A stretch of DNA of 64,000 nt from a virus. The stretch covers positions 1-64,000 of the IMG/VR virus record IMGVR_UViG_3300025030_000064. The stretch is one strand, 5' to 3'. Made by a program: the position numbers and the translations under genes. Shown here in pieces: positions 1 to 64,000 of the stretch. Positions within the stretch are counted from its first letter, which is position 1. Every line of letters starts with the position of its first letter. The notes under the pieces are model-generated. The model saw only the letters and a list, made by a program, of their open reading frames with translations. It did no database searches and was not told the origin of the DNA.

Positions 1-207
1 GATGTTATCCCTGATGTTATCCCTGATGTTATCCCTGATGTTATCCCTGATGTTATCCCTGATGTTATCCCTGATGTTATCCCTGATGTTATCCCTGATG
101 TTATCCCTGATGTTAGCCCAGATGTTATCCCTGATGTTAGCCCAGATGTTATCCCTGATGTTAGTCCCGATGTTAGCCCCGATGTTATCCCTGATGTTAG
201 CCCCGAT
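1..207. repeat. 12-bp tandem repeat (GATGTTATCCCT and variants), coding RDNI on the minus strand
   Basis: Directly visible; about 17 units, the first 9 identical. Confidence 0.97.
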
Positions 208-435
208 GCTAGCTAATATCTGACAGCCTAATGGAGAATCCATAAAAAATACTTTTGGCTTATCTTTTTTACAAAAAGAATATAACCATTCAATTCCTTC
301 TTTTGCTTTTACTTTATCTATTTCTTGATCTTTATAAAAAAGATTTAACCATTCATTTCTAATGATAGGAATTAAAGCCTCTTGTTCTGGAGTTAATGAT
401 TCTAATTTGACGATATCAGTTTTTTGTTGTTTCAT
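1..435 (-). CDS. Tetrapeptide-repeat protein, DUF6745-like N-terminus; 3' end runs off the window
   Basis: Manual translation from ATG at 435: MKQQKTDIVKLESLTPEQEALIPIIRNEWL...FMDSPLGCQILASIGANI(RDNI/GANI/WANI)n, open to position 1. The LTPEQEAL..W..DSP pattern followed by repeats resembles DUF6745 proteins. Missing from the ORF track because no stop lies in the window. Confidence 0.8.
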   Translation of the reverse strand, partial: MKQQKTDIVKLESLTPEQEALIPIIRNEWLNLFYKDQEIDKVKAKEGIEWLYSFCKKDKPKVFFMDSPLGCQILASIGANIRDNIGANIGTNIRDNIWANIRDNIWANIRDNIRDNIRDNIRDNIRDNIRDNIRDNIRDNIRDNI

Positions 436-455
436 ATTATATTGTTTTTATTGAT

Positions 456-1130
456 TTAAAGATTGTTAGATATCCATTGATTAACACGTTCAGGAGAATA
501 TATTACTTTTTCTTTATACATAGTACCAGAAATTAAATGTATTAATACTATTACTTCTTCTTTATTCCATGAATCTTTAATTTTGCGAATAGTGATATTG
601 TTTGCTTTATCTGTTTTAGGTGACATTCCACAAGCACATTCATACTTTGCTTCAATATAATTCCATGTATCACAATTAACACATCTTCTTCCTGCATATC
701 CACTGCTTTTTTCTGATTCCCAATTACCATTAGTTTCATATTCTACCATTACAAATTCGATTACAGAGCCTTTATTATATTCTGATATAAATACATCAAT
801 AAACTCTTTAGAAGGTGTAGGAAGACCTAATGAGGTATCTGTAGTAGCTATTATCTTTTTACTATTCCTACCTATTATTTGTATTCCACCAATATCTAAT
901 ATCTGAATAGGTTTTTGATGACGTTCGCTAAAATACCAATCGTTAAATTGTGGTTTGTTCTCACTTAAAAAATAAAGATGATGACTACTAGAATGCACAT
1001 TATGTAAATACTCTTGAGTTATATATCCCTTATGATAAGCTAACTTACCATTACTAAGGATAACAAGACAATTTTCTGCTTTTTCATTACTTGGCAGCAT
1101 AACAAGTTTTACTCTTTTAAAATTTGTCAT
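456..1130 (-). CDS. Hypothetical phage protein with a CxxC...CxC insert
   Basis: 224-aa ORF; KIIATTD...VMVEYE...KDSWNKEEV pattern seen in Bacteroidota phage proteins. Confidence 0.8.
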   Translation of the reverse strand: MTNFKRVKLVMLPSNEKAENCLVILSNGKLAYHKGYITQEYLHNVHSSSHHLYFLSENKPQFNDWYFSERHQKPIQILDIGGIQIIGRNSKKIIATTDTSLGLPTPSKEFIDVFISEYNKGSVIEFVMVEYETNGNWESEKSSGYAGRRCVNCDTWNYIEAKYECACGMSPKTDKANNITIRKIKDSWNKEEVIVLIHLISGTMYKEKVIYSPERVNQWISNNL

Positions 1131-1175
1131 AGGACATTCATTTTTAAGGTTTATATTAATTGATTTGATTTAAAG

Positions 1176-1247
1176 TTAAAAAGAAAGATTCACTCTGCTA
1201 CATTGCAATATAAATTGTCAACTACATTGATATTGTCTTTCCTTTAA
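1176..1247 (-). promoter_or_regulatory. Helix-closed intergenic RNA element ending in a U-tract (terminator/attenuator-like)
   Basis: Minus strand AAAGGAAAGA pairs with UCUUUCUUUU (one G-U); internal hairpin CAAUGUAG/UUAUAUUG. Confidence 0.5.
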
Positions 1248-1253
1248 TAGTTA

Positions 1254-1913
1254 TTATAAGTTATTTGCAGATTCTTTTAACTCATTAGATTTTTGTATTA
1301 ACTCTTCTGCTTTTAATAATAATTCTTGTTTTTTAGAATTATTATTATCATATGGTAATCCTGTTTCAACTAGAATACCATAAGCTATAGTTCCTGATTC
1401 TAATTTACCACAAGTAATAGTTTTTTCACTATCATTACTTAATTGTTTCCACCAACAAGTACCTGCAAAAATATTAAAATTTACAGAAAGTATAAATTTA
1501 CAAGTTATAGATAATCCACAAACGATTCCACTACCAACTTTGATTCCCCAACCAGCTTCGATTCCCCAACCAGCTTCGATTCCCCAACCAGCTTCGATTC
1601 CCCAACCAGCTTCGATTCCCCAACCAGCTTCGATTCCACTACCAACTTTGATTCCCCAACCAGCTTCGATTCCCCAACCAGCTTCGATTCCCCAACCAGC
1701 TTCGATTCCCCAACCAGCTTCGATTCCACTACCAACTTTGATTCCACTACCAACTTTGGCTAAAATATATCCTTTAGCTTTAAATGATATATTTTTAACA
1801 TAACCTAAATTTGATTCAACTTCGATATTACCATCAAAATTAGTTAAATCTTCTTTGCCAATATAATTATTATTAGCATCAAGATGTTCTTTTGTAATTA
1901 CAAATGTTTTCAT
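1254..1913 (-). CDS. GIEAGW/GIKVGS hexapeptide-repeat protein (probable beta-solenoid)
   Basis: 219-aa ORF with about 13 hexapeptide repeats between unique N- and C-terminal parts. Confidence 0.85.
   Translation of the reverse strand: MKTFVITKEHLDANNNYIGKEDLTNFDGNIEVESNLGYVKNISFKAKGYILAKVGSGIKVGSGIEAGWGIEAGWGIEAGWGIEAGWGIKVGSGIEAGWGIEAGWGIEAGWGIEAGWGIEAGWGIKVGSGIVCGLSITCKFILSVNFNIFAGTCWWKQLSNDSEKTITCGKLESGTIAYGILVETGLPYDNNNSKKQELLLKAEELIQKSNELKESANNL
1523..1757. repeat. 18-bp tandem repeat with two unit types
   Basis: Units GATTCCCCAACCAGCTTC and GATTCCACTACCAACTTT, directly visible. Confidence 0.97.
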
Positions 1914-1954
1914 AATTGATTGATTTATATTAGTATTTAATTAATTTCAAAGTT

Positions 1955-2002
1955 AAAAAACAACTGCTCATAAAGACCAAACATTATAATATGAGCAATT
2001 GC
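1955..2002 (-). terminator. Intrinsic terminator-like hairpin
   Basis: Minus strand GCAAUUGCUCAUA/UAUGAGCAGUUGU 13-bp stem, 17-nt loop, then a U-run. Confidence 0.65.
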
Positions 2003-2010
2003 TTTATAAA

Positions 2011-2213
2011 AAGACTCTTCATTATCCTTGCCAGATGGATATGCTGTATATTAGGGTTTCCTAACGTGGCTTTAACTCTAGAGTCTAGCCTTGCATCTTA
2101 CACAATAGATAACGCTACTCTGGCGTAGCTATGATAAAGCATATTCTCTATGCCAAGTTTCTATCCCATGTACAATGGTTATCATTATCATATAATTCAG
2201 TTTGAAGAGCCTT
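2011..2213 (-). ncRNA. Candidate ~200-nt multibranch structured RNA, family unrecognised
   Basis: Closing helix AAGGCUCUUCA/UGAAGAGUCUU plus internal helices GAUAAC/GUUAUC, CCAU/AUGG, GCAUA/UAUGC, GCUAC/GUAGC, GGCU/AGCC, UUAGG/CCUAA, UAUCC/GGAUA; no ORF. Confidence 0.6.
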
Positions 2214-2244
2214 ATATTACTAAACATTCCAAATTTATCAATAA

Positions 2245-2856
2245 TTAGGAATGATTGTGAATGTTAAAATTAGAATTATTTAAATAGTTTTTAATACGAT
2301 AACAAGTATTTGGTGTTAATCCTACATATGGATCTGTTTGAAAGAAATGTTCTTTTTGTTCAGGTAACATATCTGAATCGTCATCAATAATTACATAGTT
2401 GTCAATATTGTCATATTTATTAAGAAAGTCTTGTATTTCTGTTCCTCTTAATGTTCTACGTGTATTAGTGATTCCAACATAAGTGTTCCTTGGAAAACCA
2501 ATAGCATTGAACCATTTATCCCAATCATTAGTATCTTTAAAATGATTTTTCCATACAGATGAAATACAAATCTTAGCTTGTGTATCAATACATAATCTAT
2601 TCAACCATTCCCATTTAACAGAATCAGTTTCTTCTTTTAATCGCTTATAAGTATAATTATAACTAAACAGGTCTTTTGGTGATTTATGATTAAGCAATGA
2701 AACAGATTTGTATTTAAACCCATTAAATATCCACTTAATCTTTGATTTAAGCCACCATTTATATGTATTGTAATGTAGCCATCTCTTCCTATACCTTGCA
2801 AGGTAAAACAGCTCAGAATTCATTACTCCGTCAATATCAAGAAATATTACTTTCAT
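2245..2856 (-). CDS. HAD-superfamily phosphatase (HAD domain of Swiss-Army-Knife RNA repair type)
   Basis: N-terminal KVIFLDIDGVMN (DxD), central ISSVW, C-terminal YVIIDDDSDM. Confidence 0.85.
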   Translation of the reverse strand: MKVIFLDIDGVMNSELFYLARYRKRWLHYNTYKWWLKSKIKWIFNGFKYKSVSLLNHKSPKDLFSYNYTYKRLKEETDSVKWEWLNRLCIDTQAKICISSVWKNHFKDTNDWDKWFNAIGFPRNTYVGITNTRRTLRGTEIQDFLNKYDNIDNYVIIDDDSDMLPEQKEHFFQTDPYVGLTPNTCYRIKNYLNNSNFNIHNHS

Positions 2857-2867
2857 AGTTAGTTATA

Positions 2868-2978
2868 TTAAAAAGAAAGATGTAAATATAATAACAGAAA
2901 TACTGTAATTACTTCTATATAGTTGCATACTACCTCAGCGATTACTTCTCATGCCTACTTACACTACATCTTCCTTTA
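2868..2978 (-). promoter_or_regulatory. Helix-closed intergenic RNA element ending in a U-tract
   Basis: Minus strand AAAGGAAGAUGUA/UACAUCUUUCUUU 13 bp; internal hairpin AUAGAAGUA/UAUUUCUGU; shares the 14-mer TTAAAAAGAAAGAT (plus strand) with 1176-1189. Confidence 0.55.
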
Positions 2979-2983
2979 TATTA

Positions 2984-3241
2984 TTAAAGACAACAATGTT
3001 TATATTTCTTTCCTGATCCACATAAGCATTTATTGTTTCTTTGTTGTTTTATCTCTGTTCTAACAGGAGATAATACTACAGATGGTCTATTTCTATATCT
3101 AAAGCTATTAAGTTCTTTCTGTAGTCTTGAATTCTCTAGTTCATTAGAATGAATAAGATATGGTTCCGGTGACATAATATTATTTATATCTACCAAAGTT
3201 GGATCATCAACAACTACTATTCTTTTACTATTCTTTTCCAT
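2984..3241 (-). CDS. Small SEC-C (SecA C-terminal zinc) motif protein
   Basis: C-terminal RNNKCLCGSGKKYKHCC. Confidence 0.85.
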   Translation of the reverse strand: MEKNSKRIVVVDDPTLVDINNIMSPEPYLIHSNELENSRLQKELNSFRYRNRPSVVLSPVRTEIKQQRNNKCLCGSGKKYKHCCL

Positions 3242-3300
3242 GTTAGTTTAATATTTAGTTTAACAATTAATAATACATCTACCTAACGGCAGATAAGTTT

Positions 3301-3412
3301 TGGTTTCACTACAGGCTTCGAACCTGTGACCTTTACGTATAACGTCATCATGCAAGTCTTTCATTGCAGAACTATTACCCATACTGCTCTAACCAACTGA
3401 GCTAAGTGAAAC
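3301..3412 (-). tRNA. tRNA-like gene with an expanded (~38-nt) anticodon loop; anticodon not assignable
   Basis: Acceptor (G)TTTCACT/AGTGAAA(C), canonical D arm TAGCTCAGTTGGTTAGAGC, T arm ACAGG-TTCGAAG-CCTGT, ends ...ACCA; GTATG/TATAC stem encloses 38 nt. Confidence 0.75.
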
Positions 3413-3436
3413 TTGAAATTATATGGCGTATAATTC

Positions 3437-3507
3437 GAAGACAGTAAGGATTCGAACCTCTTTTGCTCAGAGCATTTACCAGGTGGAAGATATCATTCCC
3501 TGTCTTT
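3437..3507 (-). ncRNA. Degenerate tRNA-like element
   Basis: AAGACAG/CTGTCTT acceptor-like stem and GAGG-TTCGAAT-CCTT T arm; D and anticodon arms are non-canonical. Confidence 0.5.
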
Positions 3508-3558
3508 CGTTATTTATAATTCCAATAGTCATTTGCTTTCCAGACTATCCTGAGTTAA

Positions 3559-3804
3559 TTAGTCAAGTATATTAATAGATATAATAGAGATATATTCATC
3601 TTTAAGAAATGGTACAGTCTCTCTAATACCTTTTAATACATTATCAAAGAATTCTTTTCTTTTTTCATCTGTATCTCCTACACTATTACCACTAATAGTT
3701 ATTACCTGAAATCCAAAGTTAGGAACTTTACGATATATAGGTAAAAACCAAGTATACCATTTATATGTCTTAATATGCATATAGCTGATAAATAATGTTC
3801 TCAT
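3559..3804 (-). CDS. Hypothetical protein
   Basis: 81-aa ORF with AAGGAGGA upstream. Confidence 0.65.
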   Translation of the reverse strand: MRTLFISYMHIKTYKWYTWFLPIYRKVPNFGFQVITISGNSVGDTDEKRKEFFDNVLKGIRETVPFLKDEYISIISINILD

Positions 3805-3822
3805 TTATAATCCTCCTTATAT

Positions 3823-3987
3823 TTAATTACTAAAATGTTTATCACAATAACCATAAGTAATACCAGCCTTTGATTTGAATACATGAATAGCTGAACAATC
3901 ACATCCAACAACCATACATACTATCCTACCAGTACTAATCTCATGCTTTCTTAGATCATTAGACTTAACTTTATATTTATTCTTCAT
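3823..3987 (-). CDS. Small putative zinc-finger protein (54 aa)
   Basis: Manual translation MKNKYKVKSND...CMVVGCDCSAIH...YGYCDKHFSN*; below the ORF-track cutoff. Confidence 0.55.
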   Translation of the reverse strand: MKNKYKVKSNDLRKHEISTGRIVCMVVGCDCSAIHVFKSKAGITYGYCDKHFSN

Positions 3988-4158
3988 AGTTTATAAGATT
4001 ATCAAGTACAATAGCCCAACCATTAACGCAACATATTTATATACTCCACCCATAAATACTAATCTACTAACTATATTACTAAATAAGAATAACCATCATA
4101 AGAGAATAGTATAGAGATTAGTTTTATCTTTCCCCTGTTTAGTACTCCCTCATCATCT

Positions 4159-4427
4159 CATGCTTCATATACTAAACATAAATAACTGTATATCATAGCT
4201 ATTACAATGTGATATTAAGTCTAATCTGATAGAGCAGAATAGTATCTTGTTTGATCGATTATATGTCCAAATAAGGCTTAAATATTTACAGCTGTCTTCA
4301 CTCGGGGATAAATTAGACTTTAGTATTGATAATCAGCATTATAATGTTTTTGTAAGTTATTGATAATCATTAAAAGAATATCAGCACATTACAGAGATAT
4401 TTACTAATCCATGCTTCATATACTAAA
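4159..4427. repeat. 18-bp direct repeat CATGCTTCATATACTAAA at 4159-4176 and 4410-4427
   Basis: Two exact copies in a noncoding stretch. Confidence 0.85.
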
Positions 4428-4433
4428 AGAAAC

Positions 4434-4471
4434 AAAAAAAAGTACACCTATATATAATAGGTATACCTTTT
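4434..4471 (-). terminator. Intrinsic terminator after the 4478-4921 gene
   Basis: Minus strand GGUAUACCUAU-UAUAU-AUAGGUGUACU then U7. Confidence 0.8.
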
Positions 4472-4477
4472 AATAGT

Positions 4478-4921
4478 TTATTCGAAGTCTATAAATGTTA
4501 AAACTGCACAATCAGTCCCTTGCCATTGTTTAAATTGAAATTCGCATACTAACTCAATACTACCTTTTAATAATTCAGTGTAAAAGGTTTTTACTTTGTC
4601 TGAGGTAATACGAATAGCAGTGTGTTGCTGGTCGTCAATATCTTTACCAATAACACCAAAATGTACACTGTAACCCTCTTTTTCTGTTACGCTCTTTACT
4701 TCAGGTCGTGGAACTTGCTGCATGGTTCTGAATGTAGCTTTGTAGTAAATTTCATTAACAGTAAGTTTAACTCTCTGAGCCTCTTTACCTGCCAAACATC
4801 TTTCACGAGCTTCTGACAACTCACCTAAGAGCAATCTACTTGCAGACTCTACATTACGCTGAACATGGCTGATTAAGGTATCAGCACTCAAACCATTAGC
4901 ATTTAATTTAATTTTTGCCAT
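4478..4921 (-). CDS. Hypothetical protein, standalone transcription unit (possible first early gene)
   Basis: 147-aa ORF with its own terminator, downstream of the hairpin/G-rich island. Confidence 0.8.
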   Translation of the reverse strand: MAKIKLNANGLSADTLISHVQRNVESASRLLLGELSEARERCLAGKEAQRVKLTVNEIYYKATFRTMQQVPRPEVKSVTEKEGYSVHFGVIGKDIDDQQHTAIRITSDKVKTFYTELLKGSIELVCEFQFKQWQGTDCAVLTFIDFE

Positions 4922-4985
4922 AATACATAAATTTAAGAATTAATAAATAGGTTTAAAATATATTCCCAAAGTTAACCAGTGGTAC

Positions 4986-5002
4986 ACCTTGTGGAACAAG
5001 GT
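4986..5002 (+). promoter_or_regulatory. Perfect 7-bp hairpin with GGA triloop on the template strand of the 4478-4921 gene
   Basis: ACCTTGT-GGA-ACAAGGT; function is inferred only. Confidence 0.4.
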
Positions 5003-5007
5003 CTGAC

Positions 5008-5232
5008 GGGGTAGTGTGTAGGATGGGTTAAGACTCTCACCATCACGGTAAAAAAATATTGGTTTGTATTTTAGGGGGTGATTTATTATGTATTGTATCT
5101 TGCTATTAGTATGTATGTAATATGATGTATGGGGGGGGTGTTTATTGAGTGGGTGGTATAGTGGGGGTATGCTTGCCTGCCGGTAGGTAGGTTTTTATGG
5201 TCGGGGGCTACGCCCTGGGGTTTGAATGGGGG
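5008..5232 (+). other. G/T-skewed noncoding island with multiple G-runs
   Basis: G4-G8 runs at 5008, 5074, 5131, 5163, 5203, 5217 and 5228 in an AT-rich genome. Confidence 0.8.
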
Positions 5233-5235
5233 TAT

Positions 5236-5264
5236 AAAAAAACCTACTTATTTAAGGTAGGTTT
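5236..5264 (-). terminator. Intrinsic terminator for the 5.3-6.7 kb minus operon
   Basis: Minus strand ACCUACCUUAAAUAAGUAGG followed by U7. Confidence 0.7.
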
Positions 5265-5284
5265 AGTATTTAATAACTCCTCTA

Positions 5285-5458
5285 TTATATTTCTTTTAGT
5301 TCTTGATAGATAATAGTTACATGATATGGTTGATGAACGATAGTATGAAGTATCTTTACTTCTGGGTTGTTGTCTAAGAATTTGTCCATGTTAAGGTTAA
5401 ATGATGGGCAGTTATCAATATACACTTGTTTTAGTACTTTTTTATATTCTTTATTCAT
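5285..5458 (-). CDS. Small hypothetical protein (57 aa)
   Basis: Manual translation MNKEYKKVLKQVYIDNC...YQELKEI*; tightly packed in the operon. Confidence 0.5.
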   Translation of the reverse strand: MNKEYKKVLKQVYIDNCPSFNLNMDKFLDNNPEVKILHTIVHQPYHVTIIYQELKEI

Positions 5459-5459
5459 A

Positions 5460-5775
5460 TTATAATTTCATTTTTTTAGCGATTTCTTTTGCAAGATAAG
5501 ACATTAGATAAGCATATGCTTCATCACTAGTATCTAAGTCTAATGTCATTCCTATTCTTTCTAATATAAAGGTAGTGGCATGAAAGACTTCGTGAGTAAT
5601 ATTATAAATAGTATCTGATTTCTTTAATTGACTCCTAAATCTTATTATCGTTTTGGTTTATTATATTCATTATTGTCTTTAATCCAAGATTAGATTCTAT
5701 ATTATAGAAATAGTTATTGTCATTTAGGTTACTCCAATCTTGTGGATACGTTATGGTTAATTGTAATTCTTCCAT
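5460..5775 (-). pseudogene. Frameshifted or truncated HExxH metallopeptidase-like gene
   Basis: 5460-5657 encodes TKTIIRF...ITHEVFHATTFILERIGM...DEAYAYLM but lies behind TAA TAA with no ATG before the motif; the ATG ORF 5775-5635 overlaps it in another frame. Confidence 0.5.
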
Positions 5776-5779
5776 ATGG

Positions 5780-6112
5780 TTATTTAGGTTGTGTTTTACG
5801 TAATCTACTTTCTTCTGACTCTTGATTAGTATCTAAAGGAAATACAATATTGCAAAATTCATCAACTGCTTTTATTTGCACCTTACCTAATATCATTGCA
5901 TTATATGCCATACAATGTATTTTTTGTAATAATTCACATTTGATTTCTTTTGTATCCATGTCTATATGATCAAAAAAATATCCTGTTGTAATAGATATTT
6001 TATACCATTTACCTCTATGTTTTTTCCTAAGAGTTGTACTTAAGGATATCCCTATTTCATTTTCAAAAATATGTATCTCTGGATAAATATATCCTTCTGG
6101 TGACTTTTTCAT
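5780..6112 (-). CDS. Hypothetical protein
   Basis: 110-aa ORF in a tightly packed operon. Confidence 0.7.
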   Translation of the reverse strand: MKKSPEGYIYPEIHIFENEIGISLSTTLRKKHRGKWYKISITTGYFFDHIDMDTKEIKCELLQKIHCMAYNAMILGKVQIKAVDEFCNIVFPLDTNQESEESRLRKTQPK

Positions 6113-6116
6113 AAGA

Positions 6117-6350
6117 CTATTTATTTATTGTTTCTTGCTTATCTAATTTATCTAAATCTGCTTTAACTTTTCTTCTAAACATTATCAATGCTCTTAAATC
6201 CTCCTTACATTGATCGCATACAAGCAAATTGGTCTTAGGAAAATATTCTATATTGAAACTTTGATAACCATCACATAGTTCACATTTGAATGACAATACT
6301 CCAGTACCATCATCTCTCTTTACTACTGAATAAATAGTTTCATCTTCCAT
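6117..6350 (-). CDS. Small zinc-ribbon protein
   Basis: CELC...CDQC. Confidence 0.7.
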   Translation of the reverse strand: MEDETIYSVVKRDDGTGVLSFKCELCDGYQSFNIEYFPKTNLLVCDQCKEDLRALIMFRRKVKADLDKLDKQETINK

Positions 6351-6355
6351 AGTTA

Positions 6356-6670
6356 TTATAACTTAAATTTCTTTTTGAATTCTTGCGTTGTACTGATATG
6401 AACTTCATCTCCTGCCTTTAAAGCATTCCAAGCTTCTTTAGTCATTGTCAGTTCTGCAGTATGGTCTTTACCTATTCCTATAGTCACACTTACTGAATCG
6501 ACATAATACTTTACACTATATCCTACCTTATTAAAGAATGCATTAGCTTTAGGGGAAACGACTATCTGTCTGCCAAACCTAAACATTCCTAAGATGTATT
6601 GCGTGAATTTAATATTCACTGGTCCATCTCCAACCATCTCTACATTTACATTTTCATTCTTATTTTTCAT
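6356..6670 (-). CDS. Hypothetical protein
   Basis: 104-aa ORF directly downstream of a consensus promoter. Confidence 0.75.
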   Translation of the reverse strand: MKNKNENVNVEMVGDGPVNIKFTQYILGMFRFGRQIVVSPKANAFFNKVGYSVKYYVDSVSVTIGIGKDHTAELTMTKEAWNALKAGDEVHISTTQEFKKKFKL

Positions 6671-6700
6671 ATTCCGTATCTAAATATTAATTTATATGCA

Positions 6701-6732
6701 CAAATATATAAAAATAATTCTCTTTCTCCAAA
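6701..6732 (-). promoter_or_regulatory. Bacteroidota sigma-70 promoter
   Basis: Minus strand TTTG-N20-TATATTTG (-33 / -7 TAnnTTTG consensus). Confidence 0.75.
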
Positions 6733-6830
6733 TCTATTCATCAAATTTAACATTTATTTTTACTACTTATTTTCGTTTTATTCAATAGAACCTCTTTTAC
6801 CCTGATAAGATATTTTCTATAAGTAAACTG

Positions 6831-7125
6831 TTGTTACTTGCAGACCGTACCGTATTGTAGCAATTCCCCCCTGATAGACTTTCGTATTATAAAAGGCTGG
6901 GTTGTTAAAAGAGGAACGAAGGTGACGAAACCAAAACAACACAGCTAACTTTATTTACTAATAGAAAGAACGTTTATTTATATTTAGGTCACTGAGGTTA
7001 TCTAACTATATCTTTATCTCATCAGTCGCCAGTTGTTAGGTTAGAACAGAGCTGGACCTTTAACCTCACGGCTACACAGTACATCGTCATTCTTATTTAT
7101 AGAGGTATAGACGATTATTTATTTT
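6831..7125 (+). ncRNA. Candidate structured RNA or ssDNA element
   Basis: Helices TTGTTAC/GTAGCAA, GGCTG-GTTGTT/AACAAC-CAGCT, TGAGGTTA/TAACCTCA, CCAGTT/AGCTGG, ATCGTC/GACGAT; wobbles read G-U on the plus strand. Confidence 0.45.
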
Positions 7126-7175
7126 ATCCTACTATTGCCTTTTAAAGTAGCTATTATTGAACTTAGTCTAAATGC

Positions 7176-7298
7176 AAAAAACCTCTGCGAATATAGAGGT
7201 AGCTATAAACACAAAGGCTTTTTACAGGAAGATATTTCTATCTCCTTGATATTTTCTTTATCTATTGCTACCTCAACAGATGATATAATGCAAATGAA
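7176..7298 (-). ncRNA. Candidate ~125-nt sRNA or attenuator leader ending in a long terminator hairpin
   Basis: Downstream of the promoter at 7306; hairpin AAAAAGCCUUUGUG..UAUAG-CUACCU-CUAUA..CGCAGAGGUUUUUU; upstream GAGGUAGC is complementary to the loop region GCUACCUC. Confidence 0.55.
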
Positions 7299-7305
7299 CG
7301 TATTG

Positions 7306-7338
7306 CAAATATACAACCATTAATATCGTTTTTCCAAA
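7306..7338 (-). promoter_or_regulatory. Bacteroidota sigma-70 promoter (leftward)
   Basis: Minus strand TTTG-N21-TATATTTG. Confidence 0.7.
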
Positions 7339-7357
7339 TAATTTAACATAAATTTTA

Positions 7358-7389
7358 TTTGCATTATAATATGTTTCATTATATATTTG
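7358..7389 (+). promoter_or_regulatory. Bacteroidota sigma-70 promoter (rightward)
   Basis: TTTG-N20-TATATTTG, 32 nt before the ATG at 7422. Confidence 0.75.
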
Positions 7390-7421
7390 TATTTATTATA
7401 ACGAACACTTAATTTATTAAT

Positions 7422-7772
7422 ATGAAATATGCAATAGTAGAAACACGATCAGACATCTTTATTAGAAAGTTCGAAAAAGTATCAAGCAACAATGGTACTG
7501 CTATAAAAGAAATAAAAGATATCCTAAGTAAAGAGAATGTTAAGCACGACTCAGACGTAGTAAGAACACAGGTTGATGTTGGTATTGTAAATTCAAAAGT
7601 AGACAATAAAGAAAACAGGGATGTTAAGGTCGTTTCTATTATTACTGAGAAGGAGTATGGGTTATATAAGAAAGGCTCATTGACAATATCAGACATGATA
7701 GAGAAAGACAATACTCCGAATATGCATGATTGTAATAGATGTATTCACAATAATTTTGAACTTAAAAAATAA
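7422..7772 (+). CDS. Hypothetical protein
   Basis: 116-aa ORF after a promoter. Confidence 0.75.
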   Translation: MKYAIVETRSDIFIRKFEKVSSNNGTAIKEIKDILSKENVKHDSDVVRTQVDVGIVNSKVDNKENRDVKVVSIITEKEYGLYKKGSLTISDMIEKDNTPNMHDCNRCIHNNFELKK

Positions 7773-7788
7773 TTTAAATTAAAAGCGT

Positions 7789-8199
7789 ATGGAAAATCAA
7801 GAACAAGTAACCAAACAGGTGCCTTTAACTAAAGCACAGATTCAACATCAGGAGAATATGCGTAAACAAACTATTCAAAGAGAGAAAGAACAAATGGATG
7901 CAATGCATAAACGTAGAGACTATCTACATTGCTTAGTAGATATTCGTGAACTGGAAGAGAAAGTATTTGGTCAGGATAGTATAATGAATAGTGCTAAACG
8001 TGATAGCTCAATCTTTGCATTAAGATCAGTGAAGGTTGAAGAAGAGGATATCTTATTATATCTTATAAAGAATAAGCTATCTACAGAGAATGATGATAAG
8101 TTATATGCAGAACTGCAGAAGGTAAAAGAAGAACCTAAAAAACCTACAATGAAAGTTTCTAAGAATAAGGCAGAACCAGAATTAAAAGAAGGGAAATAA
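7789..8199 (+). CDS. Hypothetical coiled-coil protein
   Basis: 136-aa ORF in the operon. Confidence 0.75.
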   Translation: MENQEQVTKQVPLTKAQIQHQENMRKQTIQREKEQMDAMHKRRDYLHCLVDIRELEEKVFGQDSIMNSAKRDSSIFALRSVKVEEEDILLYLIKNKLSTENDDKLYAELQKVKEEPKKPTMKVSKNKAEPELKEGK

Positions 8200-8202
8200 T
8201 AT

Positions 8203-8628
8203 ATGGCTAAGAAACAAGATGACTCAGTTATATTAAAAGTCCAATCTAATAATATAAAGAAAGACAAGACTACTACTCAAAAGGTAACAGATATCATAGC
8301 CAGAGAACTACAATCCCCTACTAAACTAAAGGTAATAGGTCAATGGATACTTGTAGAGACAGTAGAGATTAAACCCAGAGAAAAGACAAAAGCAGGAATC
8401 ATATTACCTTCAGGAGAAAACTCTCAGGATAATAAGAAAGAACTCTATTGGGATGAAAATCCTGCTCAGGGAGTAGTAATAGGTGTTGGTAAGTTAGAGT
8501 TAGAAAAAGGAGAGATAAAACCATTAGACTATGTCTACCTGGCAAAGGACCCGAGAAATGCTATCATGCATAATGGTAAATGGTACGCATTAGTAATTGG
8601 TCTTGATATTGCTACAGTAGTGGGCTAA
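8203..8628 (+). CDS. groES: GroES/Cpn10-like co-chaperonin
   Basis: LKVIGQWILVE...EKTKAGIILP...QGVVIGVG matches the GroES mobile loop and flanking strands. Confidence 0.75.
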   Translation: MAKKQDDSVILKVQSNNIKKDKTTTQKVTDIIARELQSPTKLKVIGQWILVETVEIKPREKTKAGIILPSGENSQDNKKELYWDENPAQGVVIGVGKLELEKGEIKPLDYVYLAKDPRNAIMHNGKWYALVIGLDIATVVG

Positions 8629-9032
8629 TGAAAAACACTATAGACATAGAAGTTCAGAAGAAAGATTTTTTAGATTATTATCTGAAAGTATTAACTCCTG
8701 TTATCAATAAGATATGCCATATCCTGTCGGGCAAGATATGCTATCTTAGAGATAGGGAGCTAAAGATAATAGCTGAACTCATGTATTATTATACTACGGC
8801 ACCACAGGTTCATCCGGAAGAAAAGAATAAGTATATATTCTCAGATGTGGTCACTAATGCTATAATGGATAAATATAATTTCTCAATCTATAATTATAAT
8901 AATCTATTATGTGGATTACGAACAGCTGGTGTAATACAAGGAAAAAGAAAACAAAGAACTCTTCATCCTATCTTTTATATGGACATACCTGAAAAAGAAT
9001 ATGTATTAACTTTACGGTTTAAGTTAACATGA
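8628..9032 (+). CDS. Hypothetical protein (possible winged-helix)
   Basis: 134 aa; LRDRELKIIAEL...NNLLCGLRTAGVI pattern. Confidence 0.7.
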   Translation: MKNTIDIEVQKKDFLDYYLKVLTPVINKICHILSGKICYLRDRELKIIAELMYYYTTAPQVHPEEKNKYIFSDVVTNAIMDKYNFSIYNYNNLLCGLRTAGVIQGKRKQRTLHPIFYMDIPEKEYVLTLRFKLT

Positions 9033-9241
9033 TATTAAATGATATAGCGACAGGGTATTGGAATCTTCTCTTCAAAGATGAGAACTTCGAGCCATTGGCT
9101 AAGCAGCGTGTGGAGAAATGTTTAAACAATGATTGCAAGAAGTTCTCTGCCTTTGGAGGAGGGTGGTGTAAACAATGCAGGTGTCTAATAAAAGCAAAGG
9201 TAAGATGTCCAGAATGTAAATGCCCTAAGAATCTATGGTAA
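9029..9241 (+). CDS. Small Cys-rich protein (DUF6171-like)
   Basis: R..C...C...CKQCRCLIKAK...CPKNLW. Confidence 0.7.
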   Translation: MILNDIATGYWNLLFKDENFEPLAKQRVEKCLNNDCKKFSAFGGGWCKQCRCLIKAKVRCPECKCPKNLW

Positions 9242-9309
9242 AATTATTATGACATTATGGTTAAGAAATTAAATGGTATACGTAAAAACGAAACAACATT
9301 ACGTTACTT

Positions 9310-9741
9310 ATGATAATTAGTGAAGAGATGTTAGCTGCCATAAACAAGACAGCACAGGATTTGGGATTACAACCAAATGTTGTTCATAAGATATACGAAG
9401 AGCAAGTACACTACCTGGAATTTATGATGTCTCAGTTTAACTTACACGAACAGGGTAGTTATATAAACATTAAGATTCCTTTTATATGTAACTTCTATAT
9501 TAATAACTTAAAAGTATATATAAAGAGAATCAATCGTGAGAAGTCTGTCAAGTATCATAAGTATGTAGAACACGAAAATAAAAGAATAGAAAATTTATTA
9601 AGAACACATCCAAAGCATGTCAAATTTATTAAATCTCTCAGAAGGAATCGTAAATCCAAATGGAAGTTTATTACAGATACTCATCTTCAAAGAATTGTGG
9701 AAAAGAGACCAAAGCAAAGAAAAGGAAAGAGTGCTAAGTGA
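9310..9741 (+). CDS. Basic HU/IHF-like DNA-binding protein (divergent)
   Basis: AINKTAQDLGL..VVHKIY...NIKIPFICNF, basic C-terminus; position upstream of the terminase. Confidence 0.55.
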   Translation: MIISEEMLAAINKTAQDLGLQPNVVHKIYEEQVHYLEFMMSQFNLHEQGSYINIKIPFICNFYINNLKVYIKRINREKSVKYHKYVEHENKRIENLLRTHPKHVKFIKSLRRNRKSKWKFITDTHLQRIVEKRPKQRKGKSAK

Positions 9742-10186
9742 ATTAGCTTATATCTATTATAAGGTTGATTGGAAGAGTGAGTATTCACAGTATGGGATAG
9801 ATATGGATGCTCAAATAGGAGAAGATATATTTGGAGATAGAGATTATCAACCAGATATACTAATGGAGAAGTGTGTAGAGAAATATAGAGAGCTACAGTT
9901 TACTCCATCACTATCTCTGATAGGTACGACTCTGATGGCTGTTAACTCAGTAAAGTATTATTTTGAAGAGATAACCATAAAACAGAACGATACTGCTAAA
10001 GAGAAGAAAGACAAGTTAGAGAAGTTTGACTTAACGAAAGTATTAAAGAGCGTAAAAGAGCTAGGAGCAACTATAGATGCTTTAAATAGTCTTCAGGATA
10101 GAGTAATGAAAGATGAAAAAGAACTAAATATAAAGATACGAGGTGGTGGTCAAATAGGTATTTTTGAAGATGAAGCACCATGGTAA
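9617..10186 (+). CDS. Conserved crAss-like protein upstream of terL (candidate small terminase)
   Basis: FKELWKRDQSKEKE...ELAYIY motif, C-terminal KIRGGGQIG, and gene position. Confidence 0.7.
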   Translation: MSNLLNLSEGIVNPNGSLLQILIFKELWKRDQSKEKERVLSELAYIYYKVDWKSEYSQYGIDMDAQIGEDIFGDRDYQPDILMEKCVEKYRELQFTPSLSLIGTTLMAVNSVKYYFEEITIKQNDTAKEKKDKLEKFDLTKVLKSVKELGATIDALNSLQDRVMKDEKELNIKIRGGGQIGIFEDEAPW

Positions 10187-10195
10187 ACCAATAAC

Positions 10196-12247
10196 ATGAC
10201 ACAATCAGAAGAGATATTTGTAGATATAGACAGAGTACAACCTAAGAAATTAGAAAATACTCATGAATGGAGAACAGAGGCTGCTCACTTTGAGAAGTTT
10301 GGTGTTTATACAAAGTCTCCAAGATCAGAAAATAAAAATAGTTCTTATTATAGATATTGGGTAGAACAAGCAAGAAGAAGTGTCTATGGTTACACAACTC
10401 CAAGTGGAGTATATCTTCCAGGTTATTATTATTTCTATCTTAACTTCTGCCAGATAAAAATTGTTGAAGCTGATGAAGAGAATACAGCGATAGGTAGACA
10501 AGTATTCACATTCCCTAATGTGTGGGATATAGACTATGAATATTTTTTATATTTAGATGAAGCAGAAAAAAAAGGACTTCATGGAGTAGTACTTAAAGCA
10601 CGTAGAAAGGGATTTAGTTACAAGGGAGGTGCAATGCTTTGTCGTAACTATTTCTTAATTCCTATAAGCAACTCTTATGCTATAGCGAGTAGTAAAGAGT
10701 TTTTACTAGGTGGTGATGGTATCTTATCAAAGGCATGGGATATTATGGACTTTGTAGATAAGAATACAGGATGGGCTAAAAGAAGACAGTCAAAGAGTAC
10801 AGATATGATAAGAAGGTCTTCATATCTTAAGAATAGTTATGGAGTAATATCAGAATCAGGATATAAGTCAAGCATTATTGGAGTATCGACAAATAAAGAT
10901 GTAGACAAAATAAGAGGTAAGGTAGCTAAATTAATACTATTTGAAGAAGGAGGAACAAACCCCTTACTTAAAAGAGCATGGATAATCGCACAACATTCAG
11001 TTAAACAAGATAGCAGATCGTTTGGTTTAATGTGTGCCTATGGTACAGGAGGTAGTGAGGGATCTGATTTTGAGGCTATGGAAGATATGTTTAATAATCC
11101 AAAAAAATATAAAATCCTTCCAAGAGTAAATGTATGGGAACCCAATCAATTAGGAACAGAATCAGGTTTCTTCGTACCAGCTTATATGTGTCGTGCAGGA
11201 TTTATAGACAAAGATGGAAATTCAGATATAAGAGGAGCAATACAACAAATAGCAGAACTTAGAGACTTAGCATTAGAAAACAATAGTACACCAGAAGATA
11301 CTGCAAGAGCATATGCAGAAGAACCTGTTTATCCATCAGAATCAATGATGAGAATAGATGGGAATCTTTTTCCAGTAGCTGACTTAAGAAAGAGAAGAGC
11401 AGAGATAGAATCACAACCTAATAAATATTATAATACCTTTTGGAGAGGAGATTTAATAATAACTGAGAAAGAAGAAGTACAACTAAGTATAAATACAAAA
11501 AAACATCCTATCTGGGAATATCCTTTCTATGGAAAGAATACTGATGGATGTGTGATAATATTTGAACAACCTGTTAAGCAAAATGGAGAAATACCTTATG
11601 GACTAAATATCTCAGGCTGTGATCCTTACAACCATGTACATGGAACTTCACTAGGAAGTATCTTTATTTTAAATAGAGTTACAGATAGGATAGTAGCAGA
11701 ATACACTGCCAGGCCATTAACTGATGAGATGTTTTATGAGAACTGCAGAAGACTTCTTATATACTATAATGCAAGATGTAACTATGAGAATAGTAGTACT
11801 GGTATGTTTACCTACTTCAATAGAATGAATTGCTCATGGCTTCTTACAGACACTCCTAGCGTACTATATGATAAGATACATGATAAGGGAACACTTGAAA
11901 GAGGTAAAGGAACACCACCTACAGAAAAGATTAATAAGTATGCCAGAGAAAGAATATTAGCCTGGTTAATGACTAAGATAGTAGAGATAAAAGATCCTGA
12001 TAGTAAAGATGAGAGAGTAGGATTATTGAACTTACATAAAATATGTTCTGTTCCGTTATTGAGAGAGTTAGAGATGTGGAATAAAGATATAAATGCAGAC
12101 AGGATATCCGCTTTAGGAATGTTAATGATACAAAGAGAAGAGGACTATCATATCTTCGTTGACCCAAGCAAACAGCCAAAGGCAATAGACCAAGATGAAT
12201 TCTGGAAACGTAGTTTAGGAATACGTCAGCAAGATGAAATAATATAG
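10196..12247 (+). CDS. terL: Terminase large subunit
   Basis: Walker A KARRKGFSYK, Walker B ILFEEGG, YGTGG, nuclease GCDPY and terminal DRISALG. Confidence 0.95.
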   Translation: MTQSEEIFVDIDRVQPKKLENTHEWRTEAAHFEKFGVYTKSPRSENKNSSYYRYWVEQARRSVYGYTTPSGVYLPGYYYFYLNFCQIKIVEADEENTAIGRQVFTFPNVWDIDYEYFLYLDEAEKKGLHGVVLKARRKGFSYKGGAMLCRNYFLIPISNSYAIASSKEFLLGGDGILSKAWDIMDFVDKNTGWAKRRQSKSTDMIRRSSYLKNSYGVISESGYKSSIIGVSTNKDVDKIRGKVAKLILFEEGGTNPLLKRAWIIAQHSVKQDSRSFGLMCAYGTGGSEGSDFEAMEDMFNNPKKYKILPRVNVWEPNQLGTESGFFVPAYMCRAGFIDKDGNSDIRGAIQQIAELRDLALENNSTPEDTARAYAEEPVYPSESMMRIDGNLFPVADLRKRRAEIESQPNKYYNTFWRGDLIITEKEEVQLSINTKKHPIWEYPFYGKNTDGCVIIFEQPVKQNGEIPYGLNISGCDPYNHVHGTSLGSIFILNRVTDRIVAEYTARPLTDEMFYENCRRLLIYYNARCNYENSSTGMFTYFNRMNCSWLLTDTPSVLYDKIHDKGTLERGKGTPPTEKINKYARERILAWLMTKIVEIKDPDSKDERVGLLNLHKICSVPLLRELEMWNKDINADRISALGMLMIQREEDYHIFVDPSKQPKAIDQDEFWKRSLGIRQQDEII

Positions 12248-12337
12248 TCTATTATAATGCAGGCTATATAACAAAAAAAGATATATTATTTAAATAAATT
12301 ATGTTGTAATATTGAAAGATATATTATAATATAAGAT

Positions 12338-14749
12338 ATGAACACTACTGTATTGACACCGTGGCCTCAGCAAAAGCTTAGTGACAAAGAGAAAGATGAA
12401 GATTGGCACATAGACCATCTAAAGCACGGAACACAGTTACAATACTTCCAAAATGATCTCATTAAGAATGATCGTTCTAATATGATATCAAACTATAATT
12501 TATGGAATGGTATCGTAAATGAAGATGATATGGCGAAACAGTTCAATACAATGAACATTAAAAACCATACCATGCCAGGTGAACATAGGAACTATCCTAT
12601 AGAAGTAAGTAAATTTGAGAGGTTAGCTGGTGAAGAAGCCAAACGTAGATTTGAGTGGCACATTAAAGTAAGCAATGGAGATGCTACATCTATCAAAGAA
12701 GATAAGCATAAAAATGATTTATTCGAATTTGTACAGCAAACTATTCAGGCAGATGCTTTCTCTAAAGAAGAAGCACAAAGAAATCTTGAAAAGATAAATA
12801 AATATTATAACTATTCTTATAAAGACATACGAGAAGAAAGAGGGGATAGGATATTAAGATACCTATGGAGAGAGCAAGAGATGGCTCTTAAGTTTAATCG
12901 ATCATTCTATGATGTTCTTATTGGTGCTTCAGAAGTATTCTCTTGTGACATATTAGGTGGAGAACCGGTAATGGACAAGTGTGATCCTACTATGTTAACC
13001 ACATTAAGAAGTGGTACCTCAAATAGAATAGAAGATTCAGATGTGATACTTCATACTACATATATGCCTCCTGCAATGGTGCTCGATATATATAAAGAGT
13101 ATCTTGAAAGTGATGATGTTGATTATTTAGATGGTGGAGTATCTGCAATAAAGAGTGCAAGTAATTCTATGAACTATGGAACATTCACATCACAGATGCC
13201 AAATCCTCCAGACAGTACAAATATTTTATCTTTAGATGGTACTAATCCTTCTTACTATGGAGAGTTCTGGGATATGGATGGTAATGTAAGAGTTACTAGA
13301 ATGGTGTGGAAGTCATATAGAAAAGTATATAAACTTAAGTTCTTTGATGAGAATGATGATGAACAGAATGATTGGGTACCTGAAACATATAGACCAAATA
13401 AGTTAAAAGGAGAAGAGGTTACTGAATTATGGATACCTGAATGGAGAGAAGGAACACAGATAGGAGAAAATATATATGTTAAGCTTCAACCATTCCCTGT
13501 TAACATATATGATATGGATAGTTTACGATTAAAGACCAGTCCATATATAGGAACAAAATACAATATCAACAATAATAAGCCTGTCTCTTTAATGGATAGG
13601 ATTAAACCATATAAGTTCGATTATAATGTATTCCAAAGAAGATTAGGTATAGCTTTCTCAAAATGGAATCCAATGACTGAGTTGGACCTTGCAAAGAAAC
13701 CAGAACACTGGTCATTAGACGAATGGTTTACCTATGCACAGACACATGGTTATCTTATTATAGATAGTTTTGCTGAGAGTAATAAACCTAGGTTTAAAGG
13801 TCAGATGGCAGGAAACTTTAACACTACCGGAAAGACATTACAGATAGACCTTGGCAATTATATCCAACAGACAATAGGTATTCTTAATTACATAGAAAGA
13901 CAAGTAGCTTTAGTAAGTGGTATCAGTCCGGAACGTGAAGGACAATCTACATCTACCAATACTTTAGGTGGTCAGGAAAGTCTATTACAGAATTCTATGT
14001 TTATTACTGAACAGTACTATAATATACATGATAATACTAAAGTAAGGGTATTGCAGAATATGTTAGAAGTATCTAAGGTAGCCTGGAAAAACAGACAAAA
14101 GAAAATACCTTATATCTTAGATGATATGGTAATGGCTATTGACGAAATAGATGGAATGGATCATTATGAAACAAACTATAATCTATTTATAAGCAATAGT
14201 TCAGACGATAGTGAATTATTCAGAACACTTAAATCTCTTATTCCTACAGCTCTTAATGCTGATAAGGTTAATCTGTCTCAGGTAATGAGTCTCTATTCTA
14301 AACAATCTATCACAGGTATTCGTAAAGAAATAGAAGCAGCAGAACAGCAGAAGATGGATCAGGCAATAAAGGCACAAGAAGATCAGGCAAAAGCAGAACA
14401 GCAAAAAGTAGAAACTGCCTTGCAGATTAAACAAGCTGAGATGGACCTGGAGAAATATAAGATTGACACAGAAGCACAGACATCCATAAGAGTTAAAGAG
14501 TTAGAAATATATGCTAAAAAAACTGAATTAGATGCTAATAGTAATGGTGTTCCTGATTTTGTAGAATTAGCAGATTTATCTTTAAGAGAAAGAGAACAGT
14601 TAAGTAAGAAAGAAACTGAAGACAGAAAACTTCTTTTAGAAGAGAAGATAGCTAAGATAAAATCTGAAACAGAGAAGTACAAAGCGGACAAGAGCGTTGA
14701 GGTTGCTCGTGCTAACAGAAATAAATACGATTCTAAAAGTAAGAAGTAA
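12338..14749 (+). CDS. Portal protein
   Basis: 803 aa following terL; PQQKLS..KDEDW, EWREGTQIG, SLMDRIKPY, SGISPEREGQ; C-terminal coiled coil. Confidence 0.9.
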   Translation: MNTTVLTPWPQQKLSDKEKDEDWHIDHLKHGTQLQYFQNDLIKNDRSNMISNYNLWNGIVNEDDMAKQFNTMNIKNHTMPGEHRNYPIEVSKFERLAGEEAKRRFEWHIKVSNGDATSIKEDKHKNDLFEFVQQTIQADAFSKEEAQRNLEKINKYYNYSYKDIREERGDRILRYLWREQEMALKFNRSFYDVLIGASEVFSCDILGGEPVMDKCDPTMLTTLRSGTSNRIEDSDVILHTTYMPPAMVLDIYKEYLESDDVDYLDGGVSAIKSASNSMNYGTFTSQMPNPPDSTNILSLDGTNPSYYGEFWDMDGNVRVTRMVWKSYRKVYKLKFFDENDDEQNDWVPETYRPNKLKGEEVTELWIPEWREGTQIGENIYVKLQPFPVNIYDMDSLRLKTSPYIGTKYNINNNKPVSLMDRIKPYKFDYNVFQRRLGIAFSKWNPMTELDLAKKPEHWSLDEWFTYAQTHGYLIIDSFAESNKPRFKGQMAGNFNTTGKTLQIDLGNYIQQTIGILNYIERQVALVSGISPEREGQSTSTNTLGGQESLLQNSMFITEQYYNIHDNTKVRVLQNMLEVSKVAWKNRQKKIPYILDDMVMAIDEIDGMDHYETNYNLFISNSSDDSELFRTLKSLIPTALNADKVNLSQVMSLYSKQSITGIRKEIEAAEQQKMDQAIKAQEDQAKAEQQKVETALQIKQAEMDLEKYKIDTEAQTSIRVKELEIYAKKTELDANSNGVPDFVELADLSLREREQLSKKETEDRKLLLEEKIAKIKSETEKYKADKSVEVARANRNKYDSKSKK

Positions 14750-15306
14750 TGCTATCTAAGAAGTTTCTATTAGAATTCCCGGAATTAAGGCAATGCTTTA
14801 ACTATTCATGTGGTGCTTCGGCACTACAGTCAATATTTACATATTATGGTACAGACGAAAGAGAAGATACCATAATGAAGTTACTTGATAAGGAATCTAA
14901 AGACCTTAAAAATAATGGAGCAGATATTAAGGCTATGAAAGCAGTAGCTTTAGAATATGGATATGAATGTGTAATAGAATACGATTTACCAATACTAACA
15001 TTAAAAACTCTTATCTCTAAAAAGATACCTGTTATATTAATCTTACAGGCATGGCATGAAGAAAAACCTTTTGATTATAAAGAAAGTTATGTTGATGGTC
15101 ATTATGTAATAGCTATAGGATGGAATAACGATAGAATCATATTTGAAGATCCTTTATCATATAATAGAGTATACTTAACTGAAAAGGAATTAGCTAACAG
15201 ATGGCATGCTATAGACGATAAGGGTAATCCTGATCCGAGAAGTGTTAGTATTATAATAGATGGAGAACCTAATTTTGATCAACATCTAATTACCCGATTA
15301 GGATAA
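14749..15306 (+). CDS. C39-like (papain-fold) cysteine peptidase
   Basis: RQ...SCGASAL (Gln/Cys), GHYVIAIG (His), FEDP (Asp); start overlaps the portal stop (TAATG). Confidence 0.85.
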   Translation: MLSKKFLLEFPELRQCFNYSCGASALQSIFTYYGTDEREDTIMKLLDKESKDLKNNGADIKAMKAVALEYGYECVIEYDLPILTLKTLISKKIPVILILQAWHEEKPFDYKESYVDGHYVIAIGWNNDRIIFEDPLSYNRVYLTEKELANRWHAIDDKGNPDPRSVSIIIDGEPNFDQHLITRLG

Positions 15307-15421
15307 AACAACTTTTACTCATAATAAGAGAATTCGATATGTTAAAATAATTGCAGTTTTTTTGCAATAGTTATAATATACCGTATTATAATTGTTAAAT
15401 AATCAATAAATATCACTAAGT

Positions 15422-16678
15422 ATGGCAGGAGAAAAAATCAACTTAGACCTAGGATCAATGATGGGAGAAGTCGGGCAGACAATCTCTATCGAAGATGACG
15501 GTCAGGTTACAGCAATGGAGCAAAACAACTCTGAGAATTCAGATAAAGAAAAACAAGAAGAATTCAAAACAGGAGAGTTGGTACAATTAGAAGATGGTTC
15601 TGTAGTAGAGTATAATTCTAAGAAACACAAGAAGAAACAACAGGAAGAAAAAGAAACTACAGAGGAAACAGACGATACTGAAAAAAACAAAGATACTAAA
15701 GAGGCCCGACAGGAAGAAAATGAAAACCCCGAATCTGATAAGGATGATATTTCTCCTTATTCTCCATACGCTGTCGCCTTAAAAGATGAGGGGATTCTTC
15801 CTAATCTAGACATTGAAGCATTTAACAAGTTGCCTAAAGAAGAACAAGTACAGGCTCTTGTTAATGCTTACAAAGAACAGATTGACGGTGGTGTACAATC
15901 ATTCATTGATTCTCAACCAAAAGTAGTACATGATATTCTCAATGGATTAAAACAATCCGGAGAACATGTTCCTTTAATGAACCTTATCCAGACACAGTCT
16001 GAGATTATGGAATTAGAAGGAGTTACTGATGATGAGTTAAAAGAAGATGAATCATTACAAGAACAACTTATTAGTCTCCATTTATCTGAATCAACTAATT
16101 TCACAAAAGAAAAGATTCAGAAAGAAATAACAAGACTAAAGGCAAGTGGAGAACTTTATGAAGAATCAGTAGATGCTCATAAGGAACTATTAGTTGCTCG
16201 TACAGCTGAAAAGACAAAGCAGATAGCGAAAGCTAAAGAAGACAAGAAAGCTGCAGACGAGACAAGAAAGACTTATTTTGAAACTTTAGATAAGACTATT
16301 AATGAAGTAGTAGAATTATTCCCTGGCACAAAGGTTACTCCATCACAAAAGAAAGAATTAAAAGACTTCATGACAAAGCCAATGACTTATACTGAGGATG
16401 GAAGACCAATCACAAAAGCCATGGAAGTACGTTCTAAAAATCCAATGAGATTCGATATGCTTCTTAACCATTTTATTCAATTAGGATTCTTTGGTGACAA
16501 GGTAGATACAAGTAAGGTTGAACAGAATGCAAAGAGTAAGTCAGTAAAACAATTAGCTGAGATACTTGAAAACAGCACTAAGTTTACGGAGAAGGGAAGC
16601 GGAAGAACAGAGGATACAAACAAAGAGAAGCCATCAGCGAAAGCTGGTATGGCAGCAATACTAAATAAAAATAGCTAA
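15422..16678 (+). CDS. Acidic protein preceding the capsid gene (putative scaffold)
   Basis: Highly acidic, helical, 418 aa, between portal and MCP as in crAss-like capsid modules. Confidence 0.75.
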   Translation: MAGEKINLDLGSMMGEVGQTISIEDDGQVTAMEQNNSENSDKEKQEEFKTGELVQLEDGSVVEYNSKKHKKKQQEEKETTEETDDTEKNKDTKEARQEENENPESDKDDISPYSPYAVALKDEGILPNLDIEAFNKLPKEEQVQALVNAYKEQIDGGVQSFIDSQPKVVHDILNGLKQSGEHVPLMNLIQTQSEIMELEGVTDDELKEDESLQEQLISLHLSESTNFTKEKIQKEITRLKASGELYEESVDAHKELLVARTAEKTKQIAKAKEDKKAADETRKTYFETLDKTINEVVELFPGTKVTPSQKKELKDFMTKPMTYTEDGRPITKAMEVRSKNPMRFDMLLNHFIQLGFFGDKVDTSKVEQNAKSKSVKQLAEILENSTKFTEKGSGRTEDTNKEKPSAKAGMAAILNKNS

Positions 16679-16690
16679 ATATAATTAACA

Positions 16691-18166
16691 ATGGTAAAAT
16701 TTAATCAATTACAGGAAACCTTTCCATCAGATTGGAATGGGTTTACATCGGAAAACAACTTACATGCTATAGGGGCTACAGAAGTCCAGATGGCAAGTGA
16801 GTTTACTTCTCGTCTTTATGAATCAAATTATGGGATGGACCTTGAAGGTTATCTTAATCAATTTGGAGTAAAATATTTAGAATCTGAAGAAGATTTTAGA
16901 TGGAATTTACAAGGTAATGAAGATAAGAATATCGCTTTAATCGAAGCTCGTCTTACTTCAGGTGGATCAGCTATCTCAGCAACAGATCAGGTAGGATTAG
17001 GCTTATTGCATTTCTATCTATTATTCCCTGAAAACTATTTCTCAGATACTAATATTATTATTGGTAACAGAGAACAGTATCCTATTCGTATCGTAGCCGA
17101 ACCAAAACCAGAAGGTGGAAATTGGGAATACGAATGCGAATTATTCTTAGGTGACTTAACTGCATTTATTCCTTATGATGAGTTACAAGGAAATATCCGT
17201 TTCTCAAAAGAATGGAGTCCAGTACCACAGACATTAAGTGATAAAGGTGGAACACCTAACTACACAAGTCCTTTCTCATTCAGAAATACATTTACTAATA
17301 TCCGTATGCAGGTAACACATCCGGGTAACATGCTTAATAAACCTGTAGTATTTAAATGGGTTACTAAAGACGAAAGAGGAAAGATGTCACAGCATTCAAC
17401 ATGGATGGAGTATGCTGACTGGGTATTTGAAAAACAACGTAGAGAGCAGAGAAATAAAGCTATGATGTTTGCTCGTCCAAACAAAGATGCTAATGACATC
17501 TATCGTAACATAGCTAGTAATAACTTTGCTATTCGTCAGGGTGCTGGTATTCGTGCACAGATGGAAACATCAAACTCTATTTATTATAGTAACTTCTCTG
17601 TTGATTGGTTGACTGAATGTATCATCGACATGACATCAGGAAGAATGAATGATGACAAGAGAAAAGTATTACTTCGTACAGGTGACTGGGGATTATTCCA
17701 ATGGAGTAGATCATTAGAGAACAAAGCTTCTTTATATACTCCTTTATTTGATCCTAGCCGTATTAAATACAACGGTAACGAGATTACTTTCAAAGGTCAG
17801 TTCTTTAACTATATTGGACCAAACGGTGTAGAAGTAAGTGTTCAGCGTGAATCAATGTATGATGATAGAGTAAGAAATAAAATCTTATCAAGTCAAGGTC
17901 GTGGTGTTGCTGAATCTTATCGTTATGATATTATCTTCTCAGGAACTATTGACGGAGAACCTAATATTCGTATCGTAAAACCAAAATCAGGAGCAGAATC
18001 AAGAACATTCATCCCAGGTATGAGGCATCCGTTCAAATTGGGCGAAAAGAACAGTATTGCAGCTACACCTATTGATGGATATTCACAGCATACAATGGAT
18101 ATTTTTGGTACAATGATCAAAAATCCAACGTTGACTGCTCAGTTTATTCCAAGTGAATTAGCATAG
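16691..18166 (+). CDS. Major capsid protein
   Basis: 491 aa; FRWNLQG, IRQGAGIRAQME, LRTGDWG, YIGPNGVEV, MYDDRVRN motifs of crAss-like MCP; position. Confidence 0.9.
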   Translation: MVKFNQLQETFPSDWNGFTSENNLHAIGATEVQMASEFTSRLYESNYGMDLEGYLNQFGVKYLESEEDFRWNLQGNEDKNIALIEARLTSGGSAISATDQVGLGLLHFYLLFPENYFSDTNIIIGNREQYPIRIVAEPKPEGGNWEYECELFLGDLTAFIPYDELQGNIRFSKEWSPVPQTLSDKGGTPNYTSPFSFRNTFTNIRMQVTHPGNMLNKPVVFKWVTKDERGKMSQHSTWMEYADWVFEKQRREQRNKAMMFARPNKDANDIYRNIASNNFAIRQGAGIRAQMETSNSIYYSNFSVDWLTECIIDMTSGRMNDDKRKVLLRTGDWGLFQWSRSLENKASLYTPLFDPSRIKYNGNEITFKGQFFNYIGPNGVEVSVQRESMYDDRVRNKILSSQGRGVAESYRYDIIFSGTIDGEPNIRIVKPKSGAESRTFIPGMRHPFKLGEKNSIAATPIDGYSQHTMDIFGTMIKNPTLTAQFIPSELA

Positions 18167-18195
18167 TATTAATTAAATAATAAGGAGAAATTAAA

Positions 18196-19080
18196 ATGGA
18201 GAATAGTTTATGTAACAAAAAAGTCCAAATCGTACCAGTTATCAGAGACAGCAGCTGGCTCGACAAAGGCAATGATGGTAAGTTTTTATTTTCAAATGCA
18301 CAGATAGAGTTAGAACTAAAACGTGAACCTAAAACAGGTCATTACATAGATCCTCTAAAAGGTGTAGATGACAAAACGAAAGATAAGATTGTGGAAGCAT
18401 TTGCTTTAGATAGCGTGAAAGATTTAAGTGTAAATAAGAAGGTAGATAATTTCTGGCTTGACAAACAGAGAAAGGTTATGCTTAATAAGAACGGAATGTA
18501 TCTTGATTTAAGTAATCCTATTGAGTTTGTTCAGTACAGACTATTATGTACCTACACTGAAACTTTCATTGCTTCTTCATGGGCTGAGGTAAAGAACAAA
18601 CAGACCTATAGATTTGCCTTTAAAGATGAAGACGAAGTAATAGATAACGCAGCTTTGACTGAGAAAGACAGAATGAAAGCTTATACTAAATTTGGAGCTA
18701 TGCAGACAGATGAACATAAAATGCATGAGTTCTTAATTATATACTTCTTTACAACAAAGAAGAAAGACACCTTTCCAAGTCACACATGGAAAGCAGGTAA
18801 GTTTATTGATGTAATAGGAAAAATCATTGATGAAGATATTAAGACTTTTATAAAAGTTGTTGAAGATACTAACTATAAATACAAAGCATTAATCTATAAT
18901 GGTTATGATCAAGGTATTTTAGAGTTAGTAGATAAACATAAATATCAGGTAAAAGGAAGTGATCATCCTATTGGAACAATAGAAGAGACAGTGAAGTATT
19001 TCTCTGACAAAAAAAATAATGAAGAGTATATGGAACTAAAAGCAAAAGTAGAATCAAAATTAAGAGCAGTTAAAGTATAA
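18196..19080 (+). CDS. Conserved crAss-like protein downstream of MCP
   Basis: NFW...YLDLSNPIEFVQYRLL...IASSW motif; synteny. Confidence 0.8.
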   Translation: MENSLCNKKVQIVPVIRDSSWLDKGNDGKFLFSNAQIELELKREPKTGHYIDPLKGVDDKTKDKIVEAFALDSVKDLSVNKKVDNFWLDKQRKVMLNKNGMYLDLSNPIEFVQYRLLCTYTETFIASSWAEVKNKQTYRFAFKDEDEVIDNAALTEKDRMKAYTKFGAMQTDEHKMHEFLIIYFFTTKKKDTFPSHTWKAGKFIDVIGKIIDEDIKTFIKVVEDTNYKYKALIYNGYDQGILELVDKHKYQVKGSDHPIGTIEETVKYFSDKKNNEEYMELKAKVESKLRAVKV

Positions 19081-19877
19081 TGACAGCTAATGAGATGAAG
19101 TATAGGTTCAACATCCTATACAACAAAATAACAAAGTTCGATGCTCCCGGATACAAGGATCGGGAGTTATCGGAATTGTTTTCTTTATCTCAAAATGAAA
19201 TAGTGAAGTTGATATATAATCCATTAGGAAATAAATATGGTAAAGGTTTTGAAAACTCAGAAAAAAGAAGAAAAGATTTAGATAAATTATTAAGAAACAT
19301 ATATCTTGATCAAACAAATTATGCATCATCACAATTAGCAGTACATAAAAATGGAATAATGTATAATTTACCTCCTGATTTATTATGGGTAGTTCAAGAA
19401 GAATGTTACATGAAAATTTATGAAGAAGATTGTACTGAAGTAGAAGTCGAAACAGATCCAAAAACAGGTTTTTACGATTTAGATTCTATAAAAAATTGGT
19501 CAGAATTAAAAATAGTAGGAGTAAAACCAGTTACTCATGATGAATATAATAAAAATATTAGAAATCCATTTAAAAAACCTTACGAAAATCTTATATGGAG
19601 ATTAGATTTTTCTTATGATGATACATTACCCAATAGTCAAATTCAACATGAATTAATAAACTATTCAGGATGGGATGTTTTAAGATATAGAATTGTATAT
19701 TTAAGAATACCTCAAAAAATAGTGGTAGATACTACTACATCTACAAATCAGGTAAATTGTGAATTGATAGAAACTATGCATGATGAAATTTTAGTGAGAG
19801 CCGTAGAGATGGCAACAGGAATTACAGCACCTGAAGAGTATAAGATTAAAGCTGTAGAGGCAAATAAAGTTGAATAA
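19080..19877 (+). CDS. Ring/neck structural protein
   Basis: MTANEM..F.ILYNKI...APGY, YRIVYLRIP, CEL..TMHDEILVRAVEMA. Confidence 0.75.
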   Translation: MTANEMKYRFNILYNKITKFDAPGYKDRELSELFSLSQNEIVKLIYNPLGNKYGKGFENSEKRRKDLDKLLRNIYLDQTNYASSQLAVHKNGIMYNLPPDLLWVVQEECYMKIYEEDCTEVEVETDPKTGFYDLDSIKNWSELKIVGVKPVTHDEYNKNIRNPFKKPYENLIWRLDFSYDDTLPNSQIQHELINYSGWDVLRYRIVYLRIPQKIVVDTTTSTNQVNCELIETMHDEILVRAVEMATGITAPEEYKIKAVEANKVE

Positions 19878-19895
19878 TATTAAAATTTAAATATA

Positions 19896-21554
19896 ATGAA
19901 ATCAAAAAAACTTATTCCAACCGACAGACCTAGCGTAAATGCTATTCCTGTATACCAAGAACAGTATAATAAATTATGGTATGATCTTTTTGAAGGTGGC
20001 GGAGCTCTTGAAGTTACATCAATGACATTGTCAGGAGACTTGACAGTAATTGGAACAACAACATTAAATGGCAACCTAGTATTAGGTGATGCAGCAACAG
20101 ATAGTTTAACTATCAACGCAGAAGCAACCTATAGTGATATTATTAATTATTCAAATGCAACTACTATTACTGCAGGTACAACACAGACCATGGCAGGAGC
20201 TACTGCACTTACAGAAGAAATTAATAATGTAACTACTTGTGCTAACGCTAATGACGGTGTTGCTTTACCTACTGCACTTGCAGGAAGACATATTTATATT
20301 AAAAATAGTGGTGCTACCAACTTAAGAGTATGGACAGGTAATGCTTCAGATACTATAGATGCACAATCAGTAACTGCATTAGGTCGTTATGTAATCATAA
20401 CTCCGGGAGCTTCATTAGACTTTTACGCAAAAGATGCTATTACATGGGAAACAAATAAAGATGCAAGTTTATCTTTAAGTGCTCCTACTACAGCAAAAGG
20501 TGCTTTACAGATTCTTTCAGCAGACTCAGCAGGTGATACAGTAACTACTATTACTAATGCTTCACAGACAGCAGCAAGAACCTATACTATTCCTGATGCA
20601 GGAGCAGCAACGGCTAATTTCATGTTAGATCAAGGAACAACTACTGCAAAAACTATTACTACGCTTACAAGTACTACAGTAAATGCAACAACCCTTGATA
20701 CTAACGTAGCAGCAGCAGCAGTAACTTTAGCAGGTACTACTTTAGCAGCAGATGGAACAGATGGAGCAATACCAATTACAATTACCCCTAAAGCATCTAA
20801 TATCTTATCTGTAACAGGAACAGCAGCATTACCAACATATTCTTTTACTTCTGATCCTAATACTGGTATGTTTAGTTCAGGAGCCGATGCTATTGGATTT
20901 GCAACAGGTGGAACAGAAAGATGGATTATTAATTCTTCAGGAGCATTAAATCCTTTAACAGATAATACAAATGATATTGGTAATGGAACCGTAAATGTAA
21001 GAGATATTTATATCACAAGAGGTTTAAAAGGTATAAGTGCAAATTTCGGAACAAGAGGTGTTGCAGATGCTACATGTACATTAGAAACATATACAGATGG
21101 TAAAGATGTAGTATCAATATTAACTCTTACAAACTTTATTGTAGGTGCGATACCAGGAGCCGGAGCATTGTCAATAGGTAATTTACTTTTTACATTTCCT
21201 GCAGGAGTACATGTACAATCTCATATTTATTCAAACGTAGGATTTACTTGTCCTAATACAGCACAGACACCAGTATGGGGTATAGGTTCGGTACAGGGTT
21301 CAGGAGCGTTTGCAGTACTTAATGGTACAGCAACACAGATGGATTATATTACCGAACAGACAGCGCCAGATAGTGCAGGCACCGCAGATCCAACATTACT
21401 TGCTGTAACAGCAGGATTAATGACAGGCATTTCTCTTAATGTAGCAGGAAGTACAAAAACAGTATATCTTAATGCAGCAGAGACATGGGCAGCAGATAAT
21501 GCAGGTAATTTAACAGCTTCAGGAACAATTACTATTAAATGGACAATAATGTAA
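19896..21554 (+). CDS. Fibre/decoration-like virion protein
   Basis: T/A/G-rich 552 aa; GTAALPTYSFTSDPNTGMF fibre motif. Confidence 0.7.
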   Translation: MKSKKLIPTDRPSVNAIPVYQEQYNKLWYDLFEGGGALEVTSMTLSGDLTVIGTTTLNGNLVLGDAATDSLTINAEATYSDIINYSNATTITAGTTQTMAGATALTEEINNVTTCANANDGVALPTALAGRHIYIKNSGATNLRVWTGNASDTIDAQSVTALGRYVIITPGASLDFYAKDAITWETNKDASLSLSAPTTAKGALQILSADSAGDTVTTITNASQTAARTYTIPDAGAATANFMLDQGTTTAKTITTLTSTTVNATTLDTNVAAAAVTLAGTTLAADGTDGAIPITITPKASNILSVTGTAALPTYSFTSDPNTGMFSSGADAIGFATGGTERWIINSSGALNPLTDNTNDIGNGTVNVRDIYITRGLKGISANFGTRGVADATCTLETYTDGKDVVSILTLTNFIVGAIPGAGALSIGNLLFTFPAGVHVQSHIYSNVGFTCPNTAQTPVWGIGSVQGSGAFAVLNGTATQMDYITEQTAPDSAGTADPTLLAVTAGLMTGISLNVAGSTKTVYLNAAETWAADNAGNLTASGTITIKWTIM

Positions 21555-21603
21555 TAAATAAAAGCAGAAATAAATTAGTATTTAATTAAATAAATTTTCA
21601 ATC

Positions 21604-23049
21604 ATGAATGAATCAAATTATGTACGTACTTTCGTACTAACAACAAACCAAGCCATGAAAACTCAGGGAACCTATTTAAGAGGTGTTACTGATCTGGCAG
21701 ATGGTCAAATGGCATTAGTTAATTCAGCAGGGTTATGTTATGACTCTAATGCTGCATTAACAGCTACGACTACTCCTGTACGATTTGGAGTAAGAAATGG
21801 AAGTGATCTTCTTTATACTCCATTCTTTACATTAGCTTCTTTAACAACTGCTAAGAAAACCACATATGTACATGGAAGAAATCAGATATCCTATATTGGA
21901 TATAATACTTCATCAGGATCTTTTGAAGTAATCGATGATAATCAGTATCAGGTTAATCTTACTATCCACGAATGGGATATGGCAGGTTGTCCTCCTATGA
22001 TTAAATTTGGAACATATCTTTCTGATGCAACAGCAACACAGGCCGAAATAGCTAAAGGACTTTGCACAAGTTTAGTAAATAACTTCAGTCGTGAAGCGCA
22101 TCAGGATATTATCTTCTCTAGAGTTTACTCAGGTGCAGTAACAAATTATGCTTGGGTTAATGATTATCTAACTTTTACAGTTATTAAAGAAAGTCAGTAT
22201 ATCACTCCTGATTCAGGAGATGCTGCAACGTGGTTTACAACTGCAAGTGTAAGTGCAGATACGATATTATCATTAGGTGGAATTGCTTTTATAGTAGAAA
22301 GTGTAGATACTTCAACTGGAGTGACTAAATTAGACATGGCATGGCCTTATGAGTCTGGTACTGTGATTTGGGATGATACAGCAAGTCGTACTATTAGTGT
22401 ATATAATGGAAGTAAAGCTGCTACATTAGGAACAAGTATTGCAACAGATATTACATTAGCAGCAGGTGCAGTTATTTATTTAGATATAGCAGGAAAATTC
22501 TATAAAGCTAGAATGACTAATGCAACTACAGGAGTATTATTAGATCAACCTTATCAGGGAACAACTGATGCAGCCGCATTAATAGGTGGTGGAACAGCAG
22601 CTGCAGTAGGTAACTGGGGTATTCGTTGTGAAACTCAGAATAGAGAGTTCGCAGTAGAGACAAAACCATATAATAAACTTCGTTTTGAAATTCAATTTGA
22701 AGATATGGGAACTACAACAGGACCAACTTATACTACCAGTGTTACTGAAGGTTCAGGGACATATGAATATGTAGCTTGGAACGAATGGTTCTGTCAGCAT
22801 GCAGAAGGTAAGAGATACAATAACGATAAAGGATCTGCTCCAAAACGTGCTTTAGCAGTATCAACAAGTCTTTACAATATCGCTACACTACACTATGAAA
22901 ACAGTTATAATACTGGAAGCATGGCAGGAAGCGTTGTTGCTAAAGGAGAAATCGTTGTAGCTATCCCAGAAGCATGGGCAGCAGCCGGAGCAATGGCAAC
23001 TACATTACTTGGTAATCTTGACACTACCTTAAACGGTCAACTGGTTTAA
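21604..23049 (+). CDS. Putative auxiliary capsid/structural protein
   Basis: 481 aa; GSGTYEYVAWNEWFCQ motif; followed by a strong terminator. Confidence 0.65.
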   Translation: MNESNYVRTFVLTTNQAMKTQGTYLRGVTDLADGQMALVNSAGLCYDSNAALTATTTPVRFGVRNGSDLLYTPFFTLASLTTAKKTTYVHGRNQISYIGYNTSSGSFEVIDDNQYQVNLTIHEWDMAGCPPMIKFGTYLSDATATQAEIAKGLCTSLVNNFSREAHQDIIFSRVYSGAVTNYAWVNDYLTFTVIKESQYITPDSGDAATWFTTASVSADTILSLGGIAFIVESVDTSTGVTKLDMAWPYESGTVIWDDTASRTISVYNGSKAATLGTSIATDITLAAGAVIYLDIAGKFYKARMTNATTGVLLDQPYQGTTDAAALIGGGTAAAVGNWGIRCETQNREFAVETKPYNKLRFEIQFEDMGTTTGPTYTTSVTEGSGTYEYVAWNEWFCQHAEGKRYNNDKGSAPKRALAVSTSLYNIATLHYENSYNTGSMAGSVVAKGEIVVAIPEAWAAAGAMATTLLGNLDTTLNGQLV

Positions 23050-23057
23050 TAAAAATT

Positions 23058-23089
23058 AAGGGAAGGGAGAACAACTTCTCCCTTTTCTT
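23058..23089 (+). terminator. Intrinsic terminator
   Basis: AAGGGAGAA-CAAC-TTCTCCCTT followed by a T-rich tail. Confidence 0.85.
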
Positions 23090-23104
23090 ATTATATTTAC
23101 AGTT

Positions 23105-23656
23105 ATGGCATTTACATTAGATTTTTCGGTATGCGATACACAGAGCTGTACTAACCTACAGTATACTGACACATCAACAAATTGGGCTGATGCTTCAATA
23201 GCTATTGGTGATTCTGTTTATGTTACTATTACCATGACAGATGATAATAGTATAACAGAGTCTTATGATGTATCAGCAGTATTTGATGCAGCAACAGTAC
23301 AATCTGATTTAGTATATAACTCAGAAGACTATAGTGGCGGTCCGTTTAGTGACGGAGTATATACCATTAACTATTCTATTTATGACGTATCAGGAGGAAC
23401 ATTATTATATGAACAGGAAAAAGATGTTTATATATACTGTACCCTTAATTGTTGTATAGAAAGTATGAAGTTAAAACTCAAAGATTATATAGACTGTAAT
23501 AACTGTGATACAAACTATGTAATTAATTATTTTAAAATGAAAGCTCTATTTGAAGCATTTAAAGTAGCTGTAGCATATAATAACCTCACAGAAGCAGCAA
23601 CAATATATGAGACATTAGAGACGATGTGTGATTTTGAAAATTGTAATTGTAATTAA
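23105..23656 (+). CDS. Tail-associated structural protein, Cys-rich C-terminus
   Basis: FSDGVYTINY motif; CTLNCC, CNNC, CNCN. Confidence 0.7.
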   Translation: MAFTLDFSVCDTQSCTNLQYTDTSTNWADASIAIGDSVYVTITMTDDNSITESYDVSAVFDAATVQSDLVYNSEDYSGGPFSDGVYTINYSIYDVSGGTLLYEQEKDVYIYCTLNCCIESMKLKLKDYIDCNNCDTNYVINYFKMKALFEAFKVAVAYNNLTEAATIYETLETMCDFENCNCN

Positions 23657-23658
23657 TT

Positions 23659-24306
23659 ATGGGATGTGATGCTTGTGGTTCTGGATATACAGGTAACTGT
23701 TCAATTACCTCTCCAATAATTTTAGTTGCTACTGGTCCTACCGGACCACAGGGAACAACAGGAATTTCCGGAACAAATGGAACGACAATACTTTTTAGTA
23801 GTATTAGTTCATATAATTCAACTGTTGGAATAACAGGTGAAACTTTATTTTCATATACATTAGATAATACTCCTACTCAGAAATTAACTACAAATGGAGA
23901 TTATTTAAAAATAAAAGCAAGGTTAAGGTTTTATGATACTATTGATAATAGAGGATGTGATATTGTAGTTAACTTGGGAGCAGAAGCAGTAACCTTACCA
24001 AGAGCACAAGTTTATAATAGCAGTTATTCCTATTTAGATGTAGAAATATTTCTTAAAAAAGTAAGTAATTCTTCGGAAGGAATATTATGGCAAGCTCATT
24101 ATGGAGTAGGTGCTCCTTATATTACATTCAATACAGTATCAACACCTATTATAACAGGAGCTTTATTAGATTTTACTAATGATATTATAATAACTGTAGT
24201 TGCAACTTATGTTGACACAACAACACCTCCGGGTTCTAATATTGCATTTACAAGTGGTACTAATGCGAGAATAGAAGATATAATAATTACAAAATATTTA
24301 CAATAA
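23659..24306 (+). CDS. Fibre-like protein with a short collagen-like segment
   Basis: MGCDACG start; GPTGPQGTTGISGTNG. Confidence 0.7.
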   Translation: MGCDACGSGYTGNCSITSPIILVATGPTGPQGTTGISGTNGTTILFSSISSYNSTVGITGETLFSYTLDNTPTQKLTTNGDYLKIKARLRFYDTIDNRGCDIVVNLGAEAVTLPRAQVYNSSYSYLDVEIFLKKVSNSSEGILWQAHYGVGAPYITFNTVSTPIITGALLDFTNDIIITVVATYVDTTTPPGSNIAFTSGTNARIEDIIITKYLQ

Positions 24307-25517
24307 TGCTTACTAAAGAAATATATGTAGTATCTGGAACTGATGGTGTCATTTACGCAACAGATATACAAGATACGTTTAGGGTATCAGGAACAGCAGT
24401 ATTAGGAGCAAATTGGGCTGTAGTATATACAGGTACTCCTGTACGTACAGAAATAAGAAAAATACGTTATGAAGCAAAAGGAATAACTCTTGGTGCTTTT
24501 GGAATTACATTTCTTGGACATAGTATGCCCGCTGAATATGTAGCAAAAGATTTAGATATAACAGCTCAATGGAATGGTACTTCATGGGAAGTTAATATGG
24601 TTCCTGATTTTGATGAAGATAGTATTATTAATGGTGGAACTAAGATAATAGCAGCTACTATCACAGGAGATAGATGTGTTAATAAGACTATAGATACTGG
24701 ACAGATAGCTGACGGTGCAATAGAAGCATTACAACTCAATACTAATGCAGTAACTACTATTAAGGTCTTAGATCAAAATATAACTCTACCTAAAATAGCA
24801 GCACAAGCGGACAATACTGTTTTAGTAAATGTATCTGGTGGAGTAGATTCACCTACAGCATTGGCCGCAGCAGTTTCAAGATTCTTAGGAAGATTAGCAG
24901 CTGGAGCATTAAAGTTCTGTACTGTAGCAGAGATGCAGACAGAATTAGCTATTAGAACTACAGCATTAGCAAGTGCAAATTTATGGGTCGGTAATGGAGG
25001 AGGAACAGCAGCAGCTGTAGCTCCAAGTGGTGATCTTACCATGGATAATACAGGATTATTTACTATTGCAAATAGTGTAATAGAACCAGATAACTTAGGA
25101 CAGAAAGTCGTTAGTTCAAGGACTACTGGTGTAGTAGCTGTAAAGATTATCGAAGGAGCAGTATTAAAAGCTTTATTAGATGCAACACTAAATGACCTAT
25201 GTGCATTCGCAACAGGAGATACCGTGCTAAGAGTATTATCAACAGTACAGACTCCTCATGGTGCTCCTATGACATTTGACATAGGTGTAGATGCTGTAAT
25301 AAGAACAGCAGGAGCAGATGCTAATGGATTAGTAGAAGTAGCTAATGGTGGAGCAGCAGGAAAATATGATTCTGATAATGCAACTTATTCAGGAGCCTTA
25401 TTAGATTTTGGTCAGTTTACTGCAGATGCAGCAGGTAATTTAACTATTACCTCAACGGTAGATGCAAGTGCAGGAGCATTTGTAGGATGTATTACTATAT
25501 ATTATTTACCAACTTAA
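24306..25517 (+). CDS. Fibre/structural protein
   Basis: IADGAI...NAVTTIKV...ITLPKI shaft-type repeats. Confidence 0.7.
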   Translation: MLTKEIYVVSGTDGVIYATDIQDTFRVSGTAVLGANWAVVYTGTPVRTEIRKIRYEAKGITLGAFGITFLGHSMPAEYVAKDLDITAQWNGTSWEVNMVPDFDEDSIINGGTKIIAATITGDRCVNKTIDTGQIADGAIEALQLNTNAVTTIKVLDQNITLPKIAAQADNTVLVNVSGGVDSPTALAAAVSRFLGRLAAGALKFCTVAEMQTELAIRTTALASANLWVGNGGGTAAAVAPSGDLTMDNTGLFTIANSVIEPDNLGQKVVSSRTTGVVAVKIIEGAVLKALLDATLNDLCAFATGDTVLRVLSTVQTPHGAPMTFDIGVDAVIRTAGADANGLVEVANGGAAGKYDSDNATYSGALLDFGQFTADAAGNLTITSTVDASAGAFVGCITIYYLPT

Positions 25518-25520
25518 AAA

Positions 25521-26111
25521 ATGACACAGACAAGTTATAATAACTATATTTCTAACATGTTATTCCATTATCAATGGTATGCTTCACAAACTATTGGGAA
25601 AATAGTTGTAGGAAATTGCAATGCTGATAAAGCAATGTTAGATCTAGCTATTATATGGGAATATGTTGAAACATTATCAAACTTTGAATTAGCTTCATAT
25701 GATATAAATAAAGTGTTACATAATGATAATTGTCTTACTATAGAAGAAATGCAAAGTATAGTGCAATGGTTTAATAAAAAATTTAATGTTAATTATGTAT
25801 TAGATTTTATTAATTCTAATATTACTTACATACCTGCAGGAAGTTGTTCATGTGGAACCGGAACATATACTACTACTATAGATGAAACTAATGATGATAA
25901 GATATGGATTGGTGGAGATATAACTACAGAGATAGGTGCTAATAATATTACTCTTACATCATGTGACGGATTAACTACATACCTATCTGCAGCAACACCT
26001 GATTCGTTTGGAGTAGATATATATAGCAATACCTACATTAACCTAAACGTATTAAATGTACCTTTAGCCGGATGGGATAGGTCAGTAATTTATTGTTTAA
26101 CGATAGTTTAA
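25521..26111 (+). CDS. Tail-associated structural protein
   Basis: 196 aa; NCLTIEEMQSI motif; tail cluster. Confidence 0.6.
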   Translation: MTQTSYNNYISNMLFHYQWYASQTIGKIVVGNCNADKAMLDLAIIWEYVETLSNFELASYDINKVLHNDNCLTIEEMQSIVQWFNKKFNVNYVLDFINSNITYIPAGSCSCGTGTYTTTIDETNDDKIWIGGDITTEIGANNITLTSCDGLTTYLSAATPDSFGVDIYSNTYINLNVLNVPLAGWDRSVIYCLTIV

Positions 26112-26123
26112 AAAAAATATAGT

Positions 26124-26438
26124 ATGCAAGAAGATTTAGATAAAATAACGACTCAGTTAAGATCGATAGCAAGACGTAATTCACATCTTAACGAACCACC
26201 AGACATCATAGAAGAAACAGATGACGGTGCAGGAACAGTAACTACTTATATAGGATATTCTGGTGTAGGAACATTAACAACAGCTAGTGCTTCATGGCTT
26301 ATAATAAAAATAGTAGAGACAACAGTAGGTTTAGTAGTTACAACTACCAAACAATATGCTGATTCTTGTCTTGCAAAGAATAAGGCATGGACAGGAAGAG
26401 CAGGATTTACTTATGGTTATTTACAGAAAGGATCATAA
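26124..26438 (+). CDS. Small virion protein
   Basis: TTYIGYS...ASWLIIKIVE...YAD...AWTGRA pattern of phage structural proteins. Confidence 0.7.
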   Translation: MQEDLDKITTQLRSIARRNSHLNEPPDIIEETDDGAGTVTTYIGYSGVGTLTTASASWLIIKIVETTVGLVVTTTKQYADSCLAKNKAWTGRAGFTYGYLQKGS

Positions 26439-26440
26439 TC

Positions 26441-27133
26441 ATGGGAGGATATAGATATAGAATGAATATGACAACAGGTAAACTAGATTTAGTTCGTGGG
26501 TTGTCTGGTGCGAGTACTTCTCCTGTAAGTGCTATAGATATATTTAAGCCAATAGCAATAGGAGATAATACCATTACTCATTCTGCTAATGCAAGAATGA
26601 GAACAATAGAAGTATATTCTCTTAATATGACAAATCTATTTACTTTAGCAAATGAATTAAAAACAGATTATAATTTACATATAGCAGATGCAGCACAACA
26701 TACATCTGGTGTCGATGGAGTAAATGTAGTTACTGCGGCAGATGCTATAGATTGGGATACATTATATACTTTAACAAATGATTTATTAACTCAATATACA
26801 GTACATAATGCAGATGCTGAATTAGGAATAGGATGGGTTTATCATGCAGGTACTAATACGGCTGATTATAGTTGTACTACTTCTCCTGTAGCAAATACTA
26901 ATACAGCAGTAGTAGCAGCGTTAAATGATTTAAAAAATGTATATAACCTTCATGATAATGATGGAACAAGTCATGGCATAACAGGAAGTCATCAAATAGT
27001 AGCAAGTGATGGCGAATCTGTATGGGAAATGAATACTATGTATGCACCAAAAGAAGATGCTACAGATCTATTAAATAATGTCATAATACCTGCTTTGGCT
27101 ATAGACTTTGTAAAAGTAACAGTGTATTTTTAA
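26441..27133 (+). CDS. Structural protein with three His-containing helical repeats (start reassigned from 26387)
   Basis: LANELKTDYNLH, LTNDLLTQYTVH, ALNDLKNVYNLH; the ATG at 26441 avoids overlap with the upstream gene. Confidence 0.7.
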   Translation: MGGYRYRMNMTTGKLDLVRGLSGASTSPVSAIDIFKPIAIGDNTITHSANARMRTIEVYSLNMTNLFTLANELKTDYNLHIADAAQHTSGVDGVNVVTAADAIDWDTLYTLTNDLLTQYTVHNADAELGIGWVYHAGTNTADYSCTTSPVANTNTAVVAALNDLKNVYNLHDNDGTSHGITGSHQIVASDGESVWEMNTMYAPKEDATDLLNNVIIPALAIDFVKVTVYF

Positions 27134-27143
27134 AAAAGAAACA

Positions 27144-28679
27144 ATGAAAAAAATATTATTAATAATAACAGTTTGTTTAATAGGATTAAGTTCTTATGGA
27201 CAATCATGGGTAAAAATAAGTTATACTCCTAAGTTCATGGGACAGACATGGACATTAGGTAATGCTCTTTTTTCCGACTTTGTAAGAAACTCAGATACAA
27301 CAGGAATAAGTGTAGCTACAGACAGTGCCAATATTTTCGTAAGAGGCAACTCTTTCGTAATGGAGAAAAATAGTATTTCAAATGCTTCAGGATCTAAAAT
27401 TTCTTTGTCGGAATCAGGTGTTTTTGGTTCTACACAAATAGGAACAAAATCTAATTATATTCTTATCGAGGAAGGTGCTGTAAATCCTATTCAGTTCACA
27501 GGGAATGCATTGTTTAATGACCCGGTTACAATGTCAGGGGGCTTTATTATGGGTAATGATACGGTAACTAACATTATCCCATTAGATTCTGCTACTGGCA
27601 ATATTGCTAATGGTACAACTTTTTTAGATTCTATTTTTTCAAGTAGATTTATCGGTAAAAGAATTGGATTAAATTCTTTAACAACGAATAGTAAATTGGA
27701 TGTGTTTGGCTCTTATTCTTTAGGAAAAGACATGTTTGTATTTTGTGATAAAAGTTCTAATTTAAACACAACTACTTTTGCAGAATCTATTGACAGTTCT
27801 GCCTTTAGCTTGACTTTTTCGCCATTAGGAAAGCCAGATTTATTATTAAAAGGAAAATCACCAACAGCAGCAAGCCAGACTAATAACATATTTCACATAG
27901 ATACTCTTGGGAATTTCGTATTTAGCATACAAAGTTCTAATATCGGAAATAAATACGTGTTTAATAATTTAAGTGCTGGGTATTTTTATAACTATTCTGC
28001 TAGTACTGGGTATATATTCTCGAATAATTATATTGCAGGAGTGGGAGGTAGAATAATTTTAGCGCAAAATACAGGTCTTGCGATGGCAGACAATAGAAGA
28101 TTAGGAAGTGTTGAGGGTGGAGGAAGTTATACAACTGGAAATGATAAAGGAACGCCGTCTGCATATATATGCTTTACAACAGAGGGTACTTGGTCTTCAA
28201 CAACCGACAGAGGAAGCAGATTTGAAACATGGACTTGCCCCGATGGACATGGAACCGTAACGCAAAGGGTAAATATTGCAGGAGGGAAAAAACTTTCCGA
28301 CAATACACCTACAAGTTTATTTACTTTTGCTCCAGTAGGGGCTACTGTTAATAGTTCTAAAGTAGACACAACAATAAGCATGAAGATTGATTTTTCTTAT
28401 ATCACTTCTGACGGCACAGATTCGCAGGTAGAGAATGGAATAATCTTTATTCAGGGCTATGTGAAGGACGGTGCTGGAACAACGAATATAACAGTAAGCC
28501 CTACGGCTCAAAGCGTATCAACTGGAACATTAGCCATAATAACACCGACAAGCGCATGGAATAATAGTTCTAAAGTATTCACTATTGCAATAGGATGGGA
28601 TAGTTCTTTAAATCAAACCGGAATGGCAAATTACGAGATTCATAATTACGGCTACGGAACAATAACACACGTACCATAA
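27144..28679 (+). CDS. Fibre-like beta-rich protein with a Sec signal peptide
   Basis: MKKILLIITVCLIGLSSYG|QSW; RIGLNSLTTNSKLDV and GTWSSTTDRGSRFETWT fibre-like motifs. Confidence 0.7.
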   Translation: MKKILLIITVCLIGLSSYGQSWVKISYTPKFMGQTWTLGNALFSDFVRNSDTTGISVATDSANIFVRGNSFVMEKNSISNASGSKISLSESGVFGSTQIGTKSNYILIEEGAVNPIQFTGNALFNDPVTMSGGFIMGNDTVTNIIPLDSATGNIANGTTFLDSIFSSRFIGKRIGLNSLTTNSKLDVFGSYSLGKDMFVFCDKSSNLNTTTFAESIDSSAFSLTFSPLGKPDLLLKGKSPTAASQTNNIFHIDTLGNFVFSIQSSNIGNKYVFNNLSAGYFYNYSASTGYIFSNNYIAGVGGRIILAQNTGLAMADNRRLGSVEGGGSYTTGNDKGTPSAYICFTTEGTWSSTTDRGSRFETWTCPDGHGTVTQRVNIAGGKKLSDNTPTSLFTFAPVGATVNSSKVDTTISMKIDFSYITSDGTDSQVENGIIFIQGYVKDGAGTTNITVSPTAQSVSTGTLAIITPTSAWNNSSKVFTIAIGWDSSLNQTGMANYEIHNYGYGTITHVP

Positions 28680-29575
28680 TGAAGTATTTATTAATAATAT
28701 TATTTTCATTTAGTATTTGTTACGGACAATCTATTAGTCATTCAAATATTCCATTAGCATCTAATATTGTTCTGGTAATTATTGTTGACGGTCAAAGTAA
28801 TGCAGAAGGCATATTCGCACCCAAGGGACAGGGGTTATATTATACGTCTACGTATATGAAATATACCTGCGACTCTATACTTGTTAATTGGGAAGGTGAT
28901 TATTTAACATCTGACACGAATACTATTGATTTTATTCCAATGGTTGTTAATACCAATACAACATGTGTTCTTTATTCTGATCCTGCAAACGATAATTATA
29001 ATGCCGGCAATTGGGGGGTAGAGCAAACAGCTTCAAGAAATTTGCAACAATTTTTAGGCAGAAAAGTTTATGTCATAAGAAATGGAATAGGTTCATTAGA
29101 TATTGTTAGATGGAATAGCCCTAATGGCACTCAATGGATAGCTTTAAAACGAAAGATAAACCATGCGATTTCAGATATTGAAGGACAAGGAAAGGTTCCT
29201 ATGTTTGTTAGCATGGCTTGGTTGCAGGGAGAATCTGACATAGTTTTGCATTATGCTTATTTATATGAGAATAAATTAAGAACATTAATTTCTAATATTA
29301 GGGCAATAAGTCCATATACTTCCAGTATGCAATTTTGCATGTTTAAATTATCTGCACCATACAATTCTCCCCCTGATTCAATGGCAGTAATTAACAATGC
29401 ATTCACTACATTAGCCGCAGAGAATCCGACATTAAACAAAGTAATTGAAACATCGGATGAGGTTATTTATGCAGGAGCGCACTATTCAATGTACGCACAA
29501 TTACACATGGGACAGAAGTGGTTTAATGAATTTATAGGAATTGTAAATAGGAAAAAATACGAATTTATTAAATGA
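28679..29575 (+). CDS. SASA-family (SGNH) carbohydrate/sialate O-acetylesterase with signal peptide
   Basis: GQSNAEG, WLQGESD, late His (AHY); MKYLLIILFSFSICYG|Q. Confidence 0.85.
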   Translation: MKYLLIILFSFSICYGQSISHSNIPLASNIVLVIIVDGQSNAEGIFAPKGQGLYYTSTYMKYTCDSILVNWEGDYLTSDTNTIDFIPMVVNTNTTCVLYSDPANDNYNAGNWGVEQTASRNLQQFLGRKVYVIRNGIGSLDIVRWNSPNGTQWIALKRKINHAISDIEGQGKVPMFVSMAWLQGESDIVLHYAYLYENKLRTLISNIRAISPYTSSMQFCMFKLSAPYNSPPDSMAVINNAFTTLAAENPTLNKVIETSDEVIYAGAHYSMYAQLHMGQKWFNEFIGIVNRKKYEFIK

Positions 29576-29613
29576 CCTTTACTCAAATACAAAACATAAA
29601 ATAGAATGATGAA

Positions 29614-30174
29614 ATGGCAAAAACAGACACTATAAATAGTAAAAGAAATTTACTGGATCTTTTAAAAAATAAAAAGACCTGGAAAACAATATTTATAAGT
29701 TTAACAAGTGCTTTACTCGTTGCTTTTTTTATATATATTGCACCTTCTTCGTTAACGTTCGTTAAAAATATTTTTACTATAAATAACTTGGTTAATGAAG
29801 TTGATTCATTAAAAACAAAAATAAGTGGTAAAGCGACATTAGATTTTGTGAAAACACAAGTTGATTTTACTTTAAAACATCAAGAAGATATTAATCAGAC
29901 CATGTGGAAAGTAAGAGATGAAGATAGACAAGCAGATAAACTAGAACGAGAAATGAATAAAAAAGAACACTTGTTAATTCTTTCAGCGTTAAGTAAGGTA
30001 TTAAAGGCAACCGATAAAGATAGATTATTTGAAGAATGGCTTAAACGTCAAGGTTCTGAAAAAATGTCTAAACCTTTTATAATAGAAGATAATTTACTGC
30101 AATGTGATACCTTAGTAAAAGTAGATTCAAATGTAGTTTTATTAAATAGTAATTTAATCTTAAATAATAATTAA
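29614..30174 (+). CDS. Membrane-anchored coiled-coil protein (lysis region)
   Basis: One hydrophobic segment IFISLTSALLVAFFIYIA, then coiled coil. Confidence 0.65.
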   Translation: MAKTDTINSKRNLLDLLKNKKTWKTIFISLTSALLVAFFIYIAPSSLTFVKNIFTINNLVNEVDSLKTKISGKATLDFVKTQVDFTLKHQEDINQTMWKVRDEDRQADKLEREMNKKEHLLILSALSKVLKATDKDRLFEEWLKRQGSEKMSKPFIIEDNLLQCDTLVKVDSNVVLLNSNLILNNN

Positions 30175-30175
30175 T

Positions 30176-30475
30176 ATGATACCAATTATTAACCTAGTAA
30201 GAGAACTCTTAATTAGAATTAAACTTAAAAGTCCTAAATTATTTATTCAGATCCAATGGTGGTCCGGTGCTATAGGTACTATTATCACAGCAACCTTATT
30301 ACTTAACTCAACATTTGATTGGGAATTTGAATTGATAGGCATTTTAAACATACCTTTTACAACTATTCTTTCAGGCATAGTAACATTCTTAGGTGGGTTA
30401 TTTGTAACGGCTAATCTAACCGTACAGGATACTAAAAGACTTGAAACTAAGTTAGACGAGAAGAGAAATGTTTAA
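30176..30475 (+). CDS. Putative holin
   Basis: 99 aa, two hydrophobic segments, charged C-tail, overlaps the endolysin start. Confidence 0.65.
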   Translation: MIPIINLVRELLIRIKLKSPKLFIQIQWWSGAIGTIITATLLLNSTFDWEFELIGILNIPFTTILSGIVTFLGGLFVTANLTVQDTKRLETKLDEKRNV

Positions 30476-31049
30476 CTATTCACAGATAGAATCAGTCTTA
30501 AAAGAAAAGGAATACTCACTTGATAAACGAGTGGGTTATCCTAATTTTATAGGAGTACGTTTCTTTTCTAAGATGAATGCTTTCGATGATGAGTTGTATA
30601 TCATTACCTATGGTACTAAGACAAATGATTCAGAAAACAATATAACCATGTCTATTTATCCTTTCTCTACTGATCCGGGACTATATGCATTACATCATCC
30701 TATCAATGCTAAGGGAACATTTATAATGGCACCAGGTTATTATAAAGACCTTTGGACATTTGGACTACATAAAGGAAAGTATAAAGCATTTGTTCAGCTT
30801 AATCCATGTACAGGATATAGGGATAATAATAAAGATGACAAGTATGACTTGTTACCTAAGACATTAACTACAGGTATTAATGGTATCAATATGCATAAAT
30901 CAGGTATTGATTCAGTGACAGTCGACAACTACAGTTACGGCTGCCAAATTTTCAAGAAGAGTCCAGATTTTGCTAAAGTATTAAAGCAAGCAGAACAGTC
31001 AGGTTATACTAAATTCAATTACATCTTAATAAATTCTTATGAAATATAG
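30468..31049 (+). CDS. Putative endolysin, YkuD/L,D-peptidase-like
   Basis: STDPG and GINMH...VDNYSYGCQ (His...SxGC catalytic motif). Confidence 0.75.
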   Translation: MFNYSQIESVLKEKEYSLDKRVGYPNFIGVRFFSKMNAFDDELYIITYGTKTNDSENNITMSIYPFSTDPGLYALHHPINAKGTFIMAPGYYKDLWTFGLHKGKYKAFVQLNPCTGYRDNNKDDKYDLLPKTLTTGINGINMHKSGIDSVTVDNYSYGCQIFKKSPDFAKVLKQAEQSGYTKFNYILINSYEI

Positions 31050-31560
31050 CATCATTATATTACTCGTAATACTTCTATCAGGTTGTGATATCCTTAAGAG
31101 TCATAGTAAGTATATACTTGAACATGCTGATGAGATACGATTGACCTTGTGCGATAAAGCTATTGATACTACTTCTCATGTTTCTATTATTGATACAGTT
31201 TATGAAATAGTTCAATCTGAAATGCAAGAAGTAGATAGTATGACTTTAATGTTATTTCTTTATTGTGATAGTAATAATCAAGTAATGATTAAAAATAGTG
31301 AATTGCTTCAATCTAAAAATGGAAAATTACTTTACGAACTGAATAAAAACAAGTTGTTGATAAGGTCATTACACGATAGTATAGAAGTTAAAGATAAGAT
31401 AATTTACAATACAAAAACCAAAACAATAACTAATACTATTGCGGTTCCTATTTGGACTAAAGGAGATACTGAGTATAAAATATGGTGGTGGGAATATATA
31501 GTATGGACATTGTCTGGAATAATTATTATATATTTATTCATTAAAAAAAGGTTTATATAA
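31039..31560 (+). CDS. Putative unimolecular spanin
   Basis: Lipobox LLSG|C at the N-terminus and C-terminal TM IVWTLSGIIIIYLFI-KKR; directly after the endolysin. Confidence 0.7.
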   Translation: MKYSIIILLVILLSGCDILKSHSKYILEHADEIRLTLCDKAIDTTSHVSIIDTVYEIVQSEMQEVDSMTLMLFLYCDSNNQVMIKNSELLQSKNGKLLYELNKNKLLIRSLHDSIEVKDKIIYNTKTKTITNTIAVPIWTKGDTEYKIWWWEYIVWTLSGIIIIYLFIKKRFI

Positions 31561-32259
31561 ATGGCTACTTACGATAAGATAGTTTTTGATCTCATGAACA
31601 TTAAAAGAGGGCAACTTTCTGATGATGATATAGGAGATGAAAGACAATATGAATTTTGGTTAAATAATACCAGAGCATTACTTATCAGACAAGATAATAA
31701 TAAAGGACGTTCTCTTACAGAAAATATTATTCAGGATTTAGGATGTGTAGAAATAGAAACTGCAGACGTGGCAGAATGTTGTGATATGGAATATGGTTGT
31801 ATGATAAAAAGGACTAAGTTACAATTACCAAGACCAATCGAATTATCACAACAAGATGCTATACTAAGAGTAGGAACAATTGATAAGACTTCAAAAGCAT
31901 TTACATTTGTTCCATACGAACAATTTATTTTTTCTGGGAATGGAAGATTTAATAAGTATATTATATTTGTTACATATAGAAATGGAAGATTATATTTATC
32001 ATCGTCAAATAACCTTACTTTAAAAGGAATGAAATGGATTAACGTAAGAGGTATATTTGAAGATCCAAGATCAGTAAAAGATTTTACAAGATGTGATGGC
32101 ACTCCATGTTATACCGGAGATAGCGAATATCCTATGTCTAATTGGATGATAGAAGTAGTAAAAAAAATGATTCTTGATACAAATATTAAAACTATGTTAA
32201 CAATACCTGCAGATACAACTAATGATGCTTCTGGAGATCCACAAACACAAGTAAAATAA
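31561..32259 (+). CDS. Ring/tail structural protein
   Basis: WLNNTRALLIRQ, VRGIFEDP, DSEYPM motifs of crAss-like ring proteins. Confidence 0.75.
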   Translation: MATYDKIVFDLMNIKRGQLSDDDIGDERQYEFWLNNTRALLIRQDNNKGRSLTENIIQDLGCVEIETADVAECCDMEYGCMIKRTKLQLPRPIELSQQDAILRVGTIDKTSKAFTFVPYEQFIFSGNGRFNKYIIFVTYRNGRLYLSSSNNLTLKGMKWINVRGIFEDPRSVKDFTRCDGTPCYTGDSEYPMSNWMIEVVKKMILDTNIKTMLTIPADTTNDASGDPQTQVK

Positions 32260-32260
32260 T

Positions 32261-32917
32261 ATGAGAGTAGCACACATAATACATGCTGGCATAAATGCTC
32301 AATATAATTATTATATACGTTCATTAACAGATAAGCAGAAAGAGTTATTGTGTAAAAAGGATGAGAATGGAGATAGTCAATTATTCTATTATCTATTTTC
32401 AAGAAAAGAATATTCTGATATTGTAAAAGTATTAAATGAGAATATAGGAGAAAAGATTACACAGGGAAACAAAATGAATCTTGGCAGATGTGGAGATATA
32501 TATATTGCAGGAGCAAGAAGAAATGTAGAGGTTAATAAAGATGGTAAATTCATTAAGAAATGTATGGGGGTTAACTGGAAGGAAAGTATAGAATTATGGA
32601 AAGAGTTATATCCAGATGTAGAACAGAAGATGAAGAAAGGTGCAAATATATCATATAAACATATAAAAGCAAAGCCTAAAGTATATTATGATAATAAGTA
32701 CCAGTATAAACTTATTTGGAACAAAGGAAGATCAAAGTTAAAACCTACAGGCCAACCATATTTCAATATGTTTACTAATGATAACTTTAAGAAAAGAATA
32801 ACTAAAGCTATAGGAGACACTGAAGGAACTCAGGTAGCTGCTGTAATTTATGATATTAAAGATTATCGTAATAAAAGGTTAAATGATATAGTAAAGCACA
32901 TGTATAAAATCGATTAA
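32261..32917 (+). CDS. IHF/HU-like conserved crAss-like protein
   Basis: MNLGRCGDIYI...VNWKESIELW...PKVYY; position before the tail tube gene. Confidence 0.65.
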   Translation: MRVAHIIHAGINAQYNYYIRSLTDKQKELLCKKDENGDSQLFYYLFSRKEYSDIVKVLNENIGEKITQGNKMNLGRCGDIYIAGARRNVEVNKDGKFIKKCMGVNWKESIELWKELYPDVEQKMKKGANISYKHIKAKPKVYYDNKYQYKLIWNKGRSKLKPTGQPYFNMFTNDNFKKRITKAIGDTEGTQVAAVIYDIKDYRNKRLNDIVKHMYKID

Positions 32918-32918
32918 T

Positions 32919-33215
32919 ATGTATATAGAAAGTTCGATATTCTCAGCAACAGAATCTTCTACTGAAAATGGAGTTAAGACAACCATAGAAGTAGTAAAGA
33001 TTGAAAATGGTTATATCAATAAGGTAGAGAAAAGAAATGTATCTACAACAGGAGAATACCTTTCTTCTGAAAAAGAAGAACGCTCAGAGAAGATATATTA
33101 TTCTAAAGAGAATATATTAACTAAAGATAAGGAAGATGATCTTGATGAAACAAACGAAGAACCTAAGAAAGAAAGCATGAGTTTAGCTATAACTAAACTA
33201 TTAAATAGAGAATAA
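32919..33215 (+). CDS. Hypothetical protein
   Basis: 98-aa ORF; IEVVKIENGY. Confidence 0.7.
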   Translation: MYIESSIFSATESSTENGVKTTIEVVKIENGYINKVEKRNVSTTGEYLSSEKEERSEKIYYSKENILTKDKEDDLDETNEEPKKESMSLAITKLLNRE

Positions 33216-33216
33216 G

Positions 33217-33945
33217 ATGTTAAACGGAAAATATGTATCATATAAGCGTATTATCGAAAAGCTATTTCAGAAGTATGGTTTTAAAGATAAAGTAGAGTGG
33301 TCAGTCATTCTTGAATGGATTGGTGACGGTATGGATCTGATAGGTGCAAATGATACTTATATTAATAAGGTGACAGGAATGGACCCTTTAACTCCTACGA
33401 TTAAGATAGTCGATTATAGAGGTGATCTTCCTTGTGACATATACAAATGTATTCAGGTAAGAGAATACTGTTCTAAGATACCTATGAGATATTCTACAGA
33501 TAGTTTTCATAGGACAAATAATAGTGAACGTAATCCAAACCCTAACTCCAATCCAGACTATACATATCAATTAACCGATAGTCATATCTTCACTAACTTT
33601 TCAGAAGGTGAAGTAGAGATGAGTTATACAGCTTTCCCAATAGATGAGCAAGGTTATCCTATGATTCCAGATGATGTGAAGTTTATAAGAGCCATGGTAG
33701 ATTACATAGCCTCTCAATTATCTATTAAGTTATGGATTGAAGGTTCTATAGATGATAAGAAGTTCCAATGGATACAACAAGAGAGTGGGTTCAGTACAGG
33801 TGCAGCACATACAAGGGCATCATTACAGAATCTCGATCAGGCAGAATCATTTAAGAATGCAATACTAAGACTTGTTCCTACAATAAATCAGCATGGTGAT
33901 GGTTTTGTTTATTTAGGACAGGCAGAAGAAAGACCTATATTATAA
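33217..33945 (+). CDS. Tail tubular / ring protein
   Basis: YRGDLPCD, HIFTNFSEGEVEMSY, IDEQGYPMIPDD. Confidence 0.85.
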   Translation: MLNGKYVSYKRIIEKLFQKYGFKDKVEWSVILEWIGDGMDLIGANDTYINKVTGMDPLTPTIKIVDYRGDLPCDIYKCIQVREYCSKIPMRYSTDSFHRTNNSERNPNPNSNPDYTYQLTDSHIFTNFSEGEVEMSYTAFPIDEQGYPMIPDDVKFIRAMVDYIASQLSIKLWIEGSIDDKKFQWIQQESGFSTGAAHTRASLQNLDQAESFKNAILRLVPTINQHGDGFVYLGQAEERPIL

Positions 33946-36900
33946 TGAAAGTTAAGAATAGTTATTTAGGTGGACTAAATCAAGATATTTCAAAACAGTT
34001 ATATCCTAATAATAAAATATATGATTGCTTTGATTATAGGGTATTAACAGATGAAGGATTATCTACTGGTGCTTTAGAGAATGTAAAAGGCAACTTATTA
34101 ACTTATGATATTATTTCAAGTGCTTTAACTCAATTAGTAAATTATACTAATGTAGGAATTATAATATCAGATGCCACTAAAGTTATAGGAAGTTGTTTAG
34201 TAAGAGAAGAAAATGTTTTATTTGCCGTTAACGAGACTCCTGATTTAGATTATGCTGGAAGTACAGGAATAGATTATATAATTAAATTATATACAGAATC
34301 AGGAGTAAGAAAATCAAAAGTTATATGGTATTCAAATGCTAATACAGGAAGATTAAATTTTGCATTACAATATCCTATTAATGCTACGGTACCAAGATAT
34401 GAAAATAGCAGTTTAAGAAAAGTATATTTTTCAGATAATTATAATACATTACGTTATCTTAATATAAAGACATTAGAAGCAGATATAGATGCTAATATAA
34501 ATATAAGTACTATTGTATCAACTTTATTTGATATTGTTCCAGTAAGCAATTTAAAAGCACCACGGTTTGTAGAAATCATAACAGGTGGATCAAGAACATC
34601 TGGAATGATAAAGTATTATTATCAAGTTTATACTCCTAATGGTAGTATAAGTAATATTTCTCCTTCTACAGGATTAATACATTTAACAACTTCATCTGAA
34701 CAAATAATAGTCACTCCATGGTCACAAGAATATTATGGTGAAGATCCTGGAGTGGATACTGGAAAAGCAGTAAAGATAAAAATAACAAATGTAAATTCTG
34801 AATTTACGAGAATAAGAATAATATCAGCTCATCAATCTACTTATTTTGATTCTCCTATTATAGAAATAATATATGAAGGAACTATTGCAAATGGTTCAAT
34901 AGAATTTATAGATACTGGGAATACGGTATTGGGAAACTATACTCTTGAAGAACTTGTAGCATTAGAAAAAGGAGAATTTACATGTAAATCACTTACAACT
35001 AAAAATAATTATCTTATTGCTGGAAATATCAAAGAAATGATATTGGATAATGATGATATTAGAAATTTTGATTCTCGTGTATATAGATATGATACTTCTG
35101 GCTATTCACAAGTATATGAAGAAAATGGTGATTATTATAGAATAAATAATGTTGGAGATTGGGATTTTTTTCAATCAGGTATAGTCACGGAATCTTCAAT
35201 TAGTCCTTGGGATTTACCTGTAGATGCTGATTGCATAAATTTTTATAATAATAATGCTAATGATGCTGGAGGTTTATATAGATATTTTTACAAGTCTGAT
35301 GGAGTTACTATAGGAGCATCAGGAAAAAATCTATCATTAGAATTAGGAATTAAACAATTAAAAGAAGCTGAATTATCAGGCCCTTCACAATGGTATGTTA
35401 CACCAGATAATATATCTCATGCACTTAATGGAGTTAATTATATAAACAATTCATATCCTAATTATGCTAGTCCGATGATAAGGGAATTGTTTATGGGATA
35501 TAGACGAGGAGAAGTATATAGGATAGGTATTAGATTTTATGATAGTAAAGGAAGAAAAGGATTTACTAAATGGGTTTGTGATTTTAGAATGCCTTTATGT
35601 GGAGATATTAATTCTACATCAACATATCCAACAGAAGCAGGAACATTAAGATATGATTATCTTCTTACTAATAATTGGAATGGAGATGGATTACCAGATG
35701 AAAATGAATTTAAAGTAAATATTTTACATTTAAAATTATGGGTTGATATAACTAATGTTCCTAATGATTCTTTTGTTCCTTCTCAGAAATGTGGAATAGA
35801 AATAGTAAGAGCAAAAAGGACAGAATTAGATAAAACTATTTTATGTTCTGGATATTTAAATTCTATTTATGAAACTGCAGGATATTCAGATTTTCATGTT
35901 TTTAATAGTTTAATACATATTGACGTTCCAACAGCACAAGGAAGACTTTTAATGGGTAGTTATCCATGGGGAGGAACAAATACTTCACCATACTATCAAT
36001 TTTATTCTCCTGAAGTATCTTACTTTAATAATATAACTTTAAAAGATGATGACAGAATATGGATACAACAACTTTATCAAAAAGGTGTAACAAGTCCATC
36101 AGTTGTGCTTACGGAGTTACAGTGTAGAAAAAGTTTATATTCATCAGACTTACAATATGCTTCTCAATCTGAAAGAACCATTATGGATTCTGTTTATTGT
36201 CCATGGAAAAAAGATAGTCATAGTGCAACTGGAAATACTTTTACTGTATCTGGAAGTTATAGAGGAAATAATTCTAATGGTGGTAATATGTGGGCAGAAG
36301 CAGGAAGTCATATAATTTTAAATTTAGATAATCCTATCTATGCCTATACAGATATTGGAAGTTATGCATATTTAGAAGACAGGGCTATAGCATATGTAGA
36401 TATTAGAAGAAGTCTTCCTAAACAGTATGGAGGTAATAGTTATGACAATAGAAATATAACTCCTTATATAACAACTAATTCTTTGGTAGTTCTTTCTTCA
36501 TCAGGATGGATAGATGTATTTGGAGGAGATACTTTTTTAGGATTATATGAATTCATGTCTTCTATGTGGACGGACGAAGCACACGCAGGAGAAGGTTATA
36601 CTTGTTCAATGATGGGAGTAGTAGAATCATCTATTAACGGAAACATACAAAGTAGTGAATATACTTTTAAAAAAGCAGCTAATGTACTTATTCAGGAAAA
36701 AGCAGGAACGTATTCATGGATAAATTTAAATGGTAGTGCAGTTTCTTATACTCAGGTAGAAGATATCTTTTTATATAACTCAGCCTATTCGAGAGAAAAT
36801 GATACTTTTATTTCATACGAACTTCCTATAGATTTTAATTCGGATGAAAGAAATGATGTTATGGTTAAAATATCCGAAAAAAAATATAATGGAGAATTAT

Positions 36901-37994
36901 TTGACTCGTGGTCAATATTTTTAGTTAATGATTTTATCGAAGTCGATACTCAATATGGACCTATTACAGAAACAAATATATGTTTTGATAGAATATTTGC
37001 AATACAGGAAAAAGGAGTATCTGTAATTACTTTAGTAGAAGAACAATCAACTTTAACGTTATCATTAGGTGCTGGGATTAAATTAAATAAATATGATTAT
37101 ATTTCTACCACGTCAGGAAGTAAACATCAAAAATCTGTTATTGTAGGGAAAAAAGGTTTATATTATTATGATGTTCTTAATAATTCAATATGTCTTATAG
37201 GTAGTCTTAATATAGAATCTGAAATAACTAATATAGATGGATTATCTTCTTTCTTAGCATATAATACTCCACAGTCTATATATGATTATGATAATCCTTT
37301 TCTTACCGGACAAGGAAGTGTATTAGCAGTAAAAGATACTTCTTTTGAAGAAATATTATTTACATTTAGAGATAATGATGATACTACTTTAGATAATCAA
37401 GTACAATGTTTTACACTCGCAGTAAGTGAAAAGACAGGATTGTTTCATCATAGATATGGTTGTTATCCTGATTTATGGATATCTGGCAATGGAGAATATT
37501 TTTCCATGTTTCAAGAATATATTTCAAGTCTTAAAGGAAAAGTGTTTGTTCATAATAAAGGATTGAGAGGAGTGTGGTATGATAAAACAGCTACAAATTC
37601 ATATGTTGTAATCCTTATTAATCCTTTACAAGGTTCAGTAGCTATATTTAATAATCTTACATGGTTTACAGAGGTAACTCAAAAGATAGCAGGTATAGTA
37701 ACAGATGTTTATGACTTAACTCTTACATCATATAGAGCATGGAATGACTATCAGAATACAGGAACTATTACTCTTAATAATAATAATATAGACTCAGTAG
37801 GAGCAGAACAAAGGATAATGAGACAATGGAAGACTGATATAGAAAGAGATGCTTCAGTAGGTGCTCTTGACGAACCAAGGATGAGAGATACCTATATACT
37901 CTTACAACTCAACTTTACCAATCAACAAAGTGGTATAGATTATAGGATGGTATTACATGATGTAATTACAAGTATCACACCTTCTTCTTTTTAA
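33945..37994 (+). CDS. Tail stabilization / muzzle protein
   Basis: 1349 aa; GGLNQD, LENVKGN, VYFSDNYN, GYRRGEVYRIGIRF, KQYGG, VFGGDTF, RMRDTY. Confidence 0.85.
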   Translation: MKVKNSYLGGLNQDISKQLYPNNKIYDCFDYRVLTDEGLSTGALENVKGNLLTYDIISSALTQLVNYTNVGIIISDATKVIGSCLVREENVLFAVNETPDLDYAGSTGIDYIIKLYTESGVRKSKVIWYSNANTGRLNFALQYPINATVPRYENSSLRKVYFSDNYNTLRYLNIKTLEADIDANINISTIVSTLFDIVPVSNLKAPRFVEIITGGSRTSGMIKYYYQVYTPNGSISNISPSTGLIHLTTSSEQIIVTPWSQEYYGEDPGVDTGKAVKIKITNVNSEFTRIRIISAHQSTYFDSPIIEIIYEGTIANGSIEFIDTGNTVLGNYTLEELVALEKGEFTCKSLTTKNNYLIAGNIKEMILDNDDIRNFDSRVYRYDTSGYSQVYEENGDYYRINNVGDWDFFQSGIVTESSISPWDLPVDADCINFYNNNANDAGGLYRYFYKSDGVTIGASGKNLSLELGIKQLKEAELSGPSQWYVTPDNISHALNGVNYINNSYPNYASPMIRELFMGYRRGEVYRIGIRFYDSKGRKGFTKWVCDFRMPLCGDINSTSTYPTEAGTLRYDYLLTNNWNGDGLPDENEFKVNILHLKLWVDITNVPNDSFVPSQKCGIEIVRAKRTELDKTILCSGYLNSIYETAGYSDFHVFNSLIHIDVPTAQGRLLMGSYPWGGTNTSPYYQFYSPEVSYFNNITLKDDDRIWIQQLYQKGVTSPSVVLTELQCRKSLYSSDLQYASQSERTIMDSVYCPWKKDSHSATGNTFTVSGSYRGNNSNGGNMWAEAGSHIILNLDNPIYAYTDIGSYAYLEDRAIAYVDIRRSLPKQYGGNSYDNRNITPYITTNSLVVLSSSGWIDVFGGDTFLGLYEFMSSMWTDEAHAGEGYTCSMMGVVESSINGNIQSSEYTFKKAANVLIQEKAGTYSWINLNGSAVSYTQVEDIFLYNSAYSRENDTFISYELPIDFNSDERNDVMVKISEKKYNGELFDSWSIFLVNDFIEVDTQYGPITETNICFDRIFAIQEKGVSVITLVEEQSTLTLSLGAGIKLNKYDYISTTSGSKHQKSVIVGKKGLYYYDVLNNSICLIGSLNIESEITNIDGLSSFLAYNTPQSIYDYDNPFLTGQGSVLAVKDTSFEEILFTFRDNDDTTLDNQVQCFTLAVSEKTGLFHHRYGCYPDLWISGNGEYFSMFQEYISSLKGKVFVHNKGLRGVWYDKTATNSYVVILINPLQGSVAIFNNLTWFTEVTQKIAGIVTDVYDLTLTSYRAWNDYQNTGTITLNNNNIDSVGAEQRIMRQWKTDIERDASVGALDEPRMRDTYILLQLNFTNQQSGIDYRMVLHDVITSITPSSF

Positions 37995-38002
37995 TATTTA
38001 TA

Positions 38003-38033
38003 TTTGATTATATAATATATCTTATTATATTTG
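38003..38033 (+). promoter_or_regulatory. Bacteroidota sigma-70 promoter inside the insertion
   Basis: TTTG-N19-TATATTTG. Confidence 0.7.
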
Positions 38034-38067
38034 CATAGAAGAAGTATTAATTAAAAACAAATAATTT

Positions 38068-39075
38068 ATGATAGCGTATATTGTAGATACTAAACAAGGA
38101 TTCAATAAAAATGAATTTCGTAGAATAGGAATATATTTAATTTCAAAACAACAAGATTGTTGTGGAAAGAAAGTAAGTACAATTATTGTCACAAAAGATG
38201 GATTATCGAATCCTCAATATAAGACTATAGTAGAAGAGTTAGTAGTACATAATAGACCAGATAATACTAATGTGATATATCTTTGTCATGAAAAATCTCA
38301 TACAGAGAAACGGAAAAAAGAAGATGAAGATAAAGATTATGAATTAACATCAGAAAATAAATCATCTTATGAAGATAAGTTACGTGAGATGGCTGGACAT
38401 TCAGAATGTGGAGAAGTAGAATTCTATAGAAGAAGAGAAGAGGCAATAAAGATATATGAAGAATACATTAAAGATCTTGCAATAAACTTAAATATATCAG
38501 AAGAAGAGTCAAGAAAAAAAATAGAACAGTTATATGCTGCTGCTGATGGTGTTTCATTAGAAGAATGGTGTAAGAAATTTCCTATTGAAACATCAAATAT
38601 AAGTATGGGTTATCCTTTATGTAAAGAAGATGAATATAAGTTACCTGAAGAATATAATGATATTAATATTATTCCAGATGAACTTTTACCAAAAGAATTA
38701 GATAAATATATTACAAGAGAAGATGTAGAATCATTAGGATTCAGTAGAGATAGAGTAATGAGTAAGGTAATGATAGAGTTGTCAGGTCCATACAATAAAC
38801 ACAATAAAGAAATACGTGATATAAATAAAAATGATATGAGATTAACATATTGGATATGTTTTGAGCCATATGATTATAATAATTTTATGTTAAGTAAAGG
38901 TAAAAAAAAGACAGAACCTAAACTACCATATGTAAGGCTTATGAAGAGGATAAGTGAAAAAGAATTAACTACGAAATATAAAAATACTGGCTTAGTATGG
39001 AAACCTATTTTTGAAGGACATATAAGAACAAAAGAAGATTTAGAACTTATCATGCAGCAAGTAAGAATTGAATAA
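38068..39075 (+). CDS. Hypothetical non-structural protein (moron cargo)
   Basis: 335 aa, highly charged; KYITREDVESLGF...IFEGHIRTKEDLELIM C-terminal domain. Confidence 0.75.
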   Translation: MIAYIVDTKQGFNKNEFRRIGIYLISKQQDCCGKKVSTIIVTKDGLSNPQYKTIVEELVVHNRPDNTNVIYLCHEKSHTEKRKKEDEDKDYELTSENKSSYEDKLREMAGHSECGEVEFYRRREEAIKIYEEYIKDLAINLNISEEESRKKIEQLYAAADGVSLEEWCKKFPIETSNISMGYPLCKEDEYKLPEEYNDINIIPDELLPKELDKYITREDVESLGFSRDRVMSKVMIELSGPYNKHNKEIRDINKNDMRLTYWICFEPYDYNNFMLSKGKKKTEPKLPYVRLMKRISEKELTTKYKNTGLVWKPIFEGHIRTKEDLELIMQQVRIE

Positions 39076-39196
39076 TAGCCTATATCACACCTTCTTCATT
39101 CTGATATAATAAACCATCTTATAAAATAACTTCTTATTTATTAGGAGTAATAACTCATTCCTTGTTATATTTACCTTATAATAAAACATCATTATA

Positions 39197-42100
39197 ATGC
39201 CACGTCTTATAAAGAGTAAAAGGAAATATTTATTAGGTGGTCCTAAGAAGAGAAGTCAGTTAGATTCAAATCAAGATAATAGAACTGTATTAACTTCTGA
39301 TGAAGAATATGTGTATCAAAAATGGTATGCTTCATTACCAAAACAATATCAAACTCCAGGAACAAAAGAGAATTACGAAACTCCATCTTCTTATGATATA
39401 AGAGGTAACTGGAGAGATAATGAGGGAGAATATGAAATGAATCCTGATGGATTTTATCACATGCCATCATTTAGTGGTGCTACAGGAAAGTTTTTAAAGA
39501 CACCAGATAATAGTGAATCATTTATTAATGGATTAAATGGAATGCCTAAATGGTCATATCCGGGTATTGATATAGGTACAGGTCAGTTACAATTAAAAAG
39601 AAAAGATGAAGTTCCTGAAAGTAATCAAAGTAAATTAAAGTCTAAGAATAAATACGGTGGTAACACAGACAACGATATGAAAAGATACTTATTAAAAAGA
39701 AAGAGAAAATATGTAATGGCAGGATTAGAAGATCCTGATGTTGTAAATTCTGTATCGTATGGAGATAAAGAAATAGAAGCTATCTTAGCGAATAAACAAC
39801 GAAATTTAAATCCAAATTATACTAATGCTATTGCTTCTGGTACAGGGTTAATTACAGGTATTGGAACAGATATTTACGAGAATAAAAATCAAAATACTGC
39901 TAATGTAGGTGCTCATGCTATTAAGGGAATGGGCTCAGGGTTTAGTTCAGGTGCAATGGTAGGAACTATGTTAGGTGGTCCTGCTGGAACATTAATAGGT
40001 GGTGGAATAGGAGCTGGATTAGGATTAGTAGAAGGACTGTATAGTGGATTTTCTGAAAAAAAACAAATGAAACAAGATGATATTGAAAATAAACAAGAAG
40101 AATATAATAAGTCATCTCAAGATTTAATTGAAAAGAATCAACACTTTGGTTTAAACCAAGGATTTTTATATGGAGGTTTTGCTATGGGTGGTGGAAATAA
40201 TGAAAATATGGTAAACTTTAATGGTGGTGATGGAACGCAAGATAGTGTAGAGTTAGGAAATAAGTTTGTAGATAACGGAGAGACAGAGACAAAGAAGATG
40301 AACGAAAAGATTATTCATTCTAATGCTTTTGTTATCACTCCTGAGATGGCACAACAATATAATATCCCTTCTAAATATATTGGTAAGACACCTGCTGATG
40401 TATCAAAACTGATGATGGATACAAATTTAAGAATGGTATTTGGTGGAACAAAAGAAACTTTAGATATGACAAAGAGATTTTTAAAGAAAAGTGATATGTT
40501 TGCTAAAGGAGCAGACAGGGCAGATAAAAGAAATGGAGTAGGTCTATATGCTTTAGAACAACTATCTACTGACATGGGTGAGATGATGAGAGCACAGGAA
40601 GAAGGTATACAACAACCTATGGCTAAGTTTGGTGGTAAGATGAAGTATGCAGGTGGTGGTGGAGAACCTATACCAATACCAGAAGATTATGCAAATAAGG
40701 CAGAATATATACAGGCTATGTATGAATATACACAGAAGTATGGTACTAAAGGAATGGTTCCTCAGTCAGAAGCAATGCAATCTAATGAGATGATGGCAGA
40801 TATTAATGACCTAAAAGCAAATCCTAATAATATAAGACCAGAAGTAGATAATAGAGTCAAGGCAAATATCAATGATTTAAAATCAAGACCAAAATCAAGA
40901 TTCCTAAAGATAGATATTAATAATTTAAAAGCAAAACAAAGACAGACTAAAGGACCATCTGAACAATCTTTCCATAAAGAAGGATATGACGAATATGGCA
41001 AGAAGAGGTATATGGGTAATGCTGCTCAGTTCTTAGAAGGAGTATATAATCCAGAAGGTATTGTTCCAGAAAGAAAAAATATGAAAATGATGGAATCAAA
41101 AACATTAGTTCCTGAAGTGGTACGACCTACAATGGTAGAAAAAGGAATAAAAGAAAAAGAAGGTACTTTTAATGAAGAGTTTAAGAAAGCAAGAGAATCT
41201 GGACAAAAGACTTTTAAATGGCATGGTAAACTTTATGGTACTGAATTAAAAAAATCAGGTAATACGATGTTAGGAAGAAATACTACAGAAGGATTGCCAT
41301 TAGGTAAAGGTAAATTTCATGTAGGTGGTGGAGAACCTCATACTCATTCAGGAAGTGTTGATGGTGCGATAAGTGGTAGTGGTAATGCAGCAGAATGGGG
41401 AGATTTATTTAGTACTATAGGAGACATGGGAAGTGCAGGATATGATTATATTATAAATGATCCAGCAAGAGGACCCGGACAACCTATACAGTCTAAATTC
41501 AATAATGGTCCATCAGTTCGTAGTGTTCGTCCTACATTAACTACTACAGTTCCTAAGACTACAAAGGTAATTACCAATCCAAGGACAGGAAAGAAAGAAG
41601 TAGTACAAAGTAATTCTACATCTGCTGTTGCTACTGATTATAGTGGTACTCCATTTACAAGTTATAATGGAATTCCTTTTGTTGATGGCAGTTCTATAGG
41701 TTCATCTAACACTACAACTCCATTATATAATTGGCAGAATAAAGAACAAGACTTTTCAAATACAGTTACCGGAAGTGATAATGTATCTACAGTTAATCCT
41801 GATGGCACTATAGAAACAAAGGCTGGTACTGAATCTCCTGATAGTATAGATGAAAATGGCAATGGAATAGGAATTGATGGATTACAAGCAGCAGGATATT
41901 TAGGACAGATGGCTACAATGCTACGTAATGCATGGTTAGATAAACAACCTTTAGAGGTGGAATCGCCTGAACAGTTAGAGGCAAGATTAATAAATTTGTC
42001 AGAACAAAGAAGACAAGCAAGTAAACTAGCTGACAAGACACGTAACATAGGTTTACTACGTTCAAGAAGTACAGGTAATACGAAAGGTGCATTCATGTCT

Positions 42101-42577
42101 AATGCCAATGTACAAGATGCAAGTGTTCAAGATACATTAGGTAATCAATTAGGGCAGTCATATTTAACAGAAGAAACTACTAACAAAGGAATACAGTCAG
42201 CAACAGATAGAGCAAATGCAGCAGAGAGAGTACGTGCAAGAGATGTCAATGCTCAACGATTAGCAGCTAGAACAAACATTGGAACAAAAGCATATAAGAA
42301 TCTTGGAGATTTTAGTAGTCAGGTAGCACAAGATGCAATAGCTAATAAGACACAGAATACTATTATTAGAGATATGATTAAGACAGATATGTTGGAAATG
42401 TATCAAGATTCAAAAGGAAGATGGAAGATGAGAGCAACAGGGAAAGAACCAACTAATGCAGCAGAAAAATCTTTTCTTGCTTCTTTAGAGACAGAAGATT
42501 ATTCTGTATCTGAAAAGAAAAAAGTAAAAAAGATGTATGGTGGTAAGCTATTAAGTAAATATAATTTAGGAATATAA
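39197..42577 (+). CDS. Cargo/ejection protein with a Gly-rich membrane segment and repeated K-x(1-3)-GG motifs
   Basis: 1126 aa; GAMVGTMLGGPAGTLIGGGIGAGLGLV; follows the muzzle gene. Confidence 0.75.
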   Translation: MPRLIKSKRKYLLGGPKKRSQLDSNQDNRTVLTSDEEYVYQKWYASLPKQYQTPGTKENYETPSSYDIRGNWRDNEGEYEMNPDGFYHMPSFSGATGKFLKTPDNSESFINGLNGMPKWSYPGIDIGTGQLQLKRKDEVPESNQSKLKSKNKYGGNTDNDMKRYLLKRKRKYVMAGLEDPDVVNSVSYGDKEIEAILANKQRNLNPNYTNAIASGTGLITGIGTDIYENKNQNTANVGAHAIKGMGSGFSSGAMVGTMLGGPAGTLIGGGIGAGLGLVEGLYSGFSEKKQMKQDDIENKQEEYNKSSQDLIEKNQHFGLNQGFLYGGFAMGGGNNENMVNFNGGDGTQDSVELGNKFVDNGETETKKMNEKIIHSNAFVITPEMAQQYNIPSKYIGKTPADVSKLMMDTNLRMVFGGTKETLDMTKRFLKKSDMFAKGADRADKRNGVGLYALEQLSTDMGEMMRAQEEGIQQPMAKFGGKMKYAGGGGEPIPIPEDYANKAEYIQAMYEYTQKYGTKGMVPQSEAMQSNEMMADINDLKANPNNIRPEVDNRVKANINDLKSRPKSRFLKIDINNLKAKQRQTKGPSEQSFHKEGYDEYGKKRYMGNAAQFLEGVYNPEGIVPERKNMKMMESKTLVPEVVRPTMVEKGIKEKEGTFNEEFKKARESGQKTFKWHGKLYGTELKKSGNTMLGRNTTEGLPLGKGKFHVGGGEPHTHSGSVDGAISGSGNAAEWGDLFSTIGDMGSAGYDYIINDPARGPGQPIQSKFNNGPSVRSVRPTLTTTVPKTTKVITNPRTGKKEVVQSNSTSAVATDYSGTPFTSYNGIPFVDGSSIGSSNTTTPLYNWQNKEQDFSNTVTGSDNVSTVNPDGTIETKAGTESPDSIDENGNGIGIDGLQAAGYLGQMATMLRNAWLDKQPLEVESPEQLEARLINLSEQRRQASKLADKTRNIGLLRSRSTGNTKGAFMSNANVQDASVQDTLGNQLGQSYLTEETTNKGIQSATDRANAAERVRARDVNAQRLAARTNIGTKAYKNLGDFSSQVAQDAIANKTQNTIIRDMIKTDMLEMYQDSKGRWKMRATGKEPTNAAEKSFLASLETEDYSVSEKKKVKKMYGGKLLSKYNLGI

Positions 42578-42580
42578 GAT

Positions 42581-44950
42581 ATGCCAAACATAAATCAATA
42601 CATGACTCCTGCGGAGTATACTCCCAAGTCAATGTTCGCTGCGTTACCTTTAGAGTTAATGCAACAGAACTTACAAAGGAAACAAGAAGAGATAGACAGT
42701 ACTCTTGCTGCAGCCTATAAGATAGGTAAAGGTTTTGATGCTGCAGGTGTATCTAGTATGAAAGGTATAGATTATGAGAAAGATGCTAATGGACAATATG
42801 TAGATTATAATCCTGATCCAAATAAAAATGTTCCCGGATATCAACCAATGTATAAAGCAGTATATAAAGATTTTAATGTAGCTCCTGCAAGTTCTCAATA
42901 TACAGATATGATTAACGAAGATATAGATACACAAACATCTGATATAGTAAATAAGATAATGGCAGATAAGTTAAATGCAAGTAAGTATATGGGAGATATA
43001 CAGAATCTATATCAAAAGAAAAAGAAATATAGTTCTTCTATAGATAAAATTAAACTTCAAGAAGAGAGGTATAATAATACTATTAAGCAGATGCAAGAGA
43101 AGGAAGCAGATCCTACTCAATGGCAAAGAGCATATCAAGATATAGGAGATTGGGGAAATATTGCAGAGAAGGTCTCAGGCATGAGTAAAGAAGAAAAGAT
43201 GAATTATCTTTCTAATTTACCAGATCTTAATATAAGTGGTGCTACAAAATATTATGATTATAAAAAAGAGACATTAGATCAAGCAAAAGGATTTCAAGAG
43301 TCTGGACAATCAATAGGCTTATCTGTTAATCCTGTTACTGGCTTTTATAGTTATGGAAGTGTTAAAGGAGTAAAAGATTCAAGAGTACGAAATTTTGTAC
43401 AAAATACGTTATCTACAAAAGATGCAGTAGATCAAATGAAGAAAGGATATACTCAGTCTATGCTAGATTACGGAATGAGTCCTGTAGATTTTAAATACGA
43501 AGATGTTATTGAAAGAGATAAAAGTGGTAAACCAACAAAGACAAAGACATATAATGGTTTTCAAGCATATTATTTAAATGAAGTAGATAAGATTTCTGAT
43601 GCTGCAGTATCAAGAGAAGCAGGAGAATTACCAGATATGCATTATGCTCATTTTAATGCTAAAGCAGAGAAGTTAGCTGGTATGATGATTGATGAAATGG
43701 AGAAGCCACAAGGTATGCCATCATTTGCTGATGAGGCTTCTACTAATTCAAGTACTTTATCAAGTTCGTATAAAGAGAATAGTCCATTAAAAGTAAAGTT
43801 TGATCCTAAGACAGGAGAAATAATTGGATATGATAACGAATATGCACAATCATTAATGGATGGTAAATCATATACTGGTTCAGAGAATCCGGGATTATGG
43901 GGTACTGCTGGTGGAGCAATAGGATTATGGTTAGAGACAAAGACAGATAAATATAAATATGAAAAAGGTAAAGAGCAAATTGCTATGAAAGCATATTTAT
44001 TAGATGTAAAGAAAAAAGCTAAAGACATACAAAGTCAATATTATCAAAAGACAGGAACAAATATTACTCCAAAACAAGCTATGGAAGTTCTTGCACAAAA
44101 GAATGGTATTCAAGAAGCAATAACTAATAGAGGATGGGATTTAGTTGGTGATGCTCCTATGCAATATAAGAAAGATTTTATTCAACATGCTAATGAAAGA
44201 AATATCTTTGAATTTAAAGATGGTATGTGGGTAGAAGTATCAGATCCGGGAAACAAAGAAGATATTATTTCTGAAATGAGAGTTGATATGACAGCAGAAG
44301 GAAGTACAAATAAAGCACCATCAAAATTATATTTTAATAATGGTCTTGGTAATATAGGAAATAATGGAGTTAATGTAATAGCAGAATATCAGATGGGAGA
44401 TAAGAGATATGGTTATACATTATCACAAGAAGAAAATCAAGATGCTCAGATGGGAAAATATTATGGTGAGTTGATGAAACAATCACAAAATAATCCATCT
44501 GCAAGATTAATAAGAGTAAAAGATCCAAATGGTCAAAGAGGAGATTTGTTTATCGTAGCAAAAAATGCACAAGATCAAGAACAACAATTAATGAATGCTT
44601 TTGGAATTAAAGATAAAAAACAACTAGAAAATATAAAAGCATTTACTACAGTTACTACTTTTGATGATTTTGGAAATACTCATATAGATAAAAAATCAGG
44701 CAAGGTAATAGATTACTCTCAGAATTTTAATGAAGAAGATTATATCTATGACAATAAGACAAAAAAATTCATATCTAATAAATCAACCAGACCTTATATG
44801 GATGTTATGTATGATGTGTCAGGAAGATTGCAAGATCCGGGAGTACAGACACCAAATGTGGAACAAGGTTTATTTAAAGGTTCAGATAAGTCATATGGAT
44901 TAGATCCTAAATGGTTAATGAAACAACAGTTATTATTAGGAACTGAATAA
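42581..44950 (+). CDS. Second cargo/ejection protein
   Basis: 789 aa; N-terminal Y.PK.MFAALPLELM...KQEEID; between cargo 1 and the RNAP. Confidence 0.65.
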   Translation: MPNINQYMTPAEYTPKSMFAALPLELMQQNLQRKQEEIDSTLAAAYKIGKGFDAAGVSSMKGIDYEKDANGQYVDYNPDPNKNVPGYQPMYKAVYKDFNVAPASSQYTDMINEDIDTQTSDIVNKIMADKLNASKYMGDIQNLYQKKKKYSSSIDKIKLQEERYNNTIKQMQEKEADPTQWQRAYQDIGDWGNIAEKVSGMSKEEKMNYLSNLPDLNISGATKYYDYKKETLDQAKGFQESGQSIGLSVNPVTGFYSYGSVKGVKDSRVRNFVQNTLSTKDAVDQMKKGYTQSMLDYGMSPVDFKYEDVIERDKSGKPTKTKTYNGFQAYYLNEVDKISDAAVSREAGELPDMHYAHFNAKAEKLAGMMIDEMEKPQGMPSFADEASTNSSTLSSSYKENSPLKVKFDPKTGEIIGYDNEYAQSLMDGKSYTGSENPGLWGTAGGAIGLWLETKTDKYKYEKGKEQIAMKAYLLDVKKKAKDIQSQYYQKTGTNITPKQAMEVLAQKNGIQEAITNRGWDLVGDAPMQYKKDFIQHANERNIFEFKDGMWVEVSDPGNKEDIISEMRVDMTAEGSTNKAPSKLYFNNGLGNIGNNGVNVIAEYQMGDKRYGYTLSQEENQDAQMGKYYGELMKQSQNNPSARLIRVKDPNGQRGDLFIVAKNAQDQEQQLMNAFGIKDKKQLENIKAFTTVTTFDDFGNTHIDKKSGKVIDYSQNFNEEDYIYDNKTKKFISNKSTRPYMDVMYDVSGRLQDPGVQTPNVEQGLFKGSDKSYGLDPKWLMKQQLLLGTE

Positions 44951-44962
44951 TAAAATTTATTT

Positions 44963-47900
44963 ATGAGAAAAGATTTATATCAGTCTATATTAAATGCACA
45001 AAAAAATAATGTAGATACTGAATCTGGAATACCTACTCAAAGCAGAAGAGTTTATGGAAGAAGTTTTGTAGGTGATTTGGTTGGAAAATCTCAATATGAT
45101 AAAGGGTTTATATCACAAGATTGGTATGAAACTACTCCATCTGACATAAACGAATATAGAGGACAAAATCAACCTTGGTATGACCAATTAGGCAATGCAG
45201 GTATGAGAACTCTTAGTGAGTTATCAGTAGGCACAATAAAAGGGATGACAGATATTCCTGATATGCTTAAAATGTTATTCTCTGAAGATGGTATGGCTGA
45301 TGTAGCGACTAAAGAATTTCAGAATGAAATATCAAGAAGTCTAGGCGAAACGGAAGAACAAGTTAACGAAGCTTTTCCTATTTATAGAACTCAGCATAAT
45401 AAAGGTTTCAGTCCATTACATTTCTCATGGTGGATGGAGGGGGTACCTTCTGCAGCATCTACAGCAAGTATGTTTATTCCTATTTTTGGTTCAGGTAAGA
45501 TAGCATCTATGATAGGCAGATATGGAACAAAGATGTTTACCGGAATAAAGATGGCTAAAAATGCAGAAGCTATATTATCTACTTTCGTAGGTACTACTTT
45601 TGGTAATCAGATAGAAACATATCAACAATGGCAACCACAGGCAATAGAACTTAGAGATAAGATGATCCAGAATGGCATGTCAGAAGAAGAAGCAGATGTT
45701 AAAATAAAAGAAGAAGGATGGAAGAATCTTGTTGGTAATTTAGCTAATATCCCATTAGATATGATAGGTGCTTATCATATGTTTAAGCCTATTGGTGGTA
45801 TCTCTCCACTTAAAAAAGACTTTTGGAAAATGTCTGGTTCGGGACCGAGAACTATATATGAGAAACCATCTGTTTTAGGTACGGTAAGAAAGGAAATGAT
45901 TCCTGAAGCTATACAGGAAAGTAATAACTATTATAATCAAGAAAGAGCAAATAGAAATGTAGATATTTCTTTAGGTTTATCTACAAAAGATTATACTTTA
46001 TCAGAGGCTATGACTGATCCTGAATTTTGGACAGCAACAGCATATGGTGGATTAGGTTCTTTAGCTTTCACAGGTGCAAGTAATATAGGAAGACAGGTTT
46101 CTGATAATGCAAGTTATCTTATGGATAGCGAAAAGATGAAGGAGTTATCAAAAGAACAGAAAGCAAAAGGATTAAATATATTTAGTAATGTAGGCAAGGC
46201 TTTTATTACCGGAGAGACTTCTACTGAAACTTCTATTTATCAGAAACAACAAGAGATATTAAAGCCAATAATGGATAATATCATTAAGTTATCTGACATA
46301 AAGAATGTAGCAGATATGACTGGTGATATGGCTGTTTATGATCAATCAAGAGCGGCATTAGAGACTGAACATGTTTTACTACATATGCATAGAGGTACAT
46401 TTGGAAAGTATATGGAGAATGTAGATAAAATGCAAAGTGTACTTAATGAACAAGAAGATTATGTAAAAAAACAATTAGAACAAACTCCTGATGATGTAAA
46501 TCTTCAACAGTATTTAAATAATATTAAAGAAACAAAACAATTAGTAGATAAATCTAAACCTGAATTATTATTAAAGGAACAAGATTTTATATCTGCTATT
46601 AATAATCATAATATTAATGACTCGTCACGTATTGGAGAATTTGTAAGAACAAAGAGTGAGATAAGACAAGTAAAGAAAGATATGAATGATGCATTAGGTC
46701 ATGCTAATGCTATTTATGATTATGATGATACTACTAAATATCTCGTAGGTACTACAGAGAGAATGCGTGAGATACAGAATGAGATAGAAGGATTACAAAA
46801 GAAGGTAGAGGAAAGTACTAAGTCAGTATTGACATTCTTTGATAAGAAGAAGATAAGAAGTTTACAGGATAAGTTATCTAACCTGGGGAAAAAGAAAGAC
46901 GGAACATTTGATGTTAATATAAAAGAAGATGAGTTAAGGGTATTGGCAAAGAAGACTCTTAAGCTATTATCTCTTGAAGATAATGTAAAGGATATTATTA
47001 ATGGTAAAGCAAGTGAGAAGATAGGTATAGAGGACCAGATACTAAAAGAAAAGAAGCATGAAGGATTAAAGAATTATATGTTTGGTAATACTACCAATAA
47101 AGGTATCTATGATAAGGTAGAAGAACAATATAATGAAGAACGTCTTATTAATATGCAACCTCTCAATGATAAGATTATTGAGAATCAATTAGAGAATGGT
47201 ATTACAATAAAGGATATATCTTCACAGGCTGTAGCAAATAATGCTACAGTATCAGAATCAGCAAAGACATCATTAAGAGATAAGATAACTAATGATGTAG
47301 ATGCTGCAGTTAATAGCGTATTACCTCTTCTTCCTAATGAGACATTAGAAGGATTAAAGAGTGCATTAAGAGATAAAGAGACATTAGAGAGTGTAATGCA
47401 AGATGAGTTTAGTAATTCTATTCCTAATGCTTCCAAGATAATAAAAACCTTATCTCCATTTATAGGATATAAACAAACTATAGAAAAAATTAATTCCTTA
47501 GACTCAAAAGAGAAAGAGATAAGAAGTGAAGAAGATATTTTAACAGATATATTAAAGAGTGATATCTCTGCAATAAAATCTATTGTTTCTAATATAGAGA
47601 ATGATAGTAATAATGCAGATGAATCTTTACTGAGAACAGTACACAATAACCTTGTTAACATACATAACTTTCTTATTAATGATAAGAGATATGAAGATGT
47701 TGATAAGACAAAGCTTATTGAGAGCGTAGAGAAGTTAGAGAAAAAGATTGAAGGATTGTTTCAAGAAATGAATAAGAGAAGAGATAATGAAGAAGCAAGA
47801 CAGATAGAAGCATATAACTCATGGATGAGATCCATCTCTTCAGGATTAAAAGAATTAGGGTTAAAAGAAGTTACTAATACTAAAGAACTCTATGAAGCAT

Positions 47901-50900
47901 TAGAATCCTTAAAGAAAGATGACAAGCTAAAATCTGATTTAGAGATATGGTTAAAAGAAGGATTATCTGAATTAAATAAATTGTCAGGTCTTGAAGGAAC
48001 TAAAGACATGGTTAACCTGGATGCATTTATTAATTCTTCAAAACTATTAGGTGGCAATCCTGTTATAGCTGAAACATCTTCATTTGCTAAATATAAAATA
48101 TCTCTTAATGTAAATGACATAGATGTATCAGAATTTCCAGACCGAACAATACAACAACGTCAACAGGCAGCAGAGATAATTAACCAATATAAAAAGGTTA
48201 AAGGACTACAAGTATTATCTGGGATGGTAAATAGTACTATCACAATTAAAGATGTAGTAAGTGATATTAATAAATGGTTAGATAAGAATCCTTCCGTTGC
48301 TCCATTTACTGAACAGGATGTAGTTATTAGAACAGCATTATTATATCTTTTTAATGAGGATATAGATATAGTTAATCTACAAGGTATAGGAGGCACTGGT
48401 AAATCTAAATTAGTTACTAAAATAGTATCTGATATCTTTAGAGAAAGAAATGGTAATGAAAGTGTAGTTGCTTTTGGAGAAGGTTTCAGAGCTAATGAGA
48501 TTATTAATGAATCATTGTTCGGTGATCAAGGCAAAGACTTATTGTCATTTAATAGAGATGGTAGTCTTAAAGATGAAAAAGCTTTTGAAGAAGCTATACG
48601 TGGTAAAAAGCTATTAGTTATAGATGAGATAGGAAGACTTAATAAAGAAAAGTATATTACTATTTCAAGATTATTATTAAAGATACAAAGAGAGAATAAA
48701 GGTTTTAAGATATTACTTACCGGAGATCAGAATCAATTATCAGGACATAAGTTTCCTACTATGAGAATTGATAACCCGGGATTTGACCTTACTAAATATA
48801 TTATTCAGTTACCTGCTCTTGCTATACCACAAAGAACTAACAATACAGAAGTACAAAGATTACAAGATGTATTTAATGGTGCTGGTGGAAGAAATGTATT
48901 TGAAGATACATTAAACTACATGCATGATTCAAGAGATACTAATGGAGTGGCACATGTAACAGGACCATTAGAATTCGAAAATACTATTGCCAGTAAAACA
49001 TTATTAGATGATAAAAAGAAAAGAGCAATAATAACTACTGACGATAAGGTACAATATTATAAAGGAAAGTTTCCAACTACTGAGGTTCTTACTGTAGGAG
49101 AAGTTGAAGGTAATAAGACTGGTAATGCTCATGGAGTAGAATATAATGAAGTCTTTGTAGATGTAGAATATTCTGCAAAGTATATGATGGGAGTAGCAAG
49201 TTATGATAAAGTTAATACTATGATGTATCAGACTCTATCAAGAGCAACAGATTATATTATGGTACTTAGTGATAGTTGGAAAGGAAGTGATAGTATAACG
49301 AGTATAGATAATTCTTCTATAGCAGAAGAAAAGAAAAAGAAGTTTGCTGCTAATAGAATAGCTTATGAGACATGGATAAAAGAAGAACTATCTGAGATGT
49401 CAGATGGTAAAGAAGAGTTCGTTAAACAAGAGGAAACAGGTGTTGTAATTCCAGAAGAAGAAATAATTGTTGATATCATAGATGAAGAAGATAGAGAAGA
49501 TGGAGATGTATTAGTTGAACAACCCATTGCAGAAGAAGAAAAGAATGAAGTTGAGAATACAGATGCATTATCATTACATAAACAAGTACTTCATGGAACA
49601 GAATATAAATATGAAGGAGTAAGTGCAGTAGAAGAAGGAAGTATAGTAGAATCATATTATAGAAGTAACGCAGAGAATGATGGAATACATAAAGTATATG
49701 TATATAAAAAAGTTGATGATAATTACGTAGAGGTGCTTACTAAAAATGCTACTATAAGTAAAGAAGAAGCAAAGAAACAAGGGTTCTTTATATTACCTAA
49801 AGAAGCAAGAGTAACACCACAAGGCAAATCTATATCTACTGCAAGAGTAACATATAAACATAAACTATCATTAAATTATAGTAAAGAAGGACTGCCTTTA
49901 AATGACACTACTGTAAAGAAGAATGAAAAGATAGTTAAGACCAGGCTAAATGCTAAAAAGATTATAGGCAGTGATATCATTACTGTTGATAATAAGTTTA
50001 TAGAAAAGAATACTAAGTCAGACAAAAATCCTAATGCTATTATTCCAAATGGTTTTACATTAGATAAAGGTAAGATATATCAGATAGTTACTTACGATAC
50101 TAAAGCAGATAAGAGAAAATATGCTTTTATTCCTATGGACACAAATAAGATGTCATTAGATAGTGTAGAAGTAGATATGCATGGTAACGTAACCGAAGGA
50201 TCATTATCTGTATTAAGCAATTTTGCCAATACTATTTCTGATTTTGAAAACCAGATAGAACAACTCACAGGATTAGAGATAGTCTATGGAAGCAATAACC
50301 CTACAGAGGAAAAGATAGGAGATAGTTTTATTCCTGAAGGTAGAGTGTTTATGGATATCCTAGATAACACTTCTATTAAAGAGGATGGAACTATAATATT
50401 AAAAAGTAAGTTAAAGAGTTCTAATGCAGTTATAGAGGAACTAAATAAGTTAGATGTAGAGATAAAAAAAGATATAGTAAGTCAGATTAATGACATTAGA
50501 AATAGTCTTTACGAAAGAAAGAAAGAGACTCTGGTAAATATAGAGAATGCAAAGAAAGTTGATGGTAGTGATAATAAGTATTTAGTACAAGGTGATTCTA
50601 CAAGAAAGCCATTAGGACATAATTGGAGATTGATAGAAGGAGTAACGTCATTAGGTCATGTAAGTGAAGATGTATTTAAAGACTATTCTATTGTAGAAGT
50701 AGGAAAGAAAGATAAGCATTATGAACTAAGACGTACATTTGAATTTGAAGGAACAGAACCATTAAAAGGCACACCTATATTATATCATGTGCTAATAGCT
50801 CAGAACCTATCTTCTAATGCAGGAGTATTAGAATTTGATGGTAAGCCAGAGATAGAGATATTCCTTGTAGCAGACACTAAGGATGGTGTATCTGAATACC

Positions 50901-53900
50901 ATAATGATAAGACAAGTCAACTTACTATAAGACAAAGAAAGATTAGTAATCTTGTTTTCAGAAATAATAAATACAATATCTCAGACATAAGAGATAATGA
51001 TATTGCAAATATAGATTCGTTCAATGCTGATATTATAACTGCAGCAAATGATGGTATCAATAAGAGGGTAAGAGGACCAGTTCAGACAGCATTTAATAGA
51101 ATAGCAAAAGCCAACAGAAAAATCTATTTAGGTACTGCAGATGTAAATAAAGAAGGTTTATATTTCGAAACAAGAAAACAAATCTCTAAGAGAGACGGTA
51201 AAGAATCAACTAACTTTATTTCCCTAACAAGTTTTGATGGAGAAGATATCTTTAATAAGTCAGACAATAAAGAAGGTTTATTGCCATTAAGAGATGTTGT
51301 GCAAACATTAATAGGTACAGATGAGAATGGAGTAAGTACTGTTAATGGTTCGATGGGTTTAAAAGAACAGGTAAGAAGTAACTTAGTTAAGAAAGCTTTT
51401 CATCCTAAAGACGATGCTAACCAAACAGAAGTAAGCAATATAAAAGAAGCGTTATCTAATAAGATAACTTCTAAGTTTAATGATGTGGTACCTACCTTTG
51501 TATTATTAGAAGAAGAGCAGGAACAGATTAGTCAGGAAGAAATATCTAAACCGGAAGTAACTTCAAATGTATTAATATCGATAAACAATATCCTATCACA
51601 AAGCATTTCTGATAATGATAAGATATTAAAGCTATCAGACTTATTAATAGCTAATGAAGATTCTGCGGTAGTTATTGGAAAGTATATTGACATGCTAGAG
51701 AATAAGGCTAACGATTCTACTACCGATACAGAAGAGATAGATCCTAATGATATTATAGATAGAGATTATATACCTAAGAGAATAACTACTTCAAGAACTG
51801 TTAATGCATCTCAGGTGTTTAATATTGCTAAGACATATATTAAAGACTTATCAAAAGAAGAAGTGGTAGTATTATCTGCTTTAGATTTTGAAGACCAGTT
51901 TGGTAAGATGCCAATAGGTAAGTTCGTTAATGGTATTATATATTTAAAAGAGAATAGTGATAATACCTTTGATAAGGAGACATTAAAGCATGAAGTATTC
52001 CATAAGATATTTAATCAATATCTTACTCCGGAAGCAAAAAATGCTATCCTTACGGTAGTACGTTACTCTTCTGAATTCTCTTATGTGGCAGAGAATGAAA
52101 ACAGGGATGTTCAATCTTATTCAGATATAGAACTTGAAGAGTATATAAGTTTATTATATCAGAAATATGACAGAGGAGAAAGAAAGACTTCTGACAATCC
52201 TCTTATGCAATTTATCTATGACATCTTAGGGTGGTTATCTGACATTATAGACACCTTTTATAATACTATTAAGGGTAATGATAAGAATAGTCTTTATAAG
52301 TTATTCAGAGACATTAATAGTGGCAAGGTTAATACAAGGATGGTTAACAATGGAGAAGTAGGAAGAAGCAGTAATTTACTATTAGTGACAAAACATTTTC
52401 CTGCTAATACCGAAAGATCATTAGAGATGTATCAACAGGCAAAAGAATTTGTTAAAGGGTTACTATATAAATACTCTGTTCTTAATCTTGATAAACCATA
52501 TTCTTTTATTGATGAGGATGGAATATTACAATCTAATGATATAGGATTACATGAAGCATTAGAAAGTGTTAAATATCTTTCCAAAGCAAAAGCTAAAAAA
52601 GCAAAGGTTCAACCTTCTTCAGAAAATAAATTTCTTGAACATCTTACAATAGAAAAGAATGGAAGATATCCTGTAATCGAATGGGTAATGTCTGAAGTAT
52701 CTAATATAGATAAGGAGATGCTTTTAGAGATGAAGAAACTTAATGCAGAGAAGATAAGATCAGAAGTAGCAGATATAACATCAGCAACTCTTGATGATGA
52801 GATAATGGATAATGCATTAAAGAATTGGGAGAAGAATATCTCCCAGGAACTAAAAGAGATGTTATCATTTATTAAAATAAATAGAATTAATTATAAAGGC
52901 ATTTCATTAGGACTTGATAATAAGGGTGATTGGTATGATATTTTACTTGATGGAAATATTATTGGAGAATATAAGTTATATTTAGCTAAAGGGAATGATG
53001 ATAATTATTCAATATCTATTAAAATAAATGAAAAATATCAAAATAAAGGTTATGGTCAAATTGTACATATTTTAGTAGCAGATAAAATTAGCATAAAATA
53101 TAATAAATCTCTTTATTCAGATTGGACCAATAGCATAAAAGAAATAAATGCATTAAATGCTTTAATTAAAAAAAGATATGCAGAAAAAATATCTGATTAT
53201 GGTGAATTAAAGGATGGTGTATATAGTTCAGATAAAAGATCTGTAAGAATAAAAACAAGTTTAGAATTATCTAAATTTATTAATTCACGTAGAGCATTTA
53301 TCCTTGTTCTTAATAATCTTAGAAAACTTGATTTTAGAACATACAATAAAGACTGGACAACTATTCTTCAACAGATAACAGAGGCTAAAGAAGGAATGGT
53401 AGAAGGTAGTTACGACTATGTTGCTATGTCAGCTATAGAAGACTTAATTAAAAAGGCTAATGAGTTATATAAGCTAGGAGATAGGTCTTACTCATGGGTT
53501 GATGGATTCTCTATTATAGGTAATAACGCTTATGTAGATGGTAAGGTTATAGAAAAAGGTCTTAATAGTAAACAATGGTTTGAAGATATTCTAAAGGCGA
53601 TAAAGAAAAGTGATAACGTAATGTCTGGATTAAAAGAATTTGTTACTAAACCAACAGATAATTTTATAGTAGGATATATTTCCAGATATTACAGAAAAGC
53701 ACAAGCTGAAGATATAGTAGGTAAACTTTATCATCAACTGTATTCTTTAGTAGAGAATAATCCTTATACCTTATTAGAATCTCTAAAGTCATATGATGGT
53801 AATGTAACAGGAGATATAAAGTTAGTAAGAAGAAATCCTAATGGCATCTTAGATGCTACTATGATGGATATATGGAGTGCATTATATAATCTTCATGTAA

Positions 53901-56900
53901 GCGCCAAGAATAATGATAAAGCAGTTAAATCAAAATATGATGAGATTGTTAATATTATTGTTAATAAGAAGTACGGTAAAGCATATAAGAAAAAAGGTGG
54001 TGGTCTTAATGCAGAAGGATTAAAACATGTATTTAATCTTATGAATTATCCTTTTGATGCTACAGGATATAAAGAAACAGAATTAACTTCTATAATCACT
54101 CAATTAGGTCATATCTTTAATTATGATTCATCAACGATTATGAATGATGATTTTGATGTAGCCTTATCAAATAGTTCAAATAGGATCAGAAATATTGCTT
54201 CTATCTTAATAAAGAATTCAGAGTTAGTAAGAGCACAGAACTATCTTAACTTTGAAGGAAAGAAGATATACCTTAACGTATCAGGTTCATGGTTTTTCGA
54301 TGTCATGACAAGTATATTAAAAGGATATAATAGCAGACCTGATTACCTGAAAGCTGATAACTATATTACAAGAAATAATATCTTTGATCAGAAGTCAAAG
54401 AATCCTATTAATACGATATATGAGTATAATAATGTAGATGGTTATACTAATACTGATAAAGACTATAGTATAGGGATAAATAAATATACTGACAGGACAT
54501 ATCATTTAACCAGGTTCCTTGGTAATTTCATCTCTACAGTATCGTTACAGAATGATCAAACCAACTTAACTTACTTTCAGAGCACCCAGACACAGGCTGA
54601 CCGTAAAGATATGGCCGCTGTACGAGTTAATATATTAAGTAAATATGATTTATTAAAAGGCATTAAAAAGGCAACTGAATTTGAATCAGAAAGAGATAAA
54701 GTTCTTAAAGACACAAGAACAAATGCAAATAACTTATCTGCTAAAAAATTCAATCAGTCTCCTGACGATATTTATAAAAGGTTAGAGAAAGAAGCGGAAG
54801 AAGATTTTAATGAATTTATGGAGTCTATTTCTTATACTAATAAGCAAGGTAAGGAAGTAGATGAATTGTATAAATGGGAAGGAAAGATTAATACTGCATT
54901 TAATAAAGTGTTTGGTAGTGATTATAAGGGAATAGAAAACCTTACTTTAAAAGATAAGGCTAAACTATTATTTAATACTTTCTCATTAAATAACTATGTT
55001 AACGGTTTTCATCTTGACATGTTGCTTACTGGTGATCCTGCATTATTAGGAAAGTCAGGTAACCTCGTTAAGAGGATGAAGATGTTAAAGGCTTCTGGAA
55101 ACAAGATGATGATAGGTAAAGATTATGCTAGTCCTACATCAGACTATGTAGTATTTAACGACCATGAAGAGTTCTATACTCAGTTAAGAGATATAGATAA
55201 AAGCTTTGGTGGATTATATGATAAGAAGATAGATACTACAGATGGAGTTACCTTCGTTCTTCCTGAGACCATGGATGAAATACGCAAAGGAACCAGAGAT
55301 GAGAGTATCGGACCACTATTAAAGAACGTGATAGCTTATGTAGATAATAATGGAATACCTTATTATATAAAGACTGCTACAGTAGAGTTGACAGATGCAT
55401 TAGTGACTATGATGCCTGAGTTAAATAAACAAAGGGATATAATGCGTAATGCTGGTATTAAACATTTAATAGCTAAGTCGTCAATGAAGATGGCAATGCC
55501 TATAAAAGAAGATATAGTAAATTGGGGAGATAATATATTAGATAACCATAAAAGAGTATTAGATAATCAATATTACAGAGTACAGTCTAATCCATTATCA
55601 GAAGCAGAGTATATTACTAATCCTTCACAGATGATGTATTGGCTTAACACTAATGGATTATCAAATGATGAAGCAGCAATAGCATATCAGGCTGATGCAG
55701 ATATAATGAGTTTACAATGGAAAGTATATAATGCAAAGAGAAAGATTATAGATGAGAATGGTATTGTCAATGAGGATAATCTAAGAAAAGCTATTATAGC
55801 TAACTTGGGGCCGGATAATGAAAAGATAACAGATATGTTATTTAATGGTTTATCTTTAAACTATCCTGCTATAACAGGTAAGATGACTATACAGATAGCT
55901 TCTATATTATCTAAACAGAGATCAACAATTAAACATTCCGGAAATAAGTTTGTTCTTGCTCCAGCTATAGGAAACTATGTATATCAAATAGGTGATGAAG
56001 TATTATCTTATGATAAGTTAAAAGATAAGAGTACTGCAGATATGTTTTTTGAGATACCATCTTTTCAAGTAAGAAATGCACTTATTGATACAGTAGATTT
56101 ACTTACAAGACCCGAAGGAAAAGAATGGGTTGGTAAATATCTTAATGAGTTTGATTGGGTAAAAGACTTATCTGAAGAGAATAGAAAAATATTTGATGAG
56201 CACTTGGCACATTATAAAGATGGCAAGATGCTTATACCACGTAAACTTAGGATGAGAGATAGTAAAGGATTTACTGAGGTTATCATGCCAAGAGAATTTG
56301 CACAGAAATATGATCTTAAGACAGGAGAAAAAGTTATTCTTAATGCTAAGATAAGTAAGTTACTTGCAGAGGCTATTGGTGTTCGTATTCCAACAACAGG
56401 AATACATTCTACCATTGCTATTAAGGTAATAGGTATCAATGAAAGCACAAATAGAATTATTGCTCCTGATGAATTGGTAGCTATTCACGGATCTGACTTT
56501 GACGTTGACTCACTCTTTATTATGAAGAGAGAAGTAGATGAGTTAGGTTATCCTATTGGATATACTAAAGAAGGTGTATGGAATGAAGCTTATGAGATAG
56601 AAGTTAATGCTATGGAAGAAGGTAAGGATAAATGGAAACTACAGATAGCATTGGCAAAGAATAAAAAATTTGATGCTATACAGAATGTTCTTACTAAAGA
56701 AGAGAATAGAGAAGATATGAATAAACCTATCTCTCTTGATCCGATAAAGAATGATATATTTAAAGGTATATCGAAGAATGATTATCAGCAATGGTTAGAA
56801 ATGCTTAATGATACTATTGAAAACTTTAAAGAATTCTTTAATGAACAGTTAGAACAAAATGTATCTATTGAAATAAGAGAACAGTTACCTACCCTATTTG

Positions 56901-59830
56901 ATAATAAGGGTAAAGTTCATAATGTAGATTATGATGCATTATATGAAGGTATAAAGAACGATAAGCTTGTACTGTCTGATGAGATCATAGAACAGATGAT
57001 GAAGTCTGACGTAGGAGTAGTGACTGTCCTTAAAGCTGCAAAAGGAAAATATGACATACAAGAGAATAGGGATATGAATAGATATTCCTCACAGTGGAAG
57101 AGTCATAAAGAGAATATGGATGGAAAAGAAGGAGTAGGTATCCAGGCAGCTATAATGAGAAACTTTGCTTATGCTATATATGCTAATGAAGGAAACAACA
57201 TAGCTATTACTAAAGGTAATAAAGGAGCAAGTAAATCATTTACTGTAATGGGAAAAACTTATGGTCCTATTAAAGGTGGAAGTAAGGTTTTTGATAATGG
57301 TGATACTCTTATTAATAGTTATGTAGATAACTCAAAGGAACAGACTACTGAATATCTTAATGCTACAGGAGTAACGATGAATTATATTGCTGCAAATGTT
57401 CAGAAAGAGATGGGATTAAAAGATGTGTCATTCCTTACTAATCAACCTATCTTAAGAACTATTGGTGCTATATCATTATATACTGATGCTGCAATAAAGA
57501 GATATGTAAAACAGATAGACGATATCACAGGAGAGGTATCAGATGGTGAACTTTCATTTAAAGAACTATTAGAAGGAATAAGAGATACACGTACTGTTGA
57601 TCAGATGATAAAAGCAAAAGATAAGAATGCTCTTACCACACAGAGAAAAGTATTACGTCTTTTTATAAGCAACAAACAAGATGTTGGTACTCTTAGAAAG
57701 ATAGGTAATGTTCTTAGTTCATTAAGAGAAGTTCCAGTATCTTTTACAGAGATACAAGACTTATTGAATGATGCTATTTATATCAATGGAGATAACTCTT
57801 CAGTAAAGACAAAGAATAAGATTACTGACATTCCACATATTAAAGAATCAGTAGAAACAGTAAGTCTTGCACAGAAGATACTATCTCAGGTAATGGGTAA
57901 GTATAATCCTAAAGTTACTGCTATAGTAAATGAGGCTATGGCTGTTGGTGGACTTGATGAAGATATGTTAGAGGAACAGTCAGGAATAAGTCAGCAAGAG
58001 GAATATGTCAGAAATGAGTTTGAAGGATTTGTGATGTCCTCTATCTTAGAAAGACTAGAAAAAGATGGTGAGATAGAGAGGTTAGATAAGATAGGGATAA
58101 GTTATAATGGTAAACTTGTCAATAGTAACGAGGTAAAGGCACTAGATAATAACATAACTTTCCTATCTAATAATGAGATAATGATACAAGAACAGATAGA
58201 TAAGATAAAAGAGATATTGAAAGATAATACAGTAAGACAAAATAATATCTTTCTTATGATGTTCAATATATCTATTAGTTCTAAGCCTTGGAATAAAGGA
58301 GTACAGTCATTAAGATACGATGCTGGTACTTCATTAGATCCTGATTTTGATATAGCATTACAGAAAGGATTCATGGCTTTACCTGATGACTATAAGAAAG
58401 CATTTAGATTATATGATCTTCTTGTTAACAAGTCAAGGTTTGGCTTTAAAGGTTATTCTACAGTAGTTCCTGTAATAGGAGATGAGATAGGAGATGCTAA
58501 GACAACGAGTAAATGGGATAATCTTAAATACTTTGATACTTTATACAATGAGAAATTAAAGAGCATACTTGCATTAGAAGATATGTCTGCTATAACAAGT
58601 AACTTTATCCATCAACATATCTTTAATAATTCAGATAAGTTATTTAATGACCTTGCTAATGGATTAGAGGTAAAAGAAAAGGAAAATATTCTGACTGGCA
58701 TGGGGAATATCTCTAAAGATGTATATGACTTATATGAAGTGTTAAATGGAGAAAGGTCATTATATGCTAAAAAGAATGACAGTATTTATGAATCACAAGG
58801 AATATACACTACTAATGAAAAGGTTTATACTATCTATAAGATGGTAGGAAAGAGAAATAAGATAGGAACCTATACTTATAATAGTGCATTTGAAACAGAG
58901 AAGTATGTCCCTGGAGAAATCGATACTGTTCTTATACCTAAAATATTCAATAAACTTAAAGAAGGAAGTATAAGAGAAACTAATTCATATTCTTATACTA
59001 AAAAAGAAGGTATTAATCCAGCTAAGACAATTTCAGAGAACGAAAGAGTAGTAGCTAATTCCATTACCGGAGAGAAGATGAAGATAACCTATGAGAGAAA
59101 GGTAGTTGTTAATGATAATGAGGTTAAAGTAACAGAGGTATATACTAATCCAAGAATACAGTATCAATATGTTGCTGACGAAATACCTTATACAGACATA
59201 CAAATAATTGAGTTGTTAGAACTATTATCTGACAAGTATGGTAATATAGAAACAAGCTCAGATAAGTTCGTAGAAGTACTTAATAAGACTTTAGGATATA
59301 GTGTGCCAAGGAATAACTATCCTGCAGCTTTTATCTATAGAAATAAGGTTTATATTAACACTACTGGATATGGTAAGAAGATAAGTCTTGATACACCTAT
59401 TCATGAGATAGCACATATCTATATTAATGATCTTAAAGAATCCAATCCTCAACTATACAGAGAACTTGTAAAAGAGTTAAAGAATAGTAATGAAGGTAAT
59501 GCTATTATAGAAAAGATAAGAGTAGCCAGAGAGTCTAACGAAGAGTTTAGAAACAGTGTAGGATTAGAGAGAGATATAATAGAAGAGGCTGTAGTTACTT
59601 ATATCGGAAGGATAGGGGCCAAGATAATTAATGGTACCGTAACGAAAGTAGAACAGTCTTTATGGGATAAGATAATGGCATTTATAAAAGCTTTTTTTAG
59701 TATTAATAAAAACAACTTAACTTTACAGAATATAGCAAAAGACATTCTTGATCCTAATAAAAAGATAAGATTGTATTTATCAAAAGAAGAAAGAGAAAGT
59801 ATCATGGAAGAATTCAAACATTGTTTTTAA
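44963..59830 (+). CDS. Giant virion RNA polymerase polyprotein (double-psi-barrel RNAP, SF1 helicase, two zincin domains, GNAT-like insert)
   Basis: Catalytic GSDFDVD (DFDVD at 56495-56509), RIPTTG, TDG, VDNSK; GIGGTGKS/VIDE/GDQNQL/YQTLSRA; HEVFH and HEIAH; KYQNKGYG. Confidence 0.9.
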   Translation: MRKDLYQSILNAQKNNVDTESGIPTQSRRVYGRSFVGDLVGKSQYDKGFISQDWYETTPSDINEYRGQNQPWYDQLGNAGMRTLSELSVGTIKGMTDIPDMLKMLFSEDGMADVATKEFQNEISRSLGETEEQVNEAFPIYRTQHNKGFSPLHFSWWMEGVPSAASTASMFIPIFGSGKIASMIGRYGTKMFTGIKMAKNAEAILSTFVGTTFGNQIETYQQWQPQAIELRDKMIQNGMSEEEADVKIKEEGWKNLVGNLANIPLDMIGAYHMFKPIGGISPLKKDFWKMSGSGPRTIYEKPSVLGTVRKEMIPEAIQESNNYYNQERANRNVDISLGLSTKDYTLSEAMTDPEFWTATAYGGLGSLAFTGASNIGRQVSDNASYLMDSEKMKELSKEQKAKGLNIFSNVGKAFITGETSTETSIYQKQQEILKPIMDNIIKLSDIKNVADMTGDMAVYDQSRAALETEHVLLHMHRGTFGKYMENVDKMQSVLNEQEDYVKKQLEQTPDDVNLQQYLNNIKETKQLVDKSKPELLLKEQDFISAINNHNINDSSRIGEFVRTKSEIRQVKKDMNDALGHANAIYDYDDTTKYLVGTTERMREIQNEIEGLQKKVEESTKSVLTFFDKKKIRSLQDKLSNLGKKKDGTFDVNIKEDELRVLAKKTLKLLSLEDNVKDIINGKASEKIGIEDQILKEKKHEGLKNYMFGNTTNKGIYDKVEEQYNEERLINMQPLNDKIIENQLENGITIKDISSQAVANNATVSESAKTSLRDKITNDVDAAVNSVLPLLPNETLEGLKSALRDKETLESVMQDEFSNSIPNASKIIKTLSPFIGYKQTIEKINSLDSKEKEIRSEEDILTDILKSDISAIKSIVSNIENDSNNADESLLRTVHNNLVNIHNFLINDKRYEDVDKTKLIESVEKLEKKIEGLFQEMNKRRDNEEARQIEAYNSWMRSISSGLKELGLKEVTNTKELYEALESLKKDDKLKSDLEIWLKEGLSELNKLSGLEGTKDMVNLDAFINSSKLLGGNPVIAETSSFAKYKISLNVNDIDVSEFPDRTIQQRQQAAEIINQYKKVKGLQVLSGMVNSTITIKDVVSDINKWLDKNPSVAPFTEQDVVIRTALLYLFNEDIDIVNLQGIGGTGKSKLVTKIVSDIFRERNGNESVVAFGEGFRANEIINESLFGDQGKDLLSFNRDGSLKDEKAFEEAIRGKKLLVIDEIGRLNKEKYITISRLLLKIQRENKGFKILLTGDQNQLSGHKFPTMRIDNPGFDLTKYIIQLPALAIPQRTNNTEVQRLQDVFNGAGGRNVFEDTLNYMHDSRDTNGVAHVTGPLEFENTIASKTLLDDKKKRAIITTDDKVQYYKGKFPTTEVLTVGEVEGNKTGNAHGVEYNEVFVDVEYSAKYMMGVASYDKVNTMMYQTLSRATDYIMVLSDSWKGSDSITSIDNSSIAEEKKKKFAANRIAYETWIKEELSEMSDGKEEFVKQEETGVVIPEEEIIVDIIDEEDREDGDVLVEQPIAEEEKNEVENTDALSLHKQVLHGTEYKYEGVSAVEEGSIVESYYRSNAENDGIHKVYVYKKVDDNYVEVLTKNATISKEEAKKQGFFILPKEARVTPQGKSISTARVTYKHKLSLNYSKEGLPLNDTTVKKNEKIVKTRLNAKKIIGSDIITVDNKFIEKNTKSDKNPNAIIPNGFTLDKGKIYQIVTYDTKADKRKYAFIPMDTNKMSLDSVEVDMHGNVTEGSLSVLSNFANTISDFENQIEQLTGLEIVYGSNNPTEEKIGDSFIPEGRVFMDILDNTSIKEDGTIILKSKLKSSNAVIEELNKLDVEIKKDIVSQINDIRNSLYERKKETLVNIENAKKVDGSDNKYLVQGDSTRKPLGHNWRLIEGVTSLGHVSEDVFKDYSIVEVGKKDKHYELRRTFEFEGTEPLKGTPILYHVLIAQNLSSNAGVLEFDGKPEIEIFLVADTKDGVSEYHNDKTSQLTIRQRKISNLVFRNNKYNISDIRDNDIANIDSFNADIITAANDGINKRVRGPVQTAFNRIAKANRKIYLGTADVNKEGLYFETRKQISKRDGKESTNFISLTSFDGEDIFNKSDNKEGLLPLRDVVQTLIGTDENGVSTVNGSMGLKEQVRSNLVKKAFHPKDDANQTEVSNIKEALSNKITSKFNDVVPTFVLLEEEQEQISQEEISKPEVTSNVLISINNILSQSISDNDKILKLSDLLIANEDSAVVIGKYIDMLENKANDSTTDTEEIDPNDIIDRDYIPKRITTSRTVNASQVFNIAKTYIKDLSKEEVVVLSALDFEDQFGKMPIGKFVNGIIYLKENSDNTFDKETLKHEVFHKIFNQYLTPEAKNAILTVVRYSSEFSYVAENENRDVQSYSDIELEEYISLLYQKYDRGERKTSDNPLMQFIYDILGWLSDIIDTFYNTIKGNDKNSLYKLFRDINSGKVNTRMVNNGEVGRSSNLLLVTKHFPANTERSLEMYQQAKEFVKGLLYKYSVLNLDKPYSFIDEDGILQSNDIGLHEALESVKYLSKAKAKKAKVQPSSENKFLEHLTIEKNGRYPVIEWVMSEVSNIDKEMLLEMKKLNAEKIRSEVADITSATLDDEIMDNALKNWEKNISQELKEMLSFIKINRINYKGISLGLDNKGDWYDILLDGNIIGEYKLYLAKGNDDNYSISIKINEKYQNKGYGQIVHILVADKISIKYNKSLYSDWTNSIKEINALNALIKKRYAEKISDYGELKDGVYSSDKRSVRIKTSLELSKFINSRRAFILVLNNLRKLDFRTYNKDWTTILQQITEAKEGMVEGSYDYVAMSAIEDLIKKANELYKLGDRSYSWVDGFSIIGNNAYVDGKVIEKGLNSKQWFEDILKAIKKSDNVMSGLKEFVTKPTDNFIVGYISRYYRKAQAEDIVGKLYHQLYSLVENNPYTLLESLKSYDGNVTGDIKLVRRNPNGILDATMMDIWSALYNLHVSAKNNDKAVKSKYDEIVNIIVNKKYGKAYKKKGGGLNAEGLKHVFNLMNYPFDATGYKETELTSIITQLGHIFNYDSSTIMNDDFDVALSNSSNRIRNIASILIKNSELVRAQNYLNFEGKKIYLNVSGSWFFDVMTSILKGYNSRPDYLKADNYITRNNIFDQKSKNPINTIYEYNNVDGYTNTDKDYSIGINKYTDRTYHLTRFLGNFISTVSLQNDQTNLTYFQSTQTQADRKDMAAVRVNILSKYDLLKGIKKATEFESERDKVLKDTRTNANNLSAKKFNQSPDDIYKRLEKEAEEDFNEFMESISYTNKQGKEVDELYKWEGKINTAFNKVFGSDYKGIENLTLKDKAKLLFNTFSLNNYVNGFHLDMLLTGDPALLGKSGNLVKRMKMLKASGNKMMIGKDYASPTSDYVVFNDHEEFYTQLRDIDKSFGGLYDKKIDTTDGVTFVLPETMDEIRKGTRDESIGPLLKNVIAYVDNNGIPYYIKTATVELTDALVTMMPELNKQRDIMRNAGIKHLIAKSSMKMAMPIKEDIVNWGDNILDNHKRVLDNQYYRVQSNPLSEAEYITNPSQMMYWLNTNGLSNDEAAIAYQADADIMSLQWKVYNAKRKIIDENGIVNEDNLRKAIIANLGPDNEKITDMLFNGLSLNYPAITGKMTIQIASILSKQRSTIKHSGNKFVLAPAIGNYVYQIGDEVLSYDKLKDKSTADMFFEIPSFQVRNALIDTVDLLTRPEGKEWVGKYLNEFDWVKDLSEENRKIFDEHLAHYKDGKMLIPRKLRMRDSKGFTEVIMPREFAQKYDLKTGEKVILNAKISKLLAEAIGVRIPTTGIHSTIAIKVIGINESTNRIIAPDELVAIHGSDFDVDSLFIMKREVDELGYPIGYTKEGVWNEAYEIEVNAMEEGKDKWKLQIALAKNKKFDAIQNVLTKEENREDMNKPISLDPIKNDIFKGISKNDYQQWLEMLNDTIENFKEFFNEQLEQNVSIEIREQLPTLFDNKGKVHNVDYDALYEGIKNDKLVLSDEIIEQMMKSDVGVVTVLKAAKGKYDIQENRDMNRYSSQWKSHKENMDGKEGVGIQAAIMRNFAYAIYANEGNNIAITKGNKGASKSFTVMGKTYGPIKGGSKVFDNGDTLINSYVDNSKEQTTEYLNATGVTMNYIAANVQKEMGLKDVSFLTNQPILRTIGAISLYTDAAIKRYVKQIDDITGEVSDGELSFKELLEGIRDTRTVDQMIKAKDKNALTTQRKVLRLFISNKQDVGTLRKIGNVLSSLREVPVSFTEIQDLLNDAIYINGDNSSVKTKNKITDIPHIKESVETVSLAQKILSQVMGKYNPKVTAIVNEAMAVGGLDEDMLEEQSGISQQEEYVRNEFEGFVMSSILERLEKDGEIERLDKIGISYNGKLVNSNEVKALDNNITFLSNNEIMIQEQIDKIKEILKDNTVRQNNIFLMMFNISISSKPWNKGVQSLRYDAGTSLDPDFDIALQKGFMALPDDYKKAFRLYDLLVNKSRFGFKGYSTVVPVIGDEIGDAKTTSKWDNLKYFDTLYNEKLKSILALEDMSAITSNFIHQHIFNNSDKLFNDLANGLEVKEKENILTGMGNISKDVYDLYEVLNGERSLYAKKNDSIYESQGIYTTNEKVYTIYKMVGKRNKIGTYTYNSAFETEKYVPGEIDTVLIPKIFNKLKEGSIRETNSYSYTKKEGINPAKTISENERVVANSITGEKMKITYERKVVVNDNEVKVTEVYTNPRIQYQYVADEIPYTDIQIIELLELLSDKYGNIETSSDKFVEVLNKTLGYSVPRNNYPAAFIYRNKVYINTTGYGKKISLDTPIHEIAHIYINDLKESNPQLYRELVKELKNSNEGNAIIEKIRVARESNEEFRNSVGLERDIIEEAVVTYIGRIGAKIINGTVTKVEQSLWDKIMAFIKAFFSINKNNLTLQNIAKDILDPNKKIRLYLSKEERESIMEEFKHCF

Positions 59831-59839
59831 TTAAGTCAT

Positions 59840-62800
59840 ATGGCAAATCTATGTCCACCATTACACACTTCTGAATGGAAACACTTTCAGAGTAGATTTA
59901 ATAATATAGGAGAAGCTCTTCATGTATGGAAAACACATGATTTTAGAATACCTTCTAATATTGAATTAGCAAGAGAATATGGTATGATGGCTAGACTTAA
60001 GAGACAGCCAGATACTAAAGAAGAAAAAGAGAAAAAGGATATTGAGTTTAATAAACAGTATGATGACTATATTTCAACTAATGATAATGTTTATTATTTA
60101 TCTGAAGAAGATGCTATAAATAACTATAATGAGTTAAAAGATAAATATCCTAGTTTATATTTCGAACTAACAAGTAAGTTTCATCTTAAACCAAATACTG
60201 TAGGAGAGAAAGCTTATTTTACTTTATGGAAGTTAGAAGCTAGAGATGTTCGGTTTTTCCCAGGTATTAAGTTCCATTATACAGGTAATGATAATAAGAC
60301 TGATGAGAATAGTAAGTTTTATATTAATGGACTAGGAAAGAAGTCAGAGAGAAATAGTTCTTATATAGAAGATTTTATATTGCCAGAGAAAGACAATAAT
60401 GATATTGATCCTTCATATAGAAGAGCAAGAATAAGTGCAGAGAATTATCTTAGAAATAATGGTATAGATATAGGTTTTAAAGACTATAAAGAATATGTAG
60501 TAGATAGCAGACCTAATGACAAACTTACTTTTGATGAATATGTACAACATATAAAAAATAGTGGAGAAAAAGGAAGATTAATAGGTAAGGTATTTCATAA
60601 ACATCAAGAGATAGGTGCAACACCTACGGTAGAGAATAAAAAAGAGTTATCTATATTAGAATCAAGATATGGTAATACTGATAAGGATATTAAAGAATTA
60701 GAGAAGTTACAAGAGATATCAGAGAAGTATTATGAGAATCATGTAAAGCCAATGGTTACTGGAGCTTTAGATTTTGATTTCGAATTGCCGGTATCAATAA
60801 CAGGACTTGACTATACCTTTAATGATGGATTATCAGAAGTGAAGTCTGATACTGTTACAGGAGCTATAGATGCAGTATTTAAATATGATAAACATAAGTA
60901 TAGGATTATAGATTTTAAAACAGGATATATCAATCCTGATGAACCTGGGCCATTATTAAGAAAAGATTCTAAGTTAAGAAGTAATAACTATACTCATGGT
61001 ATGCTTAAGATTGTTCTTAATGCTATACAGTTTAAATCTTCTGTAGATAGAAATGCTAAGTTTGATGATATAGCATTATATAATGCAGATTTAAAGAATG
61101 GAAACAACTATATCTATTCTATCATGGGTAGTGAGAGTAGAATGTCAGAGTTGCAATTATTCCTTGATGAATGGGCTTATCATTTTAGGACTACACAGTC
61201 AGAATGGTATAAGAACAATAAAGACCTTTTCTCTTCAAATAATTATATAGCAGTTCCGGAAGAAGATAAAAAATTAATAGATAATCAACAGGCTATTGAT
61301 GATCTTATGGTATCATTAAATAACCTTGTAGAAAGAAGAATGTCTAAAGGATTAACAGAAGCTGAAGAAGATCAAGTAAGAAGTATTATCGATTCTATTT
61401 CTTTTCTTACAACTAAATCTACTCCTTTATCACAGGGTACCTTTGTTAGCAATAAAGGATCTATAGAGAGTAAAGGTATGCACTTCTTAGAAACATGGAC
61501 ATTAGGTATAAAAGACAAGAGTAATCCTTTAGTTCAGGTAATCAATAAGCTTCATTCAGAGAGGTCATTTAAATATAATAAGGAATATCTTTCCATGATA
61601 CAGGAATACCAAAGAAGATTAACTAAGTTATCAAAAAAGACAGCAGTACATGTAGGAGTAAGCTATAAGGATATTTATGACTTTATGTGGGTAAAGAAAG
61701 AAGATAGTGAAGATGGTATTATAAAAGGTGGAGAATATCTTACTACCTGGAGAGAAGAAGAGAAATGGAAGAGTCTTACTGCAGAACAGAAAGACTTTGT
61801 TAATTATCATAGATGGTTTATAAGATATAATCTCTTTGCTACTATGGACCCAAGAGAAGGTGTAAAATATATCAATAGTGAGTTAAGAGATAGAAAAGAT
61901 TTAAGTGAAGATGATATAAAGTATTTAAAGAATCAGATTGATGAATTAAATAAGTTACCTGATCTTAATAAATTTGCAACAGCTGGAATGAAATGGTTTA
62001 CATATTATGAAGGATGGACACCAAGAGTAATACGTCAACCAGAAGAAGAACAGAATATCCAAAAACATTTAGGTAATATCTTTAAAAATACATGGAGATT
62101 CAATCAGGATGATCTTGCTTCAGTTATTAAAGATAGAGATAGTCAAAACTACATAGGTTTACTAATAAAGTATATGGGTAAAGCTAATGCTCCACAGTTA
62201 CAGGAAACAGATTATACATACAACCCTGAGATAATAGCAGTATCTTTTTATGATAATATGTCAAAGAAAAGACATTTTGATGATGTACATAATCTATCTA
62301 ATGCTATAGTACATATTCTTACTGAGATAAATCATAAAGCTAATTCTAAAGAGATAAAGAATATTATCAATTATACTAGTGAGTTTGCTAATCAGATAGC
62401 TGACATGAAAGCTAATGAGCTTAATGAGACAACAAAGAGAATAGTATCATTAAAGAACTTAGTAGGCTTTACTTCATTAGCATTACGATTCTTATCTCCT
62501 ATGAGAACAGGTGTTACTCAACAGATAGGATTAACTAATCGTGCAGTAGCAGGAACTATATCACGTTTATTAGCTGATAAGATGGGTATAGATAAGAAGA
62601 ATATAGATTTCTCCGGAAGGAATGTTGCAAAGGTTACCAGTATCACTTCTCGATTAATGAAAGATATGGTATGGGGAAGAGATAAGTTGAATAAGAATAA
62701 GATGCACTTCTTTAATAATATCTTTGGTAATACAGTAGAGTCTTATACTAATATGGCTTATAATAAAAGTAAGATGGTATCTGCTATGTCATTCTTATTA

Positions 62801-63925
62801 GGAAAAAAAATAACTCTTAATGGACTATATTTCATGTATAGAATATGGGATATAATAACCTATTCACAATACCTATCTGATCAGTTATTAGACATGAAGG
62901 TTCCTTCTAAGGATGGTAAGACTATGATATCAATGTATGATGCCTATGAATTTAATGAAGAGAAACAAGCATTTGAATATGTAGGAGGAGCAAGAGGAAA
63001 GACAGTTGACGGTAGAATACTAACAGATATTACTTTTAAAGAAGTAGAGACAATGAAGACTGTTGGTAGGAAGTCATTAGGAGAAATGAGAAATGAAGAA
63101 AGATCTATAGCGGAGAATACTTTATTAGGATTATTATTCTTTCAATTCAAATGGTTCTATCCAGGCATGATGAATTCAGCATGGAAATCAAAACAGAAAA
63201 GTGCTTCATTGACAAAATGGATGGAGAATGGAGAATACTTTGTATCTGATGAAAATCACGTAGACTATAATAAGAATTTCAGTAGATATACAGATGATAC
63301 TAAGACTACAGAAACTGAATTATATAAAAAATATAAAGAATCAGGAACCCAGATACTACCAGTACTTATAGCTACTCAGATGACAGATGAAGGATATATG
63401 AGGACATTAGGTACTGTAGGAATGATGTTAAAACTATATGCTAAGAATCCTCAGAAGTTCAAAGACGAATGGAGTAACCTCTCAGACTATCAAAAACAGA
63501 ATATCATATTAGCAGGAGTTAAGTTAGCACAATGGATAAGTCTTGGTGTATTAGTTGGTCTTGCATTTGGTGGTGGTGGAGATGATGATAAAGGAAATAA
63601 GTGGTCATATAATCTATCAGCATTACAGAAAGAAACAGGATTTGAATTTATCTTTACAGACTTACAAGGACATGCTAATACTCTTACTTCATCAGCAACA
63701 ATAAAAACTACGGCTGACTTCTTAGGAGCTTTATATGAGTTCTCAGGAGCATTAATAACAGGAGATAAGATTGAGACAGGTCCACATGCTGGATGGTACA
63801 GAGGTCTTCCTATGACATTAAAGAAAGCGCCAGGTACTTCTATCTTCTATGATGTATGGAGAACAAAGTATGACTATGATGAATTTGAGAAGACATTAAG
63901 TAAGTGGGAGAGAGAGTACCATTAA
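59840..63925 (+). CDS. Large virion protein with a PD-(D/E)XK nuclease-like domain and a C-terminal hydrophobic segment
   Basis: GKVFH...FELPV...GAIDAVF...IIDFKTG; LGLLFFQFKWF; WISLGVLVGLAFGGGGDDD. Confidence 0.8.
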   Translation: MANLCPPLHTSEWKHFQSRFNNIGEALHVWKTHDFRIPSNIELAREYGMMARLKRQPDTKEEKEKKDIEFNKQYDDYISTNDNVYYLSEEDAINNYNELKDKYPSLYFELTSKFHLKPNTVGEKAYFTLWKLEARDVRFFPGIKFHYTGNDNKTDENSKFYINGLGKKSERNSSYIEDFILPEKDNNDIDPSYRRARISAENYLRNNGIDIGFKDYKEYVVDSRPNDKLTFDEYVQHIKNSGEKGRLIGKVFHKHQEIGATPTVENKKELSILESRYGNTDKDIKELEKLQEISEKYYENHVKPMVTGALDFDFELPVSITGLDYTFNDGLSEVKSDTVTGAIDAVFKYDKHKYRIIDFKTGYINPDEPGPLLRKDSKLRSNNYTHGMLKIVLNAIQFKSSVDRNAKFDDIALYNADLKNGNNYIYSIMGSESRMSELQLFLDEWAYHFRTTQSEWYKNNKDLFSSNNYIAVPEEDKKLIDNQQAIDDLMVSLNNLVERRMSKGLTEAEEDQVRSIIDSISFLTTKSTPLSQGTFVSNKGSIESKGMHFLETWTLGIKDKSNPLVQVINKLHSERSFKYNKEYLSMIQEYQRRLTKLSKKTAVHVGVSYKDIYDFMWVKKEDSEDGIIKGGEYLTTWREEEKWKSLTAEQKDFVNYHRWFIRYNLFATMDPREGVKYINSELRDRKDLSEDDIKYLKNQIDELNKLPDLNKFATAGMKWFTYYEGWTPRVIRQPEEEQNIQKHLGNIFKNTWRFNQDDLASVIKDRDSQNYIGLLIKYMGKANAPQLQETDYTYNPEIIAVSFYDNMSKKRHFDDVHNLSNAIVHILTEINHKANSKEIKNIINYTSEFANQIADMKANELNETTKRIVSLKNLVGFTSLALRFLSPMRTGVTQQIGLTNRAVAGTISRLLADKMGIDKKNIDFSGRNVAKVTSITSRLMKDMVWGRDKLNKNKMHFFNNIFGNTVESYTNMAYNKSKMVSAMSFLLGKKITLNGLYFMYRIWDIITYSQYLSDQLLDMKVPSKDGKTMISMYDAYEFNEEKQAFEYVGGARGKTVDGRILTDITFKEVETMKTVGRKSLGEMRNEERSIAENTLLGLLFFQFKWFYPGMMNSAWKSKQKSASLTKWMENGEYFVSDENHVDYNKNFSRYTDDTKTTETELYKKYKESGTQILPVLIATQMTDEGYMRTLGTVGMMLKLYAKNPQKFKDEWSNLSDYQKQNIILAGVKLAQWISLGVLVGLAFGGGGDDDKGNKWSYNLSALQKETGFEFIFTDLQGHANTLTSSATIKTTADFLGALYEFSGALITGDKIETGPHAGWYRGLPMTLKKAPGTSIFYDVWRTKYDYDEFEKTLSKWEREYH

Positions 63926-63963
63926 AAAAAAAATAGGGCAAAGCATTTCTGCCTCACCCTATT
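63924..63963 (-). terminator. Intrinsic terminator of a convergent minus-strand unit beyond the window
   Basis: Minus strand AUAGGGUGAGGCA-GAAA-UGCUUUGCCCUAU then a long U-run; wobbles are G-U only on the minus strand. Confidence 0.8.
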
Positions 63964-64000
63964 CAACCTATTTATAAAAACTAAACTAATCTATTTCATC

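What the first reader, a model, noticed from the sequence alone, without database searches (positions are those of the whole stretch)
1955..2213. ~200-nt multibranch RNA directly followed by a terminator hairpin (riboswitch-like or standalone ncRNA)
Seen: an 11-bp closing helix encloses a four-way junction (GAUAAC/GUUAUC holding CCAU/AUGG, GAUAG..GCAUA/UAUGC..UUAUC and GCUAC/GUAGC), a second junction (AUGC/GCAU holding GGCU/AGCC and UUAGG/CCUAA) and a UAUCC/GGAUA hairpin. A 13-bp hairpin with a U-run follows within about 10 nt, upstream of the GIEAGW gene. I do not recognise it as a known riboswitch, ribozyme, tmRNA or RNase P. It is the strongest novel-RNA candidate in the window.
Basis: partly seen in the sequence, partly recalled or inferred. 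Interest (0 to 1): 0.72.

Follow-up and report, generated by a model that had tools for sequence, protein, structure and literature searches.

The report
Orphan folded RNA spacer, crAss-like phage
A 331-base gene-free gap in an uncultured groundwater crAss-like phage probably makes a folded non-coding RNA of about 200-265 bases that ends at a strong terminator, but it has no detectable relatives or expression data, so neither its fold nor its function can be confirmed.

Summary
The helices are real, but on the minus strand (RNA about 2222 to 1955). They lie between a HAD_SAK_2 gene (2245-2856) and a GIEAGW-repeat gene (1254-1913) of a 93.5-kb groundwater crAss-like phage.

Robust parts are the 11-bp closing helix, three hairpins and a strong terminator hairpin with U6. 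The core folds better than shuffles (z about -3) and ranks 11th of 1866 genome windows. That is suggestive, not decisive.

Rfam gives nothing. Core and terminator fold independently, so a riboswitch is not supported. A Bacteroidota-type TAnnTTTG motif lies just upstream of the fold. A second one after the terminator sits at the spacing seen before five other genes.

No homologue was found anywhere I could search: 80 HAD loci, 80 GIEAGW loci, 43 related crAss records, phi14:2, and pattern scans of viral, metagenome and genome collections. Other runs hold the identical strain. Covariation is therefore untestable.

Best reading (0.4): an orphan, terminator-bounded structured RNA of the kind reported as unexplained early intergenic RNAs of phi14:2. 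This scan noted similar units before in other crAss-like phages. Rivals are a 3' spacer module or a chance fold.

The parts
2245..2856 (-). Upstream gene: HAD_SAK_2 family phosphatase-like protein, 203 aa
   Evidence: Pfam PF18143, E 1.6e-21. 1312 homologues, the best 64% identical. 70% nucleotide identity to megaphage LR756501; the match ends at the gene end.
2230..2237 (-). TAAATTTG, a Bacteroidota-type -7 promoter-like motif, 8 nt after the HAD stop codon and 16 nt before the closing helix. No ORF follows it.
   Evidence: Weak on its own: the motif is not enriched genome-wide (91 seen, 86 expected).
2203..2213 (-). 5' strand of the closing helix (AAGGCUCUUCA)
   Evidence: Pairs with 2021-2011; pair probability 0.73-1.0.
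2022..2202 (-). Enclosed multi-hairpin domain. Robust hairpins at 2129-2114, 2090-2068 and 2064-2051. Junction helices are ambiguous.
   Evidence: GC is 0.36 against about 0.27-0.30 in the flanks.
2119..2124 (-). Hairpin loop GCCAGA, perfectly complementary to UCUGGC (2035-2030) in the loop of the UAUCC/GGAUA hairpin: a possible kissing-loop contact
   Evidence: A pair of this kind occurs in 3.7% of shuffles and 7.3% of genome windows, so it is only a weak hint.
2011..2021 (-). 3' strand of the closing helix (UGAAGAGUCUU), running into UCUUUUUA (2014-2007)
   Evidence: The same UCUUUUUA ends the helix-closed modules of the two neighbouring spacers.
1955..2006 (-). Intrinsic terminator: 13-16 bp stem, 17-nt loop, U6 tail (1960-1955)
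   Evidence: dG -18.5 kcal/mol, pair probability about 1.0, two G-U pairs specific to the minus strand.
1948..1955 (-). TAACTTTG, promoter-like motif for the GIEAGW gene, 35 nt before its ATG and overlapping the terminator's U-run
   Evidence: Five other genes carry the motif 31-36 nt before their ATG. It lies in a 29-nt repeat shared with the spacer before gene 456-1130 (D9).
1254..1913 (-). Downstream gene: GIEAGW hexapeptide-repeat protein, 219 aa
   Evidence: 135 homologous loci in IMG/VR.

Best explanation
The minus strand of the gap 2244-1914 encodes a non-coding, highly folded RNA.

Shown:
- A domain of about 200 nt has its ends clamped by an 11-bp helix (2213-2203 with 2021-2011) that encloses at least four hairpins.
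- Eight nt later comes a strong, constitutive intrinsic terminator (2002-1955).
- No usable ORF lies in the gap, and the domain matches no known RNA family.

Inferred:
- Transcription enters from the TAAATTTG motif at 2237-2230 (start near 2222), by read-through from the HAD gene, or both.
- It stops at the U6 tract. This releases an RNA of about 265 nt (or a structured 3' domain of the HAD message) whose paired ends and terminal hairpin shield it from exonucleases, so it accumulates.
- The next gene is then expressed from its own promoter-like motif (1955-1948).

By position and design it is an orphan example of the unexplained structured RNAs made from long intergenic regions among the early genes of crAss-like phages. 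The precedent is the g004-g005 and g005-g006 RNAs of phi14:2. My working guess is that it acts in trans as a stable protein-binding or decoy RNA. That last step is inference only.
For: - Genome: a crAss-like phage. TerL is 41% identical to gut crAss phages, it has a 4955-aa ORF, and it matches crAss portal and MCP PHROGs.
- The gap: 331 nt with no ORF, in a genome that is 88% coding.
- Fold energy: z -3.5 with the terminator, about -3 for the core, rank 11 of 1866 genome windows, and the best of all leftward-arm spacers.
- GC is raised to 0.36.
- The terminator is strong and strand-specific.
- A promoter-like motif lies upstream with no ORF behind it. A second lies after the terminator, at the 31-36 nt spacing seen before five other genes.
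- No Rfam, tRNA or protein-family explanation fits.
- Precedent: abundant, early, stable intergenic RNAs of unknown function in phi14:2 (bioRxiv 10.1101/2020.03.07.982082, read).
Against: - No homologue was found in anything I could search, so not one base pair has comparative support.
- Four other runs hold the identical strain with no variants.
- The interior fold is poorly defined. The MFE has a frequency of 0.001, the junction helices have probability below 0.3, and ensemble diversity is no better than in shuffles.
- The plus strand scores as well for the core.
- About ten other windows, some of them coding, fold as well.
- TAnnTTTG is not enriched overall.
- The candidate kissing loop is within chance, 4-7%.
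- No antisense target lies in the phage genome beyond chance.
Confidence: 0.4

Rival explanations
1. It is a 3'-end or intercistronic spacer module, not a gene of its own. The fold would be an enlarged member of the helix-closed modules that follow three successive genes (after 1254-1913, 2245-2856 and 2984-3241). Each starts 6-31 nt after a stop codon with (A)AAGG and ends with UCUUUUUA. They would act as stabilising, processing (RNase III-type) or leaky-terminator hairpins in a polycistronic message. The second hairpin would be the true terminator of the SEC-C/HAD unit.
For: - UCUUUUUA on the minus strand occurs 13 times in 93.5 kb. Three of these fall in the three successive spacers, 581 nt in total, where about 0.08 are expected.
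- In each of the three, UCUUUUUA closes a 10-13 bp helix with the same G-U position.
- Spacer 2857-2983 folds with z -2.8 on the minus strand only.
- Only 17 nt, with no promoter motif, separate that module from the HAD start codon. The HAD gene must therefore be read through it, which makes the modules intercistronic.
Against: - The other two modules are simple 70-110 nt hairpins, whereas this one encloses about 180 nt with several independent hairpins.
- Spacer 1131-1253 is not significantly structured (z -0.1).
- This module alone has extra sequence with a promoter-like motif before it and a separate strong terminator after it.
- An 11-bp helix is short for RNase III.
Confidence: 0.25
2. 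It has no function. The stretch is leftover DNA at the joint between two horizontally acquired accessory gene cassettes (HAD and the GIEAGW-repeat gene), and its fold is a chance outlier that a reader picked from 64 kb.
For: - Both flanking genes are mobile. The HAD gene is 70% identical at the DNA level to a 735-kb megaphage, with the match ending at the gene end.
- GIEAGW homologues sit in 135 unrelated viral contigs, without this spacer.
- The element is an orphan (all searches).
- The interior fold is ill-defined.
- Comparable z-scores occur in coding windows.
Against: - The fold energy lies in the top 0.6% of the genome even though the stretch is non-coding.
- GC is raised.
- The closing helix ends in a signal shared with the neighbouring spacers.
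- A dedicated strong terminator and promoter-like motifs frame it exactly.
- Phage genomes rarely keep 200 nt of inert DNA.
Confidence: 0.25
3. It is a riboswitch or other cis-acting leader that controls the GIEAGW gene through the terminator.
For: The order structured domain, then terminator, then gene is that of a transcriptional riboswitch.
Against: - There is no alternative pairing between domain and terminator. Both form with probability about 1, and opening the terminator costs 17 kcal/mol uncompensated.
- No Rfam riboswitch matches at E up to 10.
- The gene has its own promoter-like motif downstream of the terminator.
- Homologous genes elsewhere lack any long leader.
Confidence: 0.04
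4. It is a small protein gene or a DNA-level element such as an origin or recombination site.
For: A 32-aa ORF (2227-2129, minus strand) and a 45-aa ORF (1991-2128, plus strand) exist. The core is equally stable on both strands.
Against: - The peptides match no Pfam or PHROG family at E up to 1.
- The 32-aa ORF's ATG lies only 2 nt after the promoter-like motif.
- No repeats or iterons are present, and there is no second copy in the genome.
Confidence: 0.05

Closest known systems
Early long intergenic non-coding RNAs of the crAss-like Cellulophaga phage phi14:2 (g004-g005 and g005-g006 junctions; Drobysheva et al., bioRxiv 10.1101/2020.03.07.982082)
   Same: Both are long ORF-free gaps among small leftward or early accessory genes of a crAss-like phage, oriented with the flanking genes. 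In both cases the function is unknown.
   Different: There is no sequence or model similarity to the phi14:2 early region; R1 gives only short hairpin matches. The phi14:2 regions are about 700 nt each, whereas this one is about 200-265 nt. Expression is shown for phi14:2 and unknown here.
Intercistronic RNase III hairpins of the T7 early operon, and moron-type promoter/terminator framing (from general knowledge, not tested here)
   Same: Structured elements sit between consecutive small early or accessory genes. Each cassette is framed by its own signals.
   Different: This element is multibranched and much larger than an RNase III site. Cleavage has not been tested.
Bacterial Y RNA / YrlA (Ro60-bound RNAs whose ends form a long stem closing a multibranch, tRNA-like module)
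   Same: The 5' and 3' ends pair in a closing helix around a multi-helix domain. The neighbouring gene belongs to an RNA-repair-associated HAD family. crAss001 encodes a TROVE protein among its early genes (PMC8375218).
   Different: No Rfam Y RNA match. No tRNA-like call. No TROVE or RtcB gene in this phage.

Membership tests
Any Rfam 15 family (riboswitches, ribozymes, tmRNA, RNase P, 6S, Y RNA, group I/II introns, GOLLD/ROOL etc.) | Covariance-model score at or above the gathering threshold | tested here: not met
   No match in the whole window or in the rest of the genome. At E up to 10 in 1800-2400 there are only two spurious AT-rich matches, both outside the element.
Transcriptional riboswitch | Aptamer pairing and terminator pairing are mutually exclusive (an overlapping expression platform) | tested here: not met
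   The closing helix and the terminator both have probability about 1. The constrained fold shows no antiterminator.
Transcriptional riboswitch | The leader is conserved upstream of homologous genes | tested here: not met
   58 GIEAGW-gene loci have upstream gaps of 150 nt or less, with no CM, nhmmer or blastn match.
Intrinsic (factor-independent) terminator | Stable hairpin directly followed by a U-run on the transcribed strand | tested here: met
   13-16 bp stem, dG -18.5 kcal/mol, U6 at 1960-1955, minus strand only.
crAss-like phage early intergenic ncRNAs (phi14:2 type) | Long ORF-free region among early or accessory genes of a crAss-like phage, in the same orientation as the genes | tested here: met
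   The terminator fixes the orientation.
crAss-like phage early intergenic ncRNAs (phi14:2 type) | Abundant, early and persistent transcript | not testable with these tools
   No RNA data could be used here; the host is uncultured.
crAss-like phage early intergenic ncRNAs (phi14:2 type) | Sequence or structure homology to the phi14:2 RNAs | tested here: not met
   R1 run over phi14:2 1-9000 with filters off gives only 27-50 nt hairpin matches.
Y RNA / YrlA | Ro60 (TROVE) partner and a tRNA-like module | tested here: not met
   No TROVE gene. ARAGORN finds nothing on this strand even at 70% thresholds.
Retron / DGR RNA | An adjacent reverse transcriptase | tested here: not met
   No RVT_1 match in the genome.
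Structured ncRNA in general | Base pairs kept by compensatory changes in homologues | not testable with these tools
   No homologue was found.

The most novel reading that the evidence does not exclude
The domain is the founding member of a new class of about 200-nt structured phage RNA. Its compact, end-clamped fold would perhaps be locked by the GCCAGA/UCUGGC loop-loop contact. It would act in trans during early infection of a groundwater Bacteroidota-type host, for example by sequestering a host RNA-binding, RNA-repair or defence protein.
Probability: 0.1. Interest if true: 0.6.

Novelty: new member of a known kind. Interest (0 to 1): 0.3.

Why it matters
crAss-like phages repeatedly carry ORF-free, folded, promoter-to-terminator units among their first-expressed genes. 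The only published case (phi14:2) shows such RNAs are abundant and stable, yet their function is unknown.

A groundwater lineage with yet another unrelated unit would add to the picture that these phages invest in diverse early non-coding RNAs. This copy is an orphan, so it cannot advance the question until relatives or transcripts are available.

Tried and rejected
**Known families**
- Rfam at gathering and E-value thresholds gave nothing.
- ARAGORN at default and relaxed thresholds gave nothing on this strand.

**Homologue searches, all negative**
- blastn against GenBank phages. One chance 39-nt hit. Over 8 kb, only the HAD gene matches.
- Exact or gapped patterns in viral contigs. The one 18-mer hit lies inside a 500-aa ORF of an unrelated phage.
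- Two patterns in metagenome contigs.
- One pattern in genome contigs. It gave two hits, the number expected by chance, and only the hairpin matches.
- Single-sequence CM R1, run over:
  - 80 HAD loci;
  - the phage's own genome;
  - 43 crAss-like records with MCP 43-64% identical;
  - phi14:2;
  - 80 GIEAGW loci;
  - the megaphage HAD locus.
- nhmmer and blastn over the same loci.

- Close relatives by HAD or portal protein in IMG/VR: none.
The contigs of the nearest MCP relatives (P0122-P0125, 61-74% identical, in Logan/ENA) could therefore not be fetched.

**Sequencing runs**
- No RNA holder was listed.
- Contigs of four groundwater or soil runs carry the identical sequence with no variants in the spacer.

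**Other checks**
- Alternative genetic codes open no long frame.
- Peptides from the gap have no Pfam or PHROG match.
- The kissing-loop statistic is within chance.
- The antisense-target search in the phage genome is at chance level.
- Literature searches for further crAss ncRNA reports found nothing beyond phi14:2.

Full report
**Where and what**

The finding lies in the 331-nt gap 1914-2244. The two flanking genes both run on the minus strand.
- Upstream is a HAD_SAK_2 family protein (2245-2856; Pfam E 1.6e-21).
- Downstream is a 219-aa protein built on GIEAGW hexapeptide repeats (1254-1913).

The record is a 93.5-kb, about 94% complete IMG/VR virus. It is a crAss-like phage.
- It carries crAss-type terminase, portal and major head proteins.
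- It has a 4955-aa ORF.
- Its terminase is 41% identical to gut crAss-like phages.

Runs that hold it are groundwater and soil metagenomes.

**The observation**

Their support differs.
- In the thermodynamic ensemble, the 11-bp closing helix (2213-2203 with 2021-2011) and three hairpins (2129-2114, 2090-2068, 2064-2051) have pair probabilities of 0.9-1.0.
- The ensemble is no better defined than that of shuffled sequences.

The terminator is solid. It has a 13-16 bp stem (2002-1990 with 1972-1960, plus an A/U extension), a 17-nt loop and a U6 tail. Its dG is -18.5 kcal/mol. Two of its pairs are G-U, so it works only on the minus strand.

Stability exceeds chance.

| Stretch | z | Note |
|---|---|---|
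| 295 nt with terminator | -3.5 | 0 of 200 shuffles as good |
| Core 2008-2216, minus strand | -3.27 | |
| Core 2008-2216, plus strand | -3.26 | |
| Core 2008-2216, repeat | -2.9 | 1 of 150 shuffles |
| Looser frame 2012-2233 | -2.07 | 7 of 200 shuffles |

Against the genome itself, after regression on composition, the core ranks 11th of 1866 windows. Several coding windows score alike, and my window was framed on the element. It is the best-folding spacer of the leftward arm. GC rises to 0.36 from about 0.27-0.30.

**What it is not**

- **Known RNA families.** No Rfam family matches at gathering scores in the window or in the rest of the genome. None matches at E up to 10 around the element. 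There is no tRNA or tmRNA, even at 70% ARAGORN thresholds on this strand.
- **A protein gene.** The gap opens no long frame under TAG=Q or TGA=W. Its short peptides match no Pfam or PHROG family.
- **A partner-dependent RNA.** The phage has no reverse transcriptase, TROVE or RtcB gene that would point to a retron or DGR RNA or a Y RNA partner.
- **A riboswitch.**
  - The folded domain and the terminator are independent. Both form with probability about 1, and forcing the terminator open costs about 17 kcal/mol with no alternative pairing into the domain.
  - Homologues of the downstream gene in 58 other phage loci have upstream gaps of 150 nt or less, median about 3 nt.
  - A promoter-like motif for the gene lies after the terminator.

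**Signals around it**

TAnnTTTG, the Bacteroidota -7 box (from general knowledge), is not enriched overall: 91 seen against 86 expected. However, six genes carry it 31-36 nt before their ATG, among them the GIEAGW gene (1955-1948, overlapping the terminator's U-run). That stretch is also a 29-nt repeat shared with the spacer before gene 456-1130 (D9).

A further copy (TAAATTTG, 2237-2230) lies 8 nt after the HAD stop codon and 16 nt before the closing helix, with no ORF behind it. The layout therefore reads: promoter-like motif, folded domain, terminator, next gene's promoter.

The neighbouring spacers hold simpler helix-closed hairpins with the same ends, (A)AAGG ... UCUUUUUA. UCUUUUUA occurs 13 times on this strand in 93.5 kb. 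Three of these fall in the three successive spacers, where about 0.08 are expected.

Only 17 nt without a promoter motif separate the module at 2868-2978 from the HAD start codon. The HAD gene must therefore be read through that module. These modules are thus at least partly intercistronic, and the folded domain will also be transcribed as the 3' end of the HAD message.

**Comparative evidence: none obtainable**

*The phage has no close relatives in the collections I could fetch from.*
- Single-protein searches with HAD and portal found nothing.
- The best capsid relatives in IMG/VR are 43-64% identical.
- Those at 61-74% sit on short Logan/ENA contigs.

*A covariance model built from the single sequence (R1) found only itself.*
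- the window and its own genome;
- beside 80 HAD homologues;
- in 43 whole crAss-like records;
- in the phi14:2 early region;
- beside 80 GIEAGW homologues;
- beside the megaphage HAD gene.

*Sequence-level searches agree.*
- nhmmer and blastn found nothing.
- Pattern scans of the viral, metagenome and genome collections gave nothing, or chance hairpin hits only.
- Contigs of four other runs carry the identical sequence.

The decisive test, covariation, could therefore not be made.

**Interpretation**

Published work on the crAss-like phage phi14:2 reports two long intergenic regions among its early genes. They are transcribed early, more strongly than most genes, and persist; their function is unknown (bioRxiv 10.1101/2020.03.07.982082).

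Earlier notes of this scan describe several ORF-free promoter-to-terminator RNA units in other crAss-like phages. I used these only as leads. None shares sequence with this element.

My best reading (0.4) is an orphan member of that kind: a terminator-bounded, end-clamped folded RNA, made from its own promoter-like motif, as the 3' domain of the HAD message, or both. Its role is unknown and probably in trans.

| Rival reading | Confidence |
|---|---|
| Enlarged copy of the helix-closed 3' / intercistronic modules | 0.25 |
| Chance fold in joint DNA between two horizontally acquired cassettes | 0.25 |
| Riboswitch | 0.04 |
| Small ORF or DNA-level element | 0.05 |

On the chance-fold rival: the HAD gene is 70% identical in DNA to a 735-kb megaphage, with the match ending at the gene end.

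It occurs by chance in 4-7% of controls.

**Verdict**

The structure and terminator are real, and the element belongs to no known RNA family. It is a plausible but unverifiable ncRNA, of a kind already seen in crAss-like phages. Interest is modest until relatives or transcripts are found.

Noticed in passing
window 1176-1247, 2011-2213, 2868-2978 (minus strand): Three successive spacers hold helix-closed modules that start with (A)AAGG soon after a stop codon and end with UCUUUUUA. UCUUUUUA occurs 13 times on this strand in the genome, and 3 of these fall in these 581 nt. The module at 2868-2978 folds with z -2.8 on the minus strand only and lies 17 nt before the HAD start codon, so it must be intercistronic.
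   Followed up: partly
window 1948-1955, 6701-6708, 7382-7389, 38026-38033; genome 89691-89698, 90032-90039: TAnnTTTG lies at a fixed 31-36 nt before the ATG of six genes. This suggests host (Bacteroidota-type) promoters, and so a Bacteroidota-like host for this groundwater phage.
   Followed up: partly
window 1154-1182 and 1931-1959: A 29-nt direct repeat (76% identical), TTTTTAACTTT(A/G)AAAT..., lies just upstream of two consecutive genes. It is probably a shared promoter region.
   Followed up: no
genome 68921-69129 (outside the window; L245 4921-5129), minus strand: The most stably folded stretch of the whole genome (composition-adjusted z -6.5; shuffle z -5.2). It is a 210-nt spacer between two minus-strand genes, with a long branched hairpin and a perfect 13-bp hairpin capped CCCGAAGGG. 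It has no Rfam match.
   Followed up: partly
window 2260-2857: The HAD_SAK_2 gene is 70% identical at the DNA level to a gene of the 735-kb uncultured megaphage LR756501/LR756503. The match stops at the gene end, which suggests horizontal exchange of the gene alone.
   Followed up: partly
window 1254-1913: The GIEAGW/GIKVGS hexapeptide-repeat protein, built on 18-nt DNA repeats, has 135 homologous loci in IMG/VR, mostly on 35-60 kb contigs. There the genes are tightly packed with their upstream neighbours.
   Followed up: partly
window 3302-3411 (minus strand): ARAGORN calls a tRNA-Val-like gene with a 31-nt insert, but only with the intron option and thresholds lowered to 80%. The whole genome has no standard tRNA.
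   Followed up: no
window 1-435: The first ORF runs off the record into 12-nt tandem repeats (NIRD/DVIP units). The record may end inside a repeat array.
   Followed up: no
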